Shown piece by piece: positions 1-64,000 of a stretch of DNA of 64,000 nt; the stretch's first letter is position 1, and each line of letters opens with the position of its first letter. Source of the DNA: Ignavibacteriota bacterium (GTDB taxonomy: Bacteria > Bacteroidota > Ignavibacteria > Kapaibacteriales > UBA2268); assembly GCA_024636855.1 (NCBI GenBank), contig JAGXGG010000075.1, positions 23,360-87,359 of the forward strand. The letters are read 5' to 3'. The notes under the pieces are model-generated. The model was given only the letters and a program-made list of their open reading frames with translations. It had not been told where the DNA came from and did no database searches. The position numbers were made by a program, and so were the translations under genes.

Positions 1-2369
1 AAACGTCCTTTGATTCTTGCTATTCCTTTAGCTCTATCTTTGCCAGAAGGAGCATGAATAATATCAACCATCATAGTAGGTGCAAAATCTCCAACTCCTA
101 CTAATGTAGCATTTTTCCATTTCAAAGTAGTATAGTCGCCTGTTACATAGTAACCAGGTATATAGCTATTTTCAACTGGTAGTGATAATAAAACATATTC
201 GCCATATTTCAGATTACTGAAATAGAAGTTACCTTCTTCATCAGTTCTTGTAACTGCTTTGTATTCTGTATTGTTTTTGTCTTTTAACAATGCAATAACA
301 GTTGACATTACAATGTTTCCTTCTTTATCAGCAACTGAACCACTCATAGCGCCTTGAGTTGCTTCATCAGCTCCCAATTTGAAGTCGATACCGTCTTTGT
401 CGGAATCTAGATAAATAATATCTGCTTCGTAATAAGAGTCAGCACCTTCGTACCATTGCATTTTGTATCTATCAGTATTAGTCATTGCTACAGCATTAGC
501 ATAGTACGTAAATGTGTCTGGTAATTTGATTGAGTAATTACCTTTTTCGTCAGTTTTTACACGATTATCAAATTTGAAATCTATGAATTCTTCATCATTA
601 TCTTTACCACCTAATACCCATTTAACAGGTAAGAATGTAACTACAGCAGGTAACGGTTCACCAGTAGCTGCATCTGTTACTTGACCAGTAACTACGTAGT
701 AGTTAGGCTCAGGAATAGAGTGTAACATCATACTAACTTCTACTTTCTCATTTTCACCAACACCAATTGTTTTAGCATTGATTAACTCAAAAGCATCTTC
801 GTAGTATTGCCCTTTGTAGCCTTTTACTTCTGCTTTTAAGTAGTATTTACCTGATGGTAATTTGATTGTAATAGAAGTTCCATTTAACTCAGCAGTGAAA
901 ACTCTTCTATCTTTAGTAGGAGGAACTCCAGGGACTTTATCTGTTGCATTCCAGACTGTAACTTTACCAAAGAAATCTTTGATATCATCTGTTTCGTCAT
1001 AGAAATTACAAGTTAGTATACTAGTATATTCTTTTTCTTCTCCTCTTACAATCAGATAAAAGTAACCAGTAATTTGAGTAAAAGTAGCACCATCATCACA
1101 TGTAGACCTTACTATAACAGGTACCTTATACTCACCTTTTACAGGGTTTTCCCATACCATCATACCAGTCTCTTCGTCCAATCTTAAATCTTGAGGAGTT
1201 GAATTGTGACCATCCTGTGCATCAGATAAATAATAAGCTAAACTACAATCACCTTTCGAAACAGCATTGACATCATATTTCCAAGCAACACCTGCTTCTA
1301 ATTTGTGAGTGAACATGGTACCTTTTTCAAAGTAAATTTCTGGTTCGTTAGAGTTACAATCACCCCAGCAAATATCGAAAGTCAATTTACTTACTATTTC
1401 GCCTGTACATTTGTTTCTCAAACCAATAACAGATTTATATTTTCCTTTTTCTTGAGCCGTAAAACTAATAAGAGCAGAATTTTCATCTAACTCTGATACA
1501 GCAATTTTTACTTTTGATTCAACTACAATTATATCAAATTCACAATCAGTGTCGTTAATAATTTTTATTCTAGTTGATTCTTGACCTTCGTCATTAAGAT
1601 TTATAAATTGATAAATTCCAGCAAAGTACATTCTCGGAGTAGGATTATCATCACAATCACCGAAGCAAATTTTTAGTGAAATTTTGCTTACTACTTCTCC
1701 CGTACATTTGTTTACAAGTCCAATTAATGCAAAGTGTTTTCCTTTTTCATCTGATTGGATTGTGAATACTACAGCGTCTTTACCTTGCTCCGCAACTTCA
1801 ATTTTCACATCTGATTCTATATCTGATTCTATGATTTTTATGCCATATTCACAATTTGTGTTATTGAATATTTTTACGGCTATCCTGCCTTTCCCATCAG
1901 CATCAAGCTTTATAAATGCTTCATCTGAAAGGAAGCTCATTCTTTCTTTTGGGGGAGTATTTTCAGCAATTTTGCCACATACTCTTACCGACAAATCACT
2001 AGCAACATCATTTTTTTCATCATATAGGCCTATAGTATAGCAATAGTCGCCCGCAGCTAATTTTTCAATTACAAATTTGTACTCACTTTTATTGTTTCGC
2101 TCTACTTTACCAACTCTTTCTTCTTTTTCTTTTCCGTCAACTTTCTTGTATTGAGTTATTCTAAAATAGTTACCTAATTCATTTTTTCTTTCTCCATCTG
2201 CCCAAGTCAATGTAATATTACCTTGAACTGGTGATGATTCCATAATGTCAACTTTAATTCCAACCTCGATTGGCTTTGCCGGCTGTTTTGCTAGCAAGTC
2301 AATGCTACCAGCACTCATGAAAGCTGCAATGAATCCAAGCAGCATTATTTTATATATAGTTTGTCTCAT
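1..2369 (-). CDS. Large secreted protein with carboxypeptidase-regulatory-like domains (3' end outside window)
   Basis: Not in the ORF track. Manual translation from ATG 2369 (MRQTIYKIMLLGFIAAFMSAGS...) stays open to the window edge. It has a signal peptide, two Cys-rich repeats (NKCTGEVVSKISLKICFGDC / NKCTGEIVSKLTFDICWGDC) and VTGQVTDAATGEPL / TDEEGNFYFSNL motifs. Confidence 0.85.
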   Translation of the reverse strand, partial: MRQTIYKIMLLGFIAAFMSAGSIDLLAKQPAKPIEVGIKVDIMESSPVQGNITLTWADGERKNELGNYFRITQYKKVDGKEKEERVGKVERNNKSEYKFVIEKLAAGDYCYTIGLYDEKNDVASDLSVRVCGKIAENTPPKERMSFLSDEAFIKLDADGKGRIAVKIFNNTNCEYGIKIIESDIESDVKIEVAEQGKDAVVFTIQSDEKGKHFALIGLVNKCTGEVVSKISLKICFGDCDDNPTPRMYFAGIYQFINLNDEGQESTRIKIINDTDCEFDIIVVESKVKIAVSELDENSALISFTAQEKGKYKSVIGLRNKCTGEIVSKLTFDICWGDCNSNEPEIYFEKGTMFTHKLEAGVAWKYDVNAVSKGDCSLAYYLSDAQDGHNSTPQDLRLDEETGMMVWENPVKGEYKVPVIVRSTCDDGATFTQITGYFYLIVRGEEKEYTSILTCNFYDETDDIKDFFGKVTVWNATDKVPGVPPTKDRRVFTAELNGTSITIKLPSGKYYLKAEVKGYKGQYYEDAFELINAKTIGVGENEKVEVSMMLHSIPEPNYYVVTGQVTDAATGEPLPAVVTFLPVKWVLGGKDNDEEFIDFKFDNRVKTDEKGNYSIKLPDTFTYYANAVAMTNTDRYKMQWYEGADSYYEADIIYLDSDKDGIDFKLGADEATQGAMSGSVADKEGNIVMSTVIALLKDKNNTEYKAVTRTDEEGNFYFSNLKYGEYVLLSLPVENSYIPGYYVTGDYTTLKWKNATLVGVGDFAPTMMVDIIHAPSGKDRAKGIARIKGR

Positions 2370-2626
2370 TTGAGATACCTCTTTATGTAAATTTATAATT
2401 ATTTATTCCGCATTTGATATAACAACACATAACCTCAAAAAAGGTAACAAAAAGAATCAAAAAAAAATTAAATATATAGAAATGTGTAATTACTCTTTAG
2501 TTTATCTTTTTCTAACATCTTCATTTATAAATATATTCATTATTTCCTCGTCCACCAAAAGTATTATGTCAAAATTTGTTAATTTTGCTAAACTAAAAAA
2601 TCAAAAATCATATAAAAGGTTTATAA

Positions 2627-3892
2627 ATGACTGGTTCTAAAATAACAATAAACAATGGTAAACTAAGTGTCCCTAATGACCCGATTATCCCTTTCATCGA
2701 AGGTGATGGTATTGGTCCAGATATTTGGGCAGCAACTGTAAGAGTGCTAGACAGTGCAGTAGAAAAAGCATACAATGGCGAAAAGAAAATAGTATGGAAA
2801 GAAGTATTAGCTGGTGAGAAAGCATTTGATAAAACTGGTGAATGGCTACCTGCTGAAACACTAGAAAATATAAATGAATATCTAATCGCTATCAAAGGTC
2901 CATTAACTACTCCAGTTGGTGGTGGTATTCGCTCTCTGAACGTTGCTCTAAGACAGCAACTAGACCTTTACACTTGTTTACGTCCCGTTAGATGGTTCCA
3001 AGGTGTTCCGTCTCCGGTCAAAGAACCTAATAAAGTTGACATGGTTATATTCCGTGAAAATACTGAAGATATCTATGCTGGTATAGAATGGAAAGCTGGC
3101 ACTCCTGAAGTGAAAAAAGTAATTGACTTTATCCAAAATGAAATGGGAGTTAAGAAAATCAGATTCCCAGAATCATCGTCAATAGGAATCAAACCAATCT
3201 CAATCGAAGGAACAGAGAGAATAGCAAGAGCAGCTCTTGACTATGCTATAGAGCACAAACGTGACTCTGTAACTTGGGTACACAAAGGTAACATCATGAA
3301 GTTTACTGAAGGTCTATTCAAAGATACTGGATATGATGTAGCGGAAAACGAGTATGGAGATAAGGTTTTCACATGGAGACAATACGACAAGATAAAAGAA
3401 GAGAAAGGCGAAGAAGCTGCTAACACGGCTCAAAAAGAAGCATTAGCAAATGGTAAAATATTAGTAAAAGATGTGATAGCAGATGCGTTCTTACAACAAA
3501 TCTTATTGCGTCCGGAAGAGTATGAAGTAGTATGTACTATGAACCTAAACGGCGATTACATATCTGATGCATTAGCTGCTATGGTAGGTGGTATTGGTAT
3601 AGCACCGGGTGCTAACATCAATTATATTACAGGTCACGCTATATTCGAAGCGACTCACGGTACTGCACCGAAATATTCTGGTTTGGACAAAGTGAACCCA
3701 GGTTCAGTAATCCTATCTGGTGTGTTGATGCTTGAGCATTTGGGATGGCAAAAAGCTGCTGATCTAATCGTAGATTCAGTAGAGAAAACAATTTCTCAGA
3801 AAACTGTAACTTACGATTTTGAAAGACAAATGGACGGCGCAAAATTGCTAAAAACTTCTGAATTTGGCGATGCACTAATTAAGAATATGTAA
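2627..3892 (+). CDS. icd: NADP-dependent isocitrate dehydrogenase
   Basis: [40 protein letters not shown] and [11 protein letters not shown] motifs. Confidence 0.98.
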
Positions 3893-3924
3893 TCTGATTA
3901 GAATTATTCTTTAGATTTTAAGAG

Positions 3925-3955
3925 AACCGCTTTCGAAAGAAGGCGGTTTTTTTTT
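3925..3955 (+). terminator. Intrinsic terminator of icd
   Basis: aaccgc...gcggtt hairpin followed by a T run. Confidence 0.85.
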
Positions 3956-3974
3956 GTGGATTATCTTTCATTTT

Positions 3975-4108
3975 AAGGGACTAAAGTCCTTTCAAAATGC
4001 TCATCTATTTATCCATCGGTTAAAACCGATGGCAATAAATTCTAAAATGCTTTGAGACATTTTTCTTTATCATACACAAAGTATTGCCGTTGACTTTAGT
4101 CAACGGAT
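3975..4108. repeat. REP/REPIN-like palindromes, family B (atccRTYGRYtaaaRYCRAYggcaata)
   Basis: Inverted pair at 4011-4037 and 4082-4108, plus ggactaaagtcc; the same units recur at 25788-25851. Confidence 0.75.
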
Positions 4109-4189
4109 ACAAACATTCCCACCACCAGCAACCCCCTTAAAATAAAAGTAATTCTCAAACTTCAATCGAAAGTTATATAATACAAACCT

Positions 4190-5626
4190 TTGAACTTTCG
4201 ATTTATGCAACAAAAACCTAATAAGCTAACTGAAGGATCGATACTTAAATCGCTAATCACTCTTGCCCTGCCAGTTATATTTGTCAATATATTACAGACA
4301 GCGTATCAGCTAACAGATACTTTCTGGGTTGGCCGCTTGGGGACTGATGCAGTTGCCGCGGTTTCTATTAGTTTTCCTATTATCTTTTTTATTATTTCAC
4401 TTGGTATTGGGTTAGGAGTAGCTGGGACTATACTAGTTGCTCAGTATGCTGGTAAACAAGACCAAGCGACTGTTGATTATACTTCCTCTCAAACTTTTCT
4501 GATGGTAATAGTTGTATCAATAATTTTAGGGGCAATTGGTTATCTACTTTCCCCTTATATGACTATGGTAATGACTGATGACTCGAACGTAATCTACCCT
4601 GCCATTTCTTACATGAGAATATCTTTCATAGGGTTAGTGTTTATGTTTACTTATATGATATTCCAATCATTGCTTCGGGGAGTAGGTAATGTAAGAACAC
4701 CTATGTACATAGTGTTAGGTACTGTACTACTAAACTTAGTCTTAGACCCATTATTTATCTTTGGATACGGACCTATACCTGCCATGGGCGTCAAAGGGGC
4801 GGCGATATCAACAATATTGACTCAAGCTATTGCATCTATTATTGGAATTGCTTTATTGTCTGGAGGTAAATACGGAATTAAGTTAAAATTAAGTCATTTC
4901 AAACCCGATTATCCTCTAATCTATAAAATGTTCAAGATTGGATTCCCTTCGTCTGTTGAGCAATCTACTCGAGCACTTGGATTAGCCGTTATGACATTGC
5001 TAGTGACTACATTCGGCACACTTACGGTTGCTGCTTATGGTATTGGCACTTATGTGCTGATGTTTGTTATCATTCCAGCAATGGGTCTATCTATGGCGAC
5101 TTCTACATTAGTAGGACAGAACATAGGAGCAGGTAAAATAGAGCGTGCTGAGAGAATTGCTATATTAAGTACTAAATTGGCGTTCATAGCACTATCTATT
5201 GTGGGAATAATAATATTTATTTTTGCTAACCAAGTTGTAGCTTTCTTCATTCCAGGTGAAATAGAAACTATAAAGACTGGAGCTCTTTTTCTAAGAACAA
5301 TGTCATTAACCTTTGGGTTTGTAGGTGTACAGCTAACATTAAACGGAGTATTTATAGGTGCAGGTAATACGATGATATCCATGATTCTAGCTATTGTAAG
5401 TTTATGGGTACTGAGATTCCCATTGGGTTATGTATTAGCTATGCACACCTCACTTGCGGAAGTCGGTATATGGATAGCATTCCCAATATCTAATATAGTA
5501 GCCGCACTTGCTACATTGGTTTGGTTCAAAAAAGGGACTTGGAAAGAAAAGAAAATAACTGAAGAAATGAAACAGATAGAAGACACTAGAACTGAAACTA
5601 TAATAGAAGAAGGTGGATTGGGGTAG
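4190..5626 (+). CDS. MATE family efflux transporter (start probably ATG 4205)
   Basis: LTEGSILKSLITLALP, DTFWVGRLG, NLVLDPLFIFG and GQNIGAG motifs; multi-TM. Confidence 0.95.
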   Translation: MNFRFMQQKPNKLTEGSILKSLITLALPVIFVNILQTAYQLTDTFWVGRLGTDAVAAVSISFPIIFFIISLGIGLGVAGTILVAQYAGKQDQATVDYTSSQTFLMVIVVSIILGAIGYLLSPYMTMVMTDDSNVIYPAISYMRISFIGLVFMFTYMIFQSLLRGVGNVRTPMYIVLGTVLLNLVLDPLFIFGYGPIPAMGVKGAAISTILTQAIASIIGIALLSGGKYGIKLKLSHFKPDYPLIYKMFKIGFPSSVEQSTRALGLAVMTLLVTTFGTLTVAAYGIGTYVLMFVIIPAMGLSMATSTLVGQNIGAGKIERAERIAILSTKLAFIALSIVGIIIFIFANQVVAFFIPGEIETIKTGALFLRTMSLTFGFVGVQLTLNGVFIGAGNTMISMILAIVSLWVLRFPLGYVLAMHTSLAEVGIWIAFPISNIVAALATLVWFKKGTWKEKKITEEMKQIEDTRTETIIEEGGLG

Positions 5627-5661
5627 TGTAAAGATTTCAAATCCTTCATAAAAAAAATTAG

Positions 5662-5694
5662 AAACCGATTCATTATTTGAGTCGGTTTTTTTTA
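5662..5694 (+). terminator. Intrinsic terminator
   Basis: aaaccgattca...tgagtcggttt followed by a T run. Confidence 0.8.
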
Positions 5695-5737
5695 TTCGAA
5701 AAATAGATTTCATTAATACTTTACCTAATTGGTAATA

Positions 5738-5845
5738 ACAAAAACAGGACACTACAAACGGGGGAGGTTTGAAAGTGTCCTGTAGTATCGTCGCTTATAT
5801 AAACGCTCGATCGAACAATGACATTTATACACCTACAATTATGAA
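5738..5845 (-). ncRNA. Candidate small RNA
   Basis: TAAATTTG promoter box at 5855-5848 (-); terminal hairpin 5744-5783 with a C-rich loop and U tail. Confidence 0.3.
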
Positions 5846-5922
5846 GCCAAATTTATGTCATTTTAAATTATTATTTTTGTTATTCGTCAAGTTCGTGAAA
5901 ACAAATAAATTGAGATTGATAA

Positions 5923-7581
5923 ATGACTACTAAAAGAACAGTAACTGTACCAAGAGGTACCGAATTAACTTGTAAGAACTGGCAACTTGAAGCCGCGTAC
6001 CGTATGATACACCACAATCTAGACCCCGAGAATGCCGAGAAACCAGAAGAGCTAATCGTATATGGTGGGCTAGGAAAAGCTGCTAGAAATTGGGAAAGCT
6101 TCGATGCTATTACCAATACCCTCAAGAATATGGACATAGATGAAACTCTTTTAGTTCAGTCAGGCAAGCCAGTTGGTGTTGCTAAGACTTATTCTGCTGC
6201 TCCTAGAGTAATAATAGCAAATTCGAACCTAGTTCCGAATTGGGCAAATTGGGAACATTTCCGTGAATTAGATAAAAAGGGTCTGATGATGTACGGTCAG
6301 ATGACAGCTGGTAGTTGGATATACATTGGTACGCAGGGAATAGTACAAGGGACTTATGAGACTTTCGCTGAGTGTGCTAGACAGCATTTTGGTGGTACAT
6401 TAAACGGTCGATTCCTATTGACAGGCGGTATGGGTGGAATGGGTGGTGCACAACCACTAGCCGCTAAATTCGCTGGCGCTGCTTCTATCACGGTCGAAAT
6501 AGATGAAACAAGAATAGACAAGCGTATCCACGACGGATATTGCGATGTAAAGGTTGATAATCTGGACGATGCACTAAGAGTAATGAATGAAGCTAAAAAT
6601 AACAACGAAGCAAAGTCTATAGGGCTAATTGGGAATACAGCAGAAGTTCCTCCTGAACTTTTGAGACGTGGTATTGTTCCAGATATAGTGACAGACCAAA
6701 CTTCGGCACATGACCCACTAAACGGTTACTATCCAGCTGGGTATAGCAAAGACGAAGCTGATAAGCTAAGAGCTGCTGACCCAGAGAAATATTTAGCAGA
6801 AGTTTATAAATCCATAGCTACTCACGTAGAAACTATGGTTGAATTCCAGAAGAAAGGAGCCGTTGTGTTCGATTATGGAAATAATATACGTGGTATAGCT
6901 CAAGACAATGGCGGCTATAAAGATGCTTTCGCATTCAAAGGATTCGTACCTGAATATATCCGTCCTCTATTCTGTGATGGTAAAGGGCCCTTCCGTTGGG
7001 TAGCCCTATCAGGTAATCCAGACGATATCGCAGTTACTGATGCTGCAATCAAAAATCTTTTCCCTGATAACGAACCGCTACATAGATGGATAGATAATGC
7101 TGCCGCTAATATCGGCTACCAAGCATTACCAGCAAGAATTTGTTGGCTTGGCTATGGCGAAAGAGCGCTAGCAGGACAGTTATTCAACGAGCTAGTAAGA
7201 ACTGGCAAAGTCTCTGCTCCAATCGTAATAGGTCGTGACCATTTGGATTGCGGTTCAGTTGCTTCACCTTACAGAGAGACAGAGGGAATGCTAGATGGCT
7301 CTGATGCAGTTTCTGATTGGGTGTTCCTAAACTTTGCACTGAACGCTATCGGTGGTGCTTCGTGGGTGTCTCTTCACCACGGTGGGGGAGTAGGTATGGG
7401 ATTATCACAACATGCAGGCATGGTAGTCGTCGCTGATGGTACAGATGAAGCAAAAGGCAGATTAGAAAGAGTTCTAACTTATGACCCACTAATGGGGATA
7501 CTAAGACACACAGATGCTGGCTACGAAAGAGCCGCAGACAATGCAAAGAAATTCGATATAAATATACCAATGGGTAAGTAA
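5923..7581 (+). CDS. hutU: Urocanate hydratase
   Basis: [40 protein letters not shown] and [18 protein letters not shown] motifs. Confidence 0.98.
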
Positions 7582-7582
7582 A

Positions 7583-8191
7583 ATGAAAGCAATAGTAATA
7601 GGTGCCACAGGCACAATAGGAAAAGGAATAGTAGAGGAACTAGAAAGCAAGGGATACGAAGTTATCTCTGGTCACAGAAACTCAATAGTGAGCATAGACA
7701 TAGATAACCCCGAATCAGTTCACAATTTCTTCGAAAGTACAGAAATGGTAGATGCAATAATATGTGCAGCTGGTAGTGCAGCATTCGCTCCAGTGAGTGA
7801 ACTAGACGAAGAAAAAATCCAATCTAGTTTGAATAGCAAGTTCGCTGGTCAGCTAAGAGTAGCCAAATATGGTATGAAAAATCTACATAAGAATGGAGCA
7901 ATCATCTTGACTGGTGGTATGTTCGCTTATGCTCCTTGGCCATCAACTTCTATTATTTCAGCAGTGAACAAAGGACTAGAGGGATTTGCTCTAGGTGCGA
8001 CTTTAGAAATGGAAGATGGGAAACGAATTATGGTGGCTCTTCCACCACTACTATCAGAGTCAGCTGAGAAAATGGGAATGCCTACAGACCCATGGCCAAA
8101 CTCTAGCGAAGTAGCTAAATCATATTCCAAAGCATTGGAAAGTGGCAAAAGTGCCGACGTATTCTACGTAGATGGTTACGAACCAAAGTAG
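7583..8191 (+). CDS. Short-chain dehydrogenase
   Basis: N-terminal Rossmann motif IGATGTIG and DAIICAAG. Confidence 0.9.
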   Translation: MKAIVIGATGTIGKGIVEELESKGYEVISGHRNSIVSIDIDNPESVHNFFESTEMVDAIICAAGSAAFAPVSELDEEKIQSSLNSKFAGQLRVAKYGMKNLHKNGAIILTGGMFAYAPWPSTSIISAVNKGLEGFALGATLEMEDGKRIMVALPPLLSESAEKMGMPTDPWPNSSEVAKSYSKALESGKSADVFYVDGYEPK

Positions 8192-8205
8192 TTAGAATAA
8201 ATCCA

Positions 8206-8242
8206 TGTCACTCTGATAACGCCGAAGGCGTTATCAGAGTCT
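8206..8242. repeat. Long palindrome (REP-like)
   Basis: actctgataacgcc-gaa-ggcgttatcagagt, a perfect 14-bp stem. Confidence 0.7.
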
Positions 8243-8266
8243 AGGTGAATAAGTAGTTGATAATTT

Positions 8267-8297
8267 AAGAGGATCTTGAAAAAGGTTCTCTTTTTTT
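8267..8297 (+). terminator. Intrinsic terminator after hutU-SDR
   Basis: aagaggatctt-gaaa-aaggttctctt followed by a T run. Confidence 0.65.
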
Positions 8298-8334
8298 ATA
8301 TATTACATTTCGGGAAACACTATGGATTTATAAT

Positions 8335-9012
8335 ATCAAACTCATCACAATCATATTTTTAGCTTTTGCTATCCCTTTTAGTGGGTATGGGCAAGTTATT
8401 GATGAAGACCCTTTGACTAATTGTAGAGGACCATTACCTAATTATCTGCACTTTAACACAGGTGTTAATTATTCAAAACTTAATGGTAGTCAACTTAAAA
8501 ATATAGACTTTAATCAAAGATATCAGGTCTCGTTTACTTATGAAGTTTATTTTGGAGACCAATATGTCGATCCTATAAATTCATTTGAATACGGGTTGAG
8601 TTATAATCAAAACGGGTTTAAACACGAAAATGCAAATGGAAAAGTAGAAACAATAAATTATGAATACCTATCTATACCAATAACATACAACTATATTGTT
8701 TATAATACATTTCCAAAAAGAGAACAAAATCGCTTTTTTGATCATATTCTATTGCTTCGTGGTGGAGCGTACTTAAGTTATTTAATGAATAGTAATGTTG
8801 ATAATAATAAAAATTCAATACCTACTTTAGATTATGGAATTAAATTTGGGCCTAGAATAGAATTTTTACCATTTTCATATTTCTTTTGCACTCTGGAATA
8901 TAACTTATTCTTAGGTTTAGGTGATTTTAGCGGTGATTTTGAGAAGAGTAATAATATTTCTCATTCGATAGAACTTGGTGTTGGTATGTATTTTCGATTT
9001 TTTTATTATTGA
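8335..9012 (+). CDS. Outer-membrane beta-barrel (PorT-like) cassette 1, non-ATG start
   Basis: Signal peptide repeat in frame with ORF 8413..9012; GVNYS, YLSIPI, GGAYLSYL and DYGI motifs; aromatic C-terminus. Confidence 0.8.
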   Translation: MKLITIIFLAFAIPFSGYGQVIDEDPLTNCRGPLPNYLHFNTGVNYSKLNGSQLKNIDFNQRYQVSFTYEVYFGDQYVDPINSFEYGLSYNQNGFKHENANGKVETINYEYLSIPITYNYIVYNTFPKREQNRFFDHILLLRGGAYLSYLMNSNVDNNKNSIPTLDYGIKFGPRIEFLPFSYFFCTLEYNLFLGLGDFSGDFEKSNNISHSIELGVGMYFRFFYY

Positions 9013-9021
9013 GATAAATGA

Positions 9022-9663
9022 ATCAAACTACTCACATTCATATTGCTTGTTTTTGCTATTCCTTATAGTGGGTATGGGCAGGTGGGTGTGAACCCTCTAA
9101 CATTTTATCCGACATCAAGACCTTTTTATCTTGGTCTAAATGGAGGATTGAATTATTCTAAAATCAATTACGATGACGCATCCACGGAATACCTCCCTTC
9201 AGTTCAGTTGGCAATCGAGTTTCAGTCATTTCTTTCTTCATATAAAAATGCAAGAAGTACATTACTGTATGGGGTGAGCTACGAATTAAAACAGTTTAGT
9301 ATTCTGAACTCAAGTAATGAATCAATACAATTGGAATCAAGTTATTTATCATTCCCTATAAAATATCAATACTATTTTACTGATTTGCAAAAGAGTATTC
9401 CTGTTAGTGTAGTACTAGGGGGCTTTTATAGTTTTAAGCTTGATGAAAGTTCTATAGACAAAGATATTGAGTATTTACCAAATAGTAATTATGGTATTAT
9501 TGTAGGTCCTAAAATAGAAATAATTTTAAATTATGGATTCTTTTTAAACCTTGATTATAACTTTCAATATGGTTTTGCATCGTTGAAAAATTCTATTTCG
9601 ACTACTAATAACATAAGTCATATAATAAACATCGGTTTCAAATTTCCATCAACAGTATTTTAA
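9022..9663 (+). CDS. Outer-membrane beta-barrel cassette 2, non-ATG start
   Basis: In-frame TGA immediately precedes ATC AAA; GLNGGLNYS and YLSFPIKY motifs; C-terminal IGFKFPSTVF. Confidence 0.8.
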   Translation: MKLLTFILLVFAIPYSGYGQVGVNPLTFYPTSRPFYLGLNGGLNYSKINYDDASTEYLPSVQLAIEFQSFLSSYKNARSTLLYGVSYELKQFSILNSSNESIQLESSYLSFPIKYQYYFTDLQKSIPVSVVLGGFYSFKLDESSIDKDIEYLPNSNYGIIVGPKIEIILNYGFFLNLDYNFQYGFASLKNSISTTNNISHIINIGFKFPSTVF

Positions 9664-9681
9664 ATTAAAAAAGCAACAAAT

Positions 9682-10338
9682 ATCAAACTACTTACAATCA
9701 TATTGCTGGCTTTTGCTATTCCATTTAGTGGGTATGGGCAGTTGAGTGACTCTGAATTAAGTACTCGTTACTTTATGGATTACTTTACATTAAGTTCTGG
9801 GGTTAATTTCGTAAATGTTACTCAAAATAGTAATGAAATATTTGGTAGTTATCGTGGCTTTCAGGCAAATTTGACTTATGAAAAATACATTGGCTCCAGT
9901 TACACCAAACCGACAAACTCAATAGAGTTCGGAGTAAGCTACATTAGTAAAGAATTCGCTAGTAGTTATAATAATTCCCAAAACTCATTAAATGTGTATT
10001 ACTTATCTTTGCCGATAAACTATAATACGCGATTTTTATCTGTGTTTCTGATGAAAGTAGGAGGTTATGTGAGCTATAAGTTAAATAACCTAGATGGTTT
10101 TTACAGAAATTATTCTAGTGAAAATTTATTGACTTTGCCCGAACTCGATTATGGAATACACGTTGGTACTCGCCTAGAGCTAAATGAGATATCTAGTGAA
10201 GTCTCTATTCCTGTCTTTATAGAATATAATCTCCAATATGGCCTAGTTAGTATAGAAGAGATTTTACCAAACAGTTTTAATGGTACTCATACTATAAACC
10301 TTGGGGTAAAATTTCCAATAGTTGTATCTAAAAAGTAA
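9682..10338 (+). CDS. Outer-membrane beta-barrel cassette 3, non-ATG start
   Basis: SSGVNF, YLSLPINY, VGGYVSYKL, DYGI and EYNLQYGL motifs. Confidence 0.8.
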   Translation: MKLLTIILLAFAIPFSGYGQLSDSELSTRYFMDYFTLSSGVNFVNVTQNSNEIFGSYRGFQANLTYEKYIGSSYTKPTNSIEFGVSYISKEFASSYNNSQNSLNVYYLSLPINYNTRFLSVFLMKVGGYVSYKLNNLDGFYRNYSSENLLTLPELDYGIHVGTRLELNEISSEVSIPVFIEYNLQYGLVSIEEILPNSFNGTHTINLGVKFPIVVSKK

Positions 10339-10354
10339 TTATTACAGGTATATT

Positions 10355-11011
10355 ATCAAACTAATCACAATCATATTACTAGCTTTTGCTATTCCATACA
10401 ATGGGTATGGGCAAGGGGATCAAGATGACCCATCAGACCGTCCTCCAAGAGCCCAACCGTTTTTAATTGGCTTAAGTAGTGGTATAAACTATTCTAATAT
10501 GATGTATGAAAATACTTCAACTGAATTTATGTTTTCTGGAAAAATTTCATTGGATTTTGAATACCCAATGCTCTATATTAATGAATATCGCAGAGACTTC
10601 ACTTTTTCCACTGGAATTAGTTTCGATAATAAAAACTTAAATATAAATGATGCAAACAATAACCAGAAACAGTCAAACATAACATTTCTAACAATTCCAA
10701 TAAAATATGAATTACTAATAGGTACAAATTATTCAGAAAATAAACTTAGAACCAGCATAGTGGTTGGTCCTTCATTTAGCTTTCTTATATCTAATCCCTT
10801 TAAAGTAATTAAAGAAAAACCACTATGGCTAAATGTAGGAATAATCTTAGGTCCTAAATTTGAATATGTTTTAAACCCTGAACTTTTTATGTTTATAGAG
10901 TATAATTATCAAATTGGGCTAACTAAGCTCTATGATATTGAAGCATTAAATGCAATTAATAGCCATATTGTAAATATAGGATTCAAAATCCCTTCAACCG
11001 TTTTATTTTAG
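10355..11011 (+). CDS. Outer-membrane beta-barrel cassette 4, non-ATG start
   Basis: GLSSGINYS, FLTIPIKY and GPSFSFL motifs; C-terminal IGFKIPSTVLF. Confidence 0.8.
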   Translation: MKLITIILLAFAIPYNGYGQGDQDDPSDRPPRAQPFLIGLSSGINYSNMMYENTSTEFMFSGKISLDFEYPMLYINEYRRDFTFSTGISFDNKNLNINDANNNQKQSNITFLTIPIKYELLIGTNYSENKLRTSIVVGPSFSFLISNPFKVIKEKPLWLNVGIILGPKFEYVLNPELFMFIEYNYQIGLTKLYDIEALNAINSHIVNIGFKIPSTVLF

Positions 11012-11027
11012 AGGCAGGATAAACAAT

Positions 11028-11659
11028 ATCAAATTCATCGCAATCATATTACTAGCTTTTGCTATCCCTTTTAGTGGGTATTCTTCAATGGGTCCTGGCC
11101 CTGCACATCCTATCTGCATTGGCTTAAGTGGAGGTGTTAACTACTCAAATATAAGGAATGATATTTTTTCTTCGGAAAGCAATCCTTCTGAACAATTTTC
11201 ATTATATTTCGAACATCGCTTAGGTAATATTAAGGCGAAGTCAAGATTGGGATCGGTTGCTTTTGGGATAGGTTTTAATAATAGAACAATGAACTTAACG
11301 GATTCAAATAATATAGAATATAAATCAAGTCTAAATTACATAACAATCCCAGCAATGTATCAATTCCCGTTTTTTGGTTTAGATAAAGAAAACAAGTTTA
11401 GTGCCTATTTTTTTTTGGTTTTTCATTAAATCTTTACGTTTCTCAATCTAATAATCGAGTTGTAAAGAATCCTCATTGGCTATATGTTGGAGTTTTAATT
11501 GGACCTAAAATTGAATATGAAATAACTTCTAATCTGTCAATATTTATGGATTATAATTATGAGTTTGGAATAACAGATATTCAGGATATAGATAAAATAA
11601 GTAGGAGTACAATGCACTTAATCAACATAGGTTTCAAAGTACCTACAACCATATTTTAA
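11028..11659 (+). pseudogene. Outer-membrane beta-barrel cassette 5, frameshifted at a T9 tract
   Basis: ORF stops at 11429. The -1 frame continues GFSLNLYV...GPKIEY...IGFKVPTTIF* to 11659. One extra T at 11408-11416 restores a 210-aa protein. Confidence 0.8.
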
Positions 11660-11665
11660 AGAAAA

Positions 11666-11840
11666 TTATACCGCTCCTCTGGAGCTTATTTGTCTTTTTT
11701 CAATTCGAATGCTACAGATATTAAGCCCCTCTGGGGCTGTAATGGATTATTGAATTATACTAAACTAACCACGTAGTGGCTAAATATCTGTAGTAAAAAG
11801 TCAACCCACAATACCAATCAGCCCCGTAGGGGTTGAATAT
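11666..11840. repeat. REP cluster, family A (GCTACAGATAT-n-GCCnCTnCGGGGC)
   Basis: gctcctctggagc, gctacagatattaagcccctctggggc, ccacgtagtggctaaatatctgtag, gccccgtagggg. Confidence 0.85.
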
Positions 11841-12010
11841 AAAGTATTGTAACATTAGATATTTAATAGTCTTGAAAAAGGTTCTCTTTTTATATATATT
11901 ACATTTTGGGAATCACTTTGGATTTATAATATCAAACTCATCACAATCATATTACTAGCTTTTGCTATTTCTTTTAGTGGATATGGGCAGGGGTAAGATA
12001 AACCATTTGA

Positions 12011-13432
12011 TTATTTAGAATTTGCGAGCTTTTTAATTAGTCCATTGAATATAAATCCGTGGAATGGGAATACCGAAAACCAATATAGCCTACCAGCTAG
12101 TCCTAAGGGTCTGAAAGTAGCCGTTTGTATTATATATCCATCTTCTACTTTGAATTCTAACCATGCATCCCCAGGTAATTTCATCTCAGCAAAAAGTAAT
12201 AACCGACCTTCTTCTTTATCAGCATATAGCACTCGCCAAAAATCCAAAGCATCGCCTGTTGATATTGTTAACTTATTTGTTCGACCTCTCCTGAGTCCTA
12301 CTCCACCAACGAATTTGTCTAATATACCACGAATTTTCCATAGCCAATTACCATAGTACCAACCGGTTTCACCACCAATTTTCCATATATTATTTATACA
12401 GGTATCTCTGTCTGCAATTTTTCTAGTTCGTTTATCTTTGAATGAGCCAAATTCAGGTACTTTTACAAATTCACTTATGTTGAAATTGATACCACTGCTA
12501 GAGTATGAATCTTTCCAACTTGAATAGATATTATTGTCTTCAATTCTTTTAAATGCCTTACCGATAGCTTCTTTGAATGAGATGGGCTCTACACCTAATA
12601 TTCTATTTATATCATGGTTACGGCATATTACTTCTACTTTCATGCTATTGACTAATGAACGAGCTAGTCGATATGAAGTAGACGTAACAAAATACAACCA
12701 ATAAGATGACAATTTCGGTGTCATTAGCGGTACTGTAAATATTTTCCGTTTCAAGTTCCTTGCTTCGGCAAATTGGAGTAGCATTTCTTTGTAAGTCAGA
12801 ATATCATAGCACCCAATATCAAAATTCTTATCATAAGTTTCTTCTTTCAAAATTGATTTCGTAAGAAATGTTAGTACATCAGATATACCTATTGGTTGAC
12901 ATCTAGTTGAAAGCCATTTCGGTGCTATCATAACGGGTAATTTTTCTACTAGATCTCTTATTATCTCAAATGAAGCGCTACCAGAACCCACTATAATACC
13001 TGCTCTCAGGCATGTAAAGTGATATGTTCCTTTGCCTAGTTCTTCTTCTACTTTTTTTCTAGATTCTAAATGTTTGGAGAGTTTGGACTCATTGATAATA
13101 CCGCTTAGGTATATCACCTGCTGAGCATTAGTATTAGAAATTCTCTTTCTGAAATTAATTGCAGATTGCTGTTCTAATTCTGTGTAATCATCAGACGAGG
13201 ACATAGAATGAACCAAATAATATGCTACATCTATGTCATCAGGTATATTTGACAAACTATCTTCTTTGAGTAAATCAATTTCTACTATCGAGATATTGGG
13301 AGCTAAAGAATTAGCATAGTTGAACCTTGTTTTGTCTCTGACACAGCAAACAACGTGATGCCCTTCCTCAACGAGTAGTGGTAACAATCTTTTACCTATA
13401 TAACCTGTAGCACCAGTAAGAAGAATTTTCAT
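12011..13432 (-). CDS. SDR/NAD(P)-binding oxidoreductase with DUF2867 domain (YbjT-like)
   Basis: LTGATGYIG, LRAGIIVGSGSASFE, GDALDFWRV and AEMKLPGDAWLEF motifs. Confidence 0.92.
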   Translation of the reverse strand: MKILLTGATGYIGKRLLPLLVEEGHHVVCCVRDKTRFNYANSLAPNISIVEIDLLKEDSLSNIPDDIDVAYYLVHSMSSSDDYTELEQQSAINFRKRISNTNAQQVIYLSGIINESKLSKHLESRKKVEEELGKGTYHFTCLRAGIIVGSGSASFEIIRDLVEKLPVMIAPKWLSTRCQPIGISDVLTFLTKSILKEETYDKNFDIGCYDILTYKEMLLQFAEARNLKRKIFTVPLMTPKLSSYWLYFVTSTSYRLARSLVNSMKVEVICRNHDINRILGVEPISFKEAIGKAFKRIEDNNIYSSWKDSYSSSGINFNISEFVKVPEFGSFKDKRTRKIADRDTCINNIWKIGGETGWYYGNWLWKIRGILDKFVGGVGLRRGRTNKLTISTGDALDFWRVLYADKEEGRLLLFAEMKLPGDAWLEFKVEDGYIIQTATFRPLGLAGRLYWFSVFPFHGFIFNGLIKKLANSK

Positions 13433-13482
13433 ATTACCTATTACGTATCATGGTACTATTTAATATATTTTATAATCTTATG

Positions 13483-13722
13483 GTTACAGATATTAAGCCA
13501 ATTCGTGGCTTATATGGAATTAATCCGCCTTCTAACTCCGCTCAGGCATCATAATTCTGACCTAGCGGGGCAGTGTTTGTTTTGTAGCATCCCATTTCAA
13601 CAGATATTATGCTCCGATGGTGCCGCAATTCTGTATTGAATTATCCTAAATTAGCCACGTAGTGGTGATATATCTGTAGCTAAATGAATAGATAAAAATC
13701 AATTGCCCCGTAGGGGTAATAT
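13483..13722. repeat. REP cluster, family A, upstream of the transposase
   Basis: ttacagatattaagcc, caacagatattatgctcc, agccacgtagtggtgatatatctgtagc, gccccgtagggg. Confidence 0.85.
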
Positions 13723-13762
13723 ATTTATTTCCAGAATAATTGATTTTTTATTAATTTTATAA

Positions 13763-14212
13763 ATGCCTAATACATATCATCAAATATATTTGCACATTGT
13801 TTTCTCTACTCTAAATAGGGAAAGGACTATTCGTGACCCATTGAAAACAGAACTTTTGAAATACATTAATAAAATTATTCAAAACAATGAATCAAAACCA
13901 ATTTGTTTGAATGCTCACATTGATCATGTACATTTATTAATTGGGATGAACCCATCAATAAAGATTAGTGATTTAATTCGTGATATCAAATCAAGTAGTT
14001 CAAAGTGGATAAATGAAAACCGAAAACTAAACGACAAGTTTAGTTGGCAATCTGGCTACGGTTGTTTCTCTGTGTCGAAATCAAGTTTACAGTCGGTTAT
14101 CAGATATATAGATAACCAAGAGGAACACCATAAAGTAAAATCCTTCAAAGATGAATATCTTGAGTTATTAAAGAAACACGGTGTTGAATTTAATATCGAT
14201 TATGTCTTTTAG
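13763..14212 (+). mobile_element. tnpA: IS200/IS605-family Y1 (HUH) transposase, REP-associated (RAYT-like)
   Basis: YLHIVFST, DHVHLL (HUH), FSWQSGYGCFSVS and YIDNQEEHH motifs; REP palindromes on both sides; no tnpB. Confidence 0.93.
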
Positions 14213-14475
14213 TATTCCACCCCTACGGGGCGGATTGGGTTGTTAGCTAGTCAATGGGGCTACAGGTATTGAGCCACTACGTGGCTAATAAAGTATCACA
14301 AACAAAATTGAATTCAAAAACCGTTTTCCAAATATCAATCGTAAATGCCCCAGAGGGGCAGTATATCTGTAGCAACCAAGTTTGAAAAAGTTAGAAAAAG
14401 CCACGTAGTGGCGATATATCTGTAGCCAATGTGGCTACCACCCACACACCACCAGCCCCGTAGGGGCGGTATACC
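14213..14475. repeat. REP cluster, family A, downstream of the transposase
   Basis: cccctacggggc, gctacaggtattgagccactacgtggct, gccccagaggggcagtatatctgtagc, gccacgtagtggcgatatatctgtagc, gccccgtaggggc. Confidence 0.88.
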
Positions 14476-14502
14476 TTTAAGTTATTAATTTTCTTTCAAT
14501 CA

Positions 14503-14543
14503 AAAAAAATCCTCATTTCTTCAAGAAACAGGGATTGTAATTA
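14503..14543 (-). repeat. 41-bp direct repeat containing a terminator, copy of 17765-17805
   Basis: aaaaaaatccYcatttcttcaagaaacagggattgtaatta, 1 mismatch between copies. Confidence 0.9.
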
Positions 14544-14555
14544 CATTATTCATTC

Positions 14556-15320
14556 TTAATCTTTTATTTTGATTTCGATTCTTTCATTTTCTAATTCGAT
14601 ATTGAAATAAACAAAACCATATTCCAGATTAAAATAATATGTTGCCTTGTTGATATTCCTTGATCCATTCAATTCTTGACATTCACATTTTATTACCCAA
14701 ACATCCAGCATTCCCTTATTCGACTTATAATCCGATTCTCCCTTAACCATATATGTACAATCCGCTAATTCAGTCTTGTCAATTTCAAGCTCTTTAGTCT
14801 CAGACACATAAGAAGGTTCGTCTGATTTATTGACGTTTGACTTTACTACAGTTTGTTTTACAGTTGTTTTTTTGGGTCTAGCTAAAATTTTAGTATTGAT
14901 TGTTGAATTGAATAATGGCAATACAACTTTAGGTTCTAATATTTTTTTATTCAAATCAATAATGTTAACTAAAGGCGGTAAACTTAATTCAAATGCTTTA
15001 AAATTACTAAAGTCAACATTTTGATTTTCTTTAACAGGAAAAGCAGAGCTCAAATCTATAATAGGGTCAAAATTTAATGTTTGGATTATCATATTCTGAT
15101 TAGAACCAGGCATACCAGAATAATTAAGAGTCCAGGTCCAAGTTTGATCAGAATTTGTTTCATCCTTATTACTTTTTAAATTCAAATCATACCTTAGAGT
15201 ATCATTTTCTCGGACATGAGTTACCTCATAATTAAAAGTAGCTTGGCTTTCGTACACATCTGACGAATATGCTATGTTAAAAGCAATAATAAAAAGAAAT
15301 GAATAAATTAGAGGTCTCAT
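14556..15320 (-). CDS. Secreted hypothetical protein
   Basis: Signal peptide; C-terminal YYFNLEYGFV motif. Confidence 0.8.
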   Translation of the reverse strand: MRPLIYSFLFIIAFNIAYSSDVYESQATFNYEVTHVRENDTLRYDLNLKSNKDETNSDQTWTWTLNYSGMPGSNQNMIIQTLNFDPIIDLSSAFPVKENQNVDFSNFKAFELSLPPLVNIIDLNKKILEPKVVLPLFNSTINTKILARPKKTTVKQTVVKSNVNKSDEPSYVSETKELEIDKTELADCTYMVKGESDYKSNKGMLDVWVIKCECQELNGSRNINKATYYFNLEYGFVYFNIELENERIEIKIKD

Positions 15321-15447
15321 AACTGTACCAATGTTAAATAATTTATAGAGAAACAGGTGTCAATGTGAATTTACAGAATTCTAATAATATTTACAAAAAG
15401 GATCCATCACCCAAGCATTATTTTAATTGCAAGTTGTTTATTTACTT

Positions 15448-15990
15448 TTATCCTTTGTAGTTAAATAAGAATTTTAATATTTCTGTTTTAGCTTCTGTAA
15501 TTGGTTTCAATATTGTTGTGTTGTACATTGCTTTGTCAGTTAAATTTAAACCATTATTAAATATATTTTCATAAAGTTTACCCTGTAACTCATCAAATTT
15601 ACTTAGGATATTACTATAAAGGCTATTATCTACCGCCAATAAAGTATCAACAAATTTCCTTCTAATCATAATAAATAATTCATCTGTTTCTTCAATTAAA
15701 TTTTCTTTTTCATTTTGACTTACAACTGAATTAGTTAATATATTCAAATTAAGTTCAAGTTGATCAATAAAGTCATAAAGAAATTTCAAATTTTGATCTA
15801 AAATAAGAGTCTTAAGCAATTTCATTTTTCTTTCTTGCTCTTTAGATACGTCAGAATTCTGTTGATTTAAACTAAATATATAATAAGTTATTACTATATT
15901 AAATAGAGCGATAACTATTGCTGCAACTTTAAAAATTATATCAAGTATATCTGTTTGATTTGATAGACTTTGTGAACAATGTAATATCAT
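15448..15990 (-). CDS. Single-pass membrane protein, third gene of the HATPase/STAS module
   Basis: N-terminal TM segment; start overlaps the stop of the upstream gene. Confidence 0.8.
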   Translation of the reverse strand: MILHCSQSLSNQTDILDIIFKVAAIVIALFNIVITYYIFSLNQQNSDVSKEQERKMKLLKTLILDQNLKFLYDFIDQLELNLNILTNSVVSQNEKENLIEETDELFIMIRRKFVDTLLAVDNSLYSNILSKFDELQGKLYENIFNNGLNLTDKAMYNTTILKPITEAKTEILKFLFNYKG

Positions 15991-16325
15991 CCTAATGCCG
16001 TCCCTTGTCTTAATATCCTTTCAATTGCTTCATTTAATGGTTTCTCATATTTATAAGAACCTTGAGATTCAAATTCAAATTTTGATAAAAATTTTTCTCT
16101 ACCCAAAGAAAGAACAACTTCAAGAAATAATTCTTCAAAAAATGAGGGAATAATTGAGTAAACATTATCGGGTATAATAATTTTAACTTTATCATACTTT
16201 TTCTCTATTTCATTAATTTGTGACTCCTCTCTTGCTCTTTTTCCTCTATCACGACCAGTATAAACTTTAGCCCCCTTTGCTCTATAATCTTCTAGATTAA
16301 TTATATTATCTTTACTTAATTTCAT
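15987..16325 (-). CDS. STAS-like (DUF4325-type) protein
   Basis: YTGRDRGKRAR...IIIPDNVYSIIPSFFEELF, matching the SFxxExF motif. Confidence 0.75.
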   Translation of the reverse strand: MKLSKDNIINLEDYRAKGAKVYTGRDRGKRAREESQINEIEKKYDKVKIIIPDNVYSIIPSFFEELFLEVVLSLGREKFLSKFEFESQGSYKYEKPLNEAIERILRQGTALG

Positions 16326-17778
16326 TTGTTAAATCATCCTCATTAAACAATATTTTTGCACTAATAACGGTTCCTGGGAAATAATTATCTTCAAATTTAA
16401 CATAATTTGAATCTGGTTTTTCTTCTATTTCACCTGAATTATTAAAAGTCATATACTTATATGTGTCCCCTAATTCATCAGTCTTTTCTTTAATTGCATA
16501 TTTGCCATCAAAAACTATACTTGTTTTCCCTGACAGTATTGCCATTTTAGAAAAATCATCTTCATGATTATTATACCCTTTAATATTAAAGAAGCTTTCA
16601 ATAAAGCGAATAGATCCATTTCCTCTTTTTTTATACTCTGTTTCTGCTACACTTGTAACACCTTCCTGTAAAGAATATAATGTCCAAAGAGTTTCTTCTT
16701 CAAATTGTTCACGACTAAAGAACCTTCTTCTTGTATATTCTTCAGATAATTTTTTCATTTTTTGTACAATTCCTACGTTTGGGCAATCAGGCGAGTTAAA
16801 TTTTTCATATATAGTTCCTCCAAAATTTAAAATAACTAAATGAAACATACCATAATGTTCATTCGCCTTATTGATTTCATGAAAATAACCTATTGAAAAA
16901 CGATAGTCAGTAGTTGAATGTTCTTCTGCATTTATTAACATTTCGCTTATAACTACGCATAAATCATCTAGTTTTTCAACGGTTAATCTCTTTCCCATTC
17001 GTTTAAGACATGACAAAACATAATCTACTAGCTTTGTTGTATCTATGTCCTTTTGTTCTGAAATGACAACTGAATCTCCTTGTTTAGCTCGATTATGAAC
17101 ACACAATGGGTATGGAATTATATCTTTAAAATCTCTTCTATCATCTGTGTGAATCGCAGGGGACCCTACTGAAAATAATAATTTGTTAACATTACTATTA
17201 TCTATGTTAATTGCACTAATTCTTTTAATTCTAGTATTCATTTCTAATGAACTAGAACAAGCTTTATAAAATGTTAACATATCTTTTAGAATTATATCAA
17301 GAAGTACTTGAGCTTCTAAGTCAACTTTTTCACATTCTGAATAATCAATCTCAACTAAACTAGAGTTTTGATTAACTAAAACCCCCAACAAATTTGTTAT
17401 GAAGGTGTAACTTTCATTACTCTTCTCAATCAAAGAAAAATGTTTTGGCACTTGTATTTTTTGATTTCTATGACTTACTCCTTTAGTTATTTTGTCTAAA
17501 TTGAAATTAGATTTTTCATTTGATAATAGGAATTTAGTGTTAATCGGCATAAATCTATTGATTAGCTCTTGTATCGTATATTTATCAATATACGACTCTT
17601 TTGACTTCAAAAATTGTAAATATTCTCTAACTCTCCTTGCTTTTCTTTTTCTTTTACTTTTTAAACGTCTTTGAAATCGTTTTTCAGCAATTGTTTTTTT
17701 TATTTCAATTTTTTTCTTCAAAAGTGACCTTACGTATACTCTATTAGCATTTTTCAAGTTTTTCAAAAAAATCCCCAT
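16312..17778 (-). CDS. STAS-like plus GHKL/HATPase protein (start uncertain)
   Basis: VEIDYSECEKVD (STAS-like), ISEMLINAEEHS (N-box), GVTS...RGNGS (G-box), FPGTVI. Confidence 0.75.
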   Translation of the reverse strand: MGIFLKNLKNANRVYVRSLLKKKIEIKKTIAEKRFQRRLKSKRKRKARRVREYLQFLKSKESYIDKYTIQELINRFMPINTKFLLSNEKSNFNLDKITKGVSHRNQKIQVPKHFSLIEKSNESYTFITNLLGVLVNQNSSLVEIDYSECEKVDLEAQVLLDIILKDMLTFYKACSSSLEMNTRIKRISAINIDNSNVNKLLFSVGSPAIHTDDRRDFKDIIPYPLCVHNRAKQGDSVVISEQKDIDTTKLVDYVLSCLKRMGKRLTVEKLDDLCVVISEMLINAEEHSTTDYRFSIGYFHEINKANEHYGMFHLVILNFGGTIYEKFNSPDCPNVGIVQKMKKLSEEYTRRRFFSREQFEEETLWTLYSLQEGVTSVAETEYKKRGNGSIRFIESFFNIKGYNNHEDDFSKMAILSGKTSIVFDGKYAIKEKTDELGDTYKYMTFNNSGEIEEKPDSNYVKFEDNYFPGTVISAKILFNEDDLTNEIK

Positions 17779-17805
17779 TTCTTCAAGAAACAGGGATTGT
17801 AATTA
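17765..17805 (-). terminator. nrdJ terminator, duplicated at 14503-14543
   Basis: aatccctgtttcttgaagaaatggggatt plus T run on the minus strand. Confidence 0.8.
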
Positions 17806-17816
17806 TTATCTATTAT

Positions 17817-20800
17817 TTATGAGCAGCCGCTTGTGGTGCCGCAATCCTCGCAGACCGTACAGCTTCCGTTTCGCTTCACCCTCGATGAGCTACAAGTGCT
17901 ACACATCTCACCAGTATAACCCAAGCTGCGGGCTTCGTCTAGCTCGGCTTGCTTTTGTGCTCTGCCAGCATCAATTGTAGTTGAAGCTTTTAGCTGTACT
18001 AACTGTGGTGCGATTATACTTTTAGCAATGTCTTTTTCATCTGGTTGCGAACCGCCTTTGTCATCTATGTCATTTGCTTTAGATTCAGGAGATTGCAACT
18101 CAGGAGTATCGCCCCCATTCGGGTTGTTCTTGTCTTCATCAACCGCAAATACATGAACTAGGTCATTTCTTTTTAGGTAGTCGTAGCCAAGTGTACGGAA
18201 TACATAGTCTAGGATAGAAGTCGAATTCTTGATTGCTTCGTGACCTTGTACCATACCTGCTGGCTCGAATCTAGTGAATGTGAATGTATCTACTAGCTCT
18301 TCTAGAGGCACACCATACTGTAATGCCTTAGATGCTAATATAGCGAAACTGTTCAACATACCACGGTATGCAGCGCCTTCTTTGTACATGTCGATAAAGA
18401 TTTCACCTAATTGACCATCTTCGTACTCACCAGTTCTTAGGAATATTTTGTGTCCGCCAACAGTTGCTTCTCTGATTGTACCTTTACGACGTTTTGGCAA
18501 TTTGTATCTTTGTGATTTTCTTACAGACTTGCCTTCGATTTGCTCGTGCATTTCTTTAGCGCCTAGAGTTTCGTCTAGTGTATGCTCGTCACCCAATAGA
18601 ACTGTTTCTTCTAGTCCATCATAGTTCGCTGAGTTCAATGGTTGTGATAGTTTAGAGCCATCACGATATAGAGCGATTGCTTTTAACATCAGTTTCCATG
18701 ACTTCATGTGAACTTCGCTTATATTGTTCACTGTAGCGCTTCCAGACATATTAACAGTCTTGGATATAGCACCAGAGATAAACGGTTGAGCAGCAGCCAT
18801 TATGCGTACGTGAGCCATATAAGCTATAGAGCGTTCGCCTTTCTTACCACATGTGTTCGCGCAATCGAAAATAGGTAGATGTTCATCTTTCAGATGCGGT
18901 GCACCCTCTATCATCATAGTACCACAAACGTAGTCATTAGCTTTTTCGATTTGCTCAGCAGTAAAGCCAAGAGCAGCTAATAGGTTCAGAGATGAGTCAG
19001 CTATTTCTTCATCAGAAAGCCCTAGCTTCATCATGAAATCTTCGCCCAATGTCCATTTGTTAAACGCAAATTTGATGTCGAATACATCGTCTAGTTGATC
19101 TTCTACAAGTTTGATTTTATCTTCAGTAAACCCTTTCTCAATCAAAGATACTTTGTTGATTTCTGGACAGCCAGCGAATGTGCCGTGACCTTTACTGTAT
19201 TTTGTTATTTCTTCAATTTCAGTTTCAGTGTAGCCTAGTTTCACTAGTGCTTTTCTTACTGATTGGTTTACTATTTTGAAGTATCCACCACCAGCTAATT
19301 TTTTGTATTTCACGATAGCGAAATCTGGCTCGATACCCGTAGTATCACAATCCATAACAAGACCAATAGTTCCAGTAGGAGCTATTACAGTTACTTGTGC
19401 ATTGCGATATCCATAGTGCTCGCCCATTTCTAAAGCATTGTCCCATACTTCACGAGCCGCTGTTAGCATATCTTGAGGGCAGAAACGAGTATCTATACCT
19501 TGAGGTCTTATAGTCAAGCCTTCGTACTCAGAAGTTTTAGCATTGTAAGCCGCTCTTTTGTGGTTACGGATTACTTTTAACATGTGCTTTTCATTTAGCT
19601 TGTATTCTGGGAATGCACCTAGCTCTTTTGCCATCTCGGCAGAAGTAGCATAAGCTTGCCCACATAGAATAGAAGTCAAAGCACCAGTCCAAGCAAGAGC
19701 TTCATTCGAATCGTAAGGAATGCCGTTTACCATTAGTAATGAACCAATGTTAGCATAGCCAAGACCTAAAGTTCTGAATTTGTAACTAAGGTCAGCAACT
19801 CTCTTAGATGGGAATTGAGCCATTAGTACAGATATTTCTAGAACTACAGTCCAGATACGAGCAGCATGCTTGTACGCTTCTATATCGAACTCACTAGTCT
19901 CTTCGTTGAAGAATTTCATTAGGTTCAAACTTGCTAGGTTACAAGCTGTATCGTCCAAGAACATATATTCTGAACATGGGTTAGATGCGTTGATACGACC
20001 AGACTCAGGGCAAGTGTGCCATTCGTTGATGGTAGTATCATATTGTAATCCTGGATCAGCCGACTTCCAAGAAGCTAAGTTAATTTTGTTCCATAGGTCA
20101 CGAGCTCTCACACGGCGAACGTGCATTTCGTCAGTACGCCATTTTAGTTCCCACTCTTCGTCAGCTTCTACAGCCTTCATAAATTCATTAGTAACACGAA
20201 CAGTGTTATTCGCATTTTGACCGCTTACAGTGTTGTATGCTGCACTCTCATAGTGTGTATCGAAAGCTTCAGTATCAACAGAAGTGAATCCTTGTTTCAC
20301 AAGATCTAATACTCTATCCATGTAATTAAGAGGAACACCACGATGAGCTCCACGTTTGATAAGCTCTTTTAAAGTTTGATTTTTTTCAATATCAGGGCTA
20401 TTAGTGATGGCTTCTTCCATTATAGCTTCTAGGAATACTTTATTAATCCTAGAACCAGTAACTAATGCAGCAACTTTCTCTTCTTCTCTAGCTTTCCACT
20501 CTATGAATTGCTCCACATCTGGGTGGTCTATATCCACAACTACCATTTTTGCTGCACGCCTTGTCGTACCACCAGATTTAATAGCTCCGGCAGCTCTATC
20601 AAATATCTTCAAGAAGCTCATCATTCCAGAAGATACCCCCCCTCCAGATAATGGTTCTTCGCTACTACGTATGCGAGAGAAGTTAGACCCAGTACCACTA
20701 CCGAATTTGAATATACGTGCTTCTCGCGTAATCAAATCGAAGATACCACCTTCGTTAAGCATATCGTCACTAACAGATTGGATAAAACATGCATGAGGTT

Positions 20801-21335
20801 GAGGTCTAGTATAAGCGTCTTTTGATTTTTCTATTTTCCCATTGTCAGGGTTAACGTAGTAGTGTCCTTGCTTGCTCCCCGTAATACCATAAGCGAAGTT
20901 CAACCCAGTATTAAACCACTGAGGTGAGTTAGGAGCTGCAGCTTGATTCATAAGCATATATGCCGCTTCTTCGTAGAATATTTCAGCATCTTTTGTAGTG
21001 TCGAAATAATTGTTTTGCTCGCCCCAATGTCTCCAAGTACCAGCAAGTCTATGAATTACTTGCTTAACTGAATTTTCTGAGCCAGTAGCATGTTCGCCAT
21101 TTTCATCTTTGACTTTCTTACCTTTCTCGTCGAAAAGAGGTACACCCGCTTTTCTGAAATACTTTTGTGCCAATATATCGGTAGCCATTTGAGACCATCC
21201 GATTGGGACTTCTACATTTTTCATATCGAAAACAGTTGAGCCGTCTGGGTTCTTTATAGTTGATGAGCGGTGTGTATATTTGAAAAGGTCATATACGTTC
21301 ACGTCATCTTTGGTAAAATGTCGAGAAAATTTCAT
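17817..21335 (-). CDS. nrdJ: Class II (B12-dependent) ribonucleotide reductase
   Basis: APNSPQWFNTGL, PQPHACFIQ, NASNPCSEY, IAPTGTIG and GAISKTVN motifs; C-terminal Zn ribbon CEDCGTTSGCS. Confidence 0.97.
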   Translation of the reverse strand: MKFSRHFTKDDVNVYDLFKYTHRSSTIKNPDGSTVFDMKNVEVPIGWSQMATDILAQKYFRKAGVPLFDEKGKKVKDENGEHATGSENSVKQVIHRLAGTWRHWGEQNNYFDTTKDAEIFYEEAAYMLMNQAAAPNSPQWFNTGLNFAYGITGSKQGHYYVNPDNGKIEKSKDAYTRPQPHACFIQSVSDDMLNEGGIFDLITREARIFKFGSGTGSNFSRIRSSEEPLSGGGVSSGMMSFLKIFDRAAGAIKSGGTTRRAAKMVVVDIDHPDVEQFIEWKAREEEKVAALVTGSRINKVFLEAIMEEAITNSPDIEKNQTLKELIKRGAHRGVPLNYMDRVLDLVKQGFTSVDTEAFDTHYESAAYNTVSGQNANNTVRVTNEFMKAVEADEEWELKWRTDEMHVRRVRARDLWNKINLASWKSADPGLQYDTTINEWHTCPESGRINASNPCSEYMFLDDTACNLASLNLMKFFNEETSEFDIEAYKHAARIWTVVLEISVLMAQFPSKRVADLSYKFRTLGLGYANIGSLLMVNGIPYDSNEALAWTGALTSILCGQAYATSAEMAKELGAFPEYKLNEKHMLKVIRNHKRAAYNAKTSEYEGLTIRPQGIDTRFCPQDMLTAAREVWDNALEMGEHYGYRNAQVTVIAPTGTIGLVMDCDTTGIEPDFAIVKYKKLAGGGYFKIVNQSVRKALVKLGYTETEIEEITKYSKGHGTFAGCPEINKVSLIEKGFTEDKIKLVEDQLDDVFDIKFAFNKWTLGEDFMMKLGLSDEEIADSSLNLLAALGFTAEQIEKANDYVCGTMMIEGAPHLKDEHLPIFDCANTCGKKGERSIAYMAHVRIMAAAQPFISGAISKTVNMSGSATVNNISEVHMKSWKLMLKAIALYRDGSKLSQPLNSANYDGLEETVLLGDEHTLDETLGAKEMHEQIEGKSVRKSQRYKLPKRRKGTIREATVGGHKIFLRTGEYEDGQLGEIFIDMYKEGAAYRGMLNSFAILASKALQYGVPLEELVDTFTFTRFEPAGMVQGHEAIKNSTSILDYVFRTLGYDYLKRNDLVHVFAVDEDKNNPNGGDTPELQSPESKANDIDDKGGSQPDEKDIAKSIIAPQLVQLKASTTIDAGRAQKQAELDEARSLGYTGEMCSTCSSSRVKRNGSCTVCEDCGTTSGCS

Positions 21336-21701
21336 AGTGGGGCACCTATATTAGTAATAAATCATTGATTACACTCAGCATAATGACTTACAAATAATTT
21401 GGTGAAGTAGGGTTCACAATTAGATTAGCGGCTACTTCGGCAAATTATTTATTGATAATGACACAACTAAGTGGATACAATTAAAATGTTTTTTTTGATT
21501 CATTACAAGGTGTAATTATCAACACCAATCAATGATAGGACTTTCAAATTATCCACATTGTTTTGCTTATATTTTTTCCTTTTTGGAATGTAGTTTTATG
21601 CTGCTTTTCTAAAATAAAAAATAAAAATGTTTTATGCAAACGTAAGGTCTTAATTAATATTGTGTTAAGGTGGGGTTATAAATTAACAGTACTACCGATA
21701 T

Positions 21702-22853
21702 CTATTTATCCAGCCAACTCTGAAAAAAAGGTTTGATGAAGTATTGAGGTATAAGGCTTTTGATTACTTTGAAGTCCTGTTTGAGTGTACTTTCACTATC
21801 TAGGAATGCAAGTACATCAGATGCTTTTGCAGAAGAAAACATGTCGGTAAACAATTGATGACCTTTGTATTTTCCATCCGCTAGTACTTTCAGTAAAGTA
21901 CTGTCATATAGTTTGTGCTTCAGAGATATATGTTCCTCTGTGTAGTGAGGAGTTCCATTCGATTGATAACTATTTATGATCTTTGTAATAGTCTTCTGTG
22001 TATTAGTAAATGTATAACCTGTGGAGCCACGAGTATCTCCTCCTACAGTACCAATATTTATTATATTACCATCTGCTCTAGCAAAAGGATAGTCAGTCAT
22101 AGGAATAACACCAAATTCGCTATCTATTATCTTGTAATCATTGATATTTAGAACTTCAGTTATGTATTCTTCTATTCGCTTATCATAAATTTCCTTTTCT
22201 AATAGCTTATCGGAGAATAAAGTATACTCTACTAATGCTGTAGTTTCCGAGGTTGGAAGTACATAGAAGAATGTATTACCGTTTTCTTGACTTGTCCGAA
22301 AATCCATCAGATAAATTTGTTTTGGGTCTAGGTTCAGTTCATTGGATTCTATTACTACTCCTTTGAAATGCTGTAGCAGGTATGTGTGCTTTTCTTCTAA
22401 TTTAGGTTTATCATAAATGGAGTTGAATACATATTCAGAATGGTAAGTGTGACTGTCTGTAACTACTTCACAGCTATTCCCAATTGAAGTTACGCTTTTG
22501 ATATTATCATTTAGTATAGTCAAATTCGATTGGGATTTCAAATAATCTAATGTATGATTGTAAAAGTCAATACTTCGTATCATATTATAATTATAATCAC
22601 CTGTATTAAGCAGAAAGCTTTTGTTGTCAACACTGAAAAAGCACATCTCGTCCCACTTTCTATATATTATTTCTTCAAAAGGGGAGATGGAGTTTTCCCA
22701 AAAGCACCATGTTCTATCATTGACAGATTTGTCGCTCTTATCGATTAATAAGATAGATTTGTTAGCCCAAACACCTGATAACAAATCTCTATATACTAGA
22801 CTGAGCCCAGACATTCCACCACCGCAAACTATAATGTCATATTCCATTTTCAT
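21702..22853 (-). CDS. Lycopene cyclase family FAD-dependent protein
   Basis: YDIIVCGGGMSGL, NDRTWCFW, LQHFKG, LMDFR, EFGVIPM and STGYTF motifs. Confidence 0.9.
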   Translation of the reverse strand: MKMEYDIIVCGGGMSGLSLVYRDLLSGVWANKSILLIDKSDKSVNDRTWCFWENSISPFEEIIYRKWDEMCFFSVDNKSFLLNTGDYNYNMIRSIDFYNHTLDYLKSQSNLTILNDNIKSVTSIGNSCEVVTDSHTYHSEYVFNSIYDKPKLEEKHTYLLQHFKGVVIESNELNLDPKQIYLMDFRTSQENGNTFFYVLPTSETTALVEYTLFSDKLLEKEIYDKRIEEYITEVLNINDYKIIDSEFGVIPMTDYPFARADGNIINIGTVGGDTRGSTGYTFTNTQKTITKIINSYQSNGTPHYTEEHISLKHKLYDSTLLKVLADGKYKGHQLFTDMFSSAKASDVLAFLDSESTLKQDFKVIKSLIPQYFIKPFFQSWLDK

Positions 22854-22891
22854 AGATTGTCAGGTGAATAATAGTTAGAATTATTATGAAG

Positions 22892-23602
22892 TTAAAATGC
22901 TAAAATAAAGCGAAGCATTTCGGGTAGCTTAGATAGAGAAATTAATCTAAATCCGAGGAATGTACCAAAGCCGATGAATGTAACACCTGCTGCTTGCTTG
23001 ATTCTGAAAATCATATTCGTAGAGAATTTGTGCTTATACTTGTTAGTTAAAGTGGCAATGAAATTGACCCAAAACAGATTTCCAAGACCGAAGCCAAGAG
23101 CAAATAAGAAATTAGATATTGCTCCACCATTCGTCATACCAGCTTCGTGTACCCAGATAGTAACGGCCGCAAGAGATGGTAGGAAAGTAGGATTCGCTAG
23201 ATTTGTTAAAGCGATTGCTATACCGAGGAAAACAGGTCCTTTTTTACCTAATTTGGATGCGTAGCCTGATGTAGCTTCATCACCTTTTTTAATTTTTCTT
23301 TTTTTCGCTTTTAGATTTAGGAAACCGATGATAAATAATGCAGAAATAGTACCAATTTGGAATACTAGATATGCAGCAGGATAATCTTTTGAAAAACTAC
23401 TAAGTGTAGATATAGCAGCCGTAGTAGCGAATATAACGCCCAAACAGTAAATAAAATCCATTATGGCATTGCCTAGAGCGAGATGAAACCCAGCTTTTTT
23501 GTTCTGGAATAACCCAATCTCAATAGCTGTTACCCCCACAGGTCCAGGAGGAAGAGCCAAAGCAACACCAACTATGAAACCAAATAGTATAGATAAATCC
23601 AA
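22892..23602 (-). CDS. LysE family translocator
   Basis: LPPGPVG and LTNLANP motifs; multi-TM. Confidence 0.85.
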   Translation of the reverse strand: MDLSILFGFIVGVALALPPGPVGVTAIEIGLFQNKKAGFHLALGNAIMDFIYCLGVIFATTAAISTLSSFSKDYPAAYLVFQIGTISALFIIGFLNLKAKKRKIKKGDEATSGYASKLGKKGPVFLGIAIALTNLANPTFLPSLAAVTIWVHEAGMTNGGAISNFLFALGFGLGNLFWVNFIATLTNKYKHKFSTNMIFRIKQAAGVTFIGFGTFLGFRLISLSKLPEMLRFILAF

Positions 23603-23753
23603 GAGAACCTAATGGTTGTTAGAAATATAGAAATATGTCTTTCGACTTATATCCAAAGAGCAAGTAACGAAAATAAAATATAAAATCAAAATTACCTTCT
23701 TAACAAAGGGGGGTATGCTATAATGTATGATAGAGTTACGCTGCCGAATAATA

Positions 23754-24374
23754 TTAATGAATAGTCAATGTAAGTCCAATACCACCAACGAAACCAGATA
23801 TATCTGAATTCTCGATTCCGCTATATTCGAGACCAGATATAATGCGATAACCAATGTTAAAATCAATTAGAACATTATTTGTGATATGAAAATAAATATT
23901 CGCTTCAGGCTCAATATTGAATAACCAATCACCTGTTAGGTCATCACTAATTGGTGAATTTCCGAAGCTAGTAAACGTAGCACGGCCAAATCCTATGTTC
24001 AAACCTACTGAGAATGGTAGAGAGTAGCTATTAGAAACAAAATAATCAACATTGAAGCCATACAAATCATAGAGTAATGCGGCTTTTAGATTGTTACCAT
24101 TGGGTTCAAATATCACAGAATTATCAAATAAATAAAAATAATGTGCTCCTATTACCAAATCATCTGTTGCGTATATACCTAGCTTGATACCAATATCATT
24201 CATCGAATAGGTATCATTAGTCGTATATTTATACTTTGCCGAGATCATAGCTTTATTATTAGCGTTAGTTTTCAGCGGTTCTGTCTCATATCTATCGTAT
24301 TGACCACCTGGTAGCTCCTGCGAGTACAGTGAGCTACTGATAGATAGTAAGATGATAGCTATGATATATTTCAA
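23754..24374 (-). CDS. Outer-membrane beta-barrel protein
   Basis: Signal peptide; FNIEPE...NIGYR beta-strand pattern. Confidence 0.75.
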   Translation of the reverse strand: MKYIIAIILLSISSSLYSQELPGGQYDRYETEPLKTNANNKAMISAKYKYTTNDTYSMNDIGIKLGIYATDDLVIGAHYFYLFDNSVIFEPNGNNLKAALLYDLYGFNVDYFVSNSYSLPFSVGLNIGFGRATFTSFGNSPISDDLTGDWLFNIEPEANIYFHITNNVLIDFNIGYRIISGLEYSGIENSDISGFVGGIGLTLTIH

Positions 24375-24764
24375 TTATTTTAACCTATTGATAACGGACT
24401 TTAGTTTTTCTTCTACTTCGTGTGCTATAGCACCTAACTTCTCATTCTCGATTGCTTGCATAGATGCCATAGGGCTAACAGCAGTTACATCGAATTCACC
24501 TTCTCCAGCTTCTACTACTATTACATTGCAAGGTAGCATAACGCCAATATTGTCTTCTATGCTTAACGCTTTATAAGCAAAATGAGGATTGCACGCTCCT
24601 AATATACGATACTTTTTGAAATCTACATCTATTTTTTCTTTCAAAGTTTTAGTCACATCTATTTGAGTTAATACCCCAAATCCTTCTGTCTTTAGTTCTT
24701 CAGTTACTCTTTCTATTACTTCTTCGAATTCGCCTTTTACCTTTGTACTATATGAGTAGTTCAT
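24375..24764 (-). CDS. DUF302 domain protein
   Basis: EGFGVLTQIDV, YRILGACNP and GVMLPCNV motifs. Confidence 0.93.
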   Translation of the reverse strand: MNYSYSTKVKGEFEEVIERVTEELKTEGFGVLTQIDVTKTLKEKIDVDFKKYRILGACNPHFAYKALSIEDNIGVMLPCNVIVVEAGEGEFDVTAVSPMASMQAIENEKLGAIAHEVEEKLKSVINRLK

Positions 24765-24899
24765 ATGCTATTGTCCTAACTTTAAGTGAAACTTATTATT
24801 ATTTTGTAAAGTATAATAACATAAGAAGTAGCAAAATTCAAAATATTTGATTTTATATTTATCATATTACAATTATATAATACTAAAGGAATTACTGAA

Positions 24900-25559
24900 G
24901 TGAACACTAATATACTTTCTAAATTACTAAGCAAATACAAAAACCTAGCACTTCTCGTGTTACTAGCTGTGATAGCTACTTCATGCGTATCTATAGAAAC
25001 AACATCTTACTCTGACCCAGATTTTACAAATAAAAAATATTCTAAGTTTTGTGTTTATTCGGTAGAGCAAAACCTCAACAAACGTGCTTTAATAGAAAGA
25101 GTATTCGTGGAGGAATTCAAAGAAGCAGGGATATATGCTGTAGAAGGATCTAATATATTCCCACCTACTAGAACATGGGAAGAGGGTGAATTCCAATCTC
25201 AGCTTATGAAAAATGGGTTCGACGGATTTATTAAAATAGAAATCATGGATGAGGTAGTCAATGAAAGAGTTATTCCTCAAGTACATACTAATACTGAAAC
25301 TACGACTACCAAGAAAAAGAATGGTAAAGATGCTACTGTAACTAATACTAATACTTATGTAACGAATGATATAGATGTATATATGAATAATCAATTCCAA
25401 GCAGATTTAGTAGACGTAGCTACTAATAAAGTCGCTTGGAAAGGCTATTCGAGTACTTCAGCCCAAATCAATATGGTCGGTATGGATATAGAGACTATTA
25501 TTGAAAAATTCGCAGAAGACGTAATAGAAGAAATGCAAGCCAAAGGGCATATCAAATAA
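24900..25559 (+). CDS. Lipoprotein (DUF4136-like)
   Basis: Lipobox IATSC; LVDVATNKVAWKG. Confidence 0.75.
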   Translation: MNTNILSKLLSKYKNLALLVLLAVIATSCVSIETTSYSDPDFTNKKYSKFCVYSVEQNLNKRALIERVFVEEFKEAGIYAVEGSNIFPPTRTWEEGEFQSQLMKNGFDGFIKIEIMDEVVNERVIPQVHTNTETTTTKKKNGKDATVTNTNTYVTNDIDVYMNNQFQADLVDVATNKVAWKGYSSTSAQINMVGMDIETIIEKFAEDVIEEMQAKGHIK

Positions 25560-25567
25560 AGATATTA

Positions 25568-25605
25568 CAAGTGTCCACAAATCCTATCCGAATTGTGGAC
25601 ACTTG
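25568..25605. terminator. Hairpin after the lipoprotein gene
   Basis: caagtgtccacaa...ttgtggacacttg, 13-bp stem. Confidence 0.6.
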
Positions 25606-25710
25606 ATATATTAAGTTAATCCCACTAAGGGGGTAACTCTGCTATAAGTAATATCTTATATCCCTAACTCCCTCAAGTCAAAATCTAAACTCAAATAAAT
25701 TCATTATTCT

Positions 25711-25740
25711 TGAGACATTTTTGCTGTTCATGTGTCTATA
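25711..25740 (+). promoter_or_regulatory. GAGAY-N17-GTCT motif, orphan copy
   Basis: tgagacatttttgctgttcatgtgtctata; similar copies at 31146 and 48617. Confidence 0.4.
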
Positions 25741-25787
25741 GATTATAGGGAGATGCTACCTGAACTAAAAGCATAGGTGTTTGATAT

Positions 25788-25851
25788 GGGACTAAAGTCC
25801 AAAAAGTATTTTGGAATGATTGCTATCCGTTGGCTAAAGCCAACGGCAATA
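25788..25851. repeat. REP-like palindromes, family B
   Basis: gggactaaagtcc and atccgttggctaaagccaacggcaata. Confidence 0.75.
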
Positions 25852-25901
25852 CAAAATAACATTTTGATAATTCTGTAAATTCTGATTTTGACTAATGGAG
25901 A

Positions 25902-26495
25902 TTACACCAACTTATCTGCATTTATATCGCTCATAGATTTGAGTGTACCATGCTCAGCTATGTTATGTAGTGCCTTCACAGCTTTTAGGATTGATTTGGT
26001 TAGTTCGCCGTTCCATTCTTCCTCGGTGAATTCGGAGAGTACATAGTCAACCAGCTCTCCAGGGCCGAAGTTCTTGCTAATACCCATTCGTAGTTTGTAG
26101 AATTGGTCTGTATCTAAATGAAAAAGTAGTGATTTTAGTCCATTGTGACCACCAGCACTACCACCAATTTTCAAGTGAATTTTACCCAACTCAAAATTGT
26201 ACTCGTCAACTAGTACTATTATATTTTTCGTAGGAACTTTATATTTCTTAATTGCAGCTCGTACAGATTCACCCGAATTATTCATATATGTAGTCGGAAG
26301 TAGGCAAAGTATGTTCTTGTCACCAATCTGTACTTTCGCTTGGAATGCCTGCAATCCGTCAGATTGGTTGAAGTCCTTATTGTTGCGAAGCACAAATTCA
26401 TACAGAGCAAGCCATCCAATATTGTGGCGAGTCTTCGAGTACTTTGATCCTGGGTTGCCTAACCCAACGAATATATAGTCGAATGTATTTTTCAT
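25902..26495 (-). CDS. pth: Peptidyl-tRNA hydrolase
   Basis: GLGNPG...TRHNIG, PTTYMNNSG and GGHNGLKS motifs. Confidence 0.97.
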   Translation of the reverse strand: MKNTFDYIFVGLGNPGSKYSKTRHNIGWLALYEFVLRNNKDFNQSDGLQAFQAKVQIGDKNILCLLPTTYMNNSGESVRAAIKKYKVPTKNIIVLVDEYNFELGKIHLKIGGSAGGHNGLKSLLFHLDTDQFYKLRMGISKNFGPGELVDYVLSEFTEEEWNGELTKSILKAVKALHNIAEHGTLKSMSDINADKLV

Positions 26496-26509
26496 AATTA
26501 ATTAAGTAT

Positions 26510-26546
26510 AAAAAAAGGGTATTCTTAAAATCAATCAAGAATACCC
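26510..26546 (-). terminator. Terminator between rplY and pth
   Basis: agggtattctt...aagaataccct plus T run on the minus strand. Confidence 0.7.
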
Positions 26547-26569
26547 TAAAAATATTAATCGAAGAGCGA

Positions 26570-27217
26570 TTATTCGCTAGCAGCCTCTTCGCCACCTTCA
26601 GTTGCAGCTCCTTCTTCACCGATTGAGTCTTCATCCTCATCATCCATGTCGATAGTAGTGCCAGCAGTAGCAACTCTCGGGCGAGATACACCAGCTATTA
26701 CAGCATTGCCTTTTACAACAACTTCCAATTCGCCTAAGTCAATTTCATCTAGTTTGATTAATTTACCTATTTTCAATTTAGAGATATCTACTTCGATAGT
26801 CTCAACCAAATCTTTAGGGAAACATCTTACTTTAACTTTTCTTAGTACGTGGTTCAATATACCACCATTTCTAACACCAATTGATTGACCAACTAGAGTG
26901 ATAGGAATGTTTACTACTATTCTGTTACCAGGAGTTAATCCCATTAAATCAAAGTGAAGAATTTCATCTGTGATTGGGTCGAATTTAACTTCCTTTAGAA
27001 TACATTTTCTATTTTCTTCTTCGTCTATTACCAAATCAACTACATTAGTCAATGAAGTGAAAACGATAGATTTCAAATCTTTGAAATTAGAAGTAATAGG
27101 AACTGACTCAGTACCATTGATGTAGTAAACACCAGGTATAAAGCCTTGTCTTCTTACGTCACTTACTTTCGTACTCTTAGCGTCTCTTTTAGCTACTTTT
27201 AATTGTATAGAAGCCAT
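26570..27217 (-). CDS. rplY: 50S ribosomal protein L25/Ctc
   Basis: RRQGFIPGVYY, DPITDEILHFDL and GVRNGGIL motifs; prs-rplY-pth context. Confidence 0.96.
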   Translation of the reverse strand: MASIQLKVAKRDAKSTKVSDVRRQGFIPGVYYINGTESVPITSNFKDLKSIVFTSLTNVVDLVIDEEENRKCILKEVKFDPITDEILHFDLMGLTPGNRIVVNIPITLVGQSIGVRNGGILNHVLRKVKVRCFPKDLVETIEVDISKLKIGKLIKLDEIDLGELEVVVKGNAVIAGVSRPRVATAGTTIDMDDEDEDSIGEEGAATEGGEEAASE

Positions 27218-27238
27218 AATTAAAAACCTGTTTAAATA

Positions 27239-28177
27239 TTATCTTTCAATTTCAAAAAGTGAACTTACCGACCGATTGTCGTGAGTTCTACTGATAGCTT
27301 CGGCAAGCAACTCAGCTACCGAAACCACTGTTATTTTCTTTGATTCTTTACGCAATGGGATAGTATCTGTTACTATCATATTGTCTATTGCATCGCTCTT
27401 TTCAATTCTTTCTATCGCTAACCCAGAGAAAACTGGATGAACGCAAACACCGACTATTCGTCTTGCACCAGCCGCTTTTAATCCTTCAGCAGCACCAACA
27501 AATGTTCCGCCTGTATCTATCATATCGTCTAGGATGACTATGTCTTTTCCTTCGACTTCGCCTATGATATTCATAACTTCCGATTTGTTATGTCCAGAGC
27601 GACGTTTGTCCACTAATACTAAATCACCGTCCAATCTCTTTGCATAAGCTCTAGCAGTACGAACACCCCCTACATCGGGAGAAGCTACAGTTGGGTTTTT
27701 AATTCCCATCTTATTAATAGCATTAATCAATACATTAGATGCGTAAAGATTATCAAGTGGTATATCAAAGAAACCTTGTATTTGAGACGAGTGTAAATCA
27801 ATCGTTATTACTCTATCTGCACCAGAACGAACTAATAAATTAGCTAATAATTTAGAGGTAATAGCTACCCTTGGTTGATCTTTTCTATCCTGACGAGCAT
27901 ACCCATAATAAGGTATAACGGCAGTAACTCTACTAGCAGAAGCTCTTTTAGCTGCATCTATTAGCATAAGTAGTTCAAAGATATTGTCAGTAGGTGCGAA
28001 AGTAGATTGTAATATATATAAATCTACTCCTCTAACATTCTCATTGTACTTTACCCAGATTTCACCATCGCTAAAATTTTTGATAGAAGTATCAGCAAGT
28101 GAAACTCCTAGTGATTTAGCCACCTTGCTAGCAAGAGGTAAATTGGATCTTCCGGTGGCAATTTTGAAATCTGACAT
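27239..28177 (-). CDS. prs: Ribose-phosphate pyrophosphokinase
   Basis: FSDGEI, PYYGYARQDRK and DDMIDTGGT motifs. True start is MSDFKIATG at 28177; the longer ORF-track start runs through the tRNA. Confidence 0.97.
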   Translation of the reverse strand: MSDFKIATGRSNLPLASKVAKSLGVSLADTSIKNFSDGEIWVKYNENVRGVDLYILQSTFAPTDNIFELLMLIDAAKRASASRVTAVIPYYGYARQDRKDQPRVAITSKLLANLLVRSGADRVITIDLHSSQIQGFFDIPLDNLYASNVLINAINKMGIKNPTVASPDVGGVRTARAYAKRLDGDLVLVDKRRSGHNKSEVMNIIGEVEGKDIVILDDMIDTGGTFVGAAEGLKAAGARRIVGVCVHPVFSGLAIERIEKSDAIDNMIVTDTIPLRKESKKITVVSVAELLAEAISRTHDNRSVSSLFEIER

Positions 28178-28197
28178 TAGTACACACTGTATATTAG

Positions 28198-28269
28198 TTG
28201 GGATGGCAGGGTTCGAACCTGCGTATGACGGTACCAAAAACCGTTGCCTTACCACTTGGCCACATCCCA
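28198..28269 (-). tRNA. tRNA-Gln(TTG)
   Basis: TGGGATGTGGCCAAGTGGTAAGGCAACGGTTTTTGGTACCGTCATACGCAGGTTCGAACCCTGCCATCCCAA folds as a cloverleaf with anticodon TTG; CCA not encoded. Confidence 0.95.
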
Positions 28270-28435
28270 ATATTATAAAAAACACGCTCTGACTATATCA
28301 GAGCTTACAAATATAATTGATGGATTATTAAATACCAATAATTGATGTAAGTTTTTTTGAAATAATTTACTTTTTATCTAATTATCCTAAAATCAGAACA
28401 CTTTTAATTAAAAATTTACTTGACTGTTTCGTTAC

Positions 28436-29872
28436 CTACTTCCTTATTATCGTTACTTTTCTAGTTTTATCTGACTCTAATACAATAATTATGTAATTTT
28501 CGTTGATTTGTTCTAAGTTGATTGTATTATCATTCAATTCTGATTCTTCGAGTAAAATCCCCGAATAATTGTAGATTCTGTAGCTTTTGAATTCACTTTT
28601 AGGTAAATATAAAATACCATTACTCAATAGAATGTTATCAGAATTTTTATTACTAAGTATGGAAGAGGTAGGGTTTACCTCAAATGCTCCCATAGTTGGT
28701 GGATTTGCATACAATAACGAATCATAATCAAATGTTGATTTACTTAACTCTTTGCCTCTACCGGCCATGACCAAAGATTTTAATGGATAAATATCAAATC
28801 CATATTTTTGTCTTAGCTCAGGACTAGTTCCGGTTATACTATTAAGGTCTTCAGATGGCAAATTGTGATTCCAAGGCTTACCTTTTTCCTTATACCATAA
28901 ATTATTATAAAACTTGAAAGATTCAGGTCTAGTATTTGAACCAATATTTACGGTCATACTAAGCGAGTCATCGAACTGGACTGCATTATTATAGAAACTA
29001 TTATCACCACAAGACAGAAACCTATCTGGGTCAACAGTCTCTTGTAAAATTCGAAAAACCCATTTGCGTGAGCCGACTATAGTATTATTATATACGTGAC
29101 TATTGACAGTACCTACAAAGGCAACTGCACATTCACCTCCTACGAAGACATTCGCATATATTGACATATCTTGTGATTCTGTTTTCGAATCTTGAGGACG
29201 AAAATATGCCAATCCGGTACTGCCGCCTATGTTTACAGCTCTGTTTCCACCATTTATAAACATATTTCGAGTTATGTTTATATTTCGAGTCCCTCCCTTC
29301 GCCTGAATGCAATTGGAACCCATATTCTCGAAGTAATTATTAGCTATCAGACCATTGTGGCAACCCACCATATCTATTCCGCTACCACCTTCAGAGCCGT
29401 TGACGAAAGTACAATTAGTAACCTCAAAATCTTCGAATCCAGACAGTTTGAGTAGATCATTATTTCCAGTCCCAGCCATATCACGAAAAGTACAATTATC
29501 TATCTTTATATGATGAGTAGGAGTGTTGTAACTGCCAGCATCATCTATATTCATTCCGTTCAGTATTTGTTTTTCTATAATTAAATTCGAGATATGTACA
29601 TATTCACAATCAGAGAGTTGCAAAGCGGTATTTCCACCACTGTATGTAGCGTTTTCTTTACCTATTATATATATCCAATTACTAGGATTGCCTTTCAGTT
29701 CAGCAACTTGGTCTCCCAGAGTCAATGTACCTTTTATAAGTATAGTATCTCCTGGAATTGCAATACCAGAAGCACTAGAAAGTGATTTATATTCACAATC
29801 AGTGCATACTTCGAACTGCCTAGCCGACATTAGGATAGGTAATAATAATAAGAGTAATGCTGTTGTCTTCAT
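28436..29872 (-). CDS. Secreted right-handed parallel beta-helix protein with T9SS-like tail
   Basis: PGDTILI, repeated IDNCTF/VTNCTF/IANNYF turns, signal peptide. Confidence 0.85.
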   Translation of the reverse strand: MKTTALLLLLLPILMSARQFEVCTDCEYKSLSSASGIAIPGDTILIKGTLTLGDQVAELKGNPSNWIYIIGKENATYSGGNTALQLSDCEYVHISNLIIEKQILNGMNIDDAGSYNTPTHHIKIDNCTFRDMAGTGNNDLLKLSGFEDFEVTNCTFVNGSEGGSGIDMVGCHNGLIANNYFENMGSNCIQAKGGTRNINITRNMFINGGNRAVNIGGSTGLAYFRPQDSKTESQDMSIYANVFVGGECAVAFVGTVNSHVYNNTIVGSRKWVFRILQETVDPDRFLSCGDNSFYNNAVQFDDSLSMTVNIGSNTRPESFKFYNNLWYKEKGKPWNHNLPSEDLNSITGTSPELRQKYGFDIYPLKSLVMAGRGKELSKSTFDYDSLLYANPPTMGAFEVNPTSSILSNKNSDNILLSNGILYLPKSEFKSYRIYNYSGILLEESELNDNTINLEQINENYIIIVLESDKTRKVTIIRK

Positions 29873-29937
29873 AAATTAAATTGAAAAGTTATTTTCTGTA
29901 AGTTAAATAAAATTCAAATACGTTATTAGCAAAAATT

Positions 29938-30882
29938 ATGAAAGGCAGATTCAATATAAACCCAGCACTCCAAAAAGCAATTTTCATTGTGGCTGTATTA
30001 CTTTGTCTTTCTTCTTTTGTATCAAGCCCTGTTGCTTTAGTAGGTGGCTTTCTATTTGTATATCTCTTCGGGCATCCTTTTCCCGATTTGAATAGTAAGT
30101 CAGTAAGTCTGTTACTTAAGGTTGCTGTAGTCGGCTTAGGTTTCGGAATGAATATTACTCAGGCACTAGCAGCTGGTAAAGATGGTTTTTTACTTACAGT
30201 ATTTTCTATTCTATTTACTCTAGTTCTTGGCTATTTAATTGGCAAAAAGTTAGGGATGGAAAAACGGACAAGTCATCTCCTTTCTTCGGGTACAGCTATT
30301 TGTGGTGGAAGTGCAATAGCTGCTGTTGCTCCTGTTATCAATGCTACTGAGAAAGATATGTCCGTTTCATTGGGTGTTGTATTCCTTTTGAATTCAATAG
30401 CTCTCGTTTTATTCCCCATTTTAGGTCATCTATTTTCTTTGGATCAGCATCAGTTCGGTCTATGGAGTGCTATAGCAATACACGATACTAGTTCAGTAGT
30501 AGGAGCCGCCTATTCTTACGGTGAAGAAGCATTACGAGTAGCCACTACCGTAAAACTAGCAAGGGCATTATGGATTATTCCACTTTCATTTGTTTCTCTA
30601 TATCTATTCAAGGGCAAGGGAAAAAGCATTAAAATACCTTGGTTCATTTTCCTATTCGTAGTTGCGATACTGGTAAATTCGTATCTACCTATACCAGAGG
30701 TACTGACAAATAGTATAACAACTGCATCCAAGTCATTACTAGTACTCACTTTATTTTTAATAGGAGCGGGGCTCTCTATAGAAAAGATAAAATCTGCGGG
30801 CTGGAAACCAATGATATTAGGGCTTTCTTTGTGGGTTGCTATATCAGTGGCCTCGTTATTTCTGATAGTGAATTTGTATTAG
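29938..30882 (+). CDS. YeiH/PSE family putative sulfate exporter
   Basis: GTAICGGSAIAA, AIHDTSSVVGA and TTVKLARALWI motifs. Confidence 0.93.
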   Translation: MKGRFNINPALQKAIFIVAVLLCLSSFVSSPVALVGGFLFVYLFGHPFPDLNSKSVSLLLKVAVVGLGFGMNITQALAAGKDGFLLTVFSILFTLVLGYLIGKKLGMEKRTSHLLSSGTAICGGSAIAAVAPVINATEKDMSVSLGVVFLLNSIALVLFPILGHLFSLDQHQFGLWSAIAIHDTSSVVGAAYSYGEEALRVATTVKLARALWIIPLSFVSLYLFKGKGKSIKIPWFIFLFVVAILVNSYLPIPEVLTNSITTASKSLLVLTLFLIGAGLSIEKIKSAGWKPMILGLSLWVAISVASLFLIVNLY

Positions 30883-30943
30883 GAAGGAATATCCGAACAA
30901 GATTGCTAGATAGATAAGATTGACATGATGATTTGAATGAGTC

Positions 30944-31034
30944 TGTCACAGCGAGGACTGAAAGGACATGGCTGTCTCAATACACTATTATACCCTCTGG
31001 AGACTGCCACTTCGATTCGCTTCTCGTAGTGACA
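30944..31034. repeat. Degenerate GTCAnnGCGAG...CTCGnnnTGAC palindromic element
   Basis: tgtcacagcgagg...gagactgccac...ctcgtagtgaca; related pieces at 32490-32548 and 44460-44493. Confidence 0.55.
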
Positions 31035-31145
31035 TGTTTACAAGGAGTGATTTAGGGATGTGTTATTTCCACACGCAATTACTTGCATTATTCTATTCCT
31101 TTTATTATGTTTAGGGAATCCGAACACATAAAAGTTAGTAATCTG

Positions 31146-31175
31146 TGAGACGTTTTTGCAGTTCATGTGTCTGTT
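31146..31175 (+). promoter_or_regulatory. GAGAY-N17-GTCT motif upstream of a T9SS gene
   Basis: tgagacgtttttgcagttcatgtgtctgtt, 35 nt before ATG 31211. Confidence 0.45.
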
Positions 31176-31210
31176 AAGGTATGTACTTGTGCAAATTTGG
31201 AAAAACTATT

Positions 31211-32455
31211 ATGAAAAAATATTTACTAATTCTTACATTATGTGTTTTACCACTCAACGCACAGTTTTCTTTTTACAATTCTGAAAATTCGAACATTCCA
31301 TTATCAATCATTCTTGATATTGATCAGATCGATGATACAATGTGGTTTTCTACACATAATAGCGGTATTATTTCGTTAAGTGAACAAGGTATATGGCAAG
31401 TATACGATACTAACAATTCTGAGATTAATGCGAATGATATTCCCCATATTGAAAAAACATCAGACAATAAGTTATGGTATGGTTCTATAAAAGGATTAGG
31501 CAATTTTGATGGTGTCAATTGGACATCTTATTTCCCAAATAAGAATATTAATGGGCTCGCTACTTATAAAAACATTGTTTATGCTCTAATTTATTATGAT
31601 TTATATAGATTCGAGGGAGAAAAATGGGATAAACTTTATTCTTTCGATATTATAAACTCCCCTTTTTTTAATCTAGTTAATGATAAGACAGGAGTACTTT
31701 GGATTGGTTTTAGTACTCTTGAGAATACATTATTCAAACTAGTTGGTGATGATCTACAAAAAGTCGAACTTAATGTAACAGCTCAAGAAATAGATAGCAG
31801 TGAAATAACATCAATGGCAATAGATAGCTTAAATAATTTATGGATTACTTATTTATACTTAAGAGAGCAAAGAGTAGCTAAATACAATATAGAATCTGAT
31901 GTTTGGAAAATATTTACAAAAGATGATTTGAATTATAGTGATAGTGAAAGAACAGTATTTACCGATATAACTGTAGCTCCAGACAATACAATTTTTATTT
32001 CCTCTGCTATAAATAGATATAGATCACCCAGAAATCTAGTCGAATATGATGGAGCTGAATGGAAAACTTATCAGCTTGATAGTCTATATACAGACTCAAC
32101 TTGCCTTTGCCCTCTCCGTTGTGTTGCCTCTGATACCAAAGGAAATATTTGGACAGGAACTTATGGAGTAATCAAGTACGCGGGTTCTCAAACGAGTGTT
32201 ACAAATATTGATAAGTCATCATACACCATCTACCCCAATCCAACTACTAGTTCTATCAATATAGAATTGGAAAACGAAGCACTAGCCACTAGCTACAAAA
32301 TAACAGACACAAAGGGCGAGCAAGTATTGACTGGTAGTTTGTCGACATCAAGTTCAGTTAGTATAGATGTGGAGCAATTATCGTCAGGAGTGTATATTAT
32401 AGAGCTAACAACCAGCAGTGGAGAGATGATTATTGATAAATTTGTGAAAAGGTGA
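31211..32455 (+). CDS. Beta-propeller protein with T9SS C-terminal domain
   Basis: Signal peptide MKKYLL; DSLNNLW and DTKGNIW propeller repeats; IYPNP...SSGVYII...KFVKR tail. Confidence 0.9.
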   Translation: MKKYLLILTLCVLPLNAQFSFYNSENSNIPLSIILDIDQIDDTMWFSTHNSGIISLSEQGIWQVYDTNNSEINANDIPHIEKTSDNKLWYGSIKGLGNFDGVNWTSYFPNKNINGLATYKNIVYALIYYDLYRFEGEKWDKLYSFDIINSPFFNLVNDKTGVLWIGFSTLENTLFKLVGDDLQKVELNVTAQEIDSSEITSMAIDSLNNLWITYLYLREQRVAKYNIESDVWKIFTKDDLNYSDSERTVFTDITVAPDNTIFISSAINRYRSPRNLVEYDGAEWKTYQLDSLYTDSTCLCPLRCVASDTKGNIWTGTYGVIKYAGSQTSVTNIDKSSYTIYPNPTTSSINIELENEALATSYKITDTKGEQVLTGSLSTSSSVSIDVEQLSSGVYIIELTTSSGEMIIDKFVKR

Positions 32456-32581
32456 GGATGAAGCTTCGAGTTGACTTTAAGAGATAGCCCAAGCCTTCGG
32501 CTTGGCAAGCACTTAATTTCAGCAAGCTGAAATTCCTCGCTATGACAATATTACAAAACGTTAGAGTACGACATTGACTAT

Positions 32582-32612
32582 AAAAAAAATCCCAACCAAA
32601 TGGTCGGGATTC
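32582..32612 (-). terminator. rplI terminator
   Basis: aatcccgacc...ggttgggatt plus T run on the minus strand. Confidence 0.8.
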
Positions 32613-32641
32613 TTTCATTTCAACTTTTATAAAGTAAGGGA

Positions 32642-33088
32642 TTAATCTTCGCTAATAACCCAAACTTTAAGAGGAGCAACTACATCTTTGTGCAATTTAA
32701 CTTTCACGCTAAATACACCTAATGATTTGATTGGCTCGTCAATAATTATATCTCTTCTATCTATGTTGTGACCCATCAAGCTCATTTGCTCAGCAATAGC
32801 TTGACCAGTAACAGCACCGAATAATTTGCCTTCTTCACCAACTTTCATCGGGATAGACACTTGTAACTCAGCTAACTTAGCTGCTAATGATTCAGCAACA
32901 GTTTTTTGCTCTTCTTGACGTTTGTCATATTGCTTTCTTTCGAATTTGATTCTTTGGATAGCAGCAGGAGAAGCATAGTATGCATATTGTCTAGGGATAA
33001 GATAGTTTCTACCGTAGCCGTTTTTCACTTCTACTACGTCGCCTATCGAACCTAAGTTGTCTAAATCTTGTCTTAAAATAACTTTCAT
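32642..33088 (-). CDS. rplI: 50S ribosomal protein L9
   Basis: MKVIL...VEVKNGYGRNYLIP and GKLFGAVT motifs. Confidence 0.98.
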   Translation of the reverse strand: MKVILRQDLDNLGSIGDVVEVKNGYGRNYLIPRQYAYYASPAAIQRIKFERKQYDKRQEEQKTVAESLAAKLAELQVSIPMKVGEEGKLFGAVTGQAIAEQMSLMGHNIDRRDIIIDEPIKSLGVFSVKVKLHKDVVAPLKVWVISED

Positions 33089-33123
33089 CTTAACACCTGA
33101 ATTTTAAATTTCTTTTTTTTAAA

Positions 33124-33498
33124 TTATTCTGACTTTTCTTCTACTTTTTCAGCAGAAACTTTGCCAGCTTCCAAATCTCTTTGCTTTCTGTATTCTATCA
33201 TTGCATCTGGTAAATCTAAGTTCAAGTGTCTTAGTATTGTATCTTCCAAAATTAAAAACTTATTATAAATAGTTTGGAATTCAGAAGAAGCAAGGAATTG
33301 AATATGTACATAACAGCCATTGTATTTCTTATTGATTGGGTAAGCCAATCTACGACGACCTGCATTTTTTACATTTTCAACTTCGCCACCATTATCTTCT
33401 ATATATTTTGTAACTTTTGATACTACTGCGTCGATCTCTTGATCTTCTAGAGCAGCGTTAATTATCAAAGTGGTTTCGTATCTACGACGTTCAGCCAT
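33124..33498 (-). CDS. rpsF: 30S ribosomal protein S6
   Basis: RYETTLII and GRRRLAYPINK motifs. Confidence 0.97.
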   Translation of the reverse strand: MAERRRYETTLIINAALEDQEIDAVVSKVTKYIEDNGGEVENVKNAGRRRLAYPINKKYNGCYVHIQFLASSEFQTIYNKFLILEDTILRHLNLDLPDAMIEYRKQRDLEAGKVSAEKVEEKSE

Positions 33499-33749
33499 GT
33501 ATAACTCCGATTACTGACGGTTTATAGTTTGTACTATCTAACTATGTACAAACCAGTAAATCATTAATTGTATTTAATTAGACCACAAAATTATCTAAAT
33601 ATAACTTATTAACAAAATATTATTGAAGAAAAACGATAAAAAAACAAGAAAACACCTATCAAGTTTTGTTTCAAAGATTTATAATACTTAACTTGTGAAT
33701 CGTATAAAAACACATTTAGAATTTTAAACACACATCTTAATCGAAGCGT

Positions 33750-35252
33750 ATGAGTAACGAAGAACTAAAAAACACTGAAAACAGCCAACCAGAGACTGAA
33801 TTAAATTCGGAAGAAACATCTGCCAGTGCTGAGCAATCTGCTGAAACTGTAAACGAAACTCCTGTAGTAGAAGCTGCTGAAGAGAAAGTTGAGGCTACTG
33901 CCGAAGCTAGTCCTGAGCCTGTGGTTGCTGAAGAGAAAGTTGAAGCTCCTGCTGAAACTGCTCCTGAGCCAGTTGCTAAAACAGAAGAGCCTAAAGCTGA
34001 GGAATCTACTGATTCTAAGCCAGAAGCTAGTAAATCTGATGATTCAGAAACAGAAGCCAAAGCCCATTATAATAGTGTTGTTAGCTCTTTGGAAAAATTA
34101 ATTGGTACAGAAGATACAATCAACGTAGAAGTAATTGCGAAAGCAAAAGGCGGACTTCGTGTTGTATATGATTCTGTTCCTTTATTTTTACCTGCCTCTC
34201 ATTTCTCTTTAGAAAAAAATGTTAAAGACGAAAAATTAGAAGAAGCAGTTAATACCAAATTCGACGTAAAAGTCACTGAAGTGAAGCAAATAGGCGATGG
34301 TAAAATCGTTATTGTTTCTCGTAAAGAACTAATACAAAAAGAACTTTGGGAAAAAATCAAAGTTGGTGAAGATTTGACTGGTAAAGTTTCTTCCATTACT
34401 AATTTCGGTGTTTTCTTAGATTTGGGTGGAGTAGAAGGCCTGATACACGTATCACGTCTTTCGCACTCACATATAGATAATCCTAAAAATCACTTTCACA
34501 AAGGCGATGAATTAACTGTAAAAGTTATAGAAGTTGACCAAAAGAATGGTAAAATCACTCTAAGCAAAAAAGCTTTGGAAGATTCTCCATGGAAAGGTGC
34601 AGAAGAGAAATACAAAGCTGGTGAATCAGTTACTGGTAAAATCAAACGTTTAACAGATTTCGGTGCGTATGTAGAATTAGAGCCGGGTGTAGAAGGTTTA
34701 CTAAGAGTAAGCGAACTAAGCTGGGCTAAGAGAATCAACAAGCCTTCTGACATGTTAGAAGAAAATCAAGAAATAGAATTAAAAGTAATTCAAATATCAG
34801 AAGAAAAAGGGCAAGCAGCTCTTAGTTTAAAGCAAAACCAAGAGAATCCTTGGCCAGCTCTAGCTGAGAAATACAGCAAAGGCGCTGAAGCTTCTGGTAA
34901 AGTTGAGAAAGTATTTGACAAAGGTGCTATCATCAGAATCAATGATGAAGTTGATGCATTTATGCCAATAAGCCGTATCAGCGCATTGAAAGTAAATGAA
35001 GATGACCAACCACTTAAAGTTGGTGCTGATATAGCTGTCAAAGTTATTGACTCTACTGCTAAAGATGAATCATTAGTTGTATCTCCAGTACTTTCTGAAG
35101 AACAACAAGAAAAAATGAACAATAGAAGAGAGAAACGCGAAAGAGCTCCTAGAAAACCTGTTAATAATATTCAGACTTCTGGTGGATCTATTTCTTTCGG
35201 AGATTTACTTTCTAAAGCAGCTTTAGATAGCTTGAATAAAGATTCTAAATAA
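33750..35252 (+). CDS. Multi-S1-domain protein (rpsA-like) with acidic N-terminal extension
   Basis: ITNFGVFLDLGGVEGLIHVS and LTDFGAYVELEPGVEGLLRVSELSW; about four S1 repeats. Confidence 0.9.
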   Translation: MSNEELKNTENSQPETELNSEETSASAEQSAETVNETPVVEAAEEKVEATAEASPEPVVAEEKVEAPAETAPEPVAKTEEPKAEESTDSKPEASKSDDSETEAKAHYNSVVSSLEKLIGTEDTINVEVIAKAKGGLRVVYDSVPLFLPASHFSLEKNVKDEKLEEAVNTKFDVKVTEVKQIGDGKIVIVSRKELIQKELWEKIKVGEDLTGKVSSITNFGVFLDLGGVEGLIHVSRLSHSHIDNPKNHFHKGDELTVKVIEVDQKNGKITLSKKALEDSPWKGAEEKYKAGESVTGKIKRLTDFGAYVELEPGVEGLLRVSELSWAKRINKPSDMLEENQEIELKVIQISEEKGQAALSLKQNQENPWPALAEKYSKGAEASGKVEKVFDKGAIIRINDEVDAFMPISRISALKVNEDDQPLKVGADIAVKVIDSTAKDESLVVSPVLSEEQQEKMNNRREKRERAPRKPVNNIQTSGGSISFGDLLSKAALDSLNKDSK

Positions 35253-35279
35253 GATTAAAATTTAGAAATCCATACTATT

Positions 35280-35316
35280 AATCCCTTATAAATCGTTTTT
35301 GTAAGGGATTTTTTTT
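35280..35316 (+). terminator. Intrinsic terminator
   Basis: aatcccttat...gtaagggatt followed by a T run. Confidence 0.8.
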
Positions 35317-35385
35317 ATTTTAATGGTTAGGTGTGAAAACATATTACACAAAATGACGTTAATTCAAGTAAAACAAAACCCAACT

Positions 35386-36087
35386 ATGATAAAATCAATC
35401 CCTTTATTTATAATTTTACTACAAGTCAGTCTTTTTTCTCAGAATGAAGATGTAAAAACTATTTTGAAGAAAGAAGATAGAATATCTTCCTTCGATGTAT
35501 TCACAAAAGATAGCTCTGATACTAAAATACCAGGTATAGAAAATAGAACTACACCTGCTCAAGATAGTGCTTATGCTCAAGCTTTGAGGATGAAGCTCCC
35601 AATAGAATTACGCTTACGCTATGACCTAATGAACATAGGCTATACTCTAATAAGTTTGGATCCTGAAGCAGAGAAAACGGGTATGGACTATTTACCTACT
35701 GATGCTTTCAAACCAGATCCGAATATGATAGTCCAAAGACAAGAAAACCTAATGCGTGCTTTCGAAGTGCCTTATGCTAGGACTTATAATCCTTATGGGG
35801 TAAGATTATCTTTTGCAGACATAGGTAGCTTTTTTGGTCTGACAGAAGATTATAGTGGTAATATTCAGTTCAGAGTAGATCATTACACTGAGATAGAAGT
35901 AGTTATATACTCTATCCAAGCAGTAGTAGTTGCTACTATATTCAAAGGGTATTTGCCACCAGGTAGCTATCAGCGTACTTGGACAGGAAGAGATGAGAAC
36001 GGCAGAAAGCTCCCACCGGGTGATTATATAGGTGAAGTCCGTATAAAGGGTGAAAACTCATACAGAAAACAGATTATATTAAGATAG
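35386..36087 (+). CDS. Secreted protein with C-terminal FlgD-Ig-like domain
   Basis: Signal peptide MIKSIPLFIILL; WTGRDENGRKLPPGDY motif. Confidence 0.85.
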   Translation: MIKSIPLFIILLQVSLFSQNEDVKTILKKEDRISSFDVFTKDSSDTKIPGIENRTTPAQDSAYAQALRMKLPIELRLRYDLMNIGYTLISLDPEAEKTGMDYLPTDAFKPDPNMIVQRQENLMRAFEVPYARTYNPYGVRLSFADIGSFFGLTEDYSGNIQFRVDHYTEIEVVIYSIQAVVVATIFKGYLPPGSYQRTWTGRDENGRKLPPGDYIGEVRIKGENSYRKQIILR

Positions 36088-36330
36088 AAAAAGATTTAAA
36101 TAAGGGGAAGTAAGTGGCTCCTTCTCCATCCCATTAAAGCCATAGCGGTAATCCTCACTAGCGTTGTAGATGGCGTTAGTGCCATAACTCTTACCATAAG
36201 GGCACATATTGCTTATGTTCTTCACGTCTGCTAGGTACTTCCATGCCGCAATTGGTGGTGCTGTTAGTTCTGGGTTTTTATAGTCAGCTATCACTGTTCT
36301 TACTTTTCCTAGGTGGTTGATGTTAATCAC
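36079..36330 (-). pseudogene. RHS-repeat core fragment
   Basis: NHLGKVRTVIAD...PYG...YRYGFNGMEKE resembles the Bacteroidota RHS-associated core. Confidence 0.75.
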
Positions 36331-36817
36331 ACCCCAATGAATCTTTCCAATTTTTTATATCCTCATTAAATACTCTAAGCGAATCTCCTGCGAAATATGC
36401 TGGATTTAATTGTAAATTTACTATTCCCATATATCCGAAATACTGTAAGCTTACAGAAGGTCCTAGGTTAGTTAAACTTTGAATCTCTCTGAAAACCCAA
36501 TAATAATAATTTTCTTTCGGAAGTCGACTCCCAGTTATTAAATTAGTATCAATCATTAAAACTTCTGTAAGATTAGGATTATTCCATACCCGAGATTTCT
36601 CAACTAAAATAGGTCTAAATATAGAGTCAAGGTGTTTAATTTTACTACAATCATCTAAAGACATAAAATTGCTCCATTTCGTTTGAATGTAATCATTTTC
36701 AAAAACGTAATCTTTTGGTTCAATGTCTCTAAACTTTGTACTCGAACACCCAATAATTAAAAACATAGAAGATATAATCAAACTATTTATCAAGTTTATC
36801 CCCAGTCGTTTCATCAA
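36323..36817 (-). CDS. Lipoprotein, putative immunity protein
   Basis: Lipobox IIGC; lies between a toxin-tail-like remnant and an RHS fragment. Confidence 0.65.
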   Translation of the reverse strand: MMKRLGINLINSLIISSMFLIIGCSSTKFRDIEPKDYVFENDYIQTKWSNFMSLDDCSKIKHLDSIFRPILVEKSRVWNNPNLTEVLMIDTNLITGSRLPKENYYYWVFREIQSLTNLGPSVSLQYFGYMGIVNLQLNPAYFAGDSLRVFNEDIKNWKDSLGCD

Positions 36818-36891
36818 AAGTATTACCTTCTTTTAATTCAGATTTCTTCATAATTCCATTTTCATATGTTGCTTCTACAGTCGATTTTTGT

Positions 36892-37716
36892 TCACCTTAA
36901 CTTCGTTCTATTGTTTGATAATAATGACTTCATTTGACTAATAGCAGTTAAATTGAGTTTCTCAAGTCTTTCTTCTTGTGATAAATCCATCTTTATAAAT
37001 TCGGCATTCAGACTTTCTATGTTGGCTAATATCAATAGTTGCTCTATCGTTGCAAAGTCACGGATATTGCCACCCAATGTTGGATTCTCTTTTCTCCATT
37101 GCTTAGCCGTTTTTCCAAAGAGTGCTACATTTAGAATATCCGCTTCATTTGCATAGACCATACTGATTTGTTCTATGCTTAGATTCCCGGGAACTATGTT
37201 TTCTTTTATAGCATCAGTGTGGATTCTATAATTAATTTTGGCAAGAGTACGATTCAGATTCCAATTAAGATTTAATCGGTCATTCTCATCTTCTTTTAAT
37301 CGTTGAAATTCTTTAATTAGGTATAATTTAAATGGGGCACTGATAGCCGAACCAAACTCAAAAGCAATATCCTTATGAGCATAAGTACCGCCATAACGAC
37401 CTCTTTTAACTATAATTCCAATTGCGTTTGTTTTTTCTATCCACTCAGATATACTCATGACAAAGGTATTTAGACCAGCTTGCATTTTAAAGTGGTCGAA
37501 TTCGACCACTTTAAAATCTGGATTATTCATTTGCTCCCATGTACCTAAAAACTCAAGAGTATAACGGTTTCTAATCCAGTTTTTTATAATGTCAGCGGCA
37601 CGGCTTACACTTTCTTTAGCATTCGCCATATCAGTAATACAGATGTAATCGGTTGTATTCTCTGTGATTACTTGAACTGGGATATTTTGTACAATAATTG
37701 CTTTTTGTTTACTCAT
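36892..37716 (-). CDS. KilA-N domain DNA-binding protein
   Basis: DYICITDMA, IKNWIRNRYTLEFLGTWE and GRYGGTYAHKDIAFEF motifs; likely start MSKQK at 37716. Confidence 0.92.
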   Translation of the reverse strand: MSKQKAIIVQNIPVQVITENTTDYICITDMANAKESVSRAADIIKNWIRNRYTLEFLGTWEQMNNPDFKVVEFDHFKMQAGLNTFVMSISEWIEKTNAIGIIVKRGRYGGTYAHKDIAFEFGSAISAPFKLYLIKEFQRLKEDENDRLNLNWNLNRTLAKINYRIHTDAIKENIVPGNLSIEQISMVYANEADILNVALFGKTAKQWRKENPTLGGNIRDFATIEQLLILANIESLNAEFIKMDLSQEERLEKLNLTAISQMKSLLSNNRTKLR

Positions 37717-37886
37717 AGCTGACTTTTTCGAATAGTTCAATCTCAGAATAAAGTAATATAGAATATATTTTCTTACTTTCCTATTCTTTATTAATGTCAA
37801 TTATATACGTTATTAAATGATCTTTCCAATAATTCTTTTTGCTCAAAATAGTGTAGTCTCTATTACAAATAGAATTTTTAATTAAC

Positions 37887-37911
37887 CGTCCAACTTTTGG
37901 GGTTCAGTCCA
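37887..37911 (-). mobile_element. Solitary IS3-family (IS150-group-like) terminal inverted repeat
   Basis: Minus strand reads TGGACTGAACCCCAAAAGTTGGACG; no transposase nearby. Confidence 0.65.
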
Positions 37912-37951
37912 AGTGGCTCCTTTTTTTATTTTCTAATTATCATTGTTTGTC

Positions 37952-39511
37952 TTAGTGCTTGAAGTGACGCATACCAGTGAATATCATCGCTATGTTGTTA
38001 TCATTAGCTGCTTTTATTACTTCGTCATCTCTCACAGAGCCACCCGGTTGAATTACCGCTGTTGCTCCTGCTTTGACGGCTTCTAGTAGTCCATCAGCAA
38101 ATGGGAAGAATGCATCGGAAGCAACAACACTACCTTGTAGGTCTAGCTCCATTAGCTTCGATTTCTCTACTGCTATTCTCGATGAATCTACTCGTGACAT
38201 CTGACCAGCACCTATTCCTAGAGTTCTGTCGCTCTTACCATATACAATTGCATTTGATTTAACGTGCTTACAAACTTTCCAGTTGAACATCAGTGCTTGC
38301 CACTCATCGTTCGTTGGCTCTCTGTCTGTAACTACTTTCATATCTTCATTGTTTATCAAATCAGCATCAGTCGATTGAGAAAGCAATCCACCTAGTACAG
38401 ATTTTAGCTCATAACCTTGTGCATTTTTCAGCATATCATAGTTCAGTCTAATTAATCGTCTATCTTTTTTCTTAGATAGATGTTCTAGTGCTTCTGCAGT
38501 GAAATCTGGTGCTATTAGAACTTCAGTGAATATACTATGTATCTTCTCTGCCATCTCTATATCCAAAGTCTTATTCATAGCTATTATACCACCGAAAGGG
38601 GAGACTCTGTCAGTAGCAAAAGCATTGTCATAAGCTGTAACTAGATTACTTCCACGACCAACACCACAAGGGTTTGTGTGCTTGATTATAGATACTGTTG
38701 GTTCTTCATCATCAGAGAATTCGTTTATTATTCTTGCCGCTGAGTCTATGTCTATTATGTTATTATACGATAGCTCTTTGCCGTGTAACTTCTCAAATAT
38801 CTCAGATATGTTCCCATATAGAGCTGCCGATTGATGCGGGTTTTCTCCATAGCGTAGGTCTTGTTCTTTCTTGAATGATATATTGATAGTTGGGCCTAAA
38901 TCAATGGCATTATGCTTATTGAAGTAGTTAGAAATGATTGAATCATATCTAGCAGTGTGATTGAATACTTCGCCTGCTAGTTGCACTCTCAATCCTTCGG
39001 ATATAGTACTACCGTTTGACTCCAATTCATTTAGAACTGTATCATATTTATCAGGATTAACTACTACTGCAGTCCACTTGTAGTTCTTCGCAGCTGCACG
39101 TAGCATAGTCGGTCCACCGATGTCTATATTCTCAATCATCTCATCATGAGGGGCATTTTTCTTTAGTGTTTCTTCGAATGGATATAGGTTCACAACAAGT
39201 AAATCTATTGATTTCAGATTGTGTTTCTCTAGCTCATCTATATGGTCTTGCTTACCTAGGTCCGCCAATATACCCGAATGGATAGCTGGATGCAGAGTCT
39301 TTACTCTACCGTCCATAATCTCTGGGAAATTAGTCAATGCACTTACTGATTGTACATTGATTCCTGCACTAGCTATTGTTGCTTTAGTTCCACCAGTTGA
39401 GTATATCTCTATACCTAGTGAGTCTAGCTTTCTTGCAAATTCTACTACACCAGTCTTATCCGAGACTGATATTATTGCTCTTTCTACTTTATGTGTTGAA
39501 GGGGTTTTCAT
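37952..39511 (-). CDS. purH: Bifunctional AICAR transformylase/IMP cyclohydrolase
   Basis: AIISVSDKTG, GRVKTLHP, LRYGENPHQ, KHVKSNAIV and ASDAFFPF motifs. Confidence 0.98.
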   Translation of the reverse strand: MKTPSTHKVERAIISVSDKTGVVEFARKLDSLGIEIYSTGGTKATIASAGINVQSVSALTNFPEIMDGRVKTLHPAIHSGILADLGKQDHIDELEKHNLKSIDLLVVNLYPFEETLKKNAPHDEMIENIDIGGPTMLRAAAKNYKWTAVVVNPDKYDTVLNELESNGSTISEGLRVQLAGEVFNHTARYDSIISNYFNKHNAIDLGPTINISFKKEQDLRYGENPHQSAALYGNISEIFEKLHGKELSYNNIIDIDSAARIINEFSDDEEPTVSIIKHTNPCGVGRGSNLVTAYDNAFATDRVSPFGGIIAMNKTLDIEMAEKIHSIFTEVLIAPDFTAEALEHLSKKKDRRLIRLNYDMLKNAQGYELKSVLGGLLSQSTDADLINNEDMKVVTDREPTNDEWQALMFNWKVCKHVKSNAIVYGKSDRTLGIGAGQMSRVDSSRIAVEKSKLMELDLQGSVVASDAFFPFADGLLEAVKAGATAVIQPGGSVRDDEVIKAANDNNIAMIFTGMRHFKH

Positions 39512-39734
39512 TTATCTTTTTGTTTTATTTTGAATTACTTACTACAAAATTAATAAAATAATAGACTCCTATCATTACCTTTTACTATTGAGTTATACAC
39601 AGTCAATTAGACATATAATATTCTCAATAAATAACCTTTAGCTATTGCTAATAATATGATATTTGCAATATAATTCTATTAATTCGTTTATAAAGATAGA
39701 CGATATTGTTTAACTATATGATGGAGATGTAAAA

Positions 39735-39926
39735 ATGGATAACCTAATAGTAAAAGGAAACTGGAACGAAGTGAAAGGTAAACTAAAACAAGAATTCGGT
39801 GAGTTAACCGATAATGATTTAACTTACTCTGAAGGTAAGGAAGATGAATTAATCGGTAAACTTCAACAGAAACTGGGTAAGACCAAAGATGAAATAAAGA
39901 AAAAAATTGCCGAATATACTAGCTAA
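39735..39926 (+). CDS. CsbD family protein
   Basis: [23 protein letters not shown]. Confidence 0.93.
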
Positions 39927-39945
39927 TAATTGCTAAAACAAAGTA

Positions 39946-39974
39946 AAGCATCCACGATTGGATGCTTTTTTTTT
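39946..39974 (+). terminator. Intrinsic terminator
   Basis: aaagcatcca...tggatgcttt followed by a T run. Confidence 0.8.
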
Positions 39975-40010
39975 ATATTTGCAGCATAATACAACAATGA
40001 AATCTGAGAA

Positions 40011-40367
40011 ATGAACATAGAAAATCCTTTATTTTTAATTCCAATTATAACTGGTCCAATAGTTATTATTATAATGCTCATTACTTTAAAATACCCTCCT
40101 AAGAAAATAAATTCTATATATGGATACAGAACAAAACGGTCAATGACAAGTCAAGAAGCTTGGGATTTTGCGCAACCTTTCTCAGGAAAGATGATGATTA
40201 AGTATATGGTAATCTATACACTAACTTCAGCTTTAGCTTTACCTATGAAAGATTTAGACCCAATAATTGGAGTTTTTCTATCTTTATTAACTATGATCTT
40301 ATTTATGGCAATTCCTATAGTAAAAACAGAAAGTGAACTTAAGTCAAGATTTGGTGATAAACCCTAA
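40011..40367 (+). CDS. SdpI family membrane protein
   Basis: PPKKINSIYGYRTKRSM...W motif. Confidence 0.9.
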   Translation: MNIENPLFLIPIITGPIVIIIMLITLKYPPKKINSIYGYRTKRSMTSQEAWDFAQPFSGKMMIKYMVIYTLTSALALPMKDLDPIIGVFLSLLTMILFMAIPIVKTESELKSRFGDKP

Positions 40368-41407
40368 CGTAGCATTGAAGCAGAGTCTTTTTCTATTTTC
40401 TGTATTAGTCTATCCGAGAGATAGTTCCCTATGTCCTTGTGCATTTCTTGATTCCAATGTCCACTCGTATTTGTTGCTTTCCAATAATATGGATCTATTC
40501 CTGCTTTATATAGGGAATCCACAAAATGGCTAGTATCCCAATATGTAATTCCTAATCTATTTATTTCGTCAACAAAAGGGTTGTAAAGAGGGGAATAATC
40601 TCTATTTACTATTATAACATTCTTATCCAGATTTCTTAAAATCTTATTAGCTAAGGGTAATGGAGTATAATCCTTATCTATTGGCTCCAACTGCTTTACG
40701 GGTGCAAACCAATCATAAACTTTACCAAAAAGAATAGATGGTACTGGACGCTTTTTAGTAGCATGCTTCGCATTCTTTAACATATTCAATAAAATAGATT
40801 TACCAAGTATTTTTTGTACTGACTTGTATCTTTCTATCTCTTCTTTATCAAAATCAACTGAAGCAATAAGTGAATCACCAATTTCCTTTGTATATGGATA
40901 TAGGGGAGTTAGGTCTTCCAAATGCAAATCACCATTTGAAATAAAGTATAAGACTAATTCAGGTTTGAATCTGTCTACAAAAACTCTTTGGTATGCGTAA
41001 TTATGATTAAGATTAAAATTAGCACGACCAAAATTCTGTACTTCAAATGTATATCCTTTAAATCTTCCATTTAGACTTTTCTCAATAATATTTCCGAAAT
41101 AATCTCGTTGAAATATCTGAAATGACTCTACGAATGAATCACCAATTAGAGCAATATTTATGTGATTTGTTTTATTCGTATCAACTTCCCTGCCTGCGAA
41201 TCTACTATTGTTCGTTCTGAATATTCCAAATCCTTCTGTAAAAAGTACTGTCTCATGATTATTAGGTAATCCTTTGCCAATATCGTCATAGTATTGTCCC
41301 AAAGAGGCTTCTACAATTTTTGCATTGTCAACGAATAACTCACATATCAGCAATGTAGCAAATGCAGATAAGAGGAAGAGGGCGATATGTTTAAGAGTTT
41401 TTTTCAA
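40364..41407 (-). CDS. SGNH-like O-acylation accessory protein
   Basis: IGDSF and GHWN motifs; follows the MBOAT gene. Confidence 0.75.
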   Translation of the reverse strand: MKKTLKHIALFLLSAFATLLICELFVDNAKIVEASLGQYYDDIGKGLPNNHETVLFTEGFGIFRTNNSRFAGREVDTNKTNHINIALIGDSFVESFQIFQRDYFGNIIEKSLNGRFKGYTFEVQNFGRANFNLNHNYAYQRVFVDRFKPELVLYFISNGDLHLEDLTPLYPYTKEIGDSLIASVDFDKEEIERYKSVQKILGKSILLNMLKNAKHATKKRPVPSILFGKVYDWFAPVKQLEPIDKDYTPLPLANKILRNLDKNVIIVNRDYSPLYNPFVDEINRLGITYWDTSHFVDSLYKAGIDPYYWKATNTSGHWNQEMHKDIGNYLSDRLIQKIEKDSASMLR

Positions 41408-41410
41408 AAT

Positions 41411-42823
41411 TTAAAATTGGAAATATATAAACGGTAACGGTTTAGATTGAAAAATATAAACTAGTGTGACGATAAATAGACTAAGGAGAATTCCTAACCT
41501 AACAGACATTGATTTGAATCTAAGCATAAACGTATGTCCAAATCTATTTTCTATAATATCTAATGCAAAGTTCAGTATGAAATATGATACTACTATCTGT
41601 ATGAATATATGAGCGTATTCACTTGGTTGCCAATCAAAAATAGCTGAGAAAATCATCTGAGTTGATTCCCACGAAGTAGCTCTGAAAAATAGCCAAGTAA
41701 ACGCTACTAACACAAAAGTAAGCAGTACTTTCGGTATATCTTTGAGTCTAGTAATTGGGTCATATTCTGTTTTACTCTTAATCATAAACTTATGTGTGGC
41801 TAAATAGATACCATGCAATCCACCCCAAATAACGAAATTCCAGCTAGCTCCATGCCACAAACCACCCAATAACATAGTTATCATGAGGTTGGCATAAGTG
41901 CGTGCTTCTCCCTTTCTATTCCCACCTAGGGTTATGTAGAGATAATCTTTTAGCCACGAAGAAAGTGATATATGCCATCTTCGCCAAAACTCAGTGATAT
42001 TCCGAGATAGATATGGTTGCTCGAAGTTTATCATTAACTCAATACCCAAGAGTTTAGCCGTACCACGGGCTATTTTACTATATCCAGAAAAGTCAGCATA
42101 AATTTGAATACCGAAAAGTAGAACAGCTGCTATTATTTCAATAGATTTATAGAGATGAAGATTACTGAATATGTGATCTACTATTCTTCCAGCTGTGTCA
42201 CCTATCATAACCTTTCGGAATAATCCGAGTACGATGAGAGTTGCGCCTTCTTTTAGCTGGTCTTTTGTTGGGCTAAGCTTCTTATATAGTTGTGGCAATA
42301 AGTCCTTTGCCCTTTCTATAGGACCTGCCACTAATTGCGGGAAGAATGAAACGAATAAAGCGAAATCAATTATATTTTCAGTCGGCTCTAGTTTCTTTCT
42401 ATAAATATCAAAAGTATAAGAAAGTGTCTGAAAAGTATAAAATGATATACCAACAGGAAGAATGATATTCAAATGAAGCGAATCAACATTTCCACCGAAA
42501 TTATTTATCATAGTCTGGAAGCTATCAACAAAGAAGTTGAAATACTTGAAAAAACCTAGTATTCCTAAGTTTACACCTAAACTGGCATAAAGTAGTAGCT
42601 TCCTCTTCCTATCGTCATCGGTTTTATAAATCTTCAAACCAATATAATAATCAACTACTGTAGATAATAGTAAAAGCAGACAAAAACGCCAATCCCAATA
42701 ACCATAAAAGAAGTAACTCGCTGCTAACAAGAATATGTTCTTATAGGACTTTTTAGGGAGCAAGTAGAATATAGGGAGTACTACTGCTAAAAAAATCAAG
42801 AATATAAATGAGTTAAAAAGCAA
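41411..42823 (-). CDS. MBOAT O-acyltransferase (AlgI/DltB-like)
   Basis: LPVGISFYTFQ, FFPQLVAGPIER, FWRRWHISLS and GLWHGA motifs. Confidence 0.96.
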   Translation of the reverse strand: MLFNSFIFLIFLAVVLPIFYLLPKKSYKNIFLLAASYFFYGYWDWRFCLLLLLSTVVDYYIGLKIYKTDDDRKRKLLLYASLGVNLGILGFFKYFNFFVDSFQTMINNFGGNVDSLHLNIILPVGISFYTFQTLSYTFDIYRKKLEPTENIIDFALFVSFFPQLVAGPIERAKDLLPQLYKKLSPTKDQLKEGATLIVLGLFRKVMIGDTAGRIVDHIFSNLHLYKSIEIIAAVLLFGIQIYADFSGYSKIARGTAKLLGIELMINFEQPYLSRNITEFWRRWHISLSSWLKDYLYITLGGNRKGEARTYANLMITMLLGGLWHGASWNFVIWGGLHGIYLATHKFMIKSKTEYDPITRLKDIPKVLLTFVLVAFTWLFFRATSWESTQMIFSAIFDWQPSEYAHIFIQIVVSYFILNFALDIIENRFGHTFMLRFKSMSVRLGILLSLFIVTLVYIFQSKPLPFIYFQF

Positions 42824-42935
42824 TCGGGTTTGTCTGTTTTATTTAATTATTAGAATATGTGTCAGCTACAAATTAATGGAATTTTAGAATAATTCATTAT
42901 CTTGATAGATAATAAAAACTAAAAACTGAAAAGAA

Positions 42936-44381
42936 ATGTTCAAACTACAAAATTATATCAATGGAGAGTTAGTAGCTCCTCTCAATAATCAATACATAGA
43001 TAATTATGACCCATCTGTAGGGGAGGTATATTCACTTATACCAGACTCCAACGCAGAAGATATAGATATGGCTGTCAAAGCCGCAAAAGCTGCATTCCCA
43101 TCATGGTCTAATCTATCTAACGAGCAAAGACATGACTATATAATGGCAATTGCAGATGGTATAGAAAGCAGATTCGAGGAGTTCGTAGAAGCAGAGAGTA
43201 GAGATAATGGCAAGCCAATAAAGCTAGCTAGAAAAGTAGATATTCCGAGAGCAAAATCGAATTTCAAGTTCTATGCTACTGCTGTTATGCATTATTCAAG
43301 TCAATCGCACTTTATGCCCGAAGAGCCAGCTATCAACTATACACTAAGACAACCACTCGGAGTAGTTGGGTGTATTTCACCGTGGAATTTACCTCTTTAC
43401 CTTTTCACTTGGAAGATTGCTCCTGCGCTAGCAACAGGCAATACAGTAGTAGCAAAGCCGAGTGAGATTACACCTATGACAGCTTACCTTCTTTCTGAAG
43501 TTTGCTTAGAAGCTGGATTGCCTAAAGGTGTGTTGAATATAGTCCACGGCAATGGCCCTACTGCTGGTGAAGCAATAGTCCAACACGATGATATACAAGC
43601 AATATCTTTCACTGGTGGTACTATGACTGGTCAGCATATAGCAAGCATAGTTGCTCCAAAATTTAAGAAAATGTCACTAGAATTGGGTGGTAAAAATCCG
43701 AATATAATTTTCGATGATTGCGATTATGATAAAGCATTAAGTACTAGTGTAATCTCATCATTTGCTAATCAAGGGCAGATTTGTCTTTGCGGTTCGCGAA
43801 TATTCATCCACGAGTCTATATACGATAGATTCCGTGATGATTTCGTCGCGAAAGTGAAAAAGCTTAAGGTCGGTGACCCCATGGAAGGAGATACATCACT
43901 AGGTGCTGTGGTATCGAAACCGCATCAAGAAAAAGTACTCTCGTACATTGAGTTAGCTAAACAAGAAGGCGGCAAAGTAATAGCGGGAGGAAACGCTGTA
44001 AACCCAGAGGGGAGATGTGAGAACGGCTATTTCATAGAGCCGACTGTAATTGAAGGACTTCCATTTAGTTGTAGAACTAATCAAGAAGAAATATTCGGCC
44101 CAGTTGTTACACTACAACCATTCAGCACAGAAGAAGAAGTCCTAGAATATGCTAATAGCGTCAAATACGGACTTGCTGCAACAGTTTGGACTCAAGACAT
44201 TAGCCGAGCTAATAGAGTTGCACAGCATTTGCATGCAGGTATAGTATGGGTGAATTGCTGGTTACTCCGTGATTTGCGTACACCATTCGGTGGAGTAAAA
44301 GATAGCGGAATGGGAAGAGAAGGTGGTTTCGAAGCTATGGACTTTTTCACCGAACCAAAGAATGTTTGTGTGAAGTATTAA
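42936..44381 (+). CDS. Aldehyde dehydrogenase (2-aminomuconate-semialdehyde dehydrogenase-like)
   Basis: ISPWNLPLYL, LELGGKNP, NQGQICLCGSR, EEIFGPV and NCWLLRDLRTPFGG motifs. Confidence 0.93.
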   Translation: MFKLQNYINGELVAPLNNQYIDNYDPSVGEVYSLIPDSNAEDIDMAVKAAKAAFPSWSNLSNEQRHDYIMAIADGIESRFEEFVEAESRDNGKPIKLARKVDIPRAKSNFKFYATAVMHYSSQSHFMPEEPAINYTLRQPLGVVGCISPWNLPLYLFTWKIAPALATGNTVVAKPSEITPMTAYLLSEVCLEAGLPKGVLNIVHGNGPTAGEAIVQHDDIQAISFTGGTMTGQHIASIVAPKFKKMSLELGGKNPNIIFDDCDYDKALSTSVISSFANQGQICLCGSRIFIHESIYDRFRDDFVAKVKKLKVGDPMEGDTSLGAVVSKPHQEKVLSYIELAKQEGGKVIAGGNAVNPEGRCENGYFIEPTVIEGLPFSCRTNQEEIFGPVVTLQPFSTEEEVLEYANSVKYGLAATVWTQDISRANRVAQHLHAGIVWVNCWLLRDLRTPFGGVKDSGMGREGGFEAMDFFTEPKNVCVKY

Positions 44382-44552
44382 GAAATAGTAGAATAGTATT
44401 GTCTATATTTAAAAAAGTAAGTCAAATAAGTATGTGGGATAAGGCGGTAAAGTAAAGTATGTCACTGCGAGGAACGAAGTGACGTGGCAGTCTGAAGTGT
44501 CAAATTGAATAGATTGACTTAGGCATAATAATGATATATTATATTTCTCAAC

Positions 44553-44881
44553 TTAATTAGAAACCACTTTAAGCCCAATAATAGAGGCAATAAGTGTAGT
44601 TATAAAAAATAGTCTCCAAAAATCTGTTGGTTCGTTGAATAGTATTATCCCCATTAGTACAGTTCCCACAGCTCCTACTTCTGTCCAAACAGCATAAGCA
44701 GTACCAATATTGGTAACCCCTCTGTCGCTTTGACTAGGAGGAACATACTGATAGCCAAGCAAACTAAAAATCCTACAAACCAATATCTTGATTCAGTACC
44801 TGTCTTTTCTTTCGCCATTCCCAAACAAGTGGCAAATCCGACTTTGAAAAGCCCCGCTATTATTAAAAGTAACCAATTCAT
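44553..44881 (-). pseudogene. SMR/SugE(Gdx)-type transporter, frameshifted
   Basis: MNWLLLIIAGLFKV... and ...IGTAYAVWT...FNEP lie in different frames; extra AT near 44708; the conserved Glu13 is Lys. Confidence 0.85.
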
Positions 44882-44940
44882 GTTGTTCTCATTTATTTCA
44901 AAGTATCACTATACTCGTGGGAATCCAAATTTACTATATT

Positions 44941-45327
44941 TTAATTTAAAAGTGATACATTATAATAGTTACCAAATATAAAGGGTAGTGAGAAGGATAG
45001 AATCACGTAAATTAATGAGATAATGGCGAACATTATTTTCTGTTTTTTAGAAGCTGCTTCAACTTTTTTAACCCGGTCTTTATATTTTTTCTTATATCCA
45101 TATATAAAGTACAATACGGAAAATGGCAAAGAAACAAGAACAACTGTTTCTATTATACCAACTATTGGAATAAATACTAAATCAAAAGCTTTTATAAATA
45201 GTATTAAAAGCATGATATTAGTAAAAGCAACTATAGATAGAATTAAAACGGCATTAAAATAGCTATCATCACTTTTAAATAACTTAAATAATTTGAATAA
45301 ATAATAAAATAAGTAGTCGTAAATCAT
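44941..45327 (-). CDS. Small AT-rich membrane protein (immunity-like)
   Basis: Three TM segments; MIYDYLFY start. Confidence 0.65.
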   Translation of the reverse strand: MIYDYLFYYLFKLFKLFKSDDSYFNAVLILSIVAFTNIMLLILFIKAFDLVFIPIVGIIETVVLVSLPFSVLYFIYGYKKKYKDRVKKVEAASKKQKIMFAIISLIYVILSFSLPFIFGNYYNVSLLN

Positions 45328-45405
45328 TGAAATCCCAATATTAAATTTGGTAAGTTCTGGTTCATGATACTATCATTTGATACTATCACAATCTATTAAA
45401 AACTA

Positions 45406-46104
45406 TTAAAATTCAAAAATTAATAGTTCTTCTGTGTTATCCTCTAACTTCTCAATCAACTCGCCTGAGCTGTTCCATGCAGCACTACCTCCAACGGCAA
45501 GAAAATTATCAGAATAGCCGATAGAGTTAACCATCAGAATTGGGATGCTTTTACTTTTAGATAGTTCAGCAAAATACCTGTTTGCTCTTTCAATATTATT
45601 CTTTGGTTTAGCCACACTAGCTAGATATATATCACAACCCATTTCATAGGCTTTGTCAAAATGTTCTGGCAATAGAGACTCATAGCATATAGCAGGAGCA
45701 ATTTTCACTCTATCTATTTCTATTATAATTTGCTCTGTTCCTTCTACGAAATATGGCTTTTCATCTGAGTGAAGGTATTGCTTTGAGTAGGTTTGTCTGT
45801 TCCTTTTTGGCTGGAATATTAACATACTGATACATATCCCTTCAACTGAAATAGTTGGTAGTCCAATGCAAATAGTAATTTCTCCACTATCAGCCAGCGC
45901 CTGGAATTTTTCGAATCTAGTATCTGATTGAGTAGTTGCCAATTCCTTTGCTAACTCTGGCTCATAGCCTATTATCGACAACTCAGGAAAGCAAATCAAA
46001 TCAGCTCTATTCTCGATAGCTTCTTTAACATATACTATATGCTTCTCTATATTCTTTTGAATATCTCCTTTGAAAGAGGCTATTTGAGCAAGACAGATTT
46101 TCAT
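45406..46104 (-). CDS. Carbon-nitrogen hydrolase (nitrilase family)
   Basis: FPEL, YSKQYLH and AICYE catalytic E-K-C triad. Confidence 0.95.
   Translation of the reverse strand: MKICLAQIASFKGDIQKNIEKHIVYVKEAIENRADLICFPELSIIGYEPELAKELATTQSDTRFEKFQALADSGEITICIGLPTISVEGICISMLIFQPKRNRQTYSKQYLHSDEKPYFVEGTEQIIIEIDRVKIAPAICYESLLPEHFDKAYEMGCDIYLASVAKPKNNIERANRYFAELSKSKSIPILMVNSIGYSDNFLAVGGSAAWNSSGELIEKLEDNTEELLIFEF
46055..46104 (-). repeat. 50-bp direct repeat (nitrilase 5' end), copy at 48662-48711
   Basis: 46/50 identical by manual alignment. Confidence 0.9.
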
Positions 46105-46117
46105 TTATTTAGATATT

Positions 46118-48094
46118 TTATTTTTCTTTTCTAGTATTTGATACTAATATTAAATCTCTGAGTTCATCTATTTGTTTTTGCAAATCATTTATTTTTGTTT
46201 TTTGGCTTTCTAATTCTAATAAATACTCTTCGTTCAACCAAGTCTTTTCTTCTAGCTGTTTATTTAACTCTTGCACAGATTTTACCAATGGAACTACAAA
46301 CTCTGCATAACGTAATCCGTAGAAATCTTTTTCATTCTTCGGGGCGTCTACACCACTAAAGTCGAATCCGTTGGCTTTGGCTGCTTGTTCCACTTCCTGC
46401 GCTATAAATCCAGTATATGTAATATTCTCCTTGTCATATTTGGTGTCCCATTTTGAGCTATCAATTATACCAAAGTTATCAGTATAGAACTGTTCAATTT
46501 TACGCAAATCCATAGTGTATGTGACTGGACGTAGTTGATTAATGAACTGAAGACCTTTTACATTTTCCACTACATTTACCTTAAACCTACTATCGCTAAT
46601 AGTGGTCCAGTTAACTGCACCGCCTATGCTTGTTATATTCTCATTTCCAACACGCACCATGTCCGATGCAGTAGATAATGACTTATGACCTAAACTCATA
46701 GAATTAGTGAAGTTTGAATCGGCATTGTCAGATAAGTATCCTATTGTCGTATTAAATTCGCCACTAACATTTGATTTAAGAGAAAGTGTTCCTATTGAGA
46801 CATTATTACTACCATTAACATTACTTCTTAGAGCTAAATAACCAACAGCTGTATTTGCATTTCCTGTTGTATTATCAATCATTGCCGTAGCCCCAAGGGC
46901 ACTGTTATAATGACCACTTGAGTTAGAGCTTAACGAGTTAGCCCCAATAACTGTATTCGAGAGCCCTGTAGTATTGTAGTATAATGAACTATTCCCAACG
47001 GCAGTATTATATGCACCAGTTGTATTCTTATTCATTGATTCAGCTCCACATGCAGTATTACCATCACCAGTAATATTGGAATAGAGTGCCCCCGACCCTA
47101 TAGCACTGTTTCTTGCTCCTTCAGTATTAGAATAAAGTGATTGATAACCAACAGCAGAATTTCTGCCACCTTTAGTATTTGAATAAAGTGAGCTGCTACC
47201 TATAGCACAATTACCACTACCTTGGCTATTATTGTAAAGAGCTTGGAAACCGTTAGCCACATTATAGAAACCATAATCATTACTAAATATAGCTTCGTAT
47301 CCTATTGCAGTGTTATTTGAGCCAGTATTGTTTAAATAAAGTGATTTAGTTCCTATAGAAACGTTGTTTCCTCCAGAAGTGTTATTATACAACGATTGTA
47401 AACCAACAGCTATATTAAAATTACCATTGTTAATACGAAATAAACTTGAATCACCAATAGCTATATTTCCTTCTCCATTATAGATAGTTCTTCCCGTTTG
47501 TTTACCAATTAAGATATTATTATTCTTATTGCTAGACTCTAACCTTTTGCTTGTCATTGTCCATTTCTCTTCACCGTCAAGTGTAAATCTTATAATGTTT
47601 TCATTATTATTCTTTTCTACTTCAACTCTAGTGTTACCGTCTTTGTCTATGATTCTATCAGTAGGACTACCATCGCCACCACCAGCTATCCTATCTGCTG
47701 TGGAAGCATGTAGAGCATAAGGAACACTTATTAACTGCGTTGTGCTTATGATTGTATAATCTGATTTTCCATTTGGATCAATTTCAGTTTTAATAAAGTA
47801 CTCTCCTTTTGACCAATCTATAGATTCAATATCACCTTCTGGGAAAGTAGAAGCACCAATTTGTAAAGAGATTAATCCATTGTCATTAGTTATCGGGTAA
47901 CTGGTCTCGCTATAAACCACGTCCCCAGTTACTGAATCGCTTAGAATACTTATTTTAACACTTACAGATTTATTTGAGATCAACTCATTGTTTGCATCTC
48001 TGACTACCGCCTGATAACTAAACTTGTATGGTGTTTGAGAGTTGATAATTGTAGTAGTTAATAATATTAATAATATTGTAATTATCTTTTTCAT
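46118..48094 (-). CDS. Secreted fibre/adhesin with N(T/S)AxG repeats and C-terminal S74-type intramolecular chaperone
   Basis: FSYQAVVRD N-terminal domain, ~14-aa repeats, SDSRFK...LRPVTY...GFIAQEV...LRYAEFVVPLVKSVQEL and a coiled coil. Confidence 0.9.
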   Translation of the reverse strand: MKKIITILLILLTTTIINSQTPYKFSYQAVVRDANNELISNKSVSVKISILSDSVTGDVVYSETSYPITNDNGLISLQIGASTFPEGDIESIDWSKGEYFIKTEIDPNGKSDYTIISTTQLISVPYALHASTADRIAGGGDGSPTDRIIDKDGNTRVEVEKNNNENIIRFTLDGEEKWTMTSKRLESSNKNNNILIGKQTGRTIYNGEGNIAIGDSSLFRINNGNFNIAVGLQSLYNNTSGGNNVSIGTKSLYLNNTGSNNTAIGYEAIFSNDYGFYNVANGFQALYNNSQGSGNCAIGSSSLYSNTKGGRNSAVGYQSLYSNTEGARNSAIGSGALYSNITGDGNTACGAESMNKNTTGAYNTAVGNSSLYYNTTGLSNTVIGANSLSSNSSGHYNSALGATAMIDNTTGNANTAVGYLALRSNVNGSNNVSIGTLSLKSNVSGEFNTTIGYLSDNADSNFTNSMSLGHKSLSTASDMVRVGNENITSIGGAVNWTTISDSRFKVNVVENVKGLQFINQLRPVTYTMDLRKIEQFYTDNFGIIDSSKWDTKYDKENITYTGFIAQEVEQAAKANGFDFSGVDAPKNEKDFYGLRYAEFVVPLVKSVQELNKQLEEKTWLNEEYLLELESQKTKINDLQKQIDELRDLILVSNTRKEK

Positions 48095-48095
48095 T

Positions 48096-48563
48096 TTATT
48101 TTTCCTTAATTAACTTAAATGATTGAACTATTTCACCTTCTCTTACTATATTCAAAATATAAGTAGAAGCGGTCAATGCTTTGGTATTAATATATGTTTC
48201 GGATAATAATATTTTATTAGTGATAACTGTATTGCCTAGTAAATTAACCAAACTATATTCTAATCCAGATATATATGATTCATCAATTTTCAAAGTAACA
48301 TTGTCTGTACTTGGGTTTGGGAATACTTCAATTGAAAAGTCATCTCTACTATCTTCAATGGAAGTAATAGTTATTCTGTATGGTTGCTGTAGACCCGTTT
48401 GGACTTGTCCTTCTCCACTCTGCACTTCATACAAGACCTGCCCAATGGAATAAGAGACGCTTCCAGCTGTTGACTTTGCATCACCACCAGAGCTTACTGT
48501 ACCTTCTTGGGCGAAAGTGTTAAAATTTAAGAATAAAAGTATAATTAGTACTGATTTACACAT
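48096..48563 (-). CDS. Small T9SS substrate, partner of the fibre gene
   Basis: Start MCKSV; SSGGDA...SVSYSIGQ...GLQQP, VFPNP and FKLIK motifs. Confidence 0.88.
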   Translation of the reverse strand: MCKSVLIILLFLNFNTFAQEGTVSSGGDAKSTAGSVSYSIGQVLYEVQSGEGQVQTGLQQPYRITITSIEDSRDDFSIEVFPNPSTDNVTLKIDESYISGLEYSLVNLLGNTVITNKILLSETYINTKALTASTYILNIVREGEIVQSFKLIKEK

Positions 48564-48616
48564 AGTTTTCACCGTCCATTTAATATGTTTTTCTAAAATT
48601 GGAAGTTCCAATACTA

Positions 48617-48646
48617 TATAGACACATGAACGATGTAAACATCTCC
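48617..48646 (-). promoter_or_regulatory. GAGAY-N17-GTCT motif upstream of the T9SS pair
   Basis: ggagatgtttacatcgttcatgtgtctata on the minus strand. Confidence 0.45.
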
Positions 48647-48661
48647 GAAATAACAAAAGTT

Positions 48662-48711
48662 TTTTGAATATCTCCTTTGTAAGAAGTAATTTGAGCAAGA
48701 CAGATTTTCAT
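48662..48711 (-). pseudogene. Truncated nitrilase 5' remnant (MKICLAQITSYKGDIQK)
   Basis: ATG overlaps the TGA of the upstream gene; diverges after codon 17. Confidence 0.85.
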
Positions 48712-49166
48712 GGAATTATTTTCTCTAGTTCACCTTCATTGACAATGTAATACTTTGTTGTATCTAAAGGAGTTGAATTTTCTGAAATATATGAGGCGTC
48801 ATTTACAATAATAAGTCGACTTTCTATTTTAAAATTAACTCCATAAGTTGATGTAATACGATCATATATCTTACCATTTGTTCTATCTACCAAAATGGAG
48901 ACTTGACAATTTATACCGCATCCCCAAGTAACGACTGTGTATTTATCTGCAAAATTAATGCCTTCTTTACACTTCTCAGTAACAATAGTTTTAAATTTTT
49001 TATAATCACTATTAGAACTAAAGTCTGGCTCTACAAGTTTGAAATCTGTTTCTATACATTCATATTTTTCAAAAAGAATTTCATTAGAGACTGTCTCCTT
49101 ACTATTTAGTAGAGTTATAGATGATAAAAGTATTAATACTATTATGTTGGTCTTGAGTATGTTCAT
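48708..49166 (-). CDS. Secreted hypothetical protein
   Basis: Signal peptide; INFADKYTVVTWGCGINCQ motif. Confidence 0.8.
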   Translation of the reverse strand: MNILKTNIIVLILLSSITLLNSKETVSNEILFEKYECIETDFKLVEPDFSSNSDYKKFKTIVTEKCKEGINFADKYTVVTWGCGINCQVSILVDRTNGKIYDRITSTYGVNFKIESRLIIVNDASYISENSTPLDTTKYYIVNEGELEKIIP

Positions 49167-49167
49167 T

Positions 49168-49878
49168 TTATTTATTTAACCTATTGTAATAAAGCAATTC
49201 TAGCTCTCCAGTTTGGTTTTTGTCAACTATAACTAAAGTATCGCCACCTTTCAAATAATATTCAATTTGGTTTATTAAACCATCACTATCAAAGTCGTAT
49301 CTGACATTTGTGATATTCTCATCATTGTCATACGTTATATACTGATCTATAAACCCATCATCATTTTTATCAATGTTCAAATTACGAAGCATAGCATCTT
49401 TTGAATAAATAAACTCTTTTTCGAAATTAAAATTAAAATTATTATCAATATGTTTTTCTAGTAATGTTCCACTAGATTTATCTAATACTTCCATTGTTGT
49501 ATTGCTATAATCCCAAACATATTCGAAATTATCAGCTAAATCTTCTCTATTCACTATAGACCAATACTTAACAGCGACTACCGTAATAATAGAAGCATAT
49601 ACGATTATAGCAATATTCTTAAAGTTATATTTTTTACCTTTATTTTCTTTTCTTACTTTTTTCCCGATTTCTGCTTGAACATGGGAGTAGATAATTTCAA
49701 CCCTCTCACGAAATTCTTCCAGTATAGTAATAATCCCAAATGGAGCTTCATTATTAAATACGGGTAACACAGAATCGTTATTTAGTTTTATAGTATAAGG
49801 AATTTCTTCCTCATTTAGTCTTTTAACTATATATTCTAACTCTAATTCTGATACTATGTTAATATTAAATGATTCCAT
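49168..49878 (-). CDS. Membrane-anchored hypothetical protein with DxNxDG repeats
   Basis: One TM segment; DKNDDGFID and DFDSDGLIN. Confidence 0.75.
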   Translation of the reverse strand: MESFNINIVSELELEYIVKRLNEEEIPYTIKLNNDSVLPVFNNEAPFGIITILEEFRERVEIIYSHVQAEIGKKVRKENKGKKYNFKNIAIIVYASIITVVAVKYWSIVNREDLADNFEYVWDYSNTTMEVLDKSSGTLLEKHIDNNFNFNFEKEFIYSKDAMLRNLNIDKNDDGFIDQYITYDNDENITNVRYDFDSDGLINQIEYYLKGGDTLVIVDKNQTGELELLYYNRLNK

Positions 49879-49995
49879 ATCAAATTATCCTTTTAAATTT
49901 TTTCATTTTATTTATTCTTCAAACTCATAACAAATTCATAGCTTTCATTCATTAACTTGACAATCAATTTATCATCTTTTGTTTAGATTCTATAC

Positions 49996-50205
49996 TTATC
50001 TATTAGTATAATAAATCAATATCACTATCAAGGATATGAAAAACAAAGCTCCTATAACATAAGCAATAACATCCTTCGATTCATCTTTGTAAATCTCTTT
50101 GATTGGAGTAGTAGTAAAAGTAAATACTTTTATGAAAACAGCTCCAATTGATTTAGCTATTACTCTCAGTGCTTCCCAAAATATTTCGCCTATAAGTTCT
50201 GCCAT
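49996..50205 (-). CDS. Small membrane protein
   Basis: 69-aa ORF with a C-terminal TM segment, in operon orientation. Confidence 0.6.
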   Translation of the reverse strand: MAELIGEIFWEALRVIAKSIGAVFIKVFTFTTTPIKEIYKDESKDVIAYVIGALFFISLIVILIYYTNR

Positions 50206-50231
50206 AATTAAACTCCTCTACTAAATTAATT

Positions 50232-50723
50232 TCAGACTAATTCCTTTAATAGATCATCCAAATCCAATCTATATGTGTACATTTCCAATGTTCCGTCTGG
50301 TTTATGCGGCCATTGATCTTTTGGCTTATCCCAATAAAGCTCTACTCCATTTTTATCAGGATCATCTAGATATATTGCTTCTGATACTCCATGGTCGGAG
50401 GCACCAGTTAATCGGTACTCGGCCTCCAATAGTCTTTTCAATATTGTAGCCAAATCTTTTCTTTCTGGGTATAATATAGCAGTATGAAATAGACCGGTAC
50501 TTCTTGAGTTACTTGGAGGGGAGCCTTTACTAAACCAAGTATTTAGTCCTATATGATGATGATAGCCGCCTGCAGATATAAATGCGGCTTCTGTTCCGTA
50601 TCTCGTGACTATTTCGAATCCTAATAATCCACAATAGAATTCTAATGAGCGTTCCAGATCAGATACTTTCAAGTGAACGTGCCCAATCCGAGTTTTAGCT
50701 GGTATTTGGTATTTGTTACTCAT
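50232..50723 (-). CDS. VOC/glyoxalase family protein (CatE-like)
   Basis: IGHVHLKVSDL, GGYHHHIGLNTW and DHGVSEAIYLDDPD motifs. Confidence 0.93.
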   Translation of the reverse strand: MSNKYQIPAKTRIGHVHLKVSDLERSLEFYCGLLGFEIVTRYGTEAAFISAGGYHHHIGLNTWFSKGSPPSNSRSTGLFHTAILYPERKDLATILKRLLEAEYRLTGASDHGVSEAIYLDDPDKNGVELYWDKPKDQWPHKPDGTLEMYTYRLDLDDLLKELV

Positions 50724-50726
50724 ATT

Positions 50727-51182
50727 TTATCCTTTTACATTTTTTTCATACAAATCAATCCATTGCTGTACAGTCATTCTAGTACAAAGCTCACCTATCA
50801 ATTCATAAGGGATTGTTTCTATTTTCTTGAATCTGATACAGCTTTTACCCATATCCAATTTCGTTTTTACATATTTTAGGTATTCACCTACAAACCAATC
50901 GAGCAGTTTTTTATCTGCATAAATACCCATGTGGTACAAAGCCACAAAATTTTTCTGCGAAGCAATACTAATGAAGGGGAGAGGTAGCTCTGGAGCGCAG
51001 TGATAACCGTCAGGGTATAGTGAATGTGGAACTACATAGCCAATCATACCATAACTCATCTCTTCTTTGAATCCTTTTGGGATATTATCAAATATTGTTT
51101 GCCTCAATTTAGACATTGCTTCTTGTCTTTCTTTGGGTATTTTAGAAATGTATTCTTCTGGGTTGCTTGCTTCTATTCTCAT
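50727..51182 (-). CDS. DUF1801 domain protein
   Basis: YGMIGYVVP, IASQKNF and LDMGKSCIRFK motifs. Confidence 0.9.
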   Translation of the reverse strand: MRIEASNPEEYISKIPKERQEAMSKLRQTIFDNIPKGFKEEMSYGMIGYVVPHSLYPDGYHCAPELPLPFISIASQKNFVALYHMGIYADKKLLDWFVGEYLKYVKTKLDMGKSCIRFKKIETIPYELIGELCTRMTVQQWIDLYEKNVKG

Positions 51183-51186
51183 TTTC

Positions 51187-51774
51187 TCACCATTTTGTTT
51201 CTAACTTTTCTTCACTAATACGGACGTTGCTTTTTGCATCTGCTATCTTATTATGAACACCACGAACATTGGGTATGAACTCAATACGAACAATTGGGAA
51301 ATTCTGATTCTTACTCGTGTCTCTTTTCTTGAAGCTATTTATAGTTTGTCCGAAGCTAATATCACCACTACCATCAGGTCTTTCAGTATATGCTAAGCTA
51401 GGTAGTGAATCTAAAAAGACTGATTTATAATGAACTTTGAAAAGTCCAGATTTCTGAATTATTCTTTTATTAGTTAGTCCATACACTGTGTTTTTCCTTG
51501 ATAAAGCGTCGAATATAAATCTAGCAAATAATAAATGAATACCCACTAAAATGAATGGTATTCCAAACAAAGCAAATATAATACTAGCATCCATAGCCAT
51601 GTATGTCCAAAACAAAGAAAAAGATAGCCACAGAATACTAAAAATAAATACAAATATATCAGTAGAGCGAAATTTAATTCCTGTTGCTGGTTTGTCTGCC
51701 CATAGCAATCTCTCATCTCCCTGTATCTGGTCGATTATCTCTGAGCGTGGGTCTATGTAGTTGTAGTTATTCAT
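51187..51774 (-). CDS. Membrane protein with bacterial PH-like domain
   Basis: ERLLWADKP, two TM segments, YGLTNKRII and DGSGDISF. Confidence 0.8.
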   Translation of the reverse strand: MNNYNYIDPRSEIIDQIQGDERLLWADKPATGIKFRSTDIFVFIFSILWLSFSLFWTYMAMDASIIFALFGIPFILVGIHLLFARFIFDALSRKNTVYGLTNKRIIQKSGLFKVHYKSVFLDSLPSLAYTERPDGSGDISFGQTINSFKKRDTSKNQNFPIVRIEFIPNVRGVHNKIADAKSNVRISEEKLETKW

Positions 51775-51871
51775 TAATTATATTCCTAATTAAGATTCAC
51801 AATATAACAAAAAACCCAATAATTTTTGATTATTGGGTTTGAATTTCTAAAGTGATATATACTAGAGTATA

Positions 51872-52411
51872 TTAGAAAGTTACTCTTAGGCCTGCATTGA
51901 TCAATAGTCCATTTGAGTATATTGGATTGAATGGAATCTTATTTGCATTTGCACCCGTTCCGACTCCGCCAATTTCTATAAAGTAATTAAAGTTTGGAGT
52001 GTGAAAGAATTCAAAACCGAATAGACCATAACCACCATTTTTCATACTTTCTGATGAAAATTTATCATTTGGGAAAAGTAGTATAACTCCACCTTCTCCG
52101 TATAATCTAATGAACTCATTCAAATTGCCACCTACGCCAATAATACCTATTGATAAATTCGTATATGGTGTCCAAGCAGTTTCAATGCCATCGATATGCT
52201 CAAACCAAGACATATTACCTCTCAATCGAAAAGCAATTTTGTCTTGTAAGAAAGAGGGGCTTGTTATGTTGAGACCAAATCCGAAATCATCTTGTATCTG
52301 ACCAATTTGAAACCCTATTCCAAAATTATTATTGATTCCACTTTTTTCTAGAGAATAGATATTACTGTTAAATGATATTAAAGTAATCAGAATAATTAGT
52401 ACCCGTTTCAT
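51872..52411 (-). CDS. Outer-membrane beta-barrel-like protein
   Basis: Signal peptide, Gly/aromatic strands, terminal Phe. Confidence 0.75.
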   Translation of the reverse strand: MKRVLIILITLISFNSNIYSLEKSGINNNFGIGFQIGQIQDDFGFGLNITSPSFLQDKIAFRLRGNMSWFEHIDGIETAWTPYTNLSIGIIGVGGNLNEFIRLYGEGGVILLFPNDKFSSESMKNGGYGLFGFEFFHTPNFNYFIEIGGVGTGANANKIPFNPIYSNGLLINAGLRVTF

Positions 52412-52423
52412 TAAAACCTCTTA

Positions 52424-52723
52424 TTATTTATTATTATTTTCTAAATGCAAATATTGTTTCATTGATTCTACAAAACCTGCAAAATCAGAACCGAGTAATT
52501 GTTTCCTTGGTTTAGTAAGTCCTTGGACTAATCTAATTATCAACCCAAAACCTTTCGGAACGTTTAGTGAGCGGAGACGAACATCAGCAGTGGTTACTGT
52601 AGTAGCATATATCTTGACTAATACCTCATCTCCTTTTGGAACTGGTTTGGCTATTTCTGCCTTTTCAAACACGTCGGGAGTCCCGTATTCTTTATAAATC
52701 ATTGCTTTCATATCTTTTTCCAT
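52424..52723 (-). pseudogene. Truncated zinc-type alcohol dehydrogenase/quinone reductase
   Basis: MKAMIYKEYGTPDV...EVLVKI...LGSDFAG, then unrelated sequence; Rossmann domain missing. Confidence 0.8.
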
Positions 52724-52948
52724 TTAATCTGTTAGAATTTCACAATGAAATCCATTCGATTTCACAATTGCTATTATATCTTTTTCTTTTATACCACCAT
52801 CTGTCATTATCTTCAATACATTGTCTGTGTCTTCTTGGTCTAAATACCAACTAGTCACGTTAGGATTGTTATTCAAGTCCTCAATTATACCATTTACTCT
52901 TTCGCCTTGCTCTATATTAGTTTTGAATATGAACAAATTCTCAATCAT
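52724..52948 (-). CDS. Small ferredoxin-fold/HMA-like protein
   Basis: FKTNI...[14 protein letters not shown]...GFHCE motif. Confidence 0.75.
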
Positions 52949-53178
52949 TTCTTTTCCTCCGCTGGCTCATAAGAGAAAACATCTTCAAGCTTTTTATCGA
53001 ATATTCTGGCTATTTTGAAAGCAAGTTCAAGTGATGGAGAGTATTTTCCTTTTTCGATTGCAACAATAGTTTGACGAGTCACATCAACAGCCTCTGCTAA
53101 CTGCTGCTGGGTCATCTCATTATTATGAAATCTAAGTACCCTGATATTGGAGCTAATATAGTTCTTACTCATATTCAT
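52945..53178 (-). CDS. Cro/C1-type HTH regulator
   Basis: [36 protein letters not shown]. Confidence 0.95.
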
Positions 53179-53633
53179 ACTCCACTTCGCATATAATAGA
53201 ACTCAGATAAATCTGCTATTATAGCTGATACGAGTATACTAAAGAGAATAATGTTGAATGATATAAATACGTTAAAACTAAATACCAATGAGCTTAGGAA
53301 AATTAGAAAACCAACAATAAAGACATGATAGAAGTTTCGGGCTGCCTTTATATCTATTAATTTCCCAAATTCATCTAACTTATCAAACTTCGTCTTATCA
53401 CCAGTAATGATTGTATTGATTATAGTTAGTAATATCATCAGAATAATCTTACTAACTACAAATACAGGAATTAATATTAGTATAACAGCACTCCAAAATT
53501 CTATTTGCCCCTGTAAGTCTAATATCTTTTCTGCGTATAACTCAGATACATACCAATAGTAGGTAACGAAAGAGATAATTGTAGTTAATAATGAGAAAAG
53601 AGGTCTTTTTTCAGCTAATGATAATTTTTCCAT
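53175..53633 (-). CDS. Four-TM membrane protein coupled to the HTH gene
   Basis: Likely start MEKLS; DE..KLID motif; stop overlaps the HTH start. Confidence 0.75.
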
Positions 53634-53800
53634 TTGAATACTATTTTTGTTTAATGTATAATATAATTGATACAAAGTTAATAATAATATACACAATGTC
53701 AAATATATTATACGCTATGTGAAAAAAAAATGCTCCTTTTAAGGGGAGCCAAATTTTTTAAAGATTTGCTTTATAGCTATTGACTTTCTAAATTAGTCCA

Positions 53801-54280
53801 TTATTCTGTAGTTGATACTACATCAAAAGTTATTTCATTATTGATGAAATGATGGTCAGAAAGTGAATTTCCTGTTGTAACATTGTAATTCAAGAACCTT
53901 CCTATTTGCTTTTGTTTAGTAGAATCTAGATTTGGTTTGAAGCCATAAACCCATATCTCATATTCATTATCAGGATTTATTTCTTCTATTAATTGCAAGT
54001 GAATAAATTCATATACAGGATTTTCAGTATCGTGTTTACTCGGAACTACATTACCAACATAAGAAAAGAAGTCCTTAAATGAATAAGGAGTTACTAAACT
54101 TGTGTCCAAAAGTTCAATTTTCAAAGTATCTGTATCCTTTAAGTATCTGCCTTCCTGTAGATTGGTTTTATAATCAATTTCCTGAGGAGGGTTTATCGGT
54201 ACTTCTACAAATTTAACAGGTGTATCCCTGCATGAGGTTATTAAGATAAATAAGCTGACTAATATTAATAGTTTTTTCAT
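53801..54280 (-). CDS. Lipoprotein, paralog A
   Basis: Lipobox ITSC; DTLKIELLD and EIWVYGF. Confidence 0.8.
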   Translation of the reverse strand: MKKLLILVSLFILITSCRDTPVKFVEVPINPPQEIDYKTNLQEGRYLKDTDTLKIELLDTSLVTPYSFKDFFSYVGNVVPSKHDTENPVYEFIHLQLIEEINPDNEYEIWVYGFKPNLDSTKQKQIGRFLNYNVTTGNSLSDHHFINNEITFDVVSTTE

Positions 54281-54306
54281 ATTCTATTATTGTTTGTTTT
54301 TATTAT

Positions 54307-54786
54307 CTATTCTGTTGATGACTCTACATATACTACAAAGTTTTTATCATAATAGTACGGGCTCAAATTAGAATATTCCAAATCCATATAATAAAAGTCA
54401 AATCTAGAATTAATAAATCTTCTATTCGAGTCTATGTTTGCTTGAAATCCAAAAACCCAAAACTCACTTGTTTTTTCTGGGTTTCTTTCTATTGATAGAT
54501 CAGAAGTTATTGTTTCATAAACCCAATGGCTCTCACTATCACCTTCGTCCGAGAGTTGTGCAGTTACCTTAAGGATGTCTACAAAATCCACTATTTGATT
54601 GACGACATTTGAATCTAGAATTTCGATTTTAAGAGTATCATTGTCTCTAATGAATATATTTCGGTTAAAGGGATAAGTCTCTATATATTGATACTTGTCC
54701 ACTCCAACTTCGATTATCTTTGTTGGATTATCTTCACAAGAGGAAAATAGGATTAAACTTAAAAGTATAAAAAAAGTATTTTTCAT
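54307..54786 (-). CDS. Lipoprotein, paralog B
   Basis: Lipobox FSSC; DTLKIEILD and EFWVFGF; same 159-aa length as paralog A. Confidence 0.8.
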   Translation of the reverse strand: MKNTFFILLSLILFSSCEDNPTKIIEVGVDKYQYIETYPFNRNIFIRDNDTLKIEILDSNVVNQIVDFVDILKVTAQLSDEGDSESHWVYETITSDLSIERNPEKTSEFWVFGFQANIDSNRRFINSRFDFYYMDLEYSNLSPYYYDKNFVVYVESSTE

Positions 54787-54962
54787 ATTGAATTACTATA
54801 AGTTTTTTGTCTAATAACTTAAACTATAATATTAATGTTATATCTATTTTAATCGAATATACAAAAATTTGTAACAAAGCCAATGCAAATCAATCTTGAT
54901 TGTTAGTTCTAAATATAAATCAGTAATTTTGTCAAATCATCAATATACTTTACACCATCCTT

Positions 54963-55787
54963 ATGCACGTGGAAATACTAACTTCCTTACTTTTAGTTAT
55001 AGTTAGCATACTTATTAGTCTTTATGGCTCATTGGTTGGTTTTGGCGGTGGTATATTCATAGTTCCGATACTAATTACATTTTTTGGATTTGACTTCGGA
55101 ACTGCTGTTGGTACTACTATGGCATCGCTTATTCCTTCAGCATTTATATCTACTTTTCTGAATAGGAAAAATAAGAATGTTGATTTTAAGATGGGAACGC
55201 TATTAGAAATACCAACAATGGTAGGGGTAATATTTGGTAGCTTGCTTATCTCTTTCATTTCTGTCAATAGTTTGAAGGTTATATTTGTTGTCTTCATATT
55301 TATATTAGGGTTATCATTTTTTATTAAACTCGGATCAAAAAATAGTAATCTTGATTTATTCAACAAACTAAATAAACTAAAACCAAGCTTTATAATAAAG
55401 AATAGAAATCACTCGGTTGTATATAGAGCAAGTCTTTTTATGTTGTTATTCTTTGGCTTACTATCAGGTACATTAGCCGGACTATTTGGTATGGGTGGTG
55501 GATTTATGAAAACACCAATTATGATAAAAGTATTCAAAATCCCAGCTAAGATTGCTACAGCAACGGCTTTGTTTATGATATTGGTTACTAGTATTACAGG
55601 CTCTGTAAGCCACTATATGCAGGGGCATATCCATTTATCAAAAACAACACCTGTGATAATTGGTTTTGCTATAGGAGCTTTAATAGGGCATAAGGTTAAT
55701 ACACATATCAAATCTACAAAGCTAGAAAAACTAATAGGTTTAGCTCTAATCTTAGCTTCTATGACTATGCTTGTTAACCTATTATAG
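54963..55787 (+). CDS. TauE/SafE sulfite exporter family protein
   Basis: GFGGGIFIVP and GLFGMGGGFMKTP motifs. Confidence 0.93.
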   Translation: MHVEILTSLLLVIVSILISLYGSLVGFGGGIFIVPILITFFGFDFGTAVGTTMASLIPSAFISTFLNRKNKNVDFKMGTLLEIPTMVGVIFGSLLISFISVNSLKVIFVVFIFILGLSFFIKLGSKNSNLDLFNKLNKLKPSFIIKNRNHSVVYRASLFMLLFFGLLSGTLAGLFGMGGGFMKTPIMIKVFKIPAKIATATALFMILVTSITGSVSHYMQGHIHLSKTTPVIIGFAIGALIGHKVNTHIKSTKLEKLIGLALILASMTMLVNLL

Positions 55788-55917
55788 ATAGTGATTAATA
55801 TCCATATAAACTTTTGAATTCAATCATTCGTCTTTTGTAGCAAAACAAAAAACACAAGACCTTATAAAATTATTTCTTATTTTTGAATTCGTTAAATAAT
55901 TAAATCCCCCTTAGTTT

Positions 55918-57816
55918 ATGAGCGATCCGATAAAGCACGAATGTGGTATAGTTCTACTTAGATTATTGAAGCCAATGTCATACTATATTGAAAAATATGG
56001 CAGTCCTTTCTACGGCATCAACAAAATGTATTTACTTATGCAAAAACAGCATAACCGTGGTCAAGACGGTGCTGGATTTCTTAGCATAAAATTTGACCCT
56101 GAACCGGGCAGTCCTTATATATTTCGCCGCCGTTCAGTTGAAAATCAACCTATACAAGATATCTTCGGTCAAATATCTCGGAAGATAAATAAGAAAATGA
56201 GAAATAATCCAGAGTATAAGAATAATCTGGAACTAGCTGCTGAAGAGCTCCCTTATGTTGGTAATGTCTATTTAGGACATCTACGCTACGGTACATATGG
56301 GAAAAATAAAATAGAAAATTGTCACCCTTTCCTTCGCTCTAATAATTGGATGCATAAAAATCTGATTATTGCAGGGAATTTCAATATGACGAATGTCGAT
56401 GAGCTTTTTGACACATTAATTAACCTCGGTCAACACCCCAAAGAGAAAGCTGATACTGTTACTATACTAGAAAGAACTGGTCACTTTCTTGATGAAGAAG
56501 TAAACAAAGTTTGGTACGATCTAAAGAGTAAAGGTATTTCTAAAAAAGATGCATCACCTCTCATAATGGATAACTTAGACGTTGTTAATATGCTTCGTCG
56601 CTCTGCCAAAAAGTGGGATGGTGGATATACTATAGCTGGAATGATAGGGCATGGTGATTCATTTGTACTAAGAGATCCAAATGGTATTCGTCCATGTTTT
56701 TATTATATAGATGATGAAATAGCAGTAGTTACTTCCGAAAGACCAGTTATACAAACAGCTTTCAAAGTAGATACAGAAGATGTAAAAGAGCTTGATCCCG
56801 GTCATGCTATTATTATAAAGAAAGACGGACGAATTTCATTCGAAGAAATCCGTGAACCGGGTGAAAAATTATCTTGCTCATTTGAAAGAATATATTTTTC
56901 TCGTGGGAACGATGCTGATATATATAATGAGAGATTAGAGTTAGGTAGACAAGTAACTAAACAAGTAATTCACTCTATTGCTGGTGATTTGGATAATACA
57001 GTATTCTCGTTCATTCCGAATACAGCTGAAGTAGCTTTCTATGGGCTTCTCAAAGGAATGGAAGATTACCAAAAACGTATTCAGATAGATGAGATAAAGG
57101 ACAGAAATGGTACTCTATCTTATGAAGAATTAAGTAAAATACTAGAAAGACGAGTTAGACTAGAGAAAATAGCTATCAAAGATGCTAAGCTTCGTACATT
57201 CATAACTGAAGACAGCTCAAGAGATGATTTGGTTTCACATATATATGATGTCACTTATGGCAAAGTAAAGCCAACAGACACCCTTGTCGTACTAGATGAT
57301 AGTATCGTCCGTGGCACTACTCTCCAAAAGAGTATTATCAGGATATTAGACACCTTGAAGCCAAAGAAAATAATAGTAGTTTCTTCTGCACCACAGATTC
57401 GTTACCCTGATTGTTATGGTATTGACATGGCAAAGCTTGGTGATTTTATTGCCTTCAAAGCTGCAATTGAACTACTAAAAGAGCAAGGGAAAGAAGCAGT
57501 TATTGATGAAGTTTATGAGAAATGTAAGGCTTCAGTTACTCTTCCTGAGTATGATGGCATCAATTACGTGAAAGGCATTTATGACCTATTTACTTATGAA
57601 GAAGTATCAAACAAAGTGGCTCAGCTAATACGCGAAGAAACAATTAATGCAGAAGTAGAAGTCATCTTCCAGACTGTTGACCATTTACATATTGCTTGCC
57701 CAAATCATAAAGGTGATTGGTATTTCACTGGGAACTACCCTACAGAAAGCGGAATGAGAGTAGTTAATCGTGCATTTATCAATTATTACGAAGGGAAAAA
57801 CGTAAGAGCATACTAA
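55918..57816 (+). CDS. purF: Amidophosphoribosyltransferase (long Bacteroidota type)
   Basis: HECG, QHNRGQDGAG, CSFERIYFSR, VLDDSIVRGTT and YPDCYGIDM motifs. Confidence 0.95.
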   Translation: MSDPIKHECGIVLLRLLKPMSYYIEKYGSPFYGINKMYLLMQKQHNRGQDGAGFLSIKFDPEPGSPYIFRRRSVENQPIQDIFGQISRKINKKMRNNPEYKNNLELAAEELPYVGNVYLGHLRYGTYGKNKIENCHPFLRSNNWMHKNLIIAGNFNMTNVDELFDTLINLGQHPKEKADTVTILERTGHFLDEEVNKVWYDLKSKGISKKDASPLIMDNLDVVNMLRRSAKKWDGGYTIAGMIGHGDSFVLRDPNGIRPCFYYIDDEIAVVTSERPVIQTAFKVDTEDVKELDPGHAIIIKKDGRISFEEIREPGEKLSCSFERIYFSRGNDADIYNERLELGRQVTKQVIHSIAGDLDNTVFSFIPNTAEVAFYGLLKGMEDYQKRIQIDEIKDRNGTLSYEELSKILERRVRLEKIAIKDAKLRTFITEDSSRDDLVSHIYDVTYGKVKPTDTLVVLDDSIVRGTTLQKSIIRILDTLKPKKIIVVSSAPQIRYPDCYGIDMAKLGDFIAFKAAIELLKEQGKEAVIDEVYEKCKASVTLPEYDGINYVKGIYDLFTYEEVSNKVAQLIREETINAEVEVIFQTVDHLHIACPNHKGDWYFTGNYPTESGMRVVNRAFINYYEGKNVRAY

Positions 57817-58169
57817 TGGACAATACTCAAGTTGGACATAATTTTGAAAAATTGGCCGAAGATTATCTAATCAAAAAAGGCTATAAGATTATAAAAAGAA
57901 ACTTTCATTATGGAAAGCTTGGGGAAATAGACATAGTTGCAGAAATAAATAATATTCTTGTCTTTTGTGAAGTAAAAGGAAGGAATAATAATAACTTTGG
58001 GACAGCTATTGAGTCAGTGTCTTACGGCAAGCAAATGAAACTTAGAAAGGCTGCCGAGGGTTATTTGAATATCAATAAAATAACTGACAAAGATTGCCGT
58101 ATGGACTTAGTAGCAATAGATATAATTGCTGGAAAACCACAAATCACACATTTAGAAAATGCGTTTTAA
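57816..58169 (+). CDS. yraN: YraN family endonuclease-like protein
   Basis: GEIDIVA...FCEVKGR...CRMD motifs. Confidence 0.93.
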   Translation: MDNTQVGHNFEKLAEDYLIKKGYKIIKRNFHYGKLGEIDIVAEINNILVFCEVKGRNNNNFGTAIESVSYGKQMKLRKAAEGYLNINKITDKDCRMDLVAIDIIAGKPQITHLENAF

Positions 58170-58728
58170 ATTTCTAATATTGACAATATTCCTCCTGACT
58201 ATAAGTACTACTTGGGCCAGTAAATATCCACATCATCAACTTGGTATTAGCTACTCAACCATTTCAGGGACAGGTCTTGGCTACGTTATAGAACTCGACA
58301 GACACAATGCATTCCAATTCACAGTGATGCCTTATTACACTGGTAGCAACGCTGAAAATAATCTTAACCTAACCGTTATCACAGGTGTAGAGTATCAGAA
58401 AACAATTTATAGGAATTCAGAACACAAAGTTTACGGGTTCGCCGCTGCTAGTTTATGGTATTTTGAGAAGAATAGTGTGACATACATTAATCCAGGTACA
58501 GATTTCGAGAAACAAATAAATCTATATGATAAAGATGTCTTTCATAACTTAGGGTTAGGTGTCGGTTACAACTATATATTGAATGAGGCAGTTTCATTCA
58601 ATATGAATCTCGGTTTGCAATACCAAACAACTTCTAATGACTCGTATCACAACTACCTAGAGAGAACCAATGGTAAAGAGTCATTTATCGGACTTGGTGG
58701 TGGAGTTGGTATCCTTTTTCATCTCTGA
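58159..58728 (+). CDS. Outer-membrane beta-barrel-like protein
   Basis: Signal peptide; GLGVGYNY and GGGVGILFHL. Confidence 0.75.
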   Translation: MRFKFLILTIFLLTISTTWASKYPHHQLGISYSTISGTGLGYVIELDRHNAFQFTVMPYYTGSNAENNLNLTVITGVEYQKTIYRNSEHKVYGFAAASLWYFEKNSVTYINPGTDFEKQINLYDKDVFHNLGLGVGYNYILNEAVSFNMNLGLQYQTTSNDSYHNYLERTNGKESFIGLGGGVGILFHL

Positions 58729-59040
58729 TGCTTTTCTAGTCGAATCTATATTGCGAATCTCTACTTCAGTTTGAATACGTATAGAATCCAACATTTCCGC
58801 TAATCTTTTAGGCTTCTCTGAAGACATCTTTAAATAAACCTTACGAAATTCTGGTTCGCTAATATTATACTTTTCGAATACTTCGTTTACTTTAGAAGTT
58901 CCCTCTTCTCTATCTACAGTGCTTTCTCTTGCTATTAGAACTTCTTGGTAAATCTGAATGAATTTCTCATCCGTCATTTCACCTTCTTCACTACACGCAA
59001 AAACAAGCACCAAACTTAATATCATTATTATCTTTTTCAT
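58681..59040 (-). CDS. Lipoprotein (DUF4296-like)
   Basis: Start MKKIIM, lipobox VFAC; FEKYNISEPEF. Confidence 0.75.
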   Translation of the reverse strand: MKKIIMILSLVLVFACSEEGEMTDEKFIQIYQEVLIARESTVDREEGTSKVNEVFEKYNISEPEFRKVYLKMSSEKPKRLAEMLDSIRIQTEVEIRNIDSTRKASEMKKDTNSTTKSDK

Positions 59041-59075
59041 AATGCAATATATGGAAAATCTAAGAATTGAATAAT

Positions 59076-59183
59076 AAAAAAGCCGAATAGTCAAAAGACT
59101 ACTCGGCTTGTAATTATCAAACAATTATCTAAGAGTGATTATCTCACAACAGATACTTGTCTAGTTTCAACTTTATCACCCAT
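59076..59183 (-). repeat. 108-bp direct repeat (T9SS gene 3' end plus terminator), copy at 63450-63557
   Basis: Both copies encode MGDKVETRQVSVVR* and share the downstream spacer and hairpin. Confidence 0.92.
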
Positions 59184-59231
59184 TCTCAATGTAATGAAAT
59201 ATTTTCCTGTGTTCAGTTTCAAGCCAATTAG
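59139..59231 (-). pseudogene. Orphan T9SS C-terminal tail
   Basis: LIGLKLNTGKYFITLRMGDKVETRQVSVVR* with no upstream gene body. Confidence 0.8.
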
Positions 59232-59335
59232 TACCAATTTAGATATAAAATGTAATATTTAAATACGATAAATAGATAGAAAGAATATTTTTATATTAAC
59301 TTTATTTTTTCTAAGTTGCCATATGTTTATTATTT

Positions 59336-61252
59336 ATGGACTTAATGATGAGAAAAATCTTACTACTTTTAATTATAATTTCATACAATGCATACGGTAC
59401 TGACTTAACTGTTGGCCGACTTCTAAGCCCTGAGCTTTTTGTAAATGTTTCCGAAGAATTAAGCATTAGTTATGAAATTAATAACATAAATATTCTAACT
59501 GCTGAACAATATACTGGTCTAGTAACTATTAAAAACAACCAGACCAGTGTTACTGATTTCACATATCTTGGTGAATATACAAATCTAGAACCATTTGAAA
59601 CTACAGTAATATCAGTACCTACAAAATGGATACCTACCGAAGTTGGAACTTATACAATAAGTATTATAATTGAATTTGATGATGATATTGATTTATCTAA
59701 TAATACTGAAGAATTCATAATTGAAGTTGGTAGTAGCGAATGTACCTCAGGATACGAATGGAGTGCGGGAAGGCTGGGCTTTACCATTAGAAACAATCTT
59801 CAGCATTTTCCATATGCTCAAGATTTGGAAGGGAAAATGAAGCCTGGAGATATAATTGGTATTAACTGTCTCGTTGAGGATTTTGATGAGTTAATAGCAA
59901 ATTGCGGTTGTGAAGATGGTGTAAACAGTAAATATATGGATCTATTTCCAGATGAAGTAGTGTATAGCTGGTCGTTAGTAGGAGAAGGGAAGTTGATACA
60001 GCCAGATGTTGGAGAAAAGAATACAGTATTTTACAAGATACCAGTTTGTCCTTCAAATGCAGTTGGTTCTGAAGAAACTATAACTGCAGAAATTCAATTA
60101 ACTGTAAAGAATAAAGATACAGGTTTAAAGCCAGACAAGCCGATTTCTGGAAAAGTGATTTTAACAATCGCTTACTGCCCGGAAAGAGTTACTCCTGAAA
60201 ATGGAGAAGTTAGCTGGGATCCAACAGCTATGAAAATTACTGCTGTAATCCTACCACTCGAAAGTAATGAAGGTTCTCTTCTTACAGATTCTGACAATGG
60301 AAATTGTGAGCCGCAACCACTGACGTATGATAAATATACTCCAATAAAAATTGTCAATAATATTACTGAAACTATTGTTGAAGGTGTTTGCCCTGATTAT
60401 GCAGTAATACTATCTGCACTTGCTACTGACGACGACCAAGTAATTATTGAATGTACTCCTGAGTTAGAATCCCCTGTATGTACAGAAAAATCAAATAAAA
60501 CGATTATAAGTAAGGATAAATTAGAATATAAATGGACGGTTGATTCTGGGAAAGGTGAATTCCCAATAGGTAATATTGGTTCATCTGTTATTTTTAGAAA
60601 ATCTCAGTCGGGAGATGCAAATATAACTTGTGAAATCTGGAATGCCTTTTCTAAAGTTGAAGATTCTAAAGTAACTATTAAATATAAAGTAACTAAAGCC
60701 AAAAAGCCAAAGGCATTTGTTGGACTAGGTGATGATGAGGATAATGCTAATTTCGTTAAGCTATATCATGAAATAGTAAACGATGCAGATGATATATATG
60801 GAGGAAGAAGTTCACCTTTTTATGAAGTTGTCACATCAATGAAAGATAAATATACTGCTGCAGGTTATGATGTAACGTTTGCTGAATATACTTCAAACTC
60901 TCAATTGTATGATGTCCTTAGAGATCCATGTTACCAGGCGTTTTGTATAGTAAGTCATGGGACTGGGGGTAATGTTCTATTATCAGGCGGCACTTCAAAA
61001 AATTATTTAGATGAATTCACTAGTTTTATGGCTCGAAAAGAAAATGAAGCCATTTGGGGATGTCGTAGAAACCCTTCAATTCGTGATGTTCAACTATTAG
61101 CTTGTAATGCACTTGATTCAGATTGGGGTATTGCGTTCAACTGTAATGCTAGAATACATGGCTATAAGGAAACTAAATTCTTAGCTACTCTCAGATTTTA
61201 TGCATATTTTCAGTTTAAACCATTACCTCCATTAACACTTGCATTACCATAA
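59336..61252 (+). CDS. Secreted Cys-rich protein with CARDB-like N-terminus and possible clan-CD protease C-terminus
   Basis: Signal peptide; WIPTEVGTY...DIDLSNN; CIVSHG...VQLLAC. Confidence 0.75.
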   Translation: MDLMMRKILLLLIIISYNAYGTDLTVGRLLSPELFVNVSEELSISYEINNINILTAEQYTGLVTIKNNQTSVTDFTYLGEYTNLEPFETTVISVPTKWIPTEVGTYTISIIIEFDDDIDLSNNTEEFIIEVGSSECTSGYEWSAGRLGFTIRNNLQHFPYAQDLEGKMKPGDIIGINCLVEDFDELIANCGCEDGVNSKYMDLFPDEVVYSWSLVGEGKLIQPDVGEKNTVFYKIPVCPSNAVGSEETITAEIQLTVKNKDTGLKPDKPISGKVILTIAYCPERVTPENGEVSWDPTAMKITAVILPLESNEGSLLTDSDNGNCEPQPLTYDKYTPIKIVNNITETIVEGVCPDYAVILSALATDDDQVIIECTPELESPVCTEKSNKTIISKDKLEYKWTVDSGKGEFPIGNIGSSVIFRKSQSGDANITCEIWNAFSKVEDSKVTIKYKVTKAKKPKAFVGLGDDEDNANFVKLYHEIVNDADDIYGGRSSPFYEVVTSMKDKYTAAGYDVTFAEYTSNSQLYDVLRDPCYQAFCIVSHGTGGNVLLSGGTSKNYLDEFTSFMARKENEAIWGCRRNPSIRDVQLLACNALDSDWGIAFNCNARIHGYKETKFLATLRFYAYFQFKPLPPLTLALP

Positions 61253-63425
61253 AACAGGATTAACTATTATGAAAAAATATAAAAATATGAATACTAAAAA
61301 TTTTTCAGCAATTCCTTTTGTTGTAACTCCTGTAACTGCGTCAAAGACTAATTTCAAGAAAGTCTCAATTTCTTCTTTCTTATTAATAGTAATAATTCAG
61401 TTCTCTTTAAATGTATCAATTCTTAACTCACAAGCAGTTGAACTTATTTCACCAACTATTTATGGAATAAAGAATTTGACTGATATTGAAAAATCAGGCA
61501 ACAAAATATTTGTTTCAGGTGATGAAGGTTTGTTATTGACGCTAGACCTAGTGAGTAATTCAGTTGAAAAAATTGAATTAGATATTGATAATGCAATGAT
61601 TCAGGACATTACTTTTAATTCTCAGGGTAATGGTGTAGCAATTTGCACTAAAGGTATCGTTCTATTTTCTTCAAATAATGGTCAAAATTGGTCAAAAAAG
61701 TTAGTGGATTCAACTGATTTTTTAACTAGTGTAAATTATATATCAGAAGAATTTGTTATAATTACCGCAATGAATGGTACAATTTACAAATCCATGGACT
61801 CCGGAAAGAATTGGGATAGAGTAACTCTGAATACTGTTATTAACTTAAGGGCATCTATAGAAATTAACGGAAGTTTAATTCTGTGCGGTGATAATGGGCT
61901 AATAGCCAAATCAACAGACAATGGGAATACTTGGAGCATCTCATCAAAATCCTATCTGGGGAATATTCTGTCAATAAACACTGTTGGAAATACACTTATA
62001 ATAGGTGCAAATGACGGCATTTACTATTCAGAAGATGCAGGAAATACTTGGGTAAGATCAATTCAACAGGAAGGGGTGAGAGCAAAGAATTTAATCACTT
62101 TTGGATCGAGAACTTATGCAACTTCTGACTCTGGAAATATATTTGTTTCTGTTGACGAAGGAAAGAACTGGGTATTCAAATCATCGTCGGACATAACTAT
62201 TAATGGGATGTTGATGTTATCCGAGGATTCCTGGCTAACAATTGGCGATTATACGAAATTAGAAGTAACAATGGATGGTGGTAAAAACTATTCAGATATA
62301 TTATCAAATACCAATAGAAATTTTGTCTCAGCAAATTACCTGAGTGACGGTTCGGCTTTTATACTTTCGACAGCTGGTGAAGCTAATAGCTTGGCTACAG
62401 ATGAGTTGTCACATTTATCAAAACTTCCATCCGGCTTCTATCGCACAAGTCAAACAGTAGGAGATGAAATATACGTATTAGATGAAACAGGAATAATATA
62501 TATATCATCTGACAATGGGTTAACTTGGGAACTAAAAGCACAAATTGAAGACAACCAAATTTATAATGATTTTTTTATAGTTGATGATATTATATTCGCC
62601 ACTAGTACTAAAGGCGATGTATTGAAATATGATAAAAACGAATTGACAACGGTCAAAGTACTAGATTCTTTAAATCTGACTACAATCCGCTTTTTTGATA
62701 TAAATAACGGTTTTGTTTGTGGAAGTCTTGGTAAAATCTATTTTACAACAAATTCTGGAAGCTCTTGGACAGCAGCATCTACTCCATCTACTAGTATGAT
62801 AACTGATGGGGTTGTCTTAAATTCCGATGTAGCATTTATCAGTAGTTATAAAGGTTACTTTTTTAATACAACAGATAGAGGTGAAACTTGGATGAAAACT
62901 TCTGATGACTCTGTTAACGATAGAATCTTATCAATTGATATTCATCAAGATATGTTGCTGGGTATAGCAGGTACAGCTTCAGGAAAACTTCTATATACCA
63001 ATGACGCTTTTAGAACCTGGAACTCAATATACGATATTGGTCATTTGTTAGTTGATGTAGCCATAAATGGCAATAATGTTATAGCAATTGGACCCTATTC
63101 AATAGTCTTAACTGTTGATTTACTACAATCATCAGTTGAAGATTTCACTTATGATAATACTATCTCAGTTTATCCAAATCCAAGTAATGGTCAGTTCCAT
63201 TTATCAATAACCAATAATGAGTTATTAAATGAAAAAGCATTGACAAATCCTGTAATTGAGATAGTTGATATTAATGGAAAGTTAGTTTATGAAAATATGA
63301 CTCCTGAATTCAACGAAAATAATTCGATTTTGATAGATTTAGGACAAATGATTTCTGGGGTATATTTATTAACTATAAAAAGTTCGACAAAGACTTATTC
63401 TAAAAGATTGCTTTTAAATAAGTAA
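61239..63425 (+). CDS. YCF48/BNR-repeat beta-propeller protein with T9SS C-terminal domain
   Basis: Many S.D.G.TW repeats; VYPNPSNG...SGVYLL...KRLLLNK tail; start probably further downstream. Confidence 0.9.
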   Translation: MHYHKTGLTIMKKYKNMNTKNFSAIPFVVTPVTASKTNFKKVSISSFLLIVIIQFSLNVSILNSQAVELISPTIYGIKNLTDIEKSGNKIFVSGDEGLLLTLDLVSNSVEKIELDIDNAMIQDITFNSQGNGVAICTKGIVLFSSNNGQNWSKKLVDSTDFLTSVNYISEEFVIITAMNGTIYKSMDSGKNWDRVTLNTVINLRASIEINGSLILCGDNGLIAKSTDNGNTWSISSKSYLGNILSINTVGNTLIIGANDGIYYSEDAGNTWVRSIQQEGVRAKNLITFGSRTYATSDSGNIFVSVDEGKNWVFKSSSDITINGMLMLSEDSWLTIGDYTKLEVTMDGGKNYSDILSNTNRNFVSANYLSDGSAFILSTAGEANSLATDELSHLSKLPSGFYRTSQTVGDEIYVLDETGIIYISSDNGLTWELKAQIEDNQIYNDFFIVDDIIFATSTKGDVLKYDKNELTTVKVLDSLNLTTIRFFDINNGFVCGSLGKIYFTTNSGSSWTAASTPSTSMITDGVVLNSDVAFISSYKGYFFNTTDRGETWMKTSDDSVNDRILSIDIHQDMLLGIAGTASGKLLYTNDAFRTWNSIYDIGHLLVDVAINGNNVIAIGPYSIVLTVDLLQSSVEDFTYDNTISVYPNPSNGQFHLSITNNELLNEKALTNPVIEIVDINGKLVYENMTPEFNENNSILIDLGQMISGVYLLTIKSSTKTYSKRLLLNK

Positions 63426-63449
63426 TTTGGAGTTGAGATTCAGACTATA

Positions 63450-63483
63450 AAAAAAGCCGAGTAGTCTTTTGACTATTCGGCTT
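63450..63483 (-). terminator. Terminator between convergent genes
   Basis: aagccgagtagtc-tttt-gactattcggctt with an A run. Confidence 0.8.
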
Positions 63484-63512
63484 GTAATTATCAAACAATT
63501 ATCTAAAAGTGA

Positions 63513-64000
63513 TTATCTCACAACAGATACTTGTCTTGTCTCAACTTTGTCGCCCATCTGGATTATAATATAATATGTCCCACTGGATAAACCAATATTA
63601 TCGATGTTGAGATTAATGGACTTTTGTTTCTCTGCTTTTATCATATCATCATACACAGTTGCCAACTTATTGCCTAATACATCAGCTAGGATTACTGAGA
63701 CTTTTCCAGTAAATTTCGGATTAATAGCCAAAGTGGAATTGGCTGTTAATGGATTAGGATATATGCTTATTTCTTGGTTAGCGAAGTTGTCTTCTATACC
63801 TGTGATAGCTGGCTTCTTCGTTACAGTAACTTCCGCTATTCTTGAAAAAACAGTATCGCATTCATTAAAGACCATTGCTTGATATTTTCCAGATTGCTCA
63901 AGACTTATCTGACCTAATCTTAATGTATCTTCATACCAGAACCAGTCTTCATCATCTTTTCTCCAATAAACATAGAAACTAGTACCTGCAGATTTAATAC
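63513..64000 (-). CDS. Ig-domain T9SS substrate (5' end outside window)
   Basis: Frame is open to the window edge (...YWRKD...SGKYQAMVFNEC...); IYPNP...SSGTYYI...VSVVR tail. Confidence 0.88.
   Translation of the reverse strand, partial: IKSAGTSFYVYWRKDDEDWFWYEDTLRLGQISLEQSGKYQAMVFNECDTVFSRIAEVTVTKKPAITGIEDNFANQEISIYPNPLTANSTLAINPKFTGKVSVILADVLGNKLATVYDDMIKAEKQKSINLNIDNIGLSSGTYYIIIQMGDKVETRQVSVVR

What the first reader, a model, noticed from the sequence alone, without database searches (positions are those of the whole stretch)
8274..11996. Array of start-codon-less outer-membrane protein cassettes, each headed by the same 60-bp signal-peptide repeat
Seen: six copies of a 60-bp repeat (8335, 9022, 9682, 10355, 11028, 11931; spacings 687, 660, 673, 673, 903) encode IKL(I/L)TIILLAFAIPFSGYGQ. 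Five are fused in frame to ~200-aa beta-barrel bodies that are highly divergent from one another. This inverts the usual pattern, where signal peptides diverge fastest. Many differences between copies are synonymous, suggesting the repeat is translated. None has an in-frame ATG at the start of the signal peptide. Inference: a cassette system for surface variation, in which the repeat is a recombination/gene-conversion anchor that moves silent bodies into an expression site or captures new ones, possibly varying a phage receptor.
Basis: partly seen in the sequence, partly recalled or inferred. Interest (0 to 1): 0.88.

Follow-up and report, generated by a model that had tools for sequence, protein, structure and literature searches.

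The report
Outer-membrane protein genes starting with ATC
This is a tandem operon of small outer-membrane barrel protein genes that share a signal peptide and probably begin at the rare weak start codon ATC, not a store of silent cassettes.

Summary
Six copies of a ~60-bp repeat lie at the stated coordinates. All begin ATC AAA and encode a signal peptide. Four head intact 213-225-aa bodies, one a frameshifted body, and one is a 21-codon stub.

The bodies are predicted 8-stranded OmpA/OmpX/OmpW-like barrels. Pairwise identity is about 27-41%.

The silent-cassette reading is not supported. No ATG-headed copy was found in the genome, in nine congeners or in a metagenome scan. Of 21 copies, 18 start with ATC, 2 with ATT and 1 with TTG at the same codon. 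A distant homolog in a sister genus has ATG AAA.

A Shine-Dalgarno-like triplet sits at the usual distance in 17 of 21 copies, against 14% of other ATCAAA sites. Ortholog bodies show dN/dS 0.15-0.37. Three unrelated secreted-protein genes in this genus also have ATC or ATT at the start position.

Best reading: a translated operon with conserved near-cognate starts. Array content differs between species, with stubs and one case of concerted signal evolution, so the repeat is plausibly a recombination substrate. Expression is untested.

The parts
8267..8292 (+). Terminator-like hairpin with T-run after the upstream SDR gene. Its 3' half overlaps the -35 of the array promoter.
   Evidence: 11-pair stem followed by TTTTTATATA. 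The same hairpin stands in relatives.
8276..8304 (+). Sigma-70-like promoter TTGAAA-17-TATATT of the array. Nearly identical in congeners.
   Evidence: 10 of 12 positions match. Conservation is seen. A consensus match only, not shown to be active.
8323..8334 (+). Mini-ORF ATG GAT TTA TAA ending 1 nt before ATC. Its GGA is also the Shine-Dalgarno-like triplet for ATC.
   Evidence: ATG or TTG followed by an in-frame TAA is kept in all 8 promoter-bearing copies. Its role is inferred only.
8335..9012 (+). Copy 1: ATC start, 20-residue signal peptide, 225-codon barrel protein, stop TGA.
9022..9663 (+). Copy 2: ATC start directly preceded by in-frame TGA. 213 codons. PF13568, 40.7 bits.
9682..10338 (+). 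Copy 3: ATC start, 218 codons. Ortholog of G001_3.
10355..11011 (+). Copy 4: ATC start, 218 codons. PF13568, 36.4 bits. Ortholog of G001_2. This copy was modelled as an 8-stranded barrel.
11028..11659 (+). Copy 5: ATC start, body broken by a frameshift between 11399 and 11420 (T-run). Probably a pseudogene.
   Evidence: Contigs of two DNA runs show the same sequence, but these runs may be the source sample.
11673..11685 (+). Terminator-like hairpin GCTCC-TCT-GGAGC with a T-rich tail, at the end of the five-gene unit. The same spacer follows array modules in G001 and G009 and lies upstream of the stub in G004.
11700..11869 (.). Hairpin-rich spacer. The hairpin GCCCCGTAGGGG at about 11821 recurs on both sides of the Y1 transposase gene at 13763-14212.
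11870..11996 (+). Second promoter copy (TTGAAA-17-TATATT at 11872-11900), followed by signal-only stub copy 6 (ATC at 11931, 21 codons, TAA at 11994-11996).
   Evidence: (D2, 93% identical to 8274-8393)

Best explanation
The locus is a transcribed and translated tandem operon of paralogous small (about 195-residue mature) 8-stranded outer-membrane beta-barrel proteins of the OMP_b-brl_2 kind, in an Ignavibacteria-like genome.

Each gene starts at a conserved near-cognate start codon, AUC, read by initiator tRNA as Met. This gives M-K-L-I-T-I-I-L-L-A-F-A-I-P-F-S-G-Y-G|Q, a normal Sec signal peptide. A Shine-Dalgarno-like GGA/AGGA 8-12 nt upstream and an unstructured, A-rich start region place the ribosome. 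The weak codon probably keeps output low or makes it depend on conditions that relax start-codon scrutiny.

One promoter (8276-8304) and one terminator (11673-11685) frame five genes.

The shared 5' module stays alike through selection on the signal peptide and start context, together with gene conversion. It also serves as the homology for unequal recombination, which adds, deletes and truncates genes. This explains why array content differs between species.

Shown here: the sequence anatomy, the conservation, the predicted fold and purifying selection. Inferred: initiation at AUC, low output, co-transcription and the recombination mechanism.
For: 1. N-terminus boundary. In copy 2 an in-frame TGA directly precedes ATC. 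G005_1 likewise has TGA directly before ATT ATT AAA. The conserved signal peptide can therefore only begin at that ATH codon.

2. Homologous position.
- 18 of 21 copies from 8 genomes have ATC, 2 have ATT and 1 has TTG.
- A distant sister-genus homolog reads ATG AAA at the head of a 20-residue signal ending FGQ.
- Codon 1 is ATC in 16 of 16 close copies, while the Ile codon 13 varies (ATT 13, ATC 3).

3. Ribosome-binding signal.
- The genome uses Shine-Dalgarno sites, with an AGGA peak at -10.
- A passage in PMC10783764 lists Ignavibacteria with anti-SD CCUCCUUU.
- AGG, GGA or GAG starts at -14..-8 in 17 of 21 copies, against 414 of 2884 (14%) other ATCAAA sites.
- The second codon is AAA, in line with 67% A at position +4 of ATG genes.
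- The start regions are predicted to be unpaired.

4. The genes look functional.
- ORFs of 213-225 codons stay open in a 33% GC genome.
- Ortholog dN/dS is 0.37 and 0.15.
- The AlphaFold2 model has pLDDT 81, with an N-terminal helix and 8 strands.
- Foldseek matches OmpA TM domain, Ail/OmpX, OmpW/OprG and NspA at E 4e-7 to 3e-5.
- Two of four copies score above the PF13568 gathering cut-off.

5. The same start usage elsewhere in the genus.
- An LTD-domain protein has GAGGA-ACT-ATC-AAG in 7 of 7 genomes, with no canonical start.
- A NAGPA-domain protein has ATT...ATT AGA in 10 of 10 genomes, with TAG directly upstream in 2.
- A Reg_prop protein has ATT in G000 where 5 orthologs have ATG and 1 has TTG.

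6. Precedent in print.
- AUC supports initiation with N-terminal Met at 1-2% (0.1-3% in other constructs) of AUG in E. coli (10.1101/063800, passages).
- ATT attenuates the surface pilus protein EbpA (PMC4447247, abstract).
- An ATC-started uORF has ribosome occupancy in S. meliloti (preprint passages).

7. Operon signals: a promoter-like site before copy 1 and a terminator-like site after copy 5.
Against: - No expression evidence of any kind. No RNA holder was listed and the one RNA run laid nothing.
- In E. coli AUC is about 30-1000-fold weaker than AUG, so real output could be negligible.
- 4 of 21 copies lack the Shine-Dalgarno-like triplet, among them intact copy 3 and the single-copy G007_1.
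- Copy 4 has an in-frame TTG 11 codons upstream. One database relative is called with a start 4 codons upstream (P0006). Some copies could therefore use other starts.
- Genome-wide, Shine-Dalgarno motifs are not enriched before in-frame ATC (7.6% against 6.6% overall).
- The initiator tRNA is canonical, with three G-C pairs, so nothing suggests a lineage-wide relaxation.
- The copies are related to one another and may be homogenised by conversion, so 18 ATC codons are not 18 independent observations.
- One of five bodies in this genome is frameshifted, and G001_4 carries an internal TGA. Some decay is therefore going on.
Confidence: 0.65

Rival explanations
1. Silent-cassette system. The copies cannot be translated as they stand. 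The 60-bp repeat serves to move a body behind a complete 5' end elsewhere, or to capture new bodies, so as to vary a surface protein.
For: - No canonical start at the signal peptide.
- The repeat is far better kept than the bodies.
- Array content varies between species, and signal-only stubs exist.
- One low-depth contig of run X2 joins the copy-6 promoter variant to the copy-1 body.
Against: - No ATG-headed copy in the genome (96% complete, 110 contigs), in 9 congeners or in the metagenome scan.
- The copy directly behind the promoter also has ATC, in all 8 promoter-bearing copies.
- All repeats are direct, so exchange between them would delete rather than switch.
- ATT, TTG and ATG stand at the homologous codon in relatives.
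- A Shine-Dalgarno-like triplet precedes 17 of 21 copies.
- The X2 contig can be a k-mer path artefact, because 34 bases are identical between copies 1 and 6.
Confidence: 0.05
2. Decaying array. An ancestral ATG was lost (ATG to ATC), the change spread through the copies by gene conversion, and the genes are now untranslated remnants.
For: - Copy 5 is frameshifted, G001_4 has an internal TGA, and three congeners plus one metagenome contig carry only stubs or reduced arrays.
- Body dN is 3-4 times that of the flanking SDR gene.
- A comparable ATG-to-ATC change is discussed as a possible inactivation in Neisseria (PMC10210955, one passage).
Against: - Four ORFs of 213-225 codons remain open in a 33% GC genome.
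- Flank dS of 0.5-1.0 between the ATC-bearing genomes shows how long the ATC state has lasted, yet ortholog dN/dS is 0.15-0.37.
- Signal-peptide pN/pS is 0.40.
- The Shine-Dalgarno-like triplet and the promoter are conserved.
- Unrelated genes in the genus keep ATC or ATT in the same way.
Confidence: 0.1
3. Coupled re-initiation (a variant of the best explanation). AUC is used mainly by ribosomes that have just terminated nearby. For the first gene they come from the 3-codon mini-ORF that ends 1 nt before ATC. For the others they come from the preceding barrel gene, whose stop lies 9-18 nt upstream. Translation of the array would then be obligatorily coupled.
For: - A mini-ORF (ATG or TTG, 1-2 codons, TAA) is kept in all 8 promoter-bearing copies, and overlaps ATT AAA in G003_1 and G005_1.
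- The stop-to-ATC distances in the window are 9, 18, 16 and 16 nt.
- The NAGPA gene also has a conserved upstream mini-ORF beginning ATG CAA CAT.
Against: - Short ORFs arise easily by chance in AT-rich leaders.
- The ATG of the mini-ORF overlaps the GGA that serves as the Shine-Dalgarno-like triplet, so its conservation may have that cause alone.
- The LTD gene with ATC has a plain GAGGA site.
- No experiment bears on this.
Confidence: 0.15

Closest known systems
Small 8-stranded outer-membrane barrels: Pfam PF13568 (OMP_b-brl_2); structural relatives OmpA TM domain, OmpX/Ail, OmpW/OprG, NspA
   Same: Two of four copies score above the PF13568 cut-off. The predicted model has 8 strands with an N-terminal signal helix. 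Foldseek's best hits are these proteins. Three of four copies end in an aromatic residue.
   Different: - Sequence identity to solved structures is 10-15%.
- No NCBIfam model matches.
- The subfamily is narrow: 8 clusters in 5.8 billion proteins at E<=1e-5.
- It was found strongly in only 6 of 9 congeners, plus one sister-genus genome.
- The genes lack a canonical start codon.
Genes with near-cognate AUU/AUC starts: E. coli infC and pcnB (AUU), E. faecalis ebpA (ATT), an S. meliloti ATC uORF
   Same: A conserved ATH codon stands where the N-terminus must begin, and a ribosome-binding signal lies upstream. In ebpA the product is also an exported surface protein whose display the weak codon attenuates. 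For E. coli, only infC and pcnB are described as confirmed (passage).
   Different: Here the codon is AUC, not AUU. It is shared by a whole tandem paralog family (18 copies in 7 genomes). It is not experimentally shown. No autoregulatory logic like that of infC (recalled, not from a call) is evident.
Silent-cassette or expression-site surface variation, such as Mycoplasma vsa/vsp, Neisseria pilE/pilS and Borrelia vlsE (recalled from general knowledge, not from a call)
   Same: Tandem copies with a conserved 5' signal-peptide region and divergent bodies. Truncated copies are present.
   Different: - No complete expression copy.
- All copies have the same 5' end, including the promoter-proximal one.
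- Repeats are direct only.
- No dedicated recombinase was seen.
- Order and content look fixed within the assembly.
Paralog families kept alike at the 5' end by concerted evolution, such as Neisseria opa and Helicobacter hop (recalled, not from a call)
   Same: In G003 the signal region is more alike within a genome than between orthologs. Copy number differs between close species.
   Different: No repeat-tract phase switch is present in the leader. Among the ATC-type genomes, within-genome similarity (49.9 of 60) hardly exceeds between-genome similarity (48.2 of 60).

Membership tests
PF13568 OMP_b-brl_2 (small outer-membrane beta-barrel) | HMM score above the curated gathering cut-off (27 bits) | tested here: met
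   Copies 2 and 4 score 40.7 and 36.4 bits. Copies 1 and 3 and the N-part of copy 5 have no hit at E<=0.01, but they are homologous to copies 2 and 4 by tblastn, with E values from 1e-5 to 1e-33.
PF13568 OMP_b-brl_2 (small outer-membrane beta-barrel) | Closed antiparallel beta-barrel of about 8 strands | tested here: met
   AlphaFold2 model of copy 4 from a 20-row alignment: pLDDT 81.2, pTM 0.72, 8 long strands. Foldseek hits to OmpA, Ail, OmpX, OmpW, OprG and NspA at probability 1.00. This is a prediction, not a solved structure.
PF13568 OMP_b-brl_2 (small outer-membrane beta-barrel) | Cleavable N-terminal signal peptide and a C-terminal aromatic barrel-assembly signal | tested here: inconclusive
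   The N-terminus is K followed by 11 hydrophobic residues and G-Y-G-Q, and is modelled as a helix over residues 2-16. No signal-peptide predictor was available. C-termini end in Y, F, K and F for copies 1-4.
Silent-cassette / expression-site variation system | One complete expression copy (start codon and 5' end), with silent copies lacking it | tested here: not met
   0 ATG-headed copies in the genome, among the 19 copies found in 8 of the 10 genomes of the genus searched, and among the 2 copies of a metagenome contig. The promoter-proximal copies carry the same ATC.
Silent-cassette / expression-site variation system | Recombinant junctions between repeat i and body j within a population | tested here: inconclusive
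   Only short contigs at about 4x depth were available. One X2 contig joins copy-6-type promoter bases to the copy-1 body, and one X3 contig joins 9903 to 11138 on opposite strands. Both are at low depth and could be assembly artefacts. No long reads were available.
Silent-cassette / expression-site variation system | Dedicated recombinase or inverted recombination sites | tested here: not met
   The repeats are all direct. The ORFs between the flanking SDR and DUF2867 genes are only the barrel genes. The nearest mobile-element gene is a Y1 (IS200-like) transposase at 13763-14212.
Genes initiated at a near-cognate AUH codon (infC/pcnB/ebpA kind) | The conserved N-terminal coding sequence cannot be reached from any ATG, GTG or TTG | tested here: met
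   TGA directly precedes ATC in copy 2. Copies 1, 3 and 5 have no canonical start between the upstream stop and the hydrophobic core. Copy 4 has an upstream in-frame TTG, so this does not hold for that copy.
Genes initiated at a near-cognate AUH codon (infC/pcnB/ebpA kind) | The codon is conserved in orthologs or aligns with canonical starts in relatives | tested here: met
   ATC 18, ATT 2, TTG 1 of 21 copies. ATG AAA in the sister-genus homolog.
Genes initiated at a near-cognate AUH codon (infC/pcnB/ebpA kind) | Ribosome-binding signal at the proper spacing | tested here: met
   17 of 21 copies, against a 14% background. The genome's own AGGA peak is at -10.
Genes initiated at a near-cognate AUH codon (infC/pcnB/ebpA kind) | Direct evidence of initiation (N-terminal peptide, start-site profiling, reporter mutants) | not testable with these tools
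   No RNA or protein data for this organism were reachable.

The most novel reading that the evidence does not exclude
This Ignavibacteria genus deliberately keeps a set of envelope and secreted protein genes on AUC or AUU start codons. The set includes the barrel array, an LTD-domain protein and a NAGPA-domain protein. Together they would form a translational regulon that responds to start-codon scrutiny, for example to initiation factor 3 level. Within it, the barrel array's shared promoter, weak start and signal module would act as a portable adaptor behind which very different barrel bodies are gained, lost and exchanged between lineages by homologous recombination, giving population-level surface variation.
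Probability: 0.2. Interest if true: 0.7.

Novelty: new variant of a known kind. Interest (0 to 1): 0.5.

Why it matters
Natural bacterial genes that start at AUC are very rarely documented. The E. coli study I read names only two confirmed non-canonical starts, both AUU.

Here a whole paralog family, plus unrelated exported proteins, keep AUC or AUU across species that have diverged by dS 0.5-1.0. If the start is real, this offers a natural system for studying how and why weak start codons are maintained.

It also exposes a blind spot in gene callers. The database entries for these proteins are all truncated or wrongly extended at the N-terminus. Signal peptides, and hence the localisation of such proteins, are therefore mis-predicted in metagenome annotations.

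The locus also shows, in an uncultured lineage, how a shared 5' module goes along with rapid turnover of surface-protein genes.

Tried and rejected
Expression and recombinant reads.
- The look-up of sequencing runs listed no RNA holder.
- The one metatranscriptome of the same study laid 0 contigs.
- The DNA runs gave only contigs of about 4x depth and 300-600 nt, so neither co-transcription nor repeat-to-body junctions could be judged.
- This blank says nothing about expression.

Expression copy.
- Searched with a degenerate pattern, with blastn and tblastn on the genome, with a profile over 41 genomes, over genome contigs and by a metagenome pattern scan.
- In the metagenome scan 21 of 22 hits were unrelated chance matches. 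The one family hit (L066) again has ATC twice.

Relaxed initiation machinery.
- Only 29 tRNAs are assembled. The initiator tRNA has the usual three G-C pairs and a 1:72 mismatch.
- infC has an ATG available.
- There is no genome-wide excess of Shine-Dalgarno motifs before ATC, ATT or ATA.
- I rejected this as an explanation.

RNA element in the repeat.
- No Rfam match on 7500-14600 at E<=1, apart from a chance miRNA hit at E 0.26.
- Folding z-scores of the five start regions run from -1.5 to +1.4.

Read-through fusion of successive genes. Copies 1-2 and 2-3 are in frame, but copies 3-4 are not, and two TGA codons separate 1 from 2. Rejected.

Candidate on contig C11. The ATT there is more simply a canonical ATG or TTG 8 codons upstream, with a 1-nt indel in G000. 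It is not counted as support.

First signal-peptide scan. It was too loose, because it picks positions just upstream of real ATGs. It was replaced by the scan.

Loop-specific variability. Across the 20-row alignment it was not clear-cut. Only the single close ortholog pair shows clustering, in L3 (8 of 12) and L4 (4 of 8).

Literature.
- Searches found no paper on a conserved bacterial AUC-start gene family, or on start codons in Ignavibacteria genes.
- I saw listings only, apart from the passages and abstract cited above.
- Supplementary files were not opened.

Rows dropped.
- The body tree and dN/dS used 15 copies of at least 160 codons.
- Left out were the frameshifted G000_5, the stubs G000_6, G004_1 and G008_2, and the duplicate locus G003x.
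- G001_4 entered as the 164 codons before its internal TGA.

Full report
OBSERVATION.

A whole-genome blastn finds these six places and no others. A degenerate pattern with up to 3 mismatches hits 6 forward, 0 reverse and 0 for the reversed control.

- Four repeats head intact ORFs of 225, 213, 218 and 218 codons.
- The fifth body changes frame at a T-run between 11399 and 11420.
- The sixth copy is 21 codons long. It also repeats the 60 bases upstream of copy 1, at 93% identity over 120 nt.

No in-frame ATG precedes any signal peptide. Copy 2 has TGA directly before ATC. Bodies are 27-41% identical between copies. The family occurs nowhere else in the 3.1-Mb, 33% GC, 110-contig assembly.

WHAT THE PROTEINS ARE.

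Copies 2 and 4 pass the PF13568 (OMP_b-brl_2) cut-off. No NCBIfam model matches. An AlphaFold2 model of copy 4, built from a 20-row alignment, has pLDDT 81. It shows an N-terminal helix (residues 2-16) and eight long strands. Foldseek finds the OmpA transmembrane domain, Ail/OmpX, OmpW/OprG and NspA at E 4e-7 to 3e-5. These are therefore small 8-stranded outer-membrane barrels. The subfamily is narrow, with 8 clusters in the large protein collection at E<=1e-5.

WHERE IT SITS.

Records of close relatives are titled Ignavibacteriae or Chlorobiota MAGs.

The array lies between hutU plus an SDR gene and a convergent DUF2867 gene. The upstream flank is found beside the array in G001, G003, G004, G007, G008 and G009. 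SDR protein identity is 94-96% for the close species, 89% for G007 and 62% for G003. The DUF2867 gene was found only in the G008 locus held.

A sigma-70-like promoter (TTGAAA-17-TATATT, 8276-8304) overlaps the terminator hairpin of the SDR gene. A terminator-like hairpin follows copy 5 at 11673-11685. A second promoter copy precedes the stub.

THE START CODON.

This is the core of the matter.

Across the genus I collected 19 copies from 8 genomes and 2 more from a metagenome contig. Of these 21, 18 begin ATC AAA. G003_1 and G005_1 begin ATT AAA, with TGA directly upstream in G005_1. G003_2 begins TTG AAG at the same codon. A distant homolog in a sister genus begins ATG AAA, followed by a 20-residue signal ending FGQ. 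No copy has ATG.

Codon 1 is ATC in 16 of 16 close copies, whereas the Ile codon 13 varies between ATT (13) and ATC (3).

The genome uses Shine-Dalgarno sites. AGGA peaks at -10 upstream of ATG genes, and 67% of second codons start with A. This agrees with a published table row for Ignavibacteria. An AGG, GGA or GAG triplet starts at -14..-8 in 17 of 21 copies, against 414 of 2884 (14%) other ATCAAA sites. The start regions are predicted to be unstructured.

Read from ATC as Met, the product is MKLITIILLAFAIPFSGYG|Q, an ordinary signal peptide. A glutamine after the cleavage site is a habit of Bacteroidota that I recall from the literature, not from a call.

Gene callers allow only ATG, GTG and TTG. 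They have truncated or over-extended every database member of the family.

IS ATH INITIATION CREDIBLE IN THIS LINEAGE?

Two genome scans looked for N-termini that no canonical start can reach. They yielded three further genes.

- An LTD-domain protein has GAGGA-ACT-ATC-AAG, a TGA seven codons upstream and no canonical start, in 7 of 7 genomes with a full-length match.
- A NAGPA-domain protein has ATT-(ATT/CTT/AAT)-ATT-AGA in 10 of 10 genomes, with TAG directly upstream in two.
- A Reg_prop protein has ATT AAA in G000, preceded by GAGGA, where five orthologs have ATG and one has TTG.

A fourth candidate, on C11, is better explained by an upstream canonical start plus an indel. I do not count it.

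The phenomenon is rare, not genome-wide. There is no Shine-Dalgarno enrichment before ATH codons overall. The initiator tRNA is canonical.

In print:
- AUC gives 1-2% (0.1-3% in other constructs) of AUG expression in E. coli, with N-terminal Met. Only infC and pcnB (AUU) are called confirmed there (passages).
- ATT attenuates display of the E. faecalis pilus protein EbpA (abstract).
- An ATC-started uORF shows ribosome occupancy in S. meliloti (passages).

ARE THE GENES ALIVE?

Ortholog pairs give dN/dS 0.37 (G000_4/G001_2) and 0.15 (G000_3/G001_3). The signal region gives pN/pS 0.40. The flanking SDR gene has dS 0.5-1.0 among the ATC-bearing genomes. The ATC state is therefore old, and the ORFs have stayed open throughout.

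Body dN (0.09-0.12) is 3-4 times that of the flank (0.02-0.03). In the closest pair, changes cluster in predicted loops L3 (8 of 12) and L4 (4 of 8).

Some decay is visible. Copy 5 is frameshifted, and G001_4 has an internal TGA.

ARRAY DYNAMICS.

Content differs between genomes:
- G000: 4 intact genes, 1 broken gene and 1 stub
- G001: 4 genes in two promoter-headed modules
- G009: 2 genes
- G003: 2 genes
- G008: 1 gene and a stub
- L066: 1 gene and a stub
- G007: 1 gene
- G005: 1 gene
- G004: a stub only
- G002 and G006: weak partial matches to other ORFs only

Only two ortholog pairs are clear in the body tree. The other end branches are 0.45-1.9 changes per site.

The same terminator-plus-hairpin spacer ends modules in G000, G001 and G009, and lies upstream of the stub in G004.

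In G003 the two paralog signals share 49 of 60 bases. The ortholog pair G003_1/G005_1, whose bodies are 68% identical, shares 33 of 60. That is a signature of concerted evolution. Among the ATC-type genomes, within-genome similarity (49.9 of 60) and between-genome similarity (48.2 of 60) are nearly equal. Selection and conversion cannot be separated there.

The repeat is thus plausibly the substrate of unequal recombination and conversion. The silent-cassette and expression-site part does not.

VERDICT.

This is a plain but unusual paralog operon. It consists of known-kind barrel proteins with a family-wide, conserved near-cognate AUC start and a fast-changing gene content.

Initiation at AUC, low output and co-transcription are inferred. 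No RNA or protein data could be reached.

Noticed in passing
G000:C5:8444-10063 (+), locus L077:245-1864: A 540-codon Lamin-tail-domain (PF00932) protein with a signal-like N-terminus. It begins GAGGA-ACT-ATC-AAG, with TGA seven codons upstream and no canonical start for 107 codons. ATC is conserved in 7 of 7 genomes of the genus that have a full-length match.
   Followed up: yes
G000:C30:48207-49463 (-), locus L032:108-1364: A 419-codon NAGPA (PF09992) protein whose hydrophobic N-terminus can only start at ATT (ATT ATT ATT AGA). This holds in 10 of 10 genomes, with TAG directly upstream in G004 and G008. A conserved upstream mini-ORF begins ATG CAA CAT.
   Followed up: yes
G000:C16:12289-13365 (-), locus L033:90-1166: A Reg_prop-repeat protein. 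G000 has ATT AAA preceded by GAGGA, exactly where five orthologs have ATG and one has TTG.
   Followed up: yes
G000:C88, minus strand, position 25920 of the reverse complement (contig length 47458): A lipoprotein-like N-terminus (IKYLLIIFTILITTTSC) with AAGGAG 5 nt before ATT AAA. A canonical start lies 3 codons downstream, so this is another possible ATT start.
   Followed up: no
G000:C11:59259-61957 (+): Two tandem paralogs of about 450 aa. In the second, a 1-nt length difference in G000 puts the ATG out of frame. In G001 that ATG (TTG in G004) lies in frame 8 codons upstream of the signal peptide.
   Followed up: partly
window 13763-14212 (+), with hairpins at about 11821, 13705 and 14455: An IS200-like Y1 transposase gene (PF01797, 97.7 bits) is flanked by the hairpin GCCCCGTAGGGG, which also lies in the spacer of the barrel array. 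This looks like a REP-type element with its transposase. A possible link to the array rearrangements is untested.
   Followed up: partly
window 8323-8334; also G003_1, G005_1 and the other promoter-bearing copies: A mini-ORF (ATG or TTG, one or two codons, TAA) ends 1-4 nt before the ATC, or overlaps the ATT AAA. It is kept in all promoter-bearing copies.
   Followed up: partly
window 8274-8576, run X2 contig: One 312-nt contig at depth 4.2 carries the three promoter bases typical of copy 6 (at 8311, 8317 and 8322) joined to the copy-1 body. This is either a real exchange between the two promoter modules or an assembly path through the 34 shared bases.
   Followed up: no
window 9903 / 11138, run X3 contig: One 357-nt contig at depth 2.8 joins these two places on opposite strands. 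It is low-depth and comes from a run holding only 11% of the words, so it may come from a relative or be an artefact.
   Followed up: no
G000_4 / G001_2 (window 10355-11011 and L028:2061-2708): This cassette pair has dS 0.25, while the flanking SDR gene of the same two genomes has dS 0.73. This hints that the cassette was exchanged between lineages after they split.
   Followed up: partly
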